Shown here piece by piece: positions 1 to 32,050 of a stretch of 32,050 bases of DNA. Below the pieces are notes generated by a model, which had not been told where the DNA came from, ran no database searches, and saw nothing but the letters and a program-made list of their open reading frames with translations. Origin of the DNA: Flavobacteriaceae bacterium (GTDB lineage Bacteria > Bacteroidota > Bacteroidia > Flavobacteriales > Flavobacteriaceae); contig JBPEXP010000035.1 in the NCBI GenBank assembly GCA_052031475.1, forward strand, positions 1 through 32,050, in the 5' to 3' direction. How positions within the stretch are numbered: the stretch's first letter is position 1; each line of letters opens with the position of its first letter. Both the position numbers and the translations under genes were made by a program.

Positions 1-1596
1 GCCCCAATAGCCGATATAGGACCAGGGGTCCTCAGGTTCAATGACCTCCCAGTCAAAGCCCCCTTTGGTCACCCTATAAGGATTGTAGCCATCAAAAGTT
101 GAGGCATTCAGAAACTTAAAGATCATACCCTCTATGAATTCGGGGTAGCTATGGGCCAGTGCCTCCCAGTTCTGAAAGATATCCCGCCAGTTGCCTTCAT
201 AATCCAGGATCTTTGAGCCATCTTTTTCGCTTCTGGTATTGATGGAAAACTTGTTCCATGGCCTGCTGGGATCGCCATGCCGCCTGCTGAATTTCAAAGG
301 AAGGTATTCCAGACAGAGTCTTTTAAAATGGGGGTCTTTCCCTTCTTCGGCAATGCCTTTTAATTCTTGCAGGGAAAATTCTTCGTTCAGTGAATCCACT
401 GTGCCTGAATGGCTGCTGTAGACTTCCTTGTTCGCCTTGGCCATATAGGCTTTGAAGTCCCATTTTTCTATCTCGTAATTGTTGTCGAAGATCCCTCCGC
501 GCATGATATTGTAAAGAACGTTGGAATAATGCCTGGCGCAGCGTAATTTATCTGCAGAGCGTTGAAGGCCATCAGCAGCCGCAGTCAATCGGATAAGATT
601 GGCTGTGCCTGTTTCCACATCTTCTTGCAGTCTGGTTTCCAACGCCGATTTATTTTTTAATTGATTGGCTATGTCTGCCACCTGGCTGGCACTTTGGTTA
701 ACATTGGCCACTATATGCCACTCCTTTTTATCGCCTGCTTCCAATGAAATCTCCTTGTTAACGAAATAGGCGCCTTTTTCGGCCTTTATATCCATTTCAG
801 GCTTCAGGTCTATTCCTTTCCTGAAGGCAGGAAGTTGCAAGGAGGATAACAGATAAAGCGGAGCCTCCAGTCCAAGGGACCATGCCATATTAGCCTTCAG
901 GGCTTCACTGGGTTCGGCCTTGTCTACAATGATCGCACTGAGGGCATAGATACCGATGCCCGCCTCGGGCACCAATTCACTTCTCTTGTAAGCGTCTACC
1001 AGATTACTCCTCGCATTCTGGAGATCTGTATTAACCCCATAGGGCAGGATATTCTGAAGTCCGTCCAGTATCTCCAGTTGTATAGAAGCATCTGTATGGT
1101 TTTTCAGGCTAGACCTTCTGACAAAGCCATAAATATTGCTTGAATTCCATTCGTATGTAAAGCTGAGTCCCAGATCTTCATTGATCTCCTCGAACACGAT
1201 CTTATTGCCGTAAATATTCTTGTAGAGATTGCGGACTATTTTATAGATCCCTGTGTACTTATCCGAAAAAGGTTCCCAGAGCACCAGGGATCCGTTTTTT
1301 TTAAGACGTATCAGAGTTTTGGACCCGGTAATCTCAAGTGATTCTGTGATTTTATCGTCTGTGTAATAAGGAAATATGGCGTATTCACTGTTTTTTCGGC
1401 CGGCTGTAAGCGCACCGTTGCTGGAGATAAACATCCAATGATTGGAGTCACTTACGATGCTCATGAAAAAAGGTCTCATGGCATGGCTGTTGGAGATCTT
1501 GAAAAAATCTTCTTCCCCCAACCGGACGTATTCCCCTTCCACAGCAGATTTCTCCCAGTGGGCTTCATTATTTCCTATAAAAACACTCTGATTCAT
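1..1596 (-). CDS. Large conserved hypothetical protein. The N-terminal 532 codons are in the window and the C-terminus lies beyond position 1. Possibly carbohydrate-active.
   Basis: The minus-strand frame is open from ATG (1596..1594) to the window edge and exactly in frame at position 1. It is absent from the ORF track only because it is open-ended. Hand translation gives MNQSVFIGNNEAHWEKSAVEGEYVRLGEEDFFKISNSH... and ends ...YEGNWRDIFQNWEALAHSYPEF...DPWSYIGYWG. It lies downstream of, and co-oriented with, the MFS/GH pair. I do not recognise the family. Confidence 0.6.
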   Translation of the reverse strand, partial: MNQSVFIGNNEAHWEKSAVEGEYVRLGEEDFFKISNSHAMRPFFMSIVSDSNHWMFISSNGALTAGRKNSEYAIFPYYTDDKITESLEITGSKTLIRLKKNGSLVLWEPFSDKYTGIYKIVRNLYKNIYGNKIVFEEINEDLGLSFTYEWNSSNIYGFVRRSSLKNHTDASIQLEILDGLQNILPYGVNTDLQNARSNLVDAYKRSELVPEAGIGIYALSAIIVDKAEPSEALKANMAWSLGLEAPLYLLSSLQLPAFRKGIDLKPEMDIKAEKGAYFVNKEISLEAGDKKEWHIVANVNQSASQVADIANQLKNKSALETRLQEDVETGTANLIRLTAAADGLQRSADKLRCARHYSNVLYNIMRGGIFDNNYEIEKWDFKAYMAKANKEVYSSHSGTVDSLNEEFSLQELKGIAEEGKDPHFKRLCLEYLPLKFSRRHGDPSRPWNKFSINTRSEKDGSKILDYEGNWRDIFQNWEALAHSYPEFIEGMIFKFLNASTFDGYNPYRVTKGGFDWEVIEPEDPWSYIGYWG

Positions 1597-1619
1597 CGCA
1601 TTACTTTTTTACAGATGAC

Positions 1620-1658
1620 AAAAAAACCCCTTAATGAGCACAGCGTATCCTTAAGAGG
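1620..1658 (-). terminator. Intrinsic terminator-like hairpin after the glycoside hydrolase gene
   Basis: The minus-strand RNA reads CCUCUUAA-16 nt loop-UUAAGGGG, an 8-bp stem with one G.U, followed by U7. It lies 27 nt after the stop at 1685 and about 24 nt before the next ATG. Confidence 0.5.
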
Positions 1659-1684
1659 TGTCATTTAATTTCCAGTTTGATGTG

Positions 1685-3013
1685 TTATTCTACAAGGAAT
1701 GGAATATTAGCGGTTGCTGAATGCTCCATGCCATCATTAACATAGACAAATAGCCTGTATGCACCTTTAGGAGGGGCCTTAAAGCTTAACTGACCTCCTT
1801 CCTTGCTGCTGAACAATCCTTCTATAGCCTCCGGCCTCTCCTCGTAATCCCCACCCTCTTTGAGGTCGGTTGCTTCGGGAAGAATTTCCCAGTAATAACT
1901 CAGTTCATCACCTTCGTAATCCATGACGCTGGCCGTTGCCTCGTAATCTGCTCCTTCTTTCAATATTACATTCTCTTCTGCCTGTTTTCCATCAATTTCA
2001 AACGACTCGATCCTTGGTGTCCTGTTTTCGGGCCAGCTTCCATTCCATATATAATGCATGACATCCACAGATTCGGTTTCATGACCGTTTTCAAGGAAGA
2101 TCCCATACCAGGTGGGTGTGCGTTCTTGCTTATTGCCCCATAAGAAAACATAGGATCCAATGCATTGAGTACTATCCGATTCTATGCCTTCCTTGTATCG
2201 CTTCAGATAATTATCAGCCTTAACACTACTGTTTTGTTCAATAGGGGCACCCCAGGACGTAGTGGGTACTTCCCAGTGTCCGGTAGCTCCCCATTCCGTA
2301 ACCATATAGGGTCCTTCCCAGCCATACTCCCTGATGAGGCCAGGCACCTGGGGCAGATCGCCATACATCTGAACCGAAAGGATATCAAGGTCCGGACAGC
2401 GTTCCTTGATGTAGTTGACTTCCTGCTGGGCAAGTCCTGCCAGGCTGGTTGTTGTCAGGTGGTTGGGATCAACCTCATGGATCATCCTGGAAATATCGTT
2501 TACCGCATTCCATACTTTCGGGTTGGAATAGTGCAAATTCAATTCATTACCGATACCCCAGATCAATAAGGCCGGATGATCTTTTAATGGTTCCACTTCT
2601 TTTCGAATCGCTTCCAGTTGTTTGGTAACCGCCTCTTCGTCGTCATAATCAAATCCATGTCTTTCGCGGGCCACTTCGATCCCCATGGTCACCATAAGAC
2701 CGTGCTCATGAGCTTCATCCAGGACCTCCCTGGCCGATTTCCGGCCGTTCTCTGTGCGCCAGGTCCTGAAGGAATTTCCATTGTGTTCGGCCAGTGAAGC
2801 GACATCGCCAAATTCCAGACCCGCACCTTTAATGTAAAAGGGTTCTCCGTTGACCGTCAGAATAAATTTATCCCCTTCTTTGGCGAGGTCCACCTTGGCC
2901 GGCTGATGGGTAGTTTCGTTTTCTTGTGTGTTCTGAGCATCCTGCTTGCGTTCTTTGCATCCTATGGCAAAGCAAAGTACGATCAGTAAAAGAAGTGTTC
3001 TCTTCATTATCAT
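1685..3013 (-). CDS. Glycoside hydrolase, clan GH-A with a GH2-type TIM barrel and a C-terminal beta-sandwich. Predicted lipoprotein.
   Basis: Signal peptide plus lipobox (LCFAIGC). FILTVNGEPFYIKGAG resembles the start of a GH2 TIM barrel. LLIWGIGNE is an acid/base NE motif and MVTEWG is a candidate nucleophile. The start codon abuts the stop of the upstream transporter at 3014. Confidence 0.75.
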   Translation of the reverse strand: MIMKRTLLLLIVLCFAIGCKERKQDAQNTQENETTHQPAKVDLAKEGDKFILTVNGEPFYIKGAGLEFGDVASLAEHNGNSFRTWRTENGRKSAREVLDEAHEHGLMVTMGIEVARERHGFDYDDEEAVTKQLEAIRKEVEPLKDHPALLIWGIGNELNLHYSNPKVWNAVNDISRMIHEVDPNHLTTTSLAGLAQQEVNYIKERCPDLDILSVQMYGDLPQVPGLIREYGWEGPYMVTEWGATGHWEVPTTSWGAPIEQNSSVKADNYLKRYKEGIESDSTQCIGSYVFLWGNKQERTPTWYGIFLENGHETESVDVMHYIWNGSWPENRTPRIESFEIDGKQAEENVILKEGADYEATASVMDYEGDELSYYWEILPEATDLKEGGDYEERPEAIEGLFSSKEGGQLSFKAPPKGAYRLFVYVNDGMEHSATANIPFLVE

Positions 3014-4570
3014 TTATTTTCTAATTAAAACTTGCTGCACTTCTTCAAGCGTCTTTCCTTTTGTTTCTATGACAAATCTATAGACAAAGAGGATGGCACA
3101 GAATGAGAGCAGGGCATAAATGGCAAAAGTAGCCGTGGGGCCTAAGTTGGACAACTCCCAAGGAAATACCTGGGTGACCGAAAAACTGATCAGTGAATTA
3201 AAAAATCCGACGGCTGATATGGCAATGCCCTTGATGTTGGTGGGAAAGACCTCGGAAAATAAGGTCCACATAACCGGGCCCAGTGAAATTGCAAAAGATG
3301 CTACATACAACAGAATAGCTATCAACACCAAAGTAGCGTTGATCTGGATGAAATTAGTGATCTCGTTTCTCTTGAAACTCAAGAATTGTTCTGCCGAAAG
3401 CAGTGGTTCAACCCCTTCAAACAACACTGCCTGTCCGTCATAGGAACTTCCTTTTAAACTCGTAAGCGCGGTTTTGATCTCGGCATCTCCTACTTTTTCG
3501 ATCGTTTCATCATTAAACTCGTAGGTAGCATTATTAAAGGCATAGGTGGCCATGAGCAAGGCTACTGTCATAAAGGACGTACCGATAAGCAACAGGGGTT
3601 TCCTGCCCAGGCGGTCTATGTAAAGTATCGCCACAATAGTAAATACCAGGTTGGTCAGTCCCACTACAATGGCCTGCAAAAAGGACGAATCCGTACTTCC
3701 CCCTGCCTGTTCAAAAATGGTTGGTGCATAGTAAAATACTGCATTAATACCGGTTATCTGTTGAAAAAATGCGATACCGAAGGCGATGATCATGATCGTA
3801 GTATACTTCCGCTTGAAAAGATCGGCCAGCTTCCCTTTTTCTTCCTTTTGGCCGATACCTCGCTGAATCTCCTGAATGGTGATCTCTGCATACTCTTCTC
3901 CCCCGATCTTCATAAGTATCTTCCTGGCCAACTCTACCTTATTCAGTTTCTGAATGAGCCATCTGGGACTCCTGGGTACGGTAAAAAGCGCCAGAAAATA
4001 GATCAATGCAGGAATGGCTTCTACCCCAAGCATGTAGCGCCAGCTATCCTCTCCGAGATTCACTAAAAAATAATTCGAGAAATAGGCCACGGAAATACCG
4101 ATGACGATATTCAACTGATTAAATGAAACCAAGCTGCCCCGTAGTTTAGGCGGAGCAATTTCTGCGATGTAGATGGGTGCGATCAGGATGGCACCGCCAA
4201 TACCGATCCCGCCGATGATCCTCGCTGTGATAAATTCCACATAACCGGTGGCCAGGGCAGACCAGCTTGCAGATAAGGTGAAAAGTGCGGCTACAACGAT
4301 CAGAACCTTCTTCCGGCCAAAGTAATCGGCTGCGGGTCCTGCTACCAGGTTTCCTGCCATGGCGCCAAATACCACGCAGCCTACCGAGAAGCCGAGCATC
4401 CATTCGGTCATTTCAAAATAAATGGTGATCCCTTTTACGGCGCCTGAAATCACGGCACTGTCGAAGCCCAATAAAAATCCGCCCAAAGCCACGATCAGGC
4501 TGATCAGGATGGTGTAGGATTTGTTCATTTTTACTACGGTAGAGGCCTCTGGTTTTGCTGGTTGATTCAT
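3014..4570 (-). CDS. MFS sugar porter (sugar:H+ symporter family)
   Basis: Motifs GFDSAVISGA, GRKK, PRSPRWL and PVMWTLFSEVFP, with 12 hydrophobic segments. The start is set at ATG 4570 (MNQPAKPE...) rather than the longest ORF at 4630. ATG 4528 (MNKSYT) is an alternative. Confidence 0.85.
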   Translation of the reverse strand: MNQPAKPEASTVVKMNKSYTILISLIVALGGFLLGFDSAVISGAVKGITIYFEMTEWMLGFSVGCVVFGAMAGNLVAGPAADYFGRKKVLIVVAALFTLSASWSALATGYVEFITARIIGGIGIGGAILIAPIYIAEIAPPKLRGSLVSFNQLNIVIGISVAYFSNYFLVNLGEDSWRYMLGVEAIPALIYFLALFTVPRSPRWLIQKLNKVELARKILMKIGGEEYAEITIQEIQRGIGQKEEKGKLADLFKRKYTTIMIIAFGIAFFQQITGINAVFYYAPTIFEQAGGSTDSSFLQAIVVGLTNLVFTIVAILYIDRLGRKPLLLIGTSFMTVALLMATYAFNNATYEFNDETIEKVGDAEIKTALTSLKGSSYDGQAVLFEGVEPLLSAEQFLSFKRNEITNFIQINATLVLIAILLYVASFAISLGPVMWTLFSEVFPTNIKGIAISAVGFFNSLISFSVTQVFPWELSNLGPTATFAIYALLSFCAILFVYRFVIETKGKTLEEVQQVLIRK

Positions 4571-4649
4571 TTGGTTGTATATTAAAAAAATAAGATTCTC
4601 ACCTGACGAAAAGGTGATACCCATTGTCAAATGAAATCTTTGGAAGGTA

Positions 4650-4706
4650 TAAAAATTGCCGTAAGCAGCCCCCTTTTTTTGGGTTGTCTATTGAGACAGC
4701 GGCAAC
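4650..4706 (-). terminator. Possible structured terminator downstream of clpS
   Basis: On the minus strand, GUUGCCG...CGGCAAU forms an outer stem (7 bp including one G.U) that encloses GUCU/AGAC and CCC-A8-GGG elements and is followed by UUUUUAU. This was folded by eye only. Confidence 0.35.
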
Positions 4707-4711
4707 ACGAG

Positions 4712-4987
4712 CTAAACTATTTCAGCACTTAAGCCTGCATTCAAAAGCCTTGTGCACCTCGGTTTTAAATCATCGTACTCCCCGGTCTTGACGGTGCATT
4801 TACCTTTGTAGTGAACAATTAATGAGCATTGTTCTGCCTGTTCCGGAGTGTGATCACAAACATTGATAAGAGTTTCTATGACGTGATCAAAAGTGTTTAC
4901 ATCATCATTAAAAAGCACAATCTCATTCTGCTTTACCGTCTCTTCGTCCAGCAATAATTCTTCGGAGAGTTTTTCCTTGGCACTCAT
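4712..4987 (-). CDS. clpS: ATP-dependent Clp protease adaptor ClpS
   Basis: 91 aa. The block VLFNDDVNTFDHVIETLINVCDHTPEQAEQCSLIVHYKGKCTVKTG is typical of ClpS. Confidence 0.9.
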   Translation of the reverse strand: MSAKEKLSEELLLDEETVKQNEIVLFNDDVNTFDHVIETLINVCDHTPEQAEQCSLIVHYKGKCTVKTGEYDDLKPRCTRLLNAGLSAEIV

Positions 4988-5009
4988 TGGAAAAAGCTTT
5001 TAATATTCC

Positions 5010-5843
5010 CTAATTTACATATTTTGCCGAAACCCAATCATTATTTTCCAAATTTTCTTGGAAACTCAATCCGCAGCTTCCGCATTTCTCAGAAATAGCG
5101 TACAAATCGGCTTTGTAAAAGCCGCTTACGATCAGCGCACCCCCTGGATTCAGGTGGTTGGTATAGACGGGGATATCTTCAAGCAGGGTATTCCTGTTAA
5201 TGTTGGCGAGGATTATATCAAACTTTCTTTCCCCTATAGAATCTGCCTGTCCCTGTAAAACCTCAATGTGATCCTGTTTGTTGTAGCTCACATTTTCCCG
5301 GGCATTAGCAAAACTCCAGGGGTCCTTGTCTATGGCCAGGACTTCTGCCGCCCCTTTCATGGAAGCCAGGATGGCCAATACCGCTGTTCCACAACCCATG
5401 TCAAGAACTTTTTTACCGCCTATTGGTTCCCTTAAAATAAATTGTAACATCATGTGGGTGGTTTCATGGTGCCCGGTGCCAAAACTCATTTTAGGGGCTA
5501 TGACTATATCGTACTGCACATCAGGTTTGGCATGAAAAGGTGCTCTAACAGCGCAATAACGGCCAATAAGGATTGGTGAAAAATTGGTTTCCCATGTTTC
5601 ATTCCAATTCTGCTGGTCTATTTGAGCATGGCTGTAGTGGATCTCAATCTCGGGATTACTAAGTATGGAGACTTCCTTCAATTGATCCGGATTCCAATCA
5701 CCTTGCCGGATATAGGCCCGAAGCCCGGAGGTAGTTTCTTCAAAGCTTTCAAAGCCAAGCTCACTGAGCTCTGCGATAAGAATATCAGTTCCCGGCTGTT
5801 TAGGTACAACCTTAAACGTGTATTCGATAAAGGGTTCGTCCAT
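5010..5843 (-). CDS. prmA: Ribosomal protein L11 methyltransferase
   Basis: FGTGHHETT and the SAM-binding VLDMGCGTAVLAILA motif. The start is set at ATG 5843 (MDEPFIEY), 1 nt after the tpiA stop. The track start at 5861 is a TTG that would overlap tpiA. Confidence 0.88.
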   Translation of the reverse strand: MDEPFIEYTFKVVPKQPGTDILIAELSELGFESFEETTSGLRAYIRQGDWNPDQLKEVSILSNPEIEIHYSHAQIDQQNWNETWETNFSPILIGRYCAVRAPFHAKPDVQYDIVIAPKMSFGTGHHETTHMMLQFILREPIGGKKVLDMGCGTAVLAILASMKGAAEVLAIDKDPWSFANARENVSYNKQDHIEVLQGQADSIGERKFDIILANINRNTLLEDIPVYTNHLNPGGALIVSGFYKADLYAISEKCGSCGLSFQENLENNDWVSAKYVN

Positions 5844-5844
5844 G

Positions 5845-6594
5845 CTAAATGGACTTGACAATGGCCAGGAAGTCTGAAGAATTCAATGAGGCACCGCCTA
5901 TCAAGCCCCCGTCAACATCAGGTTTAGAGAAGATTTCCGCTGCATTTCCTGGTTTTACGCTCCCGCCATAAAGTATGCTAACGCCCTCGGCTGTGTGTTG
6001 ATCATAGGCAGCGCCTATGGTCTTGCGGATAAAAGCGTGCATTTCCTGCGCCTGTTCCGGACTGGCGGTTTCTCCTGTTCCTATGGCCCATACAGGTTCG
6101 TAAGCCAAAACAATCTGATCCCAGGCTTTGGCATCCAGCTCAAAAAGGGCGTTTTTCAATTGGGATTCCACGATTGTGAAATGGTTCCCCCCTTTGCGGT
6201 CTTCCAATTCTTCACCAAAACAGAATATGACCCTTAATCCATTCTCAAGGGCAGATTGAACCTTTTTTGCGAGGAGTTCATCGGTCTCCCCAAAAAGGGC
6301 CCTTCTTTCAGAATGACCAATGATCACCGTTCGAATCCCTATGTTTCTCAGCATTCCTGCTGAGATCTCACCGGTAAATGCCCCGCTGGGGGCAAAATGC
6401 ATATTCTGTGCAATGACTTCCACATCTGATGAATCCAGGGAATCTATCGCCGCGTTAAGGTGGACAAAAGTAGGGGCTACCATAACCTCGGCCGAAGTTT
6501 GGTCCATATGCGAAACAATTTCCCCTACGAGGGCAACAGTCTCGTCTCTATTCTTATTCATTTTCCAGTTGCCTGCAACAATTTTACTTCTCAT
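5845..6594 (-). CDS. tpiA: Triosephosphate isomerase
   Basis: AGNWKMN, IIGHSERR and YEPVWAIGTG motifs. 249 aa. Confidence 0.95.
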   Translation of the reverse strand: MRSKIVAGNWKMNKNRDETVALVGEIVSHMDQTSAEVMVAPTFVHLNAAIDSLDSSDVEVIAQNMHFAPSGAFTGEISAGMLRNIGIRTVIIGHSERRALFGETDELLAKKVQSALENGLRVIFCFGEELEDRKGGNHFTIVESQLKNALFELDAKAWDQIVLAYEPVWAIGTGETASPEQAQEMHAFIRKTIGAAYDQHTAEGVSILYGGSVKPGNAAEIFSKPDVDGGLIGGASLNSSDFLAIVKSI

Positions 6595-6636
6595 GATATC
6601 AGTTTTGTGCGATGTTATTAATTATTCGTTCAGGGA

Positions 6637-7734
6637 TCAATCTAAAATCACCTCATCCAGGTCATTGTGATGAACTTTTTGTAAGATAGTTCCTTTTTCC
6701 AGAACCATGACACCAGGATTAGACCTGATAATGGTCTTTAATGTGGTTTCATCAGTAAAGTAGAAGGTAAAATTCAGATTGTATTTTTTAACGAACTGTT
6801 CTGTCAATTCTTCATTGGATGCAGACATGCCCACTACCTTATACCCCTGCTCTTCGGCTCTCCTTGTTAAAGCCCGTATATCCGGAAACGCACCTATATC
6901 AGCCTTTGCCAGATCATAGGCAATAACAGCCAGCAGCTTCTCCTGGGACATCCATTGATCCGTTTGATCTTCTCCGGATAATTCCATGGTAAAATCGTGG
7001 ATGGGCGGTTCATAACCCTTTTGTATTTCCTCGGTTTCTACCCCGATGAATTCCCCGTCAACTGCCGGGTATTCGCCATGTGTCACCACAATTTTTTCAT
7101 CACCATCAACATCAAATTTCCAGGCATATTCAAAAATAGCCTTGGGGGCATCCTCCGGTACGCTCATCCCCTCCGGGATGTTGGCCCCTATCTTGTAAGG
7201 TCTGAAATCTACAACAGGCAAATGATTGAGCACATGGTAGGCCAGGATTATACAAAATAGGAGTCCTCCTGCCACTGCGATTTTGGTTGTATAAGGCTTA
7301 AATATCCTGTTTATATACTTCTGACCTTTGAAAAGGATCAGGATCAGAACCAGGAGGATAATGTCCTTGGCAAAGGATTCCCAGGGTGTTAATTTGATGG
7401 CGTCTCCAAAACAACCACAATCTGTTACCTTGTTAAAGTAAGCCGAGTAAAATGTCAGGAAAGTAAAAAATACGATCATCAGCAATAAGCTCCATACGGT
7501 TAGTTTCTTCTTATATCCCAGCAGTAGCGTGATGCCCAATAATACCTCCAAGACAACAACGATCAGGGAGATGGTCAGCACATGAGGCATCAGAAATGGG
7601 ATGTTCAGTACGGCCTGACTAAAATATTCTTCCAGTTTAAAAGAGAAACCTACGGGGTCATTAAGTTTAATGAGTCCGCTTATGATAAACAGTACGCCAA
7701 CAATAATCCTGCTTGCGGTTACGAGATATTTCAT
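6637..7734 (-). CDS. Membrane protein with an N-terminal DoxX/MauE-like multi-pass domain (CGCFG motif) fused to a C-terminal thioredoxin-like domain that has no cysteines
   Basis: The N-terminal half is hydrophobic (IIVGVLFIISGLIKL...) and contains TDCGCFGD. The C-terminal part (IHDFTMELSGEDQT...LLAVIAYDLAKAD...GYKVVGMS) follows a TlpA/redoxin-like pattern, but YDLAKAD stands where WCxxC is expected. Confidence 0.65.
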   Translation of the reverse strand: MKYLVTASRIIVGVLFIISGLIKLNDPVGFSFKLEEYFSQAVLNIPFLMPHVLTISLIVVVLEVLLGITLLLGYKKKLTVWSLLLMIVFFTFLTFYSAYFNKVTDCGCFGDAIKLTPWESFAKDIILLVLILILFKGQKYINRIFKPYTTKIAVAGGLLFCIILAYHVLNHLPVVDFRPYKIGANIPEGMSVPEDAPKAIFEYAWKFDVDGDEKIVVTHGEYPAVDGEFIGVETEEIQKGYEPPIHDFTMELSGEDQTDQWMSQEKLLAVIAYDLAKADIGAFPDIRALTRRAEEQGYKVVGMSASNEELTEQFVKKYNLNFTFYFTDETTLKTIIRSNPGVMVLEKGTILQKVHHNDLDEVILD

Positions 7735-7825
7735 AGAGGGGATAGGGTGTATATGTGGTTATTTCTTTGGGACGTATGTGAGAAAGATACGGGCTGATCT
7801 ATTTTTTGCCGATTCGTGTAAGTGG

Positions 7826-8362
7826 TCATGCTCCCAGGTGTATGATTGCAAAAACGGCGTAATTGATAATATCCTGATAATTGGCGGCAATACCTTCGCT
7901 GACCAGTGTTTTTCCCTGGTTATCCTCAATTTGTTTGACACGAAGTAATTTTTGAAGGATAAGATCGGTCAGAGAGCTGACCCGTAACTCTTTCCAGGCT
8001 TCGCCATAATCGTGATTCTTGTCTTCCATCAAGGATTTAGCCCTGCTAACCTGTTTGTCATAGTGCTCCAGAGCCTCTTCACCACTGAGGTCGGGCTGTT
8101 CGGCTACACCCAACTCAATTTGAATCAAGGCCATGATAGAATAATTGATGATACCAATAAACTCTGAGCGCTCATCTTCGTCTACCTTTCGTGACGACAA
8201 TTCCTGCAGACTACGGATCCGCTGTGCTTTTATAAAGATCTGGTCTGTGAGAGACGGCAATCTTAAGATGCGCCAGGCTGTACCGTAATCTTCCGTCTTT
8301 TTAATATATAGTTCCCTGCAAGATTGTATTACCTCATCGAAGAGCACTGAAGTTTGCTGCAT
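7826..8362 (-). CDS. DUF1599-like protein with an internal duplication
   Basis: 178 aa with two copies of DYG-x-AW-x2-LR-x2-SLTD-x-I. It is divergent from folP, an arrangement I recall as common in Bacteroidota. Confidence 0.7.
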   Translation of the reverse strand: MQQTSVLFDEVIQSCRELYIKKTEDYGTAWRILRLPSLTDQIFIKAQRIRSLQELSSRKVDEDERSEFIGIINYSIMALIQIELGVAEQPDLSGEEALEHYDKQVSRAKSLMEDKNHDYGEAWKELRVSSLTDLILQKLLRVKQIEDNQGKTLVSEGIAANYQDIINYAVFAIIHLGA

Positions 8363-8474
8363 GTATTCCGCTGTAATTTGCGTAAATTTCGCTTAAAATT
8401 TCGACAAGGTCAAAATTCGTTTTTTAAACTTGGGAATCAAAAAAATAGATGCAAAAAAGCCCAACAATTTGCCG

Positions 8475-9302
8475 ATGACCATCAATTGCAAGGGTTCTCT
8501 TTTAGACTTTAGTAGCCCCAGAGTAATGGGCATTCTCAATATCACACCCGATTCTTTCTACGATGGTGGAAAATATCCGGATGAAAAGGCCTTACTCCTT
8601 CAAACTGAAAAAATGTTGCGAGAAGGGGCCAGTATTATCGACATAGGGGCATATAGTTCCCGTCCGGGTGCTACCGATATTTCTGAAGACGAGGAATTAG
8701 GCCGGATTGTGCCTATCGTAGAATTGATCCTTGGCAATTTTCCATCTGCTATATTATCCGTGGACACCTTCAGGGCTGGAGTGGCGAGGATCTGTATCGA
8801 GGCAGGGGCGGCTATGGTCAATGATATATCCGGTGGCGATTTGGATAGCCGGATGATGAAAACAGTAGCCGAATTGCAAGTCCCCTATATTATGATGCAT
8901 ATGCGCGGCAGTCCTCAGAATATGACCAAACTAACGGATTACGAGGATGTACTTATAGATGTTCGCTACAGTTTATCCGAAAAGGTTGCCAGGGCCCGGC
9001 AGCTGAAAATTAACGATGTGATCATAGACCCCGGTTTCGGATTTGCCAAAACGCGGTCTCAAAATTTTTCCTTGTTAAAACACCTGGACCTTTTCCTGCC
9101 TTTTGACGTGCCTCTCCTGGTAGGGCTGAGCCGAAAGTCCATGATATACAAAACCCTGGGCACAGATGCCGAACGTGCACTGAACGGTACCACCGCCCTG
9201 AACATGTATGCGCTGAACAAAGGAGCTCATATTCTCAGAGTCCATGATGTGAAGGAAGCTGTGGAATGCGTGAGACTTTTTGAGGAACTGAGGGATGCCT
9301 GA
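8475..9302 (+). CDS. folP: Dihydropteroate synthase
   Basis: MGILNITPDSFYDGG, DIGAYSSRPGA and ILRVHDV motifs. The start is set at ATG 8475 (MTINCKG). The track start at 8430 is a TTG. Confidence 0.92.
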   Translation: MTINCKGSLLDFSSPRVMGILNITPDSFYDGGKYPDEKALLLQTEKMLREGASIIDIGAYSSRPGATDISEDEELGRIVPIVELILGNFPSAILSVDTFRAGVARICIEAGAAMVNDISGGDLDSRMMKTVAELQVPYIMMHMRGSPQNMTKLTDYEDVLIDVRYSLSEKVARARQLKINDVIIDPGFGFAKTRSQNFSLLKHLDLFLPFDVPLLVGLSRKSMIYKTLGTDAERALNGTTALNMYALNKGAHILRVHDVKEAVECVRLFEELRDA

Positions 9303-9370
9303 TCGGTGTTTTTTGAGCCGACCAAAAAAATATTGATGCTTATTTTCTAATTTTACAAAAACGGCAGAGT

Positions 9371-10156
9371 TTGGAATTTTTAGATTTCCTGGATTTCAAG
9401 GTTACAGACATCATAGACATTGTACTGGTCGCCATCCTTCTCTACTACATTTACAAGCTGGTCCGTGGTACTGCCGCCATCAATATTTTTATCGGTATCG
9501 TCATTATCTGGGGATTTTGGAAACTCACCCAACTATTGGGCATGAAAATGATCAGCAGCATGGTAGGCGGTTTTATGCAAGTGGGACTGATTGCCCTAAT
9601 TATTGTGTTCCAGCAGGAAATACGGAAGTTTCTTTTGATGATTGGCTCCACCAATCTCGGGAAAAAATCCAACTGGGCCAGAAGATTTAAATTTCTGAGG
9701 CAGGAAGACATTACTACTGCTACGGATATTGAGGCCATATTGAATGCCTGTGAAAAAATGTCCAAGACCAGAACAGGAGCCATCCTCGTTTTTAAAAGAA
9801 ATAACTCCCTGGATTTTGTCAAATCCACAGGCGATAAAATGTACCTGGAAATCAATCAGCCCATCATTGAGAGTATTTTTTTTAAGAACAGCCCTCTGCA
9901 TGACGGAGCTGCCATCATTGAGAAAAACCACATCGTGGCTACACGGGTCATTCTCCCGGTATCCAATGAGCGGCATATCCCTCTCAGATTTGGTTTGCGC
10001 CACCGCGCTGCCGTTGGGATCACAGAGCGCACAGACGCCATTGCACTGGTAGTCAGCGAGGAAACAGGCTTGATATCCTACATCAAGAACGGTGATTTTG
10101 TCATGTATAAAGACTTAACTGAATTGGCCGCACTAATAGCCGATGACCTGCTGTGA
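9371..10156 (+). CDS. cdaA: Diadenylate cyclase (c-di-AMP synthase), membrane-anchored CdaA/DacA type
   Basis: Three N-terminal TM segments, then DAC-domain motifs LHDGAAII, GLRHRAAVGITE and VVSEETGLIS. The apparent start is TTG at 9371, with no in-frame ATG near the N-terminus. Confidence 0.9.
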   Translation: MEFLDFLDFKVTDIIDIVLVAILLYYIYKLVRGTAAINIFIGIVIIWGFWKLTQLLGMKMISSMVGGFMQVGLIALIIVFQQEIRKFLLMIGSTNLGKKSNWARRFKFLRQEDITTATDIEAILNACEKMSKTRTGAILVFKRNNSLDFVKSTGDKMYLEINQPIIESIFFKNSPLHDGAAIIEKNHIVATRVILPVSNERHIPLRFGLRHRAAVGITERTDAIALVVSEETGLISYIKNGDFVMYKDLTELAALIADDLL

Positions 10157-10938
10157 ATATGGAATGCAAGAATTGTCTGAAAAGTCAAACTGCTGAGTTC
10201 AACTTTTGTCCGGAGTGCGGCGCCAAAGTAATCCGCAATCGACTGACCCTGAAAAATCTGGCTGTCGACATATTTCAGCGTTTCTTTGATATTGACAATA
10301 CATTTTTAAGAACGTTCAGGCATCTTTCTGTCCGGCCCGATCTGGTCATCGACAGTTATGTAAAAGGGATTCGGCGGAAATACCTGAATCCTGTGGGCTA
10401 TTTTGGAATTGCGCTGACACTCTCCGGTCTGCTGCTTTTCCTTATGCGCAAATTATTTACTGATCAAATAGATTACGATGTCATGGATCAGGGAGTAAAT
10501 CCCGAGGTCATGAACAAGGTCATGAACGTGCTCTTTGATCTGAACACCTTAATATTCATCTTCTACGTACCGATCTTTGCTATTGCAGCCTGGCTTACTT
10601 TCAACAAAAAAGGATACAACCTGACGGAGTACAGCATTTTTTATATGTACATCCTGGCTCATTGGAGCATCGTATCTTTTCCCATAAGTTTGATCACCCT
10701 GATTATATCACCGGATGACTACCTGGTCATTGGCTTTCCCATGCTGTTTTTTCTCATTGTGTTTGCTATCTACGCCATGCAGAGACTGCACAGGTTTAAG
10801 ACGCTTCCTCTCATCCTGAGAACACCTGTATTCACCCTTCTGGTCCTGGGAGGATATTTTGGGTTTATCGTGCTTATCTATGGGGTATTATTTCTGACGG
10901 GAGTAATTTCACTCGCAGATTTCGCACCGGTCAAGTAA
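10153..10938 (+). CDS. Zinc-ribbon membrane protein (DUF3667-like)
   Basis: CKNC...CPEC zinc ribbon at the N-terminus, followed by several TM segments. GTG 10153 overlaps the cdaA stop (GTGA). ATG 10159 is in frame, 2 nt after that stop. Confidence 0.7.
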   Translation: MNMECKNCLKSQTAEFNFCPECGAKVIRNRLTLKNLAVDIFQRFFDIDNTFLRTFRHLSVRPDLVIDSYVKGIRRKYLNPVGYFGIALTLSGLLLFLMRKLFTDQIDYDVMDQGVNPEVMNKVMNVLFDLNTLIFIFYVPIFAIAAWLTFNKKGYNLTEYSIFYMYILAHWSIVSFPISLITLIISPDDYLVIGFPMLFFLIVFAIYAMQRLHRFKTLPLILRTPVFTLLVLGGYFGFIVLIYGVLFLTGVISLADFAPVK

Positions 10939-10947
10939 AGAGATCTA

Positions 10948-12714
10948 CTAGGCGACTTCTTCAGCCAGGAACTGGGCTTCATAGAGCTTGCTGTAGTAAC
11001 CGCCTTTTTTGAGAAGTTCTTTATGCGTGCCTGTTTCTACAATTCTACCGGCATCCATGACCAGGATATTGTCTGCCTTTTTAACGGTTGCCAGTCTGTG
11101 AGCGATGATGATGGAGGTCCTGCCTTCGGTTATTTTTTCAGTAGCTCGCTGGATCAGTTGTTCGGAGTAGGTATCTACCGAAGAAGTAGCTTCATCCAGT
11201 ACCAGGATACTGGGGTTACTTACATAGGCTCTCAGGAAAGCGATCAATTGTCTTTGACCACTTGAAAGCATGGTGCCCCGTTCCTTTACATTGTACTGAT
11301 AACCGCCCGGAAGACTGGAGATGAATTCGTGCACACCGATCTGCCTGGCTGCATCCTCTATAGCCTCCAGCGTCACATCTTCATTCTTCAGGCTGATATT
11401 GTTGGCGATGGTATCGGCAAAGAGAAAGACGTCCTGAAGCACAATGGCGATATTTTTACGCAACGAGCCCAGTTTAAAGTCCTTCACATCAATACCGTCA
11501 ATGAGAATGGAACCTGAGTCTATTTCGTAGAACCTGTTCAGTAAGTTAATTATGGTAGACTTGCCGGCGCCTGTGGCACCTACTATGGCCACAGTCTGAC
11601 CCACCTTTACATCAAAGGAAATCCCGTGTAGTACTTCCTCACCCTGCAGGTAACTGAATCTCACATTGTTAAAACGGATATTGCCCAGTACGTTTTCTTT
11701 TTCCTCCTTACCGGTATCATCTATTTTACTGTCCGTATCCAAAATCTTAAACACGCGGTTGGCTGCCACCATACCCATCTGAAGCGTATTGAACTTATCG
11801 GCGATCTGTCTTAGAGGTTGAAATAACATACCCGAAAGGAGAATGAAGGCAAAGATGGTCCCAAATTCATCTACATTGAGATTGGTCACATTCTGAAGAC
11901 CTCCGTACCACACAATCAATCCCACGGTAATAGACGAAACTATGTCGGCAATGGGAAAGAAAAATGAGTTGTACCAAACGGTCTTCAACCAGGCTTTTTT
12001 ATGTTTTTCATTGATCTCCCTGAAATTCCTGCTTTCGATAGATTCTCTGGTGAATAACTGTACGATCTTCATCCCGGTAATCCGTTCCTGGACAAAAGAA
12101 TTGAGATTGCTCACCTGGGCCCTTACATCGATAAAAGCCTTTTTCATGGCCTGCTGAAAGATACGGGTTGCATAGAGGATGATGGGTAGAACCAGGAAAA
12201 CGATAAGGGCCAGTTTCCAGTTAAGAATAAGCATCACCACGGCCACCACCAGCATTTTCAGGAAATCTGCCACGATGACAAAGAAACCCTGACTAAAAAT
12301 CTCACCGATCCTCTGCATATCTGCCACTGCCCTTGTAACCAGTACGCCAATGGAAGAATTGTCAAAGTACTTCATTTTAAAGCCCAACATCCGGTCAAAG
12401 AGTTTAATACGGATGTCTTTGATGACAGATTCTCCCAACCAATTAGCGTAGTAATTGAATGACAGCTGACTGATGACCTGTCCCAGTAAGACGGCAGCCA
12501 TGGCCATGGTGAGGTACCATAACTTCTCTGCATCGCTTTGTTTGATGGCTCCGTCTACAATTTCACTAACGATCAGAGGGGTGACCACTGCGAAGCCAGA
12601 CAATAGAATGGCGGCCAGGGCTACTCCGTAGAAAGTGAGCCTGTATGGTCTTGTATGGGCAACTACCCGTTTAAAAAGTCGGAAATCAAAAGCTTTGCCA
12701 GCGTCTTTATCCAT
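10948..12714 (-). CDS. ABC transporter, fused permease/ATPase exporter (MsbA-like)
   Basis: Six-TM domain, Walker A GATGAGKST, signature LSSGQRQ and Walker B ILVLDEATS. The start is set at ATG 12714 (MDKDAGKAFDFRLFKR), giving an 8-nt overlap with the truA stop. Confidence 0.9.
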   Translation of the reverse strand: MDKDAGKAFDFRLFKRVVAHTRPYRLTFYGVALAAILLSGFAVVTPLIVSEIVDGAIKQSDAEKLWYLTMAMAAVLLGQVISQLSFNYYANWLGESVIKDIRIKLFDRMLGFKMKYFDNSSIGVLVTRAVADMQRIGEIFSQGFFVIVADFLKMLVVAVVMLILNWKLALIVFLVLPIILYATRIFQQAMKKAFIDVRAQVSNLNSFVQERITGMKIVQLFTRESIESRNFREINEKHKKAWLKTVWYNSFFFPIADIVSSITVGLIVWYGGLQNVTNLNVDEFGTIFAFILLSGMLFQPLRQIADKFNTLQMGMVAANRVFKILDTDSKIDDTGKEEKENVLGNIRFNNVRFSYLQGEEVLHGISFDVKVGQTVAIVGATGAGKSTIINLLNRFYEIDSGSILIDGIDVKDFKLGSLRKNIAIVLQDVFLFADTIANNISLKNEDVTLEAIEDAARQIGVHEFISSLPGGYQYNVKERGTMLSSGQRQLIAFLRAYVSNPSILVLDEATSSVDTYSEQLIQRATEKITEGRTSIIIAHRLATVKKADNILVMDAGRIVETGTHKELLKKGGYYSKLYEAQFLAEEVA

Positions 12715-13459
12715 TGACGGAAAGAATATTATTAGGGTACTGAACCCGAACCAAAGATAGTCCTTTTGCAGGTACGGAAGCGCCTGCATTCTGCCGGTCC
12801 CTGCTTTTTATAATAGTCTTAACATCTTCAACCGATATTTTGCCTTGGCCCACTTCCAAAAGGGTCCCTACGATGGCACGGACCATATTTCGCAAAAAAC
12901 GGTCGGCACTTATGCGAAAGATCAAGAGATCACCCTGCCTTTCCCAGCGTGCCTCTCTAACATCACATACAAAGGTCTTTACATCGGTATTCGTCCTTGA
13001 AAAACACTCGAAATCCTTTTTGCCAAGTAGTTCGTTGGCGGCCTCATTCATCAGGTCAATATCGTATTGCGTTCTGTTGTAACAGGCCGTATCAAGCCGG
13101 AAGGGATCCTTAGATTGGGTGATCGTGTATTCATAGCTGCGCTCGGTGGCCGAAAAACGGGCATGGGCATCGTCTTGAACGCTAAAAATTTCCCCAACTG
13201 CAATATCTTCCGGAAGGAATGAGTTTAGCCTTTTCACCATAGCTGGCGGATCTATTTTTGCAGAGCTATCAAAGTGAGCATACATCTCTGCTGCATGCAC
13301 TCCTGTATCAGTGCGGCCGGCAGCCACCAATTCAATATCATCTTTTAACAGATGGACAAAACAGTGTTCCATAGACTCCTGTACCGATTGGGCATTGGGC
13401 TGCTTCTGCCAGCCGTGATATTGCTTGCCCAGGTATGAAAAGCGTACAAAATATCTCAA
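12707..13459 (-). CDS. truA: tRNA pseudouridine(38-40) synthase
   Basis: Catalytic GRTDTGVHA motif. The canonical N-terminus MRYFVRFSYLGKQYHGWQKQPN is obtained only from a TTG start at 13459. The longer track ORF would overlap the divergent gene that starts at 13574. Confidence 0.88.
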   Translation of the reverse strand: MRYFVRFSYLGKQYHGWQKQPNAQSVQESMEHCFVHLLKDDIELVAAGRTDTGVHAAEMYAHFDSSAKIDPPAMVKRLNSFLPEDIAVGEIFSVQDDAHARFSATERSYEYTITQSKDPFRLDTACYNRTQYDIDLMNEAANELLGKKDFECFSRTNTDVKTFVCDVREARWERQGDLLIFRISADRFLRNMVRAIVGTLLEVGQGKISVEDVKTIIKSRDRQNAGASVPAKGLSLVRVQYPNNILSVNG

Positions 13460-13573
13460 GGGTTTGATTAATTTTGTGAACAGCAAAGATATCCCAATCT
13501 TTTTAGTTAAATCGCCCACTGACTTGCACCTCAGACTATCAGTATTAATCCATCTAAAGGAAGATCTGATCCA

Positions 13574-14068
13574 ATGACAAAAATCCTGCTGCTTTCCGAT
13601 ACACACGGACATGTGGATGACCTGATCCTTAAATATGCTGCAAAGGCCGATCAGATATGGCATGCGGGAGATATCGGAGATTTAAGCGTAACCGATGCAC
13701 TGGCAGAAAAAGCAACACTTGTAGCGGTTCACGGCAACATTGATCATCATTTGATCCAAAGGGAATTTCCCCTTCACCAGCGTTTTAAGTGCGAAGAAGT
13801 GGATGTTTGGATGACTCATATTGGAGGATATCCCGGTCGATATGACAGACGTGTGCGGGACGAGATCCGCCAGCGACCTCCTCAGTTGTTTATCTGTGGT
13901 CATTCTCATATTCTCAAAGTAATGAACGACAAGAATCTCAAGCTGCTGCATATGAATCCCGGTGCCTGTGGCAAGCGCGGGCTTCACAGCGTCAGAACCA
14001 TGCTAAGATTTACAATCCATCAAAGCGACATCAGGGATCTGGAGGTCATTGAACTGGGGAAGAGGTAG
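13574..14068 (+). CDS. Metallophosphoesterase, YfcE/MJ0936 family
   Basis: LSDTHGH, GD, HGNID and GHSH motifs in 164 aa. Confidence 0.85.
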   Translation: MTKILLLSDTHGHVDDLILKYAAKADQIWHAGDIGDLSVTDALAEKATLVAVHGNIDHHLIQREFPLHQRFKCEEVDVWMTHIGGYPGRYDRRVRDEIRQRPPQLFICGHSHILKVMNDKNLKLLHMNPGACGKRGLHSVRTMLRFTIHQSDIRDLEVIELGKR

Positions 14069-14094
14069 TATACTCGAGTTAAATATCTAAGATT

Positions 14095-14520
14095 ATGAAC
14101 CATATCAACGAACATTTTAAACTGGAATGCCTGGATCATGTGGCGCTAAGGGTCAAAGACTTAGACCGGTCCGTGTCATGGTATAAACAGGTGCTGGGCT
14201 TAATGGTATATCAACCCGAAGCCTGGGGTGCATTCCCCATTTTTTTGCTTGCCGGTACTACCGGGATCGCCCTGTTTCCATCAGATCCTGAGTTGGAGAT
14301 GCCAAACCGGCATCTTAAACACGTTAAAATTGACCACTTTGCCTTCCGGCTGTCGCAGGCAGATTTTGAGAAGGCGAAAAGCAGATATGATGAACTGGGT
14401 TTGAAATACCATATTCAGGATCATCACTATTTCCATTCCATGTACACGGAGGATCCGGACGGACATTTGGTAGAGCTCACCACGCTGGTGGTTCGGCCCG
14501 AAGATTTTTATCGCCTATAG
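14095..14520 (+). CDS. VOC (glyoxalase/bleomycin resistance/dioxygenase) family protein
   Basis: LDHVALRVKDLDRSVSWYKQVLGL and DPDGHLVEL, typical of the VOC fold. 141 aa. Confidence 0.8.
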   Translation: MNHINEHFKLECLDHVALRVKDLDRSVSWYKQVLGLMVYQPEAWGAFPIFLLAGTTGIALFPSDPELEMPNRHLKHVKIDHFAFRLSQADFEKAKSRYDELGLKYHIQDHHYFHSMYTEDPDGHLVELTTLVVRPEDFYRL

Positions 14521-14540
14521 TGCAAACTATTTAATAGCTA

Positions 14541-14573
14541 AAAACCCCGACAAGCAAAGCTGTCAGGGTTTTT
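14541..14573. terminator. Bidirectional intrinsic terminator between convergent genes
   Basis: AAAACCCCGACA-loop-TGTCAGGGTTTTT forms a 10-bp stem with one mismatch. It has an A-run on one side and a T-run on the other. Confidence 0.7.
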
Positions 14574-14600
14574 CGCACTAATACTACTAAGATATCAGGT

Positions 14601-15011
14601 TTAACGCAAACGATCTACAGATTTTACGAGATCCTCATCCCTCTTGATAGCCCTGTTGGCCAGGACCAGAAAAACGATAGAAAAAACCGGGATCAGCATC
14701 CCAATACCCTTCTCAGGAACCTCAGTTCCTCCGGATACACTTAGTGATCTGTAAACGAAAAATCCTAGTAAAAAAAGATTCAATATGATATTCAGCCTGT
14801 TTACCACAAACTGATTTTGCCTGTTCTTGTATAATAATATACTGATCAGCGCCAGTAAAGCTACCCCGTAAAAGGCCACCGCCAGCCATCCGATCTCGTC
14901 AAAGAACACAGCACTTCCTTCAGGATTCGTCCATACGGATGCCCATTGCACAAGCACAGCGCTCAAAAGGAGCACGATCAGTAAATAAAGGCTTTGAATT
15001 CTCTGGATCAC
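14601..15011 (-). CDS. DUF4293-like small membrane protein
   Basis: 136 aa with 4 TM segments and N-terminus MIQRIQSLYLL. GTG start. It is divergent from rho, which I recall as typical flavobacterial synteny. Confidence 0.7.
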   Translation of the reverse strand: MIQRIQSLYLLIVLLLSAVLVQWASVWTNPEGSAVFFDEIGWLAVAFYGVALLALISILLYKNRQNQFVVNRLNIILNLFLLGFFVYRSLSVSGGTEVPEKGIGMLIPVFSIVFLVLANRAIKRDEDLVKSVDRLR

Positions 15012-15033
15012 CTACTTATATTCTTTGGAACAG

Positions 15034-15041
15034 CAAAAATA
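15034..15041 (-). promoter_or_regulatory. Candidate Bacteroidota -7 promoter box (TATTTTTG) for the DUF4293 gene
   Basis: Exact match to TAnnTTTG on the minus strand, 22 nt upstream of the GTG start. I see no convincing -33 TTTG. Confidence 0.4.
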
Positions 15042-15333
15042 CGGGTCTTGTAACTAATTTCTGAGCATATTCGTAAAAAAATAGATGGATCAATAGGAAA
15101 ATGATCAAAGACCAATTTTTTATGGAATCATGAAGGTTTAACAAATACAGCAGAGTGAATCGATTCTAATTCAAATATTTAAGGCATTAAGACGATATAT
15201 TGAAAATAATTTGTAATATTGCTGCGTTATTAGTTATACCACTTACCGCTTGGGAAATCTTTCCCACGTAATACCCAAATAACAAAACACTTCTTTTTTC
15301 TAGTTAGATTAAGTATAATTTATTACATACTCA

Positions 15334-16911
15334 ATGTTTGAGATTTCAGAATTAAAAGCTAAGAAGCTACCTGAGCTTCAGCAGATTGCAAAAGATTTAA
15401 ATGTCCCCAAGTACCAAAAACTCAAGAAATTAGACCTGGTTTATCAAATTCTTGATGTTCAGGCGAGCAACCCCAAAACGGTCAGGGAAACAGTAGGTGC
15501 TATGGAAGGAAAGTCAGATCAAAAACCGCATCAGGCAGCTGAAAACAAATCAGCTGACGTGGCCTCAGCTGCAAAGGAAGACAGTGGCGGAAAGTCACAA
15601 TCCGATAGCAGCCAGGGCGGAAAAACGGATCAAAAATCACAGCACAGGCAAAATCAGAATAAAAAAGACCACAGCCGATCCCAGCAAAAAGGGCAACAGT
15701 CAAAAAAATCCCAACACAGCAAGAACGGGCAGGAGAAAAAGTCCAGTAATTTTGATAAAGACCTGAAGAACAAATACAAGCAGCCCGAATACGAGTTTGA
15801 CAGTATCATAGAGAGCGAAGGCGTTCTTGATATTATGCAGGACGGCTACGGATTCCTTCGTTCTTCGGACTACAACTATCTCTCATCTCCAGACGACATC
15901 TATGTGTCTCAGTCACAAATAAGGCTTTTTGGCCTGAAGACCGGTGACACGGTACTGGGAAATGTAAGACCCCCCAAAGAAGGTGAAAAATATTTCCCGC
16001 TGATCAAGGTGAATAAGATCAATGGCCTGGACCCGCAAGTAGTTAGGGACCGGGTTTCTTTTGAACACCTCACTCCCCTTTTCCCACAGGAAAAATTTAA
16101 GCTGGCGGAGCGCCAAAGTACTATATCCACCAGGGTCATGGACCTCTTTTCACCCATCGGTAAAGGCCAGAGGGGTATGATCGTATCCCAGCCCAAGACG
16201 GGTAAGACCATGCTGCTTAAAGACATTGCCAATGCCATTGCGGCGAATCATCCTGAGGTATACCAGATCATTCTACTGATCGATGAAAGGCCGGAGGAAG
16301 TTACGGACATGCAACGAAATGTTAGCGGGGAAGTGGTGGCATCTACTTTCGATAAAGAAGCAACCGAACACGTTCGGGTGGCCAATATCGTCCTCGAAAA
16401 AGCTAAGAGACTGGTAGAGTGCGGCCACGATGTGGTCATTCTCCTCGATTCCATCACACGTTTGGCCAGAGCCTACAATACGGTACAACCTGCATCGGGC
16501 AAGGTCCTCAGTGGTGGTGTTGACGCCAATGCCCTGCACAAACCCAAAAGATTCTTCGGTGCTGCGAGAAATATTGAAAATGGAGGTTCACTTTCCATCA
16601 TCGCCACAGCGCTTACCGAAACCGGATCTAAGATGGACGAAGTGATCTTTGAAGAATTCAAGGGAACGGGTAACATGGAATTGCAGCTCGACAGAAGGAT
16701 CAGCAACAGAAGGATCTTCCCAGCCATCGATCTGGTCAGCTCTTCTACACGTAGAGATGATCTCCTCCTGGACGACACTACGGTACAGCGTATGTGGATC
16801 ATGAGAAAATACCTGGCAGATATGAATCCTGTAGAGGCCATGGAATTCATGGAGCAGCGCATCAAACAAACCAAAAACAACGAAGAATTCCTGATGACGA
16901 TGAACGAGTAG
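15334..16911 (+). CDS. rho: Transcription termination factor Rho with a long low-complexity N-terminal insertion
   Basis: Rho_N helix ([21 protein letters not shown]), cold-shock-like RNA-binding domain ([15 protein letters not shown]), Walker A SQPKTGKT and a conserved C-terminus. A Q/K/S-rich insertion of about 105 aa separates the first two. Confidence 0.95.
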
Positions 16912-16943
16912 GAATTTCTTGGATTATAATAATTTATAGATTG

Positions 16944-16977
16944 ATCCCGGCCTCTGCAGAGTCCGGGATTTTTTTTT
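16944..16977 (+). terminator. Intrinsic terminator of rho
   Basis: ATCCCGG-12 nt loop-CCGGGAT followed by T9. Confidence 0.8.
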
Positions 16978-17097
16978 GACCTGAAGAAGTATTGGCCCCG
17001 GATTATCTGAATAATAGAATAAGTACTACATTTAAAGAAAGAAATATAGTCCTGCTCTATTTATTACAAACGCATTAATAACCTTAATCCACTTATT

Positions 17098-17787
17098 ATG
17101 AAGAATTCAAGTAAGGCCTGTTATTTTATGGCCCTGGTTATGAGCCTAATATTAACAGCTTGCGGGGAGCAGTCGCAGCGCGAAACCTCCGCTGCTTCAG
17201 AACAGGTAGAAGCCCCAAAGCAGATTATCAGTCTCGAGGAGGCTCAATCTATGTACAAAAATTACAGTGAACGCCGAGTACCGCTGATTCAGAAATATGA
17301 GGACAGCCTGAACCGCAGTATGCGGGATACTGCAAGCTTCGATGTGGCCCGCTATACTTATTACGATTACCATACTATAAAACAATATCTGGCTTATATA
17401 GAGCAGGAAGCGGCTGCAGCCGGAGTAGAGATAAGTTCTCTTCGCTTCTACTACAGTAATTATCCTGATCAGCAAACCTTTGCTGACGGAACTCCCATCA
17501 TGCATCCGAGACAGAATTCATTTTTTATTATTCCGGCCCTGAAGCAGGAAGGTGAGGATTGGGCGTTTAATATTGAAGATGCCGGAGATGGCACCAAGCG
17601 CGCTGTAATACTTCATGCAGATTTACAAGCCGTTGATGGAAAGAACATGGGCATGATCAATAATGGTCGCGATAAAGCTTATGCAGGTCATCTGATGTCC
17701 GGTCCTTCCGGTCCGGTGCCCGCTGCATTTGGCAACGGAAGTGTAGTCCTTAACCACGGCGGTGCGGCACCACCACCCTGGCAATAA
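17098..17787 (+). CDS. Hypothetical lipoprotein
   Basis: Signal peptide with lipobox LILTACG. 229 aa with no recognisable motifs. First gene of a tightly spaced three-gene run. Confidence 0.6.
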   Translation: MKNSSKACYFMALVMSLILTACGEQSQRETSAASEQVEAPKQIISLEEAQSMYKNYSERRVPLIQKYEDSLNRSMRDTASFDVARYTYYDYHTIKQYLAYIEQEAAAAGVEISSLRFYYSNYPDQQTFADGTPIMHPRQNSFFIIPALKQEGEDWAFNIEDAGDGTKRAVILHADLQAVDGKNMGMINNGRDKAYAGHLMSGPSGPVPAAFGNGSVVLNHGGAAPPPWQ

Positions 17788-17803
17788 AACCGAATAATCA
17801 CCG

Positions 17804-18493
17804 GTGTTTAGGATATTTGACATATTCCTGGAGAACGCGTATCTGCCTATATATGCGATCACAGTAATTGTAGCCCTTTGGAGGTTCCCCAGGTACTACG
17901 ATACGGTTTTTAAATACCTGCCGGTATTACTGACGTATACCTTTCTCAACGAAGTACTCGGTAATATCATTAAATATTTTGATGAGTACGATTTTGTGTT
18001 CAAAGATCTTCTTACCTACAACAATTGGGTCATCTACAATATTTACGATATAATTTTCTATGTGTATTTCATCTACGTTTACTGGCTGAGCACCAAGAAG
18101 GAATACGCGCGGAAAATTATTTTCGGCGGTGGGATCCTGTATCTGATCGCCGCAGTAGTCAATCCATTCCTGACCGACTTTTTAACAAGGTTTCAGATGA
18201 TCTCCTATTTTACAGGAGCCTCAGTGCTTATCGCTTCCATTTTTATCTATCTGAATTACCACAAACAAAAAACCGGGAGCGTGTTCAACTCCAGGAATTT
18301 ACTTTCCTGGATTAGCGCCGGAATTTTGGTATTTCTGATGGGTTATATACCCCTGATAATTTTAGGCCATCTGGAAATTGTGCCAAGGGCTGATTTCCAG
18401 ATCATAAGAAGGATCCATTTACTGCTCATACTGACCATGTACAGCTGTTTTATTTTGGGATTCATCCGAATGAGCAAAAAACAAATCGTTTAG
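17804..18493 (+). CDS. Hypothetical polytopic membrane protein (about 7 TM)
   Basis: The ORF is hydrophobic and Tyr/Phe/Ile-rich. It has a GTG start 16 nt after the preceding stop, and 7 nt separate it from the next gene. Confidence 0.5.
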   Translation: MFRIFDIFLENAYLPIYAITVIVALWRFPRYYDTVFKYLPVLLTYTFLNEVLGNIIKYFDEYDFVFKDLLTYNNWVIYNIYDIIFYVYFIYVYWLSTKKEYARKIIFGGGILYLIAAVVNPFLTDFLTRFQMISYFTGASVLIASIFIYLNYHKQKTGSVFNSRNLLSWISAGILVFLMGYIPLIILGHLEIVPRADFQIIRRIHLLLILTMYSCFILGFIRMSKKQIV

Positions 18494-18500
18494 TACCATT

Positions 18501-19103
18501 ATGAAGATTTTGATTATTGGAGGGAATGGAACCATTGGAAAGACTGTAAGGGATCACTACGCGGCCGAACACGAGGTGCTGGTGGCCGGTAGAAAGGATG
18601 GAGAACTACGCGTGGATCTCTCAGATAGTTCAAGTATTACCGCGATGTTTAAAAAAACGGGGGTGCTTGATGCTGTAGTCTGTGCCGCAGGAGAGGCCAA
18701 ATGGGCTCCCTTTGACGATATGACCGAAGAGGATTTCCATATTGGTCTGAAGAGTAAACTGATGGGACAGGTAAATCTGGTGCGCATAGGCAAGGGCTTC
18801 ATTTCCGAAGGAGGATCCATAACACTTACTACCGGCATACTTGCCGATGACCCGGTGCCCATGACTACCAGTGCCGCTATGGTAAACGGTGCCATTCACA
18901 GCTTTGTAAAGGCACTGGTATTGGATTTGAAAGAGAATATTAGGGTAAACGTGGTGTCCAGCGGCCTGGTAGAGGATGCGGTTTCTAAATATGAGGCCTA
19001 CTTTCCGGGACACCATCCTATCTCAATGAAAAAGATGCTTAGGGCCTATATCCGCAGTATAGAGGGTAAAGGGCACGGAGAGATCATTCGTATCTATCAA
19101 TAA
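18501..19103 (+). CDS. Short NAD(P)-binding Rossmann protein, SDR-like but lacking YxxxK
   Basis: MKILIIGGNGTIGKTV dinucleotide-binding motif in 200 aa. TSAAMVNGA stands where SDRs carry YxxxK, and no YxxxK occurs anywhere in the ORF. Confidence 0.75.
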   Translation: MKILIIGGNGTIGKTVRDHYAAEHEVLVAGRKDGELRVDLSDSSSITAMFKKTGVLDAVVCAAGEAKWAPFDDMTEEDFHIGLKSKLMGQVNLVRIGKGFISEGGSITLTTGILADDPVPMTTSAAMVNGAIHSFVKALVLDLKENIRVNVVSSGLVEDAVSKYEAYFPGHHPISMKKMLRAYIRSIEGKGHGEIIRIYQ

Positions 19104-19131
19104 AAAACCCTGATGATATCACCAGGGTTTT
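19102..19131. terminator. Bidirectional terminator between the SDR-like gene and rpsT
   Basis: AAAAAACCCTG-ATGATATCAC-CAGGGTTTT has flanking A and T runs, so it could serve both convergent genes. Confidence 0.65.
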
Positions 19132-19153
19132 ATTTACTGTAATCTATTCCGCC

Positions 19154-19405
19154 TTACATAGCAGCAACCTGCTTCATCAGCTTGCTCTTCAGGTTGGCCG
19201 CCTTGTTGGCATGGATGATGTTGCGCTTGGCCAGCTTGTCTATCATGCTTACCACTGCGGGCAACAGGGCTTTGGCCTTTTTCTTATCGGTCTCATTGCG
19301 AAGTTTTTTGATCGCATTTCTCGTTGTCTTATGCTGATAACGATTGCGCAATCTCACAGCTTCATTTCTTCTTATTCTCTTTAAAGCGGACTTATGATTT
19401 GCCAT
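19154..19405 (-). CDS. rpsT: 30S ribosomal protein S20
   Basis: [15 protein letters not shown]... 83 aa, basic. Confidence 0.93.
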
Positions 19406-19440
19406 ACTATTCTTTTATTATTCTTTGCAAGGATAATTTA

Positions 19441-19491
19441 AGATTGAAGTTTCAAAAATTTGACAATTTTCAATTTTCAACTTTAAATTAT
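19441..19491. repeat. Heptamer repeat block (TTTCAAY / RTTGAAA units) between tRNA-Glu and rpsT
   Basis: The plus strand reads ...ATTGAAG TTTCAAA...ATTTTCA ATTTTCA ACTTTAA. It shares a perfect 16-mer, TTCAATTTTCAACTTT (19469-19484), with 19629-19644. Confidence 0.6.
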
Positions 19492-19503
19492 TCATTAAAC
19501 TCG

Positions 19504-19575
19504 TAGCCCGTAGGGGAATCGAACCCCTGTTACCAGGATGAAAACCTGGCGTCCTAACCCCTAGACGAACGGGCC
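19504..19575 (-). tRNA. tRNA-Glu (anticodon UUC)
   Basis: The reverse complement is GGCCCGTTCGTCTAGGGGTTAGGACGCCAGGTTTTCATCCTGGTAACAGGGGTTCGATTCCCCTACGGGCTA. It folds into a cloverleaf with anticodon stem CCAGG/CCTGG, loop TTTTCAT and T-loop GGTTCGATTCC. No CCA is encoded. Confidence 0.9.
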
Positions 19576-19582
19576 ATTATTA

Positions 19583-19652
19583 ATTGAAAATGGAAGATGG
19601 AAGATTGAAAATGAACCAACTTTCAACTTTCAATTTTCAACTTTCCATTGAA
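19583..19652. repeat. Inverted blocks of heptamer repeats immediately 5' of tRNA-Glu
   Basis: 19583-19617 reads ATTGAAA ATGGAAG ATGGAAG ATTGAAA ATGAACC. 19621-19648 reads TTTCAAC TTTCAAT TTTCAAC TTTCCAT, the inverse orientation. At least two helices can form: 19589-19595/19643-19649 and 19605-19612/19633-19640. Confidence 0.6.
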
Positions 19653-19675
19653 CATAGGTGCCTTTTAGGCAGGTG

Positions 19676-19706
19676 CAAAAATACAATTATTTTTTACTAT
19701 GGCAAC
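19676..19706 (-). promoter_or_regulatory. Candidate promoter for the tRNA-Glu/rpsT transcript
   Basis: On the minus strand, GTTG-N19-TATTTTTG is close to the Bacteroidota TTTG-N19-21-TAnnTTTG consensus. It lies about 100 nt upstream of the mature 5' end of the tRNA. Confidence 0.4.
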
Positions 19707-19733
19707 AACGCCATTCTCTTTTTTTGAAATTGC

Positions 19734-21209
19734 TTAATAGGCCTTGGCAAAGAGCACGCGCTGGCTTGACGGGCGCCCGGTAACCATACATTTTCCGGCT
19801 TCTGGTTGTACTCCGTAGGGGATGCATCTGATGGTGGCCTTGGTCTCATCCTTGATTTTTTCCTCGGTTTCGTTGCTGCCGTCCCAGTGGGCTGAAATAA
19901 ATCCGCCTTTCTCCTCCAGGATCCTTTTAAAATCAGCATAAGTATCTACTTCGGTGATGCGGGCTTCCCTGAAATCAGATGCTCTCTTATACAGGTTTTC
20001 CTGGATGTCTGCTAGCAGATTCTCGATTTTCTCTACGGCAGAGTCGGCCGGCACGGTCATTTTTTCCAGTGTATCCCGTCTTGCTATCTCGAGGGTTCCA
20101 TTTTCCAGGTCGCGCTGTCCAATGGCGATCCGTACCGGAACACCTTTGAGTTCATACTCATTAAATTTGAAGCCGGGCTTGTGGGTATCGCGGTGATCGT
20201 ATTTAACGGAAATCCCCCTGGCCTTTAGAGCTTCGCAAATAGGATTAACGCGCTCTGTAATGGCATCCAACTGATCCAGCCCCTTGTAAATAGGAACAAT
20301 GACTACCTGGATAGGGGCAAGTCTGGGTGGCAAGACCAGGCCGTTATCATCGCTGTGGGTCATGATCAGGGCCCCCATGAGCCGTGTAGACACACCCCAG
20401 GAAGTGGCCCAAACATATTCCTGGTCCCCCTCTTTATTGGCAAATTTTACATCAAAAGCTTTGGCAAAATTCTGGCCCAGAAAATGGGAGGTTCCCGCCT
20501 GCAGTGCCTTACCGTCCTGCATAAGAGCTTCTATACAGTAAGTTTCCACGGCTCCTGCGAATCGCTCACTCTCTGTTTTGGTGCCCTTAATGACCGGTAC
20601 GGCCATAAAATTCTCAGCAAAATCTGCGTAGATCCCCAGTATTAATTCCGCTTCGTCAATGGCTTCCTGCTCTGTAGCGTGTGCTGTATGCCCTTCCTGC
20701 CACAGAAATTCAGCTGTACGGAGGAATAATCGGGTGCGCATTTCCCAGCGTACTACATTGGCCCACTGGTTGATCAGCAAGGGCAGATCCCTGTAGGACT
20801 GGATCCATCTGCGGTACGTATCCCAAATAATGGTTTCCGATGTAGGCCTTACAATGAGTTCTTCTTCCAACCTCGCTTCCTCATCCACCACGATCCCCGA
20901 ACCATCCTCTGCATTTTTGAGGCGATAATGCGTAACTACGGCACATTCTTTGGCAAAGCCTTCCACATGGCTGGCTTCTTTACTCAGATAAGACTTTGGA
21001 ATGAACAAAGGAAAATAGGCATTCTCATGCCCCGTATCCTTAAACATCCGGTCTAGGCCGGCCTGCATTTTTTCCCAGATAGCAAAACCATATGGTTTGA
21101 TGACCATACAGCCTCTAACCCCTGAATTCTCGGCCAGATCAGCCTTTATAACGAGTTCATTGTACCATTTGGAATAATCTTCACTGCGCTTGGTTAAATT
21201 TTTTCCCAT
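19734..21209 (-). CDS. proS: Proline--tRNA ligase (archaeal/eukaryote-like class II type)
   Basis: 491 aa. N-terminus [19 protein letters not shown], class II motifs ([16 protein letters not shown]) and a C-terminal zinc-binding-like end ...LFAKAY. Confidence 0.93.
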
Positions 21210-21246
21210 TCAACGTACTTTGGCACAAATGTTGTGATATTGTTAA

Positions 21247-21254
21247 CAAAAATA
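21247..21254 (-). promoter_or_regulatory. Candidate -7 box (TATTTTTG) for proS
   Basis: Exact TAnnTTTG match on the minus strand, 37 nt upstream of the proS ATG. Confidence 0.35.
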
Positions 21255-21306
21255 GCTCGGTAAAGCTAACTAATTTTAGAATGTTCAACAATATAAATTA
21301 CAAGCG

Positions 21307-22620
21307 ATGACGTATTCTATACCCCAGCCTAAAAATCTCTCGCTTCTGGCTGTTTTAACGGCCTTTTTCCTGATGAGCTCCTGTGGTTCATACAGGCAAT
21401 CGTCTTATTATGATGACGATGGTATTTATCAGGAAGAACCGCGACGCACTACAGTGTACTCCAAACCTCAAAGGCAAGCGGAGACCAAAAAAGAGAGTGA
21501 CGGTATTTACGATGATTATTTCAGTCAGAAGGCCGATCAGATTGATGAGTACATGGATTCTGAAATATTTACGGACATCGACGAATACAGCAGCGAAACA
21601 GAACAGGACAGTTTAGGACTGGCCGAAAAAGGAGATTATACAGACTACAGTGCCCAGGATTACAGCGGCTACGGCGGATGGGGCGAAAACGCATCCAATG
21701 TTAATATCAATGTCTACGGCGGTGGCTGGGGCGGCGGCTGGGGCTGGGGCGGCGGAATCGGCTTTGGCATCGGCATTGGCTGGGGCTGGGGCTGGGGCTA
21801 TCCCGGTTGGGGCTGGGGCTATCCCGGTTGGGGCTGGGGTTATCCTGGCTGGGGCTGGGGTTATGCTGGCTGGGGCTGGGGAGGCTATCCCGGTTGGGGC
21901 TGGGGTTATCCAGGCTGGGGCTGGGGCGGCGGATACTACCCTTACTACGGTTACGGACGTTATGCCTATAACAGGAGCAGACGTGGCTACTACGGTACAG
22001 GAGCCAATGCCATAGCATATAATCAGGCTCGCGGAAGATCCAATCTCGGAACCACAGGACGCTCTGTTCGCACCAGAAATAATAGCGGGCGATCCAATCT
22101 CAGTAACGCCAATCCTAATCTGGCAAGGCGGTCATCTGCCAGATCGGCCAATGCACGTAGCGGAAGGGTAAGTGCAGATGCCATCGAACGCAACCGGGCT
22201 TACAGGTCTAGCCGAAGTACCCGGGCCGTTCCAAGATATAACAACAGTTCCAGATCTGCCCGGACGTACAGGGGCGCAGCCACCAGGAGCGGCACATATC
22301 GCCGAGGTTCATCCGGCACTGCCAGGTCTTCCAGAGGCGCTTACAGAACAGGGTCACCCAGATCTTCTACATATAACAGGAGTGGATCGCCAGCAGGCAG
22401 AAGCTCAGGATACCGCGGTTCTTCCCGATCAGGTTATTCTAGAAGTTCAGGATACCGGGGCAGCACCAGAAGCAGTCCGAGAAGTTCAGGTTACCGGAGC
22501 TCCGGCGGTAGTTACCGAAGTTCAGGAGGCTTTAGGAGCTCAGGAGGATCCTTCAGATCATCAGGCGGAGGACGTTCCGGCGGCGGAGGACGTTCCGGTG
22601 GCGGAAGAGGAAGACAATAA
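21307..22620 (+). CDS. Predicted lipoprotein with a tripartite low-complexity architecture: acidic/Tyr block, (GWGWGYP)n Gly/Trp block, Arg/Ser/Gly/Tyr-rich tail
   Basis: ATG, then a hydrophobic signal and LMSSC (Cys26). 437 codons, 32 nt upstream of a co-oriented OMP gene. Composition described under findings. ORF length alone is weak evidence here, because other frames are also open across the repeat region. Confidence 0.65.
   Translation: MTYSIPQPKNLSLLAVLTAFFLMSSCGSYRQSSYYDDDGIYQEEPRRTTVYSKPQRQAETKKESDGIYDDYFSQKADQIDEYMDSEIFTDIDEYSSETEQDSLGLAEKGDYTDYSAQDYSGYGGWGENASNVNINVYGGGWGGGWGWGGGIGFGIGIGWGWGWGYPGWGWGYPGWGWGYPGWGWGYAGWGWGGYPGWGWGYPGWGWGGGYYPYYGYGRYAYNRSRRGYYGTGANAIAYNQARGRSNLGTTGRSVRTRNNSGRSNLSNANPNLARRSSARSANARSGRVSADAIERNRAYRSSRSTRAVPRYNNSSRSARTYRGAATRSGTYRRGSSGTARSSRGAYRTGSPRSSTYNRSGSPAGRSSGYRGSSRSGYSRSSGYRGSTRSSPRSSGYRSSGGSYRSSGGFRSSGGSFRSSGGGRSGGGGRSGGGRGRQ
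21718..21936 (+). repeat. Gly/Trp-coding tandem repeat array with a GGCTGGGGCTGGGGYTAYCCNGGN-type unit. The period is mostly 21 nt.
   Basis: The core at 21778-21929 holds about seven near-identical units encoding GWGWGYP, GWGWGYA or GWGWGGYP. It is preceded by a degenerate GGGW/GIGF region. Confidence 0.85.
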
Positions 22621-22652
22621 TTCATCATCAGACATACTAAAAAAATCAAGAA

Positions 22653-24155
22653 ATGAAAAGGATCACAACTTTCATGATAGGCTTGTTTTGTGCCGTTCTC
22701 AGCGCACAGGACATCACCGATGTGCTGAGATTCAGCCAGGAAGAGCTTTTAGGAACAGCCCGATTTCAATCGCTTAGCGGAGCCTTTGGTGCCCTGGGTG
22801 GAGACCTTTCGGCCATCAATGTCAACCCGGCCTCCAGCGCGGTGTTCAATAACGGCCAGTTTACCATGACGGGTGCGGCCTATAATCGCAAAAACGACGC
22901 AATCTATTTCGGTACTTTCCGCAATTCAAACATCACCTCCTGGAAATTCAACCAGATCGGTGGGGTTTTTGTATGGAAAGACCAGGAAAACGACTGGAAA
23001 AAGATCGCTTTGGCTTTCAACTATGACCTGGTCCGGAATTTTGATGATGAGTTCTTTGCTTCTGGTAACGGCACTGAGGGCATAGACAATTATTTTCTCA
23101 ATTTTGCCGAAGGAGTTCCCTTTAGCTCCCTACTAATCAGGGATGGTGAATTTATCGAAGATGCTTATTTAAGGGTGGGGTCCACTTTGGGATTTGGTCC
23201 GCAGCAGGCCTTTTTAGGCTATTTTGGCGGTGTGATAGACCCTCTGGATGAAAATGACCCGGACGAGACCAATTATGTCTCTACGGCCACTTATAGCACA
23301 GCTACTCAGGACTTTTTCCAGTCTACAAGAGGCTACAACAGCAAATTTACTATGAACCTTTCTGGCCAATATCAGGATGTATTATACCTGGGAGGTTCAT
23401 TGAATTTTAACAGCGTCTGGTACGAGAAGTTTACCCGCTTTGATGAAACCGGCTACGATCTGGGTTCTGAACTTCAATTTGTGAATTTTGACAACCTCCT
23501 AAGAACCACAGGATGGGCCTTCTCTTTCGGATTAGGAGCCATTGCCAGATTGAATGATAATGTAAGGCTGGGTGCCAGTTACCAAAGCCCCACCTGGTAT
23601 GAACTGCAGGACGACCTCTCTCAGCGGATCAATTCTAATCTCGCAGACAGTGATATAGGGTTTATCGACTTTAATCTGGTTAATTTCTTTGAAAGATATA
23701 CCGTAAAAACACCTTCAAAGTTTACGGGCAGCCTTGGCCTGGTCTTTGGCAAACAGGGATTGCTGAGCTTTGACTACAGCTACCAGGATATGTCACAGGC
23801 CGAATTAAGACCTCCCGGTGATCCCAGCTTTAGTGTTGTAAATACACAGATAGCCAATGAACTAGGAGCGGTTTCAAGTTTCCGGGTTGGCGGTGAGTAC
23901 CGCATCAATGCTTTTAGCTTGCGAGGCGGCTACCGCTTTGAACAAAGCCCCTATAACGATGGGCTTACCATAGGTGACCTTCAAGGCTATTCAGGTGGTT
24001 TTGGATTTAATTTCGGTGGCAGCAGACTGGACTTCGCCTACAGCCGTTCTGAGCAGGATGTCAGTCAGCAACTATTCACTACCGGGATCACGACCCCGGC
24101 TTCGGTGAACCAGATCAGGAACAATTTCCTGATGAGTTACACACTTAATTTCTAA
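22653..24155 (+). CDS. Outer-membrane beta-barrel protein, FadL/TodX/PorV-like. The exact family is uncertain.
   Basis: Signal peptide MKRITTFMIGLFCAVLSAQ. The N-terminal segment GTARFQSLSGAFGALGGDLSAINVNPASSAVF contains an NPA motif like the FadL hatch. There are many amphipathic beta-strand-like stretches, and the C-terminal residue is Phe (...SYTLNF). Confidence 0.7.
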   Translation: MKRITTFMIGLFCAVLSAQDITDVLRFSQEELLGTARFQSLSGAFGALGGDLSAINVNPASSAVFNNGQFTMTGAAYNRKNDAIYFGTFRNSNITSWKFNQIGGVFVWKDQENDWKKIALAFNYDLVRNFDDEFFASGNGTEGIDNYFLNFAEGVPFSSLLIRDGEFIEDAYLRVGSTLGFGPQQAFLGYFGGVIDPLDENDPDETNYVSTATYSTATQDFFQSTRGYNSKFTMNLSGQYQDVLYLGGSLNFNSVWYEKFTRFDETGYDLGSELQFVNFDNLLRTTGWAFSFGLGAIARLNDNVRLGASYQSPTWYELQDDLSQRINSNLADSDIGFIDFNLVNFFERYTVKTPSKFTGSLGLVFGKQGLLSFDYSYQDMSQAELRPPGDPSFSVVNTQIANELGAVSSFRVGGEYRINAFSLRGGYRFEQSPYNDGLTIGDLQGYSGGFGFNFGGSRLDFAYSRSEQDVSQQLFTTGITTPASVNQIRNNFLMSYTLNF

Positions 24156-24165
24156 GGAATAAGGA

Positions 24166-24192
24166 CCCCGACAGACAAATCGGGGTTTTTTT
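24166..24192 (+). terminator. Intrinsic terminator after the OMP gene. It overlaps the stop codon of the convergent T9SS gene.
   Basis: CCCCGA-CAGACAAA-TCGGGG followed by T7. Confidence 0.75.
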
Positions 24193-25606
24193 ATCGCTTG
24201 AGGGTAAAGTGGGTTCGGATGACATTGGCCACTAAAGCCCCGTTCTCATCTCTTTCGTATTCCAGCCTGAACCAGTAATCCGATGATGGCATGGGCCTAC
24301 CATTAAAGGTGCCGTCCCAGCCAATCGTATTCTCATCGAGTTGTTTCAGCAGTTTGCCATATCGGTCGAAGATAAATACCGTGGGGTCAGTGAGCGTCTC
24401 TATTCCCAGTACATTCCAGGCATCGTGTATTCCATCGCCGTTTGGTGTAAAAAATTTGGGATAGCCCACTACCAGGAAAGGAATGGGTTCTGTGGTACCG
24501 CATCCGTTCAGATCGTTGATGATCAAAGTGTTTTCCCCAGGCGGCACATCCACGAATATGGGTGAAGGCTGAAATTCTCCCCCGTTAATCGCGTATTCAT
24601 AGCTGCCATTGCTGGCCATGAAAACCTCTATAATATTATTATCCGATAAATCATCGATGACATCGATCCTGTCCAGTACGGGCGGACCGAAGAAGGTGAT
24701 CAGAATATCGTCTGTTATGGTTGTTGCGAAAGTGGTCTGAATCTCCACGAAATACCGGCCAGAATTAGGGCTGGTTACCACATAGGTTGTGGCAGTGGGT
24801 CCTGAAGCCAGGTTGGGATCGTCAATTACTCCGTCATCATCATAGTCTACAGACCAGGTGACATTGGCTATATTGGGGCCGGCAGGCGAGTTCTCAGCAC
24901 TGAGTGTTATATCCGGATCTCCTTCGCAGGCAATGATATCCAGACCCAGGAATTCGTCCCTGAGCGTACAATCCAGGGCCGTATTCTGATCGGCATCTAC
25001 TGAACTCCCTGTAAACGTGAGCATAAAAGGTTCGGGGTCCCCGTTAAAATTGGTGTTGAAATTATTGATAAGCAGGTAATATACCTCGCCCTGAAGCACG
25101 TCTATCCATTCATCATAAGTATTCTGATTCCCAGTAAGCGGAGGCTGGCCTACCTGCCCGTTCTCAGGGTTTACCCCTACCCCTGTAAAATCCGTATCAT
25201 TCACCTCATAATTACATCGTATGGGCTGGGCCGTACCATTGCTGATACTGGCACAGTCTACATCGGGTCCGTAAAGCGCAAAATCCCACTCGGCAGTGAT
25301 GGTCGTGCCTGTGGAGGGAAGGGCCTGAATATCAAAACCAATCTGGCCGTCTGTGCCAGCCCTGAATACGTACCAGGAAGTATTGTTTTCAATATTGGCG
25401 GAGGCCACACTACCTTTTTCAAGACATCCGGATTGCCTGATCACATTGGGATCAAAATCCTCAATATCGCCCAGGCCATCAGCCTGAGACATGATAGGAG
25501 CATCTGCACAGACAGGAATGGAAGTCCGGCAATCAGGAGAGTTCTGCGCTCTGATCCCCAAAACCATGAGAAAAACAGCGCAAAATGTACATTTTAGTGT
25601 TCGCAT
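24191..25606 (-). CDS. T9SS type B sorting domain-containing secreted protein (paralog 1)
   Basis: Signal peptide. The C-terminus GYPKFFTPNGDGIHDAWNV...FDRYGKLL...WDGTFNGRPMPSSDYWF...FTLKR matches the gliding-motility/type B CTD. The N-terminal Cys-rich module is shared with the next gene. Confidence 0.85.
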   Translation of the reverse strand: MRTLKCTFCAVFLMVLGIRAQNSPDCRTSIPVCADAPIMSQADGLGDIEDFDPNVIRQSGCLEKGSVASANIENNTSWYVFRAGTDGQIGFDIQALPSTGTTITAEWDFALYGPDVDCASISNGTAQPIRCNYEVNDTDFTGVGVNPENGQVGQPPLTGNQNTYDEWIDVLQGEVYYLLINNFNTNFNGDPEPFMLTFTGSSVDADQNTALDCTLRDEFLGLDIIACEGDPDITLSAENSPAGPNIANVTWSVDYDDDGVIDDPNLASGPTATTYVVTSPNSGRYFVEIQTTFATTITDDILITFFGPPVLDRIDVIDDLSDNNIIEVFMASNGSYEYAINGGEFQPSPIFVDVPPGENTLIINDLNGCGTTEPIPFLVVGYPKFFTPNGDGIHDAWNVLGIETLTDPTVFIFDRYGKLLKQLDENTIGWDGTFNGRPMPSSDYWFRLEYERDENGALVANVIRTHFTLKR

Positions 25607-25686
25607 AGAGGGCGCGGGGATAACTATCTTCTTTTAATCTATAGTATAACTCCCGGAGCGCCGATTTAGTATGTTAAAAATGACTT

Positions 25687-25705
25687 TTTCGACACATGGT
25701 CGAAA
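25687..25705 (-). terminator. Weak terminator-like hairpin between the two T9SS cargo genes
   Basis: TTTCGAC-5 nt-GTCGAAA forms a 7-bp stem, but the U-run is not immediately adjacent. Confidence 0.3.
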
Positions 25706-25735
25706 CCTTTTCCTACGTTTATTTCTTAGGTTGAC

Positions 25736-27538
25736 TTAGCGCCTGAGCGAGAAGTGGTTACTGAGGTATTTAGCCTCTACTCGTTGGCCCTGTGTATCCA
25801 GGTAAGTAAGCTGAAACCAGTAGTCCGTTGAGGGCAATGCACGGCCGTTGAATGTACCGTCCCAACCGCTGCTGTTACCGTCTAATTGCTTGATGAACTT
25901 GCCGTAGCGGTCAAAGACACTGACTATGGGCTCTTCAAGAGTATCGACCCCTTCAATGTGCCAGCGATCATTGGCCCCGTCGCCGTTGGGAGTAAAAAAC
26001 TTGGGATATCCCACTACGGTGATCGTATCACTGACCTGGCCACATCCGTTAAGATCATTGATGGTGATGGTGTGCAGACCTGGGGCTACATCGGTAAATA
26101 TATTGGAGGCCTGAAAGGGTCCTGAATCCAGTTGGTATTCAAAATCACCGCTAACACCGGCTATCACTTCAACGGTATTGCTGTCTTGCAAGCCTTCGAT
26201 CAATACCTCACTAATGGTTGGAGTTAGGGAAACTACCACGTTTATGGAAGCCACCGTGCTGCATGTGAGTCCGGATTGACTGTTGCTGATGGTGAGTTCA
26301 TAGGTTCCTGCTTGGGAAACGGTGATCGACGGACTGCTTTGGCCGCCGTCCCAGCTGTACGTATAGCCGGGATTTGGACTGCTTTCGCCTATCAGTACAC
26401 CACTGCTGTCTTCACATACAAATATTTCTGTAGGGAAGGAGATCATGGGTGATTCTACAACAGTGAGATCAAAACTCTCACTGGCATCATAGCAGTTGGG
26501 ATTGGTGCTGGAAGTTGCCCTGACATAGATCGTTTCCGTTCCCGCAATCAGCGCATATTGGCTGGGGAGGGCGTTTGCACCGCTATTCGCATCTGCTGCA
26601 GATTGATGATAGCTAATCAGTACTTCATCCGGATCTTGTGAACCCAGCGCTTCACCGTCTTTCGAACTCAGGTCGAAATAGCCCAATTCCGAACAGACGG
26701 TTTCATCAGTAATACTTTGAGTTACCGGTGCAATGCTGAATGCCACCTGAACATCACTGATGATATTGCCACTGGCGGTCACCACCTGTACCCGGTACAT
26801 AGCTGAGACCGTAACCGTTAAGGTTGGATTGGTCTCGCCGCTTATAAGTTGAAATCCACTACCTGTATCCCTGTACCAGTTATAGCTAAGCGCGCCGGCC
26901 GTGGTGGCGTCTAATTGTACCGTCTGGTTGTCACATGCGGCCAGGGGCGGTCCCAGTAGATTATTGATGATGGAGCAATCCAGGGCATCGTTCGGATTGG
27001 TGATGAAGATATCCCCGGTAAACTGAATGGAAAAACCCGAATTCGTATTACTGAAATTATTGATCAGCAGGTAGTAGTCCTGTCCGGGTTCAACTTGCAG
27101 CCAATCTTCATAGAGAACGGTACTTGTACTTCCGGTGGGGTCTTCCCCTACACCCATAAATGCTTCTTCATCCTGGTTGTCGAAGAAATTACATCGAACC
27201 GGGTCTCCCAGGTTGTTGCAATCACTGCTCTGGTACAAGGCAAAATCCCAGTCCTCGGAGGTGTCAAATCCAATATTGAAACCCAGTTGTCCCGAGGCAC
27301 CGGTACGGAAGCGGTACCAGGCAGAATTAGACTCTATGGCGCCAGAGAGGGTTTGTTCCAGGCAACCGCTCGTAAAAGCCCCGTTGAAATCATCGATACC
27401 ATAGCCCTGGGTGCCTCCATTGGTTGGTGTATTGTTGCAAATGGGGATGGCATTGGTACAATCAACAGCAATCTGCCCGTAAGACCAAGAGCCACAGAAT
27501 AATAGCGACAGCAATAAGGCAAGGCAGAGCTGTTTCAT
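25736..27538 (-). CDS. T9SS type B sorting domain-containing secreted protein (paralog 2, with extra Ig-like repeats)
   Basis: Signal peptide. The C-terminus is GYPKFFTPNGDGANDRWHI...FDRYGKFI...WDGTFNGRALPSTDYWF...FSLRR. The N-terminal module is collinear with paralog 1. Confidence 0.85.
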   Translation of the reverse strand: MKQLCLALLLSLLFCGSWSYGQIAVDCTNAIPICNNTPTNGGTQGYGIDDFNGAFTSGCLEQTLSGAIESNSAWYRFRTGASGQLGFNIGFDTSEDWDFALYQSSDCNNLGDPVRCNFFDNQDEEAFMGVGEDPTGSTSTVLYEDWLQVEPGQDYYLLINNFSNTNSGFSIQFTGDIFITNPNDALDCSIINNLLGPPLAACDNQTVQLDATTAGALSYNWYRDTGSGFQLISGETNPTLTVTVSAMYRVQVVTASGNIISDVQVAFSIAPVTQSITDETVCSELGYFDLSSKDGEALGSQDPDEVLISYHQSAADANSGANALPSQYALIAGTETIYVRATSSTNPNCYDASESFDLTVVESPMISFPTEIFVCEDSSGVLIGESSPNPGYTYSWDGGQSSPSITVSQAGTYELTISNSQSGLTCSTVASINVVVSLTPTISEVLIEGLQDSNTVEVIAGVSGDFEYQLDSGPFQASNIFTDVAPGLHTITINDLNGCGQVSDTITVVGYPKFFTPNGDGANDRWHIEGVDTLEEPIVSVFDRYGKFIKQLDGNSSGWDGTFNGRALPSTDYWFQLTYLDTQGQRVEAKYLSNHFSLRR

Positions 27539-27644
27539 AAACAGATTCGGGAATTGAGGTACATAAAATTAATTCCGGGCCGCTCTTAACACTAATTTAT
27601 GTTGTGTATTGCCTGAATACGGCCATAAAGTGCCATTTTATGTA

Positions 27645-27652
27645 TATCTTTG
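27645..27652 (+). promoter_or_regulatory. Candidate -7 box (TATCTTTG) for folE
   Basis: TAnnTTTG match 23 nt upstream of the folE ATG. No clear -33 element. Confidence 0.35.
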
Positions 27653-27675
27653 GCCTTTGTTAAAGGCATAAAAGG

Positions 27676-28356
27676 ATGAAATTTGACAGCACCTTGGAAG
27701 AGCGCTTTGAGGCCATGGGAAATGACCATGTCTCCTCATCCGGAGAGACTCCATTGCGCGAAGACGCTTTCGTGTTAAGTGACGAGGATAAAATTGAGCG
27801 CATCAGGGAAAATGTACACGAGATCATGCTGACCCTGGGGCTGGATATGACTGATGATAGCCTTAAAGGCACCCCGGACCGCGTTGCAAAAATGTATGTA
27901 AAAGAATTATTTGGTGGCCTTCATCCTAAGCGCAAACCCAAAGCATCCACTTTTAAGAATAAGTACAAATACGGCGAGATGTTGGTAGAGAAGAACATCA
28001 CGGTACACTCTACCTGCGAACACCACATGCTGCCCATCGTTGGAAAAGCCCACATAGCCTATATTTCAAATGGTACGGTGGTGGGTCTATCAAAGATGAA
28101 CCGCATTGTTGATTACTACGCCAAGAGACCGCAAGTTCAGGAAAGGATGAATATCCAGATCGTCAAGGAGCTGCAGCGGGTCCTCAACACAAAAGATGTG
28201 GCCTGTGTTATAGATGCCAAACATCTATGCGTTAACTCCAGGGGTATCCGCGACGTAGAGAGCAGCACAGTGACGGCCGAATACGGTGGAAAATTTAAAG
28301 AAGAGGCAGTACGCCGGGAATTTTTGGATTACATCAATCTGGACACCAATTTTTAA
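27676..28356 (+). CDS. folE: GTP cyclohydrolase I
   Basis: STCEHHMLPIVGKAHIAY and RPQVQERM motifs. 226 aa. Confidence 0.93.
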   Translation: MKFDSTLEERFEAMGNDHVSSSGETPLREDAFVLSDEDKIERIRENVHEIMLTLGLDMTDDSLKGTPDRVAKMYVKELFGGLHPKRKPKASTFKNKYKYGEMLVEKNITVHSTCEHHMLPIVGKAHIAYISNGTVVGLSKMNRIVDYYAKRPQVQERMNIQIVKELQRVLNTKDVACVIDAKHLCVNSRGIRDVESSTVTAEYGGKFKEEAVRREFLDYINLDTNF

Positions 28357-28370
28357 TCGTCTCCGTCTGA

Positions 28371-29852
28371 ATGCAGCTTTATAAATCCCAGCAGCTCAGA
28401 GTTCACAATTCATTATCCGGTAAAAAGGAGATATTCGAACCCATTAATGAGGGTCATGTAGGCATGTATGTCTGCGGGCCAACCGTCTACAGTAATGTAC
28501 ACTTGGGGAATTGCAGGACTTTTATGTCTTTTGACATGATCTTCCGCTATCTGAAGCACCTCGGTTATAAAGTCCGCTATGTGCGGAATATCACGGATGC
28601 CGGTCATTTGGAAGACGATGCCGGGGAAGGAGAGGATAAAATTGCCAAAAAGGCCCGTTTAGAACAGATAGAACCTATGGAAGTGGTTCAGCGCTATACG
28701 GTAGACTTTCATCAGATCCTTCAAAAATTCAATTTCCTTCCTCCAAGCATAGAACCTACAGCCACGGGCCATATTATCGAGCAAATAGAGATCATCAAGG
28801 ACATCCTGGCCAAAGACCTGGCCTACGAGGTAAACGGTTCTGTTTATTTCGATGTAAAAAAGTTCAACGAACATAACCATTACGGCAAGCTTAGCGGACG
28901 GAAGCTGGAAGACATGATTGCCAATACCCGCGAGTTGACCGCACAGGACGAAAAGAAAAGCCCACAGGACTTCGCGCTCTGGAAAAGAGCAGAACCTCAG
29001 CACATTATGCGCTGGCCCTCTCCCTGGGGCGATGGCTTCCCCGGCTGGCACCTGGAATGCACGGCCATGAGCACTAAATACTTAGGGGAAACCTTTGACA
29101 TACACGGAGGGGGAATGGATTTGAAATTCCCTCACCACGAATGCGAAATTGCCCAGGCTGAAGCTCGATTTAATCAAAGTCCGGTCAAATACTGGCTTCA
29201 TGCCAATATGCTTACCCTAAACGGAAAGAAAATGGCCAAGTCTACCGGGAATAATATTTTGCCGGATGAGATATTCACCGGTGAGAACAATATTCTCAGC
29301 AAGGCCTTTGCCCCTACAGTGGTTCGCTTTTTTATGATGCAGGCCCATTATACCAGTATTCTGGATCTTAGCAATGACGCACTTTTGGCCTCCGAAAAAG
29401 GCTATAATAAATTGATGGAGGCCATAGATAGTATGGACCACCTTCCTGAGGGAGAAAAATCAGATATGGATGTTGAATCGTGGAAGCAGAGTTGCTATGA
29501 CGCCATGAATGACGATTTCAATACGCCGGTACTGATTGCCCAGTTATTTGAGGCGGTCAAACACATCAATCTGATCAAAGAGGCTAAGGAAATGATCAGC
29601 GGGGAAGATCTGGAGACCCTGAAATCTGTTGTGAACAACTTTGTATTTGAAGTTTTAGGCCTGGAAAGAAAGCATGAGAACGATTCGGATTCAAACACAC
29701 TTTCAGGTGTTATAGAACTACTGATTGAACTGCGGAACCAAGCCAGGCTGAATAAAGATTTTGCCACTTCGGATAAGATCCGTGATCAATTGCTGGAATT
29801 GGGAATTCAGTTGAAAGACGGAAAGGAAGGCACCACCTTTAGCCGATCCTGA
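28371..29852 (+). CDS. cysS: Cysteine--tRNA ligase
   Basis: HIGH-type motif (VHLGNCRT), KMSKS-type motif (KMAKS), and [18 protein letters not shown]. 493 aa. Confidence 0.94.
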
Positions 29853-29893
29853 CCCCGCTTCAGGTTTTTAACCGGAAGCAGACCAAGCGCCAA

Positions 29894-30115
29894 ATGAGAA
29901 AAATCCTGATAGCACCTTTCATTTTTTTGGTGAGAATTTATCAAAAACTGATCTCGCCCCTACTGCCGGCCAGTTGCAGATATACGCCCACTTGCTCTCA
30001 CTACACCGTGGAGGCTCTTCAAAAACACGGCCTTTTCAAAGGAGGATGGCTGGCTGTAAAACGCATTGCAAGCTGCCATCCGTGGGGAGGCAGCGGATAT
30101 GATCCCGTGCCCTGA
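29894..30115 (+). CDS. yidD: Membrane protein insertion efficiency factor YidD
   Basis: [15 protein letters not shown]...[15 protein letters not shown] in 73 aa. Confidence 0.9.
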
Positions 30116-30183
30116 TTTTATTTAAAAACCTGCGCCCTACCCCAGATTCTATTTTACTATCTTAGCCCCTCAAAATTTTATCA

Positions 30184-31155
30184 ATGTACTTTCTTGGCAT
30201 TACCTGGAATCCCAACGACACCCTTTTTGCGTTAGGACCTCTGCAAGTCAAATATTACAACCTGCTATGGATCATAGCCTTTGCCGTGGGCTGGTATTTA
30301 ATGAAGCGGATTTTTGACAATGAGCGTAAAACCAGTCAGCAATTAGACGCCCTCTTTATTTACACCGTGGTAGCCACTATGCTGGGTGCACGATTAGGCC
30401 ATGTATTTTTTTACGACTGGGACTATTATAAGGACCACCTGGCAGAAATATTACTGCCCATCCGGGAAAGAACGGGAAGTTCGCTTTTTGGCCTGATCAA
30501 CGGTTATGAGTTTTCAGGATTTAGCGGGCTTGCCAGCCACGGCGCCGCCATTGGTGTCATCATAGGCATGTACCTGCTAACCCGAAAATACAAGGACCTC
30601 AATTTGCTTTGGGTCCTAGACCGGGTGGTCATACCGGTAAGCTTAGGCGCTTTTATGGTCAGGCTGGGAAACTTTTTTAACTCCGAGATCAATGGTAAAG
30701 TCACCGACAGTTCCTTTGCTTTTGCCACCCGCTTTGTAAGGGATTCAGACGATATGCCTGCTTACAGGGCTTTGCAGATCACCGGTGAGGATACAGTGGA
30801 TGCAGCCTATAAGGCCTTGGAACACAAGGCGGAATTTGCCCAATACCTGGAAGCGATCCCGTTCAGACATCCGGCTCAAATGTACGAAGGGGTTGCCTAT
30901 ATATTTGTATTTCTGATCCTGTACTGGTTTTACTGGAAAACGGATTACAAGAATAAAAAAGGTTTTTTATTCGGCCTTTTCCTCATCCTTCTGTGGACAA
31001 TCCGATTCTTTGTCGAGTTTGTTAAAAAGAGCCAGGGCGGTTTTGAAGAATCGCTTGGATTGTTGTCTACGGGCCAGTGGTTAAGCATTCCGTTTATAAT
31101 CATCGGTCTGTACTTTGTATTCAGGCCTTCATCAAATAGCGAAAACAAATCCTGA
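30184..31155 (+). CDS. lgt: Prolipoprotein diacylglyceryl transferase
   Basis: Polytopic membrane protein with GARLGHVFFY and RHPAQMYEG motifs. 323 aa. Confidence 0.88.
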   Translation: MYFLGITWNPNDTLFALGPLQVKYYNLLWIIAFAVGWYLMKRIFDNERKTSQQLDALFIYTVVATMLGARLGHVFFYDWDYYKDHLAEILLPIRERTGSSLFGLINGYEFSGFSGLASHGAAIGVIIGMYLLTRKYKDLNLLWVLDRVVIPVSLGAFMVRLGNFFNSEINGKVTDSSFAFATRFVRDSDDMPAYRALQITGEDTVDAAYKALEHKAEFAQYLEAIPFRHPAQMYEGVAYIFVFLILYWFYWKTDYKNKKGFLFGLFLILLWTIRFFVEFVKKSQGGFEESLGLLSTGQWLSIPFIIIGLYFVFRPSSNSENKS

Positions 31156-31159
31156 TCCA

Positions 31160-31648
31160 ATGAGATCAAATTATATATTGTTCTTTTTTGCTGCCTTATT
31201 GTTGATATCCGGCTGCAAAGAGGCTCCGCCCAAACAGGCCATTGAAACCCCGGAGATCAGTTTTACCAAGGAAGGTGAACTAAGTATCTACAGAGCTGGC
31301 ACCGATTCCCTGCTGGTCAATTTGGATATTGAAATAGCCGATACGGAATACGAAACGCAAACCGGATTGATGTACCGTTCAGGCATGCAGGACAACCAGG
31401 GTATGTTCTTTGTTTTTGAAGAAGCGGGATGGCATTCATTCTATATGAAGAATACGGAGTTTGCCCTGGATATATTCTTTATAGACGAGGATTTCAGGGT
31501 TCGCACCATACGCGAAAACGCCCAGCCACTGGACGAATCCGGTATTTCGTCAGGAGGTCCTATCCAGTATGTGCTGGAAGTAAATGCAGGCTTGCGGGAC
31601 CGTTGGGGAGTTTCAGTGGGCGACAGCCTGGTTTTGGAACGCAAGTAA
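31160..31648 (+). CDS. DUF192 domain lipoprotein
   Basis: The start is set at ATG 31160 (MRSNYILFFFAALLLISGC lipobox). The DUF192-like core is TGLMYRSGM..GMFFVF....MKNTEFALDIFFID. Confidence 0.8.
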   Translation: MRSNYILFFFAALLLISGCKEAPPKQAIETPEISFTKEGELSIYRAGTDSLLVNLDIEIADTEYETQTGLMYRSGMQDNQGMFFVFEEAGWHSFYMKNTEFALDIFFIDEDFRVRTIRENAQPLDESGISSGGPIQYVLEVNAGLRDRWGVSVGDSLVLERK

Positions 31649-31664
31649 TCTTTGAAAACAAAAA

Positions 31665-32050
31665 GTGAACTTATTGTTAGACGGTCAGGAATCTGCACGG
31701 CTTTACTACAGGAAAGTCCGGGAAAGCGACTTTGACTCCTGGCTCCCATTTCATGAAGAACCCAGAAGCATGCAATATTTTGCGGGCGATCCCGGTTCGC
31801 CAGCGGAAGCATGCAGAAAGTGGTTCGACAAAGTTTATCACCGGTACAACAATGGCCTGGGCGGTCTTAACGCCCTGATCTCGAGAGAAAACGGAGAATT
31901 TATTGGTATGTGCGGCTTGCTAATTCAGACCGTTGATGGCATAGAGGAGCTGGAGATCGGATATTCCATCCTCCCCAAATTCTGGGGCAAAGGCTATGCC
32001 AGTGAAGCAGCTATCAGGTGCCGGCTGTTTGCCGAAGAAAATCAATTACG
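31665..32050 (+). CDS. GNAT family N-acetyltransferase (RimJ/RimL-like). The N-terminal 128 codons are in the window and the gene continues beyond it.
   Basis: The frame is open from GTG 31665 to the window edge. It encodes ...FIGMCGLLIQTVDGIEELEIGYSILPKFWGKGYASEAA. The GTG start is inferred, and TTG 31674 is also possible. Confidence 0.7.
   Translation, partial: MNLLLDGQESARLYYRKVRESDFDSWLPFHEEPRSMQYFAGDPGSPAEACRKWFDKVYHRYNNGLGGLNALISRENGEFIGMCGLLIQTVDGIEELEIGYSILPKFWGKGYASEAAIRCRLFAEENQL

What the first reader, a model, noticed from the sequence alone, without database searches (positions are those of the whole stretch)
21307..22620. Predicted lipoprotein built from three opposed low-complexity blocks: acidic/Tyr, (GWGWGYP)n and an Arg/Ser/Gly/Tyr tail
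A signal peptide and LMSSC lipobox (Cys26) are followed by three blocks.
(i) Residues about 27-125 are acidic and Tyr-rich (YYDDDGIY, IYDDYF, DIDEYSSETEQD), with about 26 D/E by hand count.
(ii) Residues about 138-210 are almost pure Gly/Trp with some Tyr/Pro, and about 19 Trp fall within roughly residues 123-206: GGGWGGGWGWGGGIGFGIGIGWGWGWGYPGWGWGYPGWGWGYPGWGWGYAGWGWGGYPGWGWGYPGWGWGGG.
(iii) Residues about 211-437 have about 47 Arg, no Lys and only two acidic residues. This block ends in RSSGYRGSSRSGYSRSSGYRGSTRSSPRSSGYRSSGGSYRSSGGFRSSGGSFRSSGGGRSGGGGRSGGGRGRQ.

I know of no characterised bacterial family with this layout. It is a block polyampholyte with an aromatic-glycine core and an RS/RGG-like tail, features that in eukaryotes typify condensate-forming and nucleic-acid- or polyanion-binding proteins. 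Arg/Trp-rich segments masked by an anionic pro-region also typify antimicrobial peptide precursors. Possible roles, all speculative, are a surface coacervate or adhesive matrix, binding of eDNA, polyphosphate or anionic algal polysaccharides, a beta-solenoid or amyloid-like fibre, or a processed cationic effector.
Basis: partly seen in the sequence, partly recalled or inferred. Interest (0 to 1): 0.85.

Follow-up and report, generated by a model that had tools for sequence, protein, structure and literature searches.

The report
Disordered lipoprotein partner of FadL barrel
This is a real, conserved gene for an almost entirely unstructured outer-membrane lipoprotein (acidic, then Trp/Gly, then Arg/Ser) that across the phylum Bacteroidota is always encoded with a FadL-type outer-membrane channel; its likely relative in Flavobacterium johnsoniae is abundant in outer membranes, but nobody knows what it does.

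Summary
ORF 21307-22620 encodes a 437-aa protein with a Cys26 lipobox and three blocks: acidic/Tyr, uncharged Trp/Gly (19 W) and Arg/Ser/Gly/Tyr (47 R, 0 K).

It is not an orphan or a chance ORF. It belongs to a family of at least 412 clusters (50% identity, E<=1e-30) in Flavobacteriia, Cytophagia and Bacteroidales-like MAGs. The block order, lipobox and several non-repetitive motifs are conserved, and pN is far below pS in every block.

In 79/79 close loci and 5/5 distant loci the gene lies divergent from proS. A FadL-family 14-strand barrel with an invariant NPA hatch motif follows it directly.

The same trio in F. johnsoniae (Fjoh_4939/4940/4941) was seen by proteomics. There the lipoprotein is abundant in outer-membrane and vesicle fractions and rises with the FadL homologue on TamL depletion.

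AlphaFold2 predicts disorder (pLDDT 45), with no solenoid. The family has no Pfam, NCBIfam or PDB match.

My best reading is a disordered accessory subunit or "collar" of the FadL-type channel: N-terminal docking motifs, an interfacial aromatic block, and a polycationic tail that binds anionic envelope lipids or polymers. The mechanism is inferred, not shown.

The parts
19734..21209 (-). proS (prolyl-tRNA synthetase), the divergently transcribed neighbour. This adjacency holds throughout the family.
   Evidence: Pfam ProRS-C_1, HGTP_anticodon and tRNA-synt_2b. proS lies divergent upstream in 79/79 close loci and in the distant loci L080, L081, L083, L084 and L085.
21210..21306 (.). 97-bp intergenic region shared by proS and gene X. 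The promoters are presumed, not mapped.
   Evidence: Position only. The sigma-70 consensus scan found no site in this stretch, and Bacteroidota promoters are not covered by that tool.
21307..21384 (+). Signal peptide with lipobox (residues 1-26, LMSS-C26). Cys26 is the predicted lipidated N-terminus of the mature protein.
   Evidence: Sequence. AF2 helix at residues 9-25. Cys is invariant in alignments A1 and A3. A lipobox is present in 118/121 members. The F. johnsoniae positional counterpart is SPII.
21385..21717 (+). Acidic, Tyr-rich block (residues 27-137, net charge -17). It carries the conserved linear motifs DGIY (38-41), Y-x-x-Y-F (68-72), F-T-D-x-D-x-Y (88-94) and G-W-G-x-N-x-x-x-V-x-I-N (124-135).
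   Evidence: Invariant or >=90% conserved columns D38, G39, I40, Y41, Y68, Y71, F72, F88, T89, D90, Y94, W125, G126 and N135. Equivalent motifs appear in Cytophagia and Bacteroidales-like members. pN 0.17-0.19 against pS >0.9.
21505..21561 (+). Predicted short helix (residues 67-85, IYDDYFSQKADQIDEYMDS). The conserved aromatics sit at i, i+3 and i+4, which makes it a candidate docking helix.
   Evidence: AF2 helix H67-85. Block pLDDT is 76 for residues 71-80, the only confident non-signal segment. Y68, Y71 and F72 are >=90% conserved.
21607..21615 (+). D101-S102-L103, which matches the Bacteroidota general O-glycosylation sequon D-(S/T)-(A/I/L/V/M/T).
   Evidence: A sequon occurs in the N-terminal block of 86/121 members, most at about +74 after the Cys, against about 40 expected from shuffling. 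Only 1/121 has a sequon after the first Trp. The sequon definition is from established knowledge, and glycosylation itself was not tested.
21718..21936 (+). Uncharged aromatic-glycine block (residues 138-210), including (GWGWGYP)n.
   Evidence: Composition. Wimley-White interfacial sum is -39 kcal/mol, and the best 60-aa window is -35 against at most -17 for any other protein in the window. Family medians: 69 aa, 39% aromatic, 29% Gly, 3% charged. AF2 block pLDDT is about 33-38 with no secondary structure.
21784..21927 (+). 21-bp tandem DNA repeat (GGCTGGGGCTGGGGCTATCCC, 6.7 copies, 84% matches) that encodes GWGWGYP.
   Evidence: Tandem Repeats Finder. The unit differs in relatives (WGWNN, GYYG, GYGWGYP).
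21937..22620 (+). Arg/Ser/Gly/Tyr polycationic tail (residues 211-437, net +45, pI 12.0) ending in GGRGRQ, plus the stop codon.
   Evidence: Composition. In the family the tail R:K ratio is 4011:127, the median net charge is +32 and the median length is 190 aa. pN 0.23-0.25 against pS about 0.8; dN/dS is 0.05-0.07 between L005 and L006. The basic G-R-R-x C-terminus recurs across the family.
22653..24155 (+). Gene Y: a FadL/OmpP1/TodX-family 14-strand outer-membrane barrel (500 aa). It starts 32 nt downstream of X on the same strand, so it is probably in the same operon.
   Evidence: Pfam Toluene_X at 36.8 bits against a cutoff of 29.7. AF2 pLDDT 83 and pTM 0.80. Foldseek best hits are E. coli FadL (E 1e-17) and BamG chains 9hiv_F, 9n2d_B and 9hjm_F. 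N58-P59-A60 is invariant. No terminator-like site lies between X and Y. Y is directly downstream of X in 79/79 close and 5/5 distant loci.

Best explanation
Gene X (21307-22620) encodes a genuine envelope protein conserved across the phylum. It is an N-terminally lipidated, probably O-glycosylated, intrinsically disordered outer-membrane protein. It is co-transcribed with, and works together with, the FadL-family barrel encoded directly downstream (gene Y).

Shown:
- The gene is real and under purifying selection.
- The three-block order and the lipobox are conserved.
- The X-Y pair stays together while all other flanks change.
- The F. johnsoniae trio with the same layout (Fjoh_4939/4940/4941) yields an abundant lipoprotein in outer-membrane and vesicle fractions. 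It rises together with the FadL homologue when outer-membrane homeostasis is disturbed.

Inferred mechanism:
1. The acidic N-terminal segment carries short conserved motifs (DGIY, the Y-x-x-Y-F helix, FTDxDxY, GWGxNxxxVxIN). These fold on binding and dock the protein to the barrel.
2. The uncharged Trp/Tyr/Gly block does not fold. It partitions into the membrane interface as a second, very strong anchor or 'aromatic collar' next to the barrel.
3. The Arg-only polycationic tail binds anionic head groups or polymers of the envelope: phospholipid, sulfonolipid or LPS phosphates, and possibly peptidoglycan.

Together, X would act as an accessory subunit of a FadL-type channel involved in traffic of hydrophobic molecules or in outer-membrane lipid homeostasis. 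On present evidence it faces the periplasm.
For: Real gene:
- 412 homologues at E<=1e-3, best 1e-87.
- 412 clusters at 50% identity with E<=1e-30 and 1124 with E<=1e-10.
- pN is far below pS in all four segments; dN/dS is 0.05-0.2 where it can be estimated.

Architecture conserved:
-.

Pairing with the barrel:
- proS(-) | X(+) | Y(+) in 79/79 loci of related genera.
- The same trio in Algoriphagus-type (L080), Lutimonas-type (L081), Flavobacterium (L084), a 'Bacteroidales bacterium' MAG (L085) and an unnamed lineage (L083), where the other neighbours differ.
- The downstream proteins are full-length homologues of Y, 25-40% identical.
- The X-Y gap is 32 nt with no terminator-like site.

Y is a FadL-type barrel:
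-, with an invariant NPA motif.

Expression and co-regulation in F. johnsoniae (PMC12045153):
- Fjoh_4939 is the Pro-tRNA ligase, Fjoh_4940 is an SPII lipoprotein of unknown function, and Fjoh_4941 is OMPP1/FadL.
- On TamL depletion Fjoh_4940 rises 2.6-fold and Fjoh_4941 rises 5.6-fold in OM fractions. The authors themselves suggest a functional link.
- Mean peptide counts are 46 (OM) and 59.8 (OMV) for Fjoh_4940, and 19.2 and 41.3 for Fjoh_4941.

Disorder:
- AF2 mean pLDDT 44.6, with only helices 67-85 and 290-300 outside the signal peptide.

Interfacial block:
- Wimley-White sum of -39 kcal/mol.

No lipoprotein export signal:
-.

Precedents for FadL-family barrels that hold a lipoprotein or cargo in Bacteroidota:
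- BamG clamps the N-terminus of BamH (PMC12611786; PMC12578637).
- PorV is described as a substrate-binding FadL homologue.
Against: - No physical interaction between X and Y has been shown. I could not run a complex prediction.
- A mirror-tree test gave no specific signal. The partial correlation of X N-terminus with Y was 0.63, against 0.66 with cytoplasmic FolE.
- Conserved adjacency could partly reflect a frozen gene order next to an essential gene (proS).
- The equivalence of Fjoh_4940 with this family rests on synteny and on family members from other Flavobacterium species. I did not see its sequence.
- Topology is inferred only from the absence of an export signal. High abundance in vesicles fits either face of the outer membrane.
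- The substrate of Y, and any ligand of the tail, are unknown.
- One distant member (P0520) has a type-I signal without Cys, so the lipid anchor is not universal.
Confidence: 0.45

Rival explanations
1. Surface-exposed adhesive or coacervate matrix. The protein is displayed on the cell surface. Its opposed charged blocks and aromatic core would form a sticky phase or bind eDNA, polyphosphate or anionic polysaccharides. The neighbouring 14-strand barrel might serve as its dedicated exporter.
For: - The composition (Gly/Tyr/Trp/Arg/Ser, block polyampholyte) is right for adhesion or phase separation.
- The F. johnsoniae counterpart is abundant in outer-membrane vesicles.
- A dedicated barrel sits next door.
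Against: - There is no Bacteroidota lipoprotein export signal: an acidic residue at +2..+6 occurs in only 10/118 members.
- Fjoh_4940 is classed as periplasm-facing.
- It has no T9SS C-terminal domain.
- The family sits beside proS in marine, freshwater (F. aquaticum, F. lacustre) and Bacteroidales-like lineages alike. This argues for a core envelope role, not a habitat-specific adhesin.
- FadL-type barrels are not known protein exporters.
Confidence: 0.15
2. Periplasmic polycation brush or spacer that works independently of the barrel. The lipid-anchored disordered chain fills the space under the outer membrane. It would bind peptidoglycan or inner-leaflet lipids and so set envelope spacing or stiffness, a functional stand-in for the Lpp that Bacteroidota lack.
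For: - A long disordered tail (median 190 aa, net +32) with strong selection for Arg over Lys.
- It is abundant in the outer membrane.
- It rises on envelope stress.
- It has no export signal.
Against: - It is abundant in shed vesicles, which is unexpected for a protein held on the cell wall.
- This reading does not explain the invariant pairing with Y.
- There is no conserved C-terminal Lys for Lpp-type cross-linking.
Confidence: 0.15
3. Beta-solenoid or amyloid-like fibre built from the (GWGWGYP)n block.
For: - A regular 7-residue repeat with alternating Gly and aromatic residues.
- AlphaFold cannot exclude amyloid assembly.
Against: - AF2 with 121 sequences gives pLDDT 30-40 and no strands in this block.
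- The repeat unit and copy number are not conserved (WGWNN, GYYG, GYGWGYP). Only composition and length are kept.
- No curli- or Fap-type genes lie nearby.
Confidence: 0.07
4. Precursor of a processed cationic, Trp/Arg-rich antimicrobial effector masked by an anionic pro-region.
For: An acidic segment followed by Trp-rich and Arg-rich segments resembles cathelicidin-type precursors in charge layout.
Against: - It has a lipoprotein signal.
- It is in single copy beside proS across several classes, under purifying selection along its whole length.
- There is no protease, immunity or export gene in the conserved unit.
- The tail is 190-230 aa, far longer than such peptides.
Confidence: 0.03
5. 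A spurious or untranslated ORF created by GC-rich repeats.
For: - Low-complexity sequence.
- Shadow ORFs in other frames.
- Two of the four closest MAG relatives carry a frameshift (L004) or an in-frame stop (L008) in the tail.
Against: - The family is conserved at protein level to E 1e-87.
- pN is far below pS in every block.
- The sequence after the L004 and L008 lesions is still conserved in frame.
- Peptides of the F. johnsoniae counterpart are detected.
Confidence: 0.01

Closest known systems
Fjoh_4940 / Fjoh_4941 of Flavobacterium johnsoniae (PMC12045153)
   Same: - The same trio: Pro-tRNA ligase (Fjoh_4939), an SPII lipoprotein of unknown function, and an OMPP1/FadL/TodX barrel.
- Family members from other Flavobacterium species sit in the same position (L084).
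- The authors noted a possible functional link.
   Different: The protein is mentioned only in proteomic tables. No sequence analysis, function, topology experiment or mutant has been reported. I did not see its sequence, so orthology is inferred from synteny.
BamG-BamH of the Bacteroidota BAM complex (PMC12611786, PMC12578637; PDB 9n2d, 9hiv, 9hjm)
   Same: A FadL-family 14-strand barrel that holds the lipidated N-terminal region of a lipoprotein. Foldseek ranks the BamG chains among the best matches of Y, at E 2e-17 to 2e-14.
   Different: - Y is only 12-14% identical to BamG and gives no sequence-level PDB hit.
- Y is about 100 aa longer.
- BamH is a folded surface lipoprotein with an export signal, and it is encoded elsewhere.
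- X is disordered, lacks the export signal and is encoded next to its barrel.
E. coli FadL, TodX and TbuX hydrophobic-substrate channels
   Same: - Y has the fold (TM-score 0.61-0.66 normalised to the target).
- Y passes the Pfam family threshold.
- Y has the NPA hatch motif.
   Different: No dedicated lipoprotein partner is known for these channels. Y's conserved N-terminus (D-x-L-R-Y/F-S-Q) is about 6 residues longer before the NPA than in FadL; the E. coli sequence for this comparison is from memory.
PorV/PorQ (T9SS cargo-shuttling FadL-like barrels)
   Same: A barrel of the FadL superfamily in Bacteroidota that binds a specific protein partner.
   Different: - NCBIfam PorV_fam scores 30.7 bits against a cutoff of 90.
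- The Foldseek match to PorV (8gl6_F) is only E 1e-5.
- X has no T9SS C-terminal domain.
RcsF with OmpA/OmpC/OmpF (Enterobacteria); from my own knowledge
   Same: A lipoprotein with a disordered segment that functions through intimate contact with an outer-membrane barrel and reports on or reacts to outer-membrane stress.
   Different: There is no sequence relationship. RcsF has a folded signalling domain, whereas X is disordered throughout and far larger.
Eukaryotic FG-nucleoporin and FUS/RS-type low-complexity domains; from my own knowledge
   Same: Aromatic-glycine 'sticker' repeats, Arg/Ser/Gly/Tyr tails and predicted disorder.
   Different: The resemblance is in composition only. X has no RGG tripeptides and no RNA-binding domain. 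It is an exported, lipid-anchored bacterial envelope protein.

Membership tests
Bacterial lipoprotein (signal peptidase II substrate) | An N-terminal signal peptide ending in a lipobox [LVI..][ASTV..][GAS]-C, with the Cys as residue +1 | tested here: met
   The window protein has LMSS-C26 after a hydrophobic stretch. AF2 predicts a helix at 9-25. The Cys is invariant. A lipobox pattern is present in 118/121 members. SignalP/LipoP were not available. The F. johnsoniae positional counterpart is SPII by SignalP 6.0.
Bacteroidota surface-exposed lipoprotein | A lipoprotein export signal: two or more acidic residues just after the Cys (+2 to +6) | tested here: not met
   Positions +2..+6 read G-S-Y-Q-Q/N. 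Only 10/118 members have any acidic residue there. The criterion is as quoted in PMC12578637 and PMC12045153.
Bacteroidota O-glycoprotein | The sequon D-(S/T)-(A/I/L/V/M/T) in an exported protein | tested here: met
   The window protein has D101-S102-L103. A sequon occurs in the N-terminal block of 86/121 members, most at about +74 after the Cys, against about 40 expected from shuffling.
Bacteroidota O-glycoprotein | A glycan actually attached | not testable with these tools
   This needs glycoproteomics or glycan staining.
FadL/OmpP1/TodX family (gene Y) | A Pfam PF03349 match above the gathering score | tested here: met
   36.8 bits against a cutoff of 29.7. Homologues are annotated as OmpP1/FadL family transporters.
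FadL/OmpP1/TodX family (gene Y) | A 14-strand barrel with an N-terminal hatch that carries the NPA motif | tested here: met
   AF2 pLDDT 83. Foldseek to FadL 3pgs/1t16 at E about 1e-17. N58-P59-A60 is invariant in 61 sequences and is kept in the distant loci.
FadL/OmpP1/TodX family (gene Y) | Transport of a hydrophobic substrate through a lateral opening | not testable with these tools
   No substrate or uptake data are available.
BamG (BAM subunit) | Sequence orthology to BamG (Fjoh_1412, B. thetaiotaomicron BamG) and association with BamA | tested here: not met
   phmmer and profile searches of the PDB, which holds 9n2d, 9hiv and 9hjm, give no BamG hit. Identity is 12-14% in the Foldseek alignments. 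F. johnsoniae has BamG (Fjoh_1412) in addition to Fjoh_4941. Association with BamA was not testable.
PorV/PorQ family | NCBIfam NF033709 or NF033711 above the cutoff | tested here: not met
   30.7 bits against 90, and 14.9 bits against 220.
T9SS cargo | A C-terminal sorting domain (type A, or type B/CHU_C) | tested here: not met
   X has no Pfam hit at E<=0.1. The CHU_C domains belong to the two genes at 24191-27538.
Eukaryote-type RS/RGG low-complexity domains | RS dipeptide arrays or RGG/RG boxes, usually alongside RNA-binding domains | tested here: inconclusive
   X has 25 RS dipeptides but 0 RGG and no RNA-binding domain. This is a resemblance in composition only.
Beta-solenoid or functional amyloid | A confidently predicted or conserved repeat fold | tested here: not met
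   pLDDT is 30-40 with no strands. The repeat unit is not conserved. Amyloid formation itself is not testable here.

The most novel reading that the evidence does not exclude
The aromatic-glycine block and the opposed charged blocks form a cohesive, disordered, nucleoporin-like or coacervate phase on the outer membrane around the FadL-type channel. This greasy but hydrated phase would receive or carry hydrophobic cargo (fatty acids, sulfonolipids, other lipids) between the channel and the periplasm, or seal and buffer the membrane there. It would be the first example of a phase-forming, FG-nucleoporin-like transport accessory in a bacterial envelope, conserved across a whole phylum.
Probability: 0.12. 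Interest if true: 0.92.

Novelty: new variant of a known kind. Interest (0 to 1): 0.7.

Why it matters
Bacteroidota outer membranes are built differently from the E. coli model: BAM has an extracellular canopy, FadL-like barrels are used as structural or shuttling subunits, and there is no Lpp.

Here a protein that is abundant in F. johnsoniae outer membranes and vesicles, and conserved across at least three classes, has no domain, no predicted fold and a composition otherwise associated with eukaryotic condensates. It is tied to the canonical-type (NPA-hatch) FadL-family barrel of these genomes.

Working out its role would bear on how hydrophobic nutrients and lipids cross or are balanced in the Bacteroidota envelope. 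It would also show whether intrinsically disordered 'sticker-spacer' proteins have structural or transport roles in bacterial envelopes.

The finding also corrects misleading public annotations of this family ('Vitellogenin II', 'Prolyl-tRNA synthetase'). Finally, it supplies a tractable experimental system, the fjoh_4940-4941 pair in F. johnsoniae.

Tried and rejected
- **Family and structure libraries.** Pfam and NCBIfam scans of X found nothing. A PDB sequence search with a 121-sequence profile returned only chance hits at E about 0.7.
- **AlphaFold2 of X with 121 sequences.** No fold was predicted, so I made no fold search for X.
- **Locus search with alignment A1.** It was repeated with the closer alignment A2, which biases the 80 returned loci towards Maribacter/Flagellimonas-like genera. 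I compensated with five distant loci obtained through exact-protein look-ups.
- **Literature.** A search for 'vitellogenin II' plus Flavobacteri* found 0 papers. Fjoh_4940/4941 appear in only one work, in two versions.
- **'Excluded from vesicles, hence wall-tethered'.** I first read the preprint remark that Fjoh_4940 was 'not' identified in OMVs this way. Table S7 shows it at a mean of 59.8 peptides in OMVs, so I dropped that argument.
- **Mirror-tree test for X-Y co-evolution over 67 loci.** The partial correlation given ProRS was 0.63 for X N-terminus with Y, 0.66 with FolE and 0.61 with a CHU_C protein. This is uninformative.
- **EF-hand or DxDxDG calcium-loop reading of YYDDDGIY.** The register does not fit, because position 1 is Tyr. 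Rejected by inspection.
- **Lpp-like covalent wall attachment through the C-terminus.** There is no conserved terminal Lys.
- **Sigma-70 promoter and terminator scan.** It gave nothing beyond chance expectation.
- **Rfam and tRNA scans.** They found only tRNA-Glu.
Full report
**1. The observation**

The ORF at 21307-22620 (+) is present as described and is the longest ORF in the region.

- Residues 27-125 hold 25 D/E and 13 Tyr.
- Residues 123-210 hold 19 Trp and 41 Gly, with no Lys or Arg.
- Residues 211-437 hold 47 Arg, no Lys, one Asp and one Glu.

The net charges of the three blocks are -17, 0 and +45. The composition is far from that of the other 24 long ORFs of the window.

The (GWGWGYP)n run is encoded by a 21-bp tandem repeat of 6.7 copies at 21784-21927.

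One small correction applies. The tail is RS-rich (25 RS dipeptides) but has no RGG tripeptide.

**2. It is a real gene and a member of a large family**

A search of 5.8 billion proteins gave 412 homologues, the best at E 1e-87. They come from Saonia, Arenibacter, Maribacter, Muricauda/Flagellimonas, Psychroflexus, Hanstruepera, Mangrovimonas, Psychroserpens and Flavobacterium.

A profile search of 1.84 billion cluster representatives found 412 clusters at E<=1e-30 and 1124 at E<=1e-10.

A second search seeded with distant members reached Algoriphagus (Cytophagia), a 'Bacteroidales bacterium' MAG and unnamed Bacteroidota MAGs.

A pattern scan of one genome per species found a relative in 348 stretches, using only two strict motifs.

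The public names are 'hypothetical protein', 'Vitellogenin II' or 'Prolyl-tRNA synthetase'. The last two are annotation artefacts, one of composition and one of gene adjacency.

In nearly all of the 120 best hits a Cys lies at about position 26. It is followed by an acidic block, a Trp-rich block with almost no charge, and a tail with 20-60 Arg and almost no Lys. Over the family the tail R:K ratio is 4011:127.

Against the two intact closest relatives (L005, 451 aa; L006, 461 aa), pN is 0.08-0.25 and pS is 0.4-0.94 in each of four segments. Between L005 and L006 the tail has dN/dS of 0.05-0.07. So even the low-complexity tail is under purifying selection in this frame.

Two other close MAG relatives carry one frameshift (L004) or one in-frame stop (L008) in the tail. 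The sequence beyond each lesion is still conserved in frame. I read these as assembly errors or very recent lesions.

**3. It is not purely low complexity**

Alignments show invariant or >=90% conserved positions outside the repeats: C26, D38-G39-I40-Y41, Y68/Y71/F72, F88-T89-D90/Y94, W125-G126/N135, and R225-R226.

Equivalent motifs, in the same order, are visible in Cytophagia and Bacteroidales-like members: DDVYY, an aromatic/basic helix motif, and SPNVSL.

In the N-terminal block of 86 of 121 members, most at about +74 after the Cys, lies the Bacteroidota O-glycosylation sequon D-(S/T)-(A/I/L/V/M/T). In the window it is D101-S102-L103. About 40 occurrences would be expected from shuffling. 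The sequon definition comes from established knowledge, and glycosylation itself is untested.

By contrast, the aromatic-glycine block keeps its length (median 69 aa) and composition (39% aromatic, 29% Gly, 3% charged). It does not keep its repeat unit, which may be GWGWGYP, WGWNN, GYYG or GYGWGYP.

**4. Structure**

AlphaFold2 with the 121-sequence alignment gives mean pLDDT 44.6 and pTM 0.21. The only helices are the signal peptide (9-25), residues 67-85 (block pLDDT 76 at residues 71-80) and residues 290-300. The GW block and the tail score 30-40 with no secondary structure.

This gives no support for a solenoid. It fits an intrinsically disordered protein with a few binding motifs. In helix 67-85 the conserved aromatics sit at i, i+3 and i+4, which is one face of a helix.

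The GW block has a summed Wimley-White interfacial free energy of -39 kcal/mol. Its best 60-residue window scores -35, against at most -17 for any other protein encoded in the window, membrane proteins included. I infer that it is strongly drawn to the membrane interface.

**5. Genomic context**

Upstream and divergent lies proS.

Downstream lies a 500-aa protein (22653-24155), 32 nt after X with no terminator-like site between them. The evidence that it is a FadL-type barrel is:
- It passes the Pfam FadL/Toluene_X threshold.
- It models as a barrel with pLDDT 83.
- Its best structural matches are E. coli FadL (E 1e-17), the BamG subunits of three Bacteroidota BAM structures, and TodX/TbuX. 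PorV matches only at E 1e-5.
- It keeps an invariant N-P-A in its N-terminal hatch. This is the motif mutated in the FadL structures that Foldseek lists.
- It is not BamG. It gives no sequence-level PDB hit to BamG, identity is 12-14%, and F. johnsoniae has BamG (Fjoh_1412) as a separate gene.

The trio proS(-) | X(+) | Y(+) is found in 79 of 79 loci from related genera.

More tellingly, it is found in five distant loci whose other neighbours all differ: Algoriphagus-type L080, Lutimonas-type L081, unnamed L083, Flavobacterium L084 and Bacteroidales-MAG L085. In each, the downstream protein is a full-length Y homologue, 25-40% identical, with the same hatch motif.

The two CHU_C (type-B T9SS) cargo genes next to Y in this window are conserved only within the close clade. 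They are not part of the unit.

**6. Experimental evidence from the literature**

In F. johnsoniae, Fjoh_4939 is the proline-tRNA ligase. Fjoh_4940 is an SPII lipoprotein of unknown function, classed as periplasm-facing because it lacks the export signal. Fjoh_4941 is an OMPP1/FadL/TodX protein (PMC12045153).

On depletion of TamL, Fjoh_4941 rises 5.6-fold and Fjoh_4940 rises 2.6-fold in outer-membrane fractions. The authors suggest a functional link from gene proximity.

Fjoh_4940 gives a mean of 46 peptides in the outer-membrane fraction; BamG gives 45 and Fjoh_4941 gives 19. In vesicles it gives a mean of 59.8; Fjoh_4941 gives 41.3 and BamA gives 40.8.

The same trio occurs in a Flavobacterium genome that carries a bona fide family member (L084). 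Other Flavobacterium species also have family members. I therefore treat Fjoh_4940 as the orthologue. This is an inference from synteny, because I did not see its sequence.

No other paper in the library mentions either gene.

**7. How it most likely works**

Shown: X is a conserved, expressed, lipobox-bearing, disordered envelope protein that is genetically locked to a FadL-type barrel and co-regulated with it.

Inferred:
- The N-terminal motifs dock on the barrel. The precedent is BamG, which clamps the N-terminal region of the lipoprotein BamH.
- The aromatic-glycine block lies in the membrane interface as a second anchor or collar.
- The Arg-only tail binds anionic head groups or polymers.
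- The pair serves traffic of hydrophobic molecules or outer-membrane lipid homeostasis. This fits its induction when TamL is depleted.
- The absence of an export signal favours a periplasm-facing location.

I put this at 0.45.

The rivals and my confidence in each are:
- A surface adhesive or coacervate: 0.15.
- A periplasmic polycation brush independent of Y: 0.15.
- An amyloid or solenoid: 0.07.
- An antimicrobial precursor: 0.03.
- A spurious ORF: 0.01.

A mirror-tree test for X-Y co-evolution was uninformative.

**8. Comparison with what is known**

The working principle resembles known Bacteroidota pairs of a FadL-family barrel with a dedicated protein partner: BamG-BamH, and PorV with its cargo. 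It also resembles, more loosely, RcsF with the porins.

Membership tests fail for BamG, PorV/PorQ, T9SS cargo and surface-lipoprotein status. They are met for 'lipoprotein' and, for Y, 'FadL family'.

The partner itself has no characterised relative. It has no Pfam, NCBIfam or PDB match and no predicted fold. I know of no characterised bacterial family with an acidic, then aromatic-glycine, then Arg/Ser layout; that statement rests on my own knowledge plus the negative searches above.

**9. Verdict**

The finding is real and more interesting than a compositional curiosity. It is a phylum-wide, uncharacterised disordered protein, abundant in F. johnsoniae outer membranes and vesicles, and tied to a FadL-type channel.

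I rate it a new variant of a known kind: a barrel plus a dedicated lipoprotein partner, where the partner is of an unprecedented disordered type. My interest score is 0.7.

The most novel reading not excluded is a nucleoporin-like or coacervate phase that serves hydrophobic transport at the outer membrane. I give it probability about 0.12.

Noticed in passing
window 24191-25606 (-) and 25736-27538 (-): Two genes encode proteins with a CHU_C (type-B) type IX secretion C-terminal domain; the second also has an Ig_7 domain. They sit beside gene Y in 76 of 79 close loci. The distant loci show no gene with a CHU_C hit, so they are not part of the X-Y unit. No PorP/SprF-type partner gene lies next to them in this window.
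   Followed up: partly
L004:6001-7450 and L008:6001-7450: Two of the four closest relatives (both MAGs) have a lesion in the Arg/Ser tail. L004 has one frameshift. L008 has one in-frame stop at the position of the conserved E in 'ERNRAYR'. The downstream tail is still conserved in both. These are probably assembly errors in repeat-rich DNA, but recent inactivation is not excluded.
   Followed up: partly
window 21650-22015 (+), 21707-22018 (-), 22172-22777 (+): ORFs of 103-201 aa lie in other frames or on the opposite strand, over the GW block and the tail. They are Ala/Gly/Pro/Ser-rich shadows of the GC-rich repeat DNA (block GC 68% against 46% for the window). They are not genes.
   Followed up: partly
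family-wide (P0003, P0028, P0048, P0056, P0241, P0396, P0465, P0466): UniRef and NCBI names for this family include 'Vitellogenin II' and 'Prolyl-tRNA synthetase'. Neither has any basis in the sequence. The first reflects the Ser/Arg-rich composition and the second the neighbouring proS.
   Followed up: yes
P0520 / L085:4001-5377: A distant member from a 'Bacteroidales bacterium' MAG has a type-I-like signal peptide (…GSFA-QQ) with no lipobox Cys. Its tail is richer in Thr/Pro/Gln/Lys. It keeps the motif order and the proS|X|Y arrangement. The lipid anchor is therefore dispensable in some lineages.
   Followed up: partly
window 30184-31155 (+): lgt (prolipoprotein diacylglyceryl transferase), the enzyme that would lipidate Cys26 of X, is encoded 7.5 kb downstream after folE and cysS. 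This is probably coincidental. No hit to it was recorded in the 79 related loci, whose 6-kb flanks would mostly not reach it.
   Followed up: no
window 17098-17787 (+) and 17804-18493 (+): Two adjacent 229-aa ORFs have no Pfam match. The first starts with a lipoprotein-like signal (…LILTAC-G). The second looks like a multi-pass membrane protein. They are not paralogues. Both are conserved in 50-52 of the 79 related loci.
   Followed up: no
window 19503-19575 (-): A tRNA-Glu (anticodon TTC) lies downstream of proS. It is the only Rfam or ARAGORN hit in the window.
   Followed up: yes
C-terminus of X, window 22600-22617, and family-wide: The extreme C-terminus is almost always Gly/Arg followed by one or two residues (GGRGRQ, GGRRN, GRGGR, GGRR, GGRRK, GIRR). 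This holds from Flavobacteriia to the Bacteroidales-like member. A conserved terminal motif on a disordered tail suggests a recognition or retention signal, but I have no explanation for it.
   Followed up: no

Follow-up and report, generated by a model that had tools for sequence, protein, structure and literature searches.

A conserved gene pair for a low-complexity lipoprotein and a FadL-family barrel next to proS in Bacteroidota

Why does a gene for a lipoprotein of extreme composition sit directly upstream of a gene for an outer-membrane barrel, and what might the two proteins do together? The question is raised by a locus in a 32,050-nt stretch of contig JBPEXP010000035.1 from a Flavobacteriaceae bacterium (the window), for which an earlier note had proposed a dedicated pair forming an undescribed cell-surface system. 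All coordinates given there for the gene pair were confirmed on re-examination, as were the divergent proS gene upstream, the 32-nt gap and the strong terminator that closes the pair.

Layout and conservation of the pair

The locus comprises the following features:

19734–21209, reverse strand: open reading frame of proS (prolyl-tRNA synthetase), the conserved divergent upstream neighbour, listed as genomic context
21271–21278, forward strand: candidate –7 promoter box TAATTTTA, 28 nt before the lipoprotein ATG
21307–22620, forward strand: lipoprotein gene, an open reading frame of 437 aa; probable orthologue of Fjoh_4940
22621–22652, forward strand: intergenic spacer of 32 nt, with neither a hairpin nor a promoter-like box
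22653–24155, forward strand: FadL-family barrel gene, an open reading frame of 500 aa; orthologue, by peptide matches, of Fjoh_4941
24165–24192, forward strand: intrinsic terminator, with an 8-bp GC-rich stem (hairpin 24165–24186) and then T6–7 up to 24192

The box TAATTTTA has one mismatch to the Bacteroidota-type consensus TAnnTTTG and is kept, with its surroundings, across 10 genera; we infer that it may be the promoter of the lipoprotein–barrel pair. The 32-nt spacer is unstructured (dG –2.9, z –0.46), no TAnnTTTG-like site was found in 22501–22652, and the window sequence contains no terminator between the two genes. Because the gap is short and holds neither a terminator nor a promoter-like box, the genes are probably co-transcribed. 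Beyond the barrel gene, the terminator hairpin is strong (dG –16.5 kcal/mol, z –3.9, with 0/200 shuffles folding equally well) and is common to the pair and a convergent neighbour whose stop codon lies at 24191–24193. This neighbour belongs to two convergent genes for T9SS type-B CTD proteins, which match TIGR04131 at 120 and 111 bits. Conservation of both the lipoprotein and barrel genes in ~170 other loci indicates that they are more than chance open reading frames; alternative-frame open reading frames within the repeats (21650–22015, 21707–22018 and 22172–22777) were rejected as artefacts.

The adjacency of the two genes is strict. A partner gene lies directly upstream of the barrel gene in 77/77 genome loci with upstream sequence, in 49/49 metagenome loci whose upstream sequence extends for 1.6 kb or more, and in 8 deep lineages. 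Conservation of the pair covers Flavobacteriaceae/Flavobacteriales as well as distant lineages that carry the label Bacteroidales or Bacteroidia. The genes are co-directional in every locus with upstream sequence (~135 loci, with barrel identities from 100% down to ~30%), spaced by 1–130 nt apart from one locus where they overlap by 11 nt; in intact orthologues from genome loci the gap is 20–46 nt. The order proS, partner, barrel is likewise kept in every locus with enough flank: proS is divergent upstream in 36/36 metagenome loci where 4.4 kb or more of upstream sequence is available and in loci L081–L091, and among genome loci, 75 of which reach proS, full-length matches are 80–86% identical (tblastn). 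Since proS is as strictly conserved beside the pair as the two genes are beside each other, adjacency by itself is no proof of a functional link here. The pair might thus be uncoupled, its adjacency being inherited synteny like that of proS, whose function is clearly a different one; the barrel would then be an ordinary FadL for fatty acids or hydrocarbons, in line with its database labels (FadL or aromatic hydrocarbon degradation protein), and the lipoprotein an unrelated neighbour. We consider this quite unlikely, given the short co-directional gaps and the lack of an intervening terminator. The flank downstream of the barrel has also been rearranged many times while the lipoprotein–barrel junction was never broken, and the partner gene was never lost or moved even though its sequence diverges almost completely. 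Constant adjacency and direction beside a changing downstream flank thus favour a dedicated pair, as had been proposed.

The closest described counterpart is the locus of F. johnsoniae, where Fjoh_4939 is proline-tRNA ligase (proS), Fjoh_4940 an SPII lipoprotein with no function assigned and Fjoh_4941 a FadL-family barrel of 55 kDa. Gene numbering and annotation thus match the window for proS, lipoprotein and barrel, whereas Fjoh_4942, next in number, codes for a cytoplasmic protein where the window has T9SS cargo genes. Four tryptic peptides of Fjoh_4941 are collinear with residues 356–378 and 458–485 of the window barrel and identify it, at the level of sequence, as the orthologue; Fjoh_4940 is probably the orthologue of the lipoprotein, judged only by position and annotation. 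Both F. johnsoniae proteins are expressed and present in outer-membrane preparations, the outer-membrane fraction yielding ~46 peptides of Fjoh_4940, a number close to that for BamG, and ~19 of Fjoh_4941. Both also increase upon TamL depletion (2.6-fold and 5.6-fold, respectively), and the behaviour of Fjoh_4941 is that of an outer-membrane protein that depends on BAM. The only published mention of the pair, made in passing in 2025, states that its arrangement 'might indicate a functional link', and the literature contains no characterization of Fjoh_4940 or Fjoh_4941 beyond it. The description of the system as undescribed is therefore correct as to function, which is unassigned, but not as to the possible link, which had been raised once.

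Family, fold and neighbours of the barrel

The barrel exceeds the threshold of the Pfam FadL/OmpP1/TodX model PF03349 (Toluene_X; 36.8 bits against 29.7), with residues 282–468 alone aligned, and the same match is precomputed for nearly all of the close homologues listed. No solved chain was matched at E ≤ 1–10 by phmmer or by a profile search of PDB chains. The AF2 model is of good quality (pLDDT 85.6, pTM 0.83), and Foldseek matched it about equally well to FadL and BamG (E 1e-17 to 1e-15, TM 0.5–0.68, 12–13% identity). The match to E. coli FadL has E 3.5e-16 and TM 0.52/0.59; P. aeruginosa FadL, TodX and CymD were also matched, with E values from 3.5e-16 to 3.5e-11 across the FadL, TodX and CymD chains and TM of 0.5–0.64 for FadL. 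Two parts of the barrel are of particular interest:

22752–22850, forward strand: N-terminal hatch, residues 34–66, with the motif N58-P59-A60 at 22824–22832
23073–23300, forward strand: large helical insert, residues 141–216, from the AF2 secondary structure

The topology was derived from the DSSP string alone. In the predicted structure, residues 20–66 precede the first strand, and the barrel has 14 strands if residues 115–129 and 132–140 count as one. The string is broken at residues 130–131 in the third strand, the site of the S3 kink in FadL, and if the two segments form one kinked S3, the helical insert would be extracellular loop L2. Conservation of this insert is high within the close relatives and no more than average across the family as a whole. 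By comparison, the hatch is 68% identical among 134 distant representatives (30–55% identity), against 35% over the mature barrel, and the NPA motif is 99–100% conserved in these representatives and invariant in 109 close homologues. Judged by sequence conservation, the hatch and its NPA motif are the most strongly constrained part of the barrel. NPA mutants of FadL (N33A, P34A and delta-NPA) lose transport. PDB entries exist for all three, and the motif was therefore a target of structure–function work on FadL. The window barrel thus resembles E. coli FadL, TodX and CymD in passing the PF03349 threshold and in its predicted 14-stranded barrel, hatch, NPA motif and strand-3 break. However, it is only 11–14% identical to the solved structures of these proteins, with no match at the sequence level, and it is ~80 residues longer than FadL and carries the 76-residue helical insert. 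It also lies among housekeeping genes rather than genes of fatty-acid or hydrocarbon catabolism and is always encoded beside a disordered partner protein, whereas we know of no such partner for classical FadL genes.

The convergent cargo genes raise the alternative that the barrel is a PorV- or PorP-like shuttle or anchor for its two type-B CTD neighbours, with the lipoprotein acting like PorE. There are clear precedents among Bacteroidota FadL-fold barrels, as PorV and proteins resembling PorP bind CTD cargo and the lipoprotein PorE is a binding partner of PorP, as is a type-B CTD protein. The window contains no PorP/SprF gene, and in ~76/80 Flavobacteriaceae loci, as in L082 and L083, the barrel gene is arranged tail-to-tail with type-B cargo genes. 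However, the profile comparison suggested in the earlier note placed the barrel above the FadL threshold and far below those of the PorV family (NF033709/NF033711 models; 30.7 bits against a cut-off of 90 for PorV and 14.9 against 220 for PorQ, with C-terminal residues ~393–480 alone aligned), and PorP_SprF (PF11751) gave no match at E ≤ 0.1. The structural match to PorV (8gl6_F) was weak (E 6.9e-6, TM 0.34/0.44), far below those to FadL or BamG, and the lipoprotein lacks the folded domains of PorE, having no Pfam match. Being convergent, the cargo genes must also be transcribed separately from the pair. Furthermore, they flank the barrel only in a Maribacter/Muricauda/Eudoraea-type clade of Flavobacteriaceae and in L082 and L083, and the conserved type-B cargo adjacency characteristic of PorP/SprF was rejected on this basis. 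Cargo genes are absent beside the barrel in seven lineages (L011, L081, L084, L086, L087, L088 and L090) and in 79/80 distant metagenome loci, the remaining one having a weak, non-adjacent CTD match; in F. johnsoniae, the gene numbered next, Fjoh_4942, is not a cargo gene. In L086, folE and cysS directly follow the barrel gene, which suggests that the cargo genes were inserted in particular lineages. A T9SS role, which the earlier note had considered conceivable, is in our judgement highly improbable.

A further comparison concerns BamG, since the best Foldseek match of all was B. thetaiotaomicron BamG (E 1.2e-17), and BamG chains from F. johnsoniae and P. gingivalis gave target-normalized TM values of 0.64–0.68. 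This structural likeness has no counterpart in sequence: none of the solved BamG chains (9n2d_B from F. johnsoniae, 9hiv_F and 9hjm_F, all contained in the structure library) was matched by phmmer or profile search, and orthology to BamG (Fjoh_1412 and the Bt and Pg proteins) finds no support there. With homologues in 656 clusters of 50% identity at E ≤ 1e-30, the barrel represents its own subfamily of ~500 aa inside the FadL family, distinct from PorV, PorQ, PorP/SprF and BamG.

Composition and location of the lipoprotein

The lipoprotein consists of a signal peptide followed by four blocks:

21307–21384, forward strand: lipoprotein signal peptide, seen in AF2 as a helix at residues 9–25, with the lipobox LMSS-C26
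21382–21429, forward strand: Cys-proximal conserved motif CGSYRQSSYYDDDGIY (family consensus CGSYQQASYYDNDGIY), with invariant or near-invariant columns
21406–21681, forward strand: acidic, Tyr-rich block by composition and conservation, holding the EIFTDxDxY motif
21667–21951, forward strand: Gly/Trp-rich repeat block by TRF and composition, with ~7 copies of GWGWGYP
21952–22617, forward strand: basic, low-complexity Ser/Arg/Gly/Tyr tail, ending in GGGRGRQ

The extreme composition described in the earlier note is real, with 44% Gly and 20% Trp in residues 125–215 and 23% Ser, 21% Arg and 18% Gly in residues 215–437. The repeat (21 nt, 6.7 copies, 21784–21927 by TRF) is not an assembly artefact, because an independent metagenome contig covers 21200–23452 without gaps. 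Pfam, NCBIfam and PDB sequences gave no match to the protein, for which AF2 predicts disorder over nearly its whole length (mean pLDDT 46, and below 50 in the tail); for the tail this call rests mainly on composition, since the AF2 alignment covers the N-terminal part only. Beyond the signal peptide, the sole predicted helix lies in the acidic block, at residues 67–85 (nt 21505–21561, pLDDT ~70–83). The stretch beside the lipidated Cys is the most conserved, and islands of conservation occur within the tail (YAYNRSRRGYY, RGRSNL and VSADAIERNRAYRSSRSTRAVPRYN). The layout recurs even after sequence similarity vanishes: the DD(G)IY motif close to the Cys is followed by a block that is acidic and rich in Tyr, then by one with 40–60% W/Y/F, and lastly by a long basic Ser/Arg tail.

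The LMSS-C26 sequence identifies a bacterial lipoprotein (SPII) in the window, and a lipobox is present in 73/73 full-length genome orthologues and ~45 metagenome homologues. In at least four distant lineages the partner instead carries an ordinary SPI signal, and these variants begin at the same DDIYY motif; DD(G)IY(Y) is retained at the mature N-terminus throughout distant lineages, those with SPI signals included. The Bacteroidota lipoprotein export signal requires at least 2 acidic residues among the six that follow the Cys. In the window these six residues (+2 to +7 relative to Cys26) are GSYRQS, none of them acidic, and nearly all homologues likewise have no acidic residue there, three having one. 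Fjoh_4940 is, in addition, classed as a periplasm-facing lipoprotein. The absence of an export signal, the periplasm-facing orthologue and the SPI variants all speak against the earlier proposals of a cell-surface system and of the barrel as an export conduit for the lipoprotein.

Possible roles of the pair

The explanation that we prefer, and to which we give roughly an even chance, is a housekeeping operon encoding a FadL-type hatch-gated channel and its disordered partner on the periplasmic side. The barrel would release a hydrophobic molecule laterally, e.g. a fatty acid or an envelope lipid, a reading based on the PF03349 match, the confident AF2 model with its FadL Foldseek matches, the conserved hatch and NPA motif, and the strand-3 break. 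The partner would remain inside the periplasm, with its anchor in the outer membrane's inner leaflet, as the missing export signal, the classification of Fjoh_4940 and the SPI variants starting at DDIYY suggest. Here it may dock on the side of the barrel that faces the periplasm, via the Cys-proximal DD(G)IY motif and the short helix that follows, with the aromatic block and basic tail reaching into the periplasm as an acceptor, a channel regulator or a cell-wall tether. That the two proteins act as a pair is suggested by the invariant adjacency with short gaps, the differing downstream genes and the lack of an internal terminator, and a role in the envelope by the outer-membrane location of Fjoh_4940 and Fjoh_4941, their response to TamL depletion and the BAM dependence of Fjoh_4941.

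Alternatively, the barrel may be not a transporter but a platform that docks its partner within a machine for outer-membrane biogenesis, lipid homeostasis or cell-wall tethering. Ahead of the hatch, the mature N-terminus is similar in close relatives and is presumably ~4–7 residues longer than that of FadL (by a hand count), which would be compatible with such a role. PorV, PorQ, PorP and BamG are all Bacteroidota FadL-fold scaffolds that bind proteins rather than transporters. BamG, the top structural match, associates with BamA, threads a conserved N-terminal extension of 10–12 residues through its lateral opening and clamps the lipidated N-terminus of BamH; the conservation of the partner beside its lipidated Cys recalls this arrangement. 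BamG–BamH, the adjacent paralogue pair BamG2–BamH2 (Bt1785–Bt1786) and PorP–PorE are thus precedents for a FadL-fold barrel with a lipoprotein partner, and the increase of both F. johnsoniae proteins upon TamL depletion also fits. However, identity to BamG is just 12–13%, without a sequence match to any solved chain, and Fjoh_4940 and Fjoh_4941 are missing from the purified F. johnsoniae BAM complex, which comprises BamA, D, G, H, M and P. Unlike the genes of the window-type pair, bamG and bamH of F. johnsoniae lie apart from each other, and BamH is a folded, surface-exposed protein with an export signal, whereas the partner described here is predicted to be disordered and has none. The strict conservation of the hatch and NPA motif, moreover, fits a gated channel, and we regard a pure scaffold as rather unlikely.

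As to the partner itself, a more speculative idea, which we consider a long shot, is that it is a bacterial counterpart of FUS-type low-complexity proteins and forms a condensate or gel-like layer under the outer membrane. In most lineages it would be tethered to the inner leaflet, and the layer could either receive hydrophobic molecules from the barrel and convey them through the periplasm or connect the cell wall with the outer membrane. To our knowledge, no Braun lipoprotein has been reported in Bacteroidota, and a partner of this type, if real, could take its role and would represent an envelope component of a new type, set by conserved composition rather than by fold. The likeness lies in the combination of an aromatic 'sticker' block (40–60% W/Y/F), an Arg-rich tail and an acidic block. 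Among metagenome homologues of the lipoprotein, the aromatic maxima reach 0.42–0.60 per 60 aa, and homologue tails are 57–96% polar (mostly above 78%), with 7–22% K/R and scarce D/E.

Organisation and conservation of the pair

We read the partner–barrel operon as an outer-membrane pair in which a hatch-gated channel for hydrophobic molecules would operate with a docked periplasmic partner, an interpretation to which we give about an even chance. The layout proposed in the earlier note, with a lipoprotein gene, a 32-nt gap, a barrel gene, a terminator and a divergent proS, is present in the sequence as described:

19734-21209, divergent, upstream of the partner: proS
21307-22620 (+): partner, 437 aa, lipoprotein signal peptide MTYSIPQPKNLSLLAVLTAFFLMSS-C26
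32 nt, partner to barrel: spacer, unstructured (z -0.46)
22653-24155 (+): barrel, 500 aa
24165-24186: terminator hairpin, then a T-run (RNA fold -16.5 kcal/mol, z -3.9; equalled by 0/200 shuffles)
24191-25606 (-) and 25736-27538 (-), downstream, convergent: two T9SS type-B sorting-domain (cargo) genes (TIGR04131, 120 and 111 bits)

The stable fold and T-run make the hairpin a credible intrinsic terminator, which also immediately follows the stop codon of the convergent cargo gene; no Bacteroidota -7 box was found in the 32-nt spacer. The proS–partner intergenic region (21210-21306) is strongly conserved across genera, and a motif at 21221-21235 resembles a sigma-54 -24/-12 promoter on the + strand (TGGCAC-N5-TTGT), being equally readable as a proS -7 box on the - strand (AACATTTG).

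Adjacency statistics, which the earlier note had put forward as a check on a dedicated pair, bear out the pairing. Relatives turned up in 425 species in a genome scan. The best 80 loci (Flavobacteriaceae) were analysed, and among these the partner is present in all 77 with any upstream sequence (73 intact, 2 frameshifted and 2 cut by the contig end), with partner–barrel gaps of 20-46 nt for intact genes and a divergent proS in 75/75 loci reaching far enough. The order proS, partner, barrel is kept in eight deeper lineages, some labelled Bacteroidales or Bacteroidia, with barrels down to 30% identity (loci L081, L082, L083, L084/85, L086, L087, L088/89 and L090/91). A scan of metagenomes with the distant clade as its seed added 80 further loci; among these the partner occurs in 49/49 loci with at least 1.6 kb upstream, and proS lies on the opposite strand in 36/36 loci with at least 4.4 kb upstream. 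Seven distant loci (L109, L112, L122, L136, L137, L141 and L142) have ~1.3 kb between proS and the partner, where an extra gene may be inserted, and at another (L115) proS and the pair share a strand.

Genes downstream of the barrel, by locus
Window and most Flavobacteriaceae loci: T9SS type-B cargo genes
L011: rnz-like gene (our own ORF reading)
L081: radical-SAM gene
L084: Zn-ribbon and NIF3 genes
L086: folE-cysS-lgt directly
L087: NifU
L088: small outer-membrane protein gene
L090: mfd

Since proS is as fixed as the pair, adjacency alone is no proof of function here. Coincidental synteny, in which the two genes would simply have stayed neighbours, draws on that equal constancy and must be set beside the strict pairing of partner and barrel in every locus with adequate upstream sequence; we consider it distinctly unlikely. 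The lgt gene (prolipoprotein diacylglyceryl transferase; 30184-31155, +) lies ~6 kb downstream of the pair in the window and directly after barrel-folE-cysS in L086, a proximity that is probably housekeeping synteny only. Elsewhere in the window, Rfam and tRNA scans matched only a tRNA-Glu (UUC) gene between rpsT and proS (19503-19575, -). Two adjacent 229-aa ORFs (17098-17787, +, and 17804-18493, +) have no Pfam match, and 14068-15334, a stretch of ~1.27 kb that lies upstream of rho, holds no ORF of at least 150 aa and no Rfam match.

Family and predicted structure of the barrel

The earlier note had proposed comparing the barrel with FadL, PorV and PorP/SprF profiles, of which FadL alone gave a positive result: the barrel scores 36.8 bits against Pfam Toluene_X (FadL/OmpP1/TodX; threshold 29.7), whereas it falls below the NCBIfam cut-offs for PorV_fam (30.7; cut-off 90) and PorQ (14.9; cut-off 220) and has no PorP_SprF match. 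Searches of solved PDB chains with phmmer and with a 15-sequence profile returned no match, a result that is informative because the PDB contains both BamG and PorV of F. johnsoniae as well as FadL of E. coli. On sequence grounds, the barrel belongs to the FadL family and is none of the named Bacteroidota barrels; BamG was ruled out by sequence, and PorV, PorQ and PorP by HMM thresholds together with structure. Clustered at 50% identity, the family comprises 4441 clusters at E <= 1e-3 and 656 at E <= 1e-30. The hatch (residues 34-66) shows 68% identity to the window sequence, versus 35% overall, among 134 representatives that are 30-55% identical, and its N58-P59-A60 motif is present in 99-100% of them. 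This conservation of the hatch and its NPA motif, together with the family match, defines a distinct subfamily of ~500 residues, new in itself and of known fold, which retains the transport-gating part of FadL.

For the barrel, AF2 gave a confident model (pLDDT 85.6, pTM 0.83) from 109 homologues. In Foldseek comparisons with the PDB, where all listed matches are at 11-14% identity, the model resembles BamG and FadL to the same degree and is remote from PorV. Its secondary-structure string gives 14 strands if 115-129 and 132-140 are counted as one, broken at 130-131; in the model this break would correspond to the position of the S3 kink of FadL, and it is followed by a predicted helical insert of 76 residues (141-216).

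Foldseek matches of the barrel model (structure, E-value, TM-scores)
B. thetaiotaomicron BamG (9hiv_F): 1.2e-17, 0.53/0.64
E. coli FadL: 3.5e-16, 0.52/0.59
F. johnsoniae BamG (9n2d_B): 2.7e-15, 0.52/0.64
P. gingivalis BamG (9hjm_F): 5.7e-13, 0.55/0.68
TodX, CymD: about 1e-12, 0.45-0.48/0.54-0.60
PorV (8gl6_F): 6.9e-6, 0.34/0.44

The nearness to BamG bears on the main rival explanation, in which the barrel would serve purely as a scaffold, as BamG and PorP do. Precedents exist for a FadL-fold barrel with a dedicated partner. Such barrels often hold lipoproteins or cargo in Bacteroidota: BamG binds BamH, the BamG2 and BamH2 genes (Bt1785-Bt1786) are neighbours, PorP has both PorE and a type-B CTD protein as binding partners, and PorV binds type-A CTDs. 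We regard a pure scaffold as unlikely.

A T9SS accessory role, suggested in the earlier note from the neighbouring cargo genes, fared worse. In ~76/80 Flavobacteriaceae loci the cargo genes and the pair are collinear, and in L082 and L083 the barrel is followed by large CHU_C proteins; the whole rpsT-to-cysS region is, however, collinear in that clade. Beyond the clade and these two loci the adjacency is not kept: it is lost in about seven lineages, including L011, and a CTD match occurs in only 1/80 distant loci, where it is weak and non-adjacent. The gene numbered next in F. johnsoniae, Fjoh_4942, codes for a cytoplasmic protein (PMC12045153 supplement). On this phylogenetic spread we reject a functional adjacency to the cargo genes; the lost adjacency, combined with the barrel's failure to qualify as PorV, PorQ or PorP, gives no support to the T9SS reading, which is, in our estimate, highly improbable. 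The window contains no PorP/SprF-like partner gene for the cargo proteins. The two cargo genes are themselves paralogous, sharing a Cys-rich N-terminal domain, and the first is at least as conserved as the barrel (67-90% identity in ~76/80 Flavobacteriaceae loci).

A partner conserved in composition

The partner has no match in Pfam or NCBIfam and no real match in a PDB sequence search, and is divided into three blocks of extreme composition:

residues 30-125: acidic, Tyr-rich block
residues 125-215: Gly/Trp block (44% Gly, 20% Trp; GWGWGYP repeats)
residues 215-437: basic tail (23% Ser, 21% Arg, 18% Gly)

Within the Gly/Trp block, TRF detects a 21-nt period in 6.7 copies. An assembly artefact was ruled out by one independent marine-sediment assembly that covers 21200-23452 gap-free; three others end at 21795-21816, within the repeat, and such breaks in short-read assemblies explain why most database homologues are partial. 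A profile search with the partner N-terminus returned only 206 proteins, mostly partial, and a search for RNA-seq runs turned up marine-sediment DNA metagenomes only. The repeats also create spurious long ORFs in other frames (21650-22015, +; 21707-22018, -; 22172-22777, +), gene callers split or missed the partner in L083 and L086, and some homologues carry the name 'vitellogenin II precursor'. In practical terms, the analysis accounts for the frequent truncation, miscalling and mislabelling of these genes in databases.

The partner is predicted to be largely disordered: its AF2 model places helices only in the signal peptide and at residues 67-85, with a mean pLDDT of 46 and nearly all residues from 126 to the end below 50, the alignment covering the N-terminal part only and so constituting a weak disorder test for the tail. 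Across 73 full-length orthologues, conserved islands comprise CGSYQQASYYDNDGIY directly after the lipobox, followed by DGIYGDYFGQKA, SEIFTDVDxY, GWGDNxxNVxINxY, YAYNRSRRGYY, RGRSNL and VSADAIARNRAYRTSRSTRAVPRYN. Distant lineages have lost all recognisable sequence similarity and keep the layout: a signal peptide, DD(G)IY(Y) at the start of the mature protein, a Tyr-rich acidic block, a region with 42-60% W/Y/F per 60 residues, and a tail that is long, polar and basic (7-22% K/R, few D/E) with a GGRR-like end. The partner therefore represents an unannotated family conserved in composition and not in sequence. Such near-free drift with layout kept over deep divergence is unusual among bacterial envelope proteins and open to direct testing in a relative amenable to genetics.

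Of the six residues that follow the Cys, none is acidic in nearly all homologues, and three homologues have a single acidic one; judged by the criterion given in PMC12578637, these proteins lack the surface-export signal. At least four lineages have, in place of the lipobox, an ordinary signal peptide whose cleavage site immediately precedes DDIYY, so that the conserved feature is a secreted, disordered protein for which a lipid anchor is common and not universal. At L126, L134, L161 and L170, which lack a lipobox, cleavage falls at an A-Q motif.

Proposed mechanism and F. johnsoniae counterparts

In the channel reading, the barrel would act as a hatch-gated FadL-type channel with a hydrophobic molecule as substrate, and the partner would be periplasmic, usually lipid-anchored in the inner leaflet. 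Docked through its N-terminal motif, it would project the aromatic block and basic tail into the periplasm, where these may play the part of acceptor, regulator or cell-wall tether.

FadL-fold barrels were recently recognised as core components of Bacteroidota envelope machines, namely PorV, PorQ and PorP in the T9SS and BamG in BAM, and the pair represents another barrel-plus-partner module, found in Flavobacteriaceae and in distant lineages labelled Bacteroidales or Bacteroidia. Widespread and uncharacterised, it can be tested in F. johnsoniae, where Fjoh_4939 is proline-tRNA ligase, Fjoh_4940 a periplasm-facing SPII lipoprotein with no assigned function, and Fjoh_4941 a FadL/TodX barrel (PMC12045153 supplement). 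Both orthologues are present in outer-membrane preparations, with ~46 peptides for Fjoh_4940, about equal to BamG, and ~19 for Fjoh_4941, and both respond to outer-membrane stress, TamL depletion raising them 2.6-fold and 5.6-fold, respectively, in outer-membrane fractions; this behaviour, in a pair without assigned function, makes it worth study. The sole remark of the TamL-study authors on their proximity is that it 'might indicate a functional link'. Tryptic peptides of Fjoh_4941 (A5FA29, 55 kDa) listed in the PMC12611786 supplement are collinear with residues 356-378 and 458-485 of the window barrel, which supports the orthology of the two proteins.
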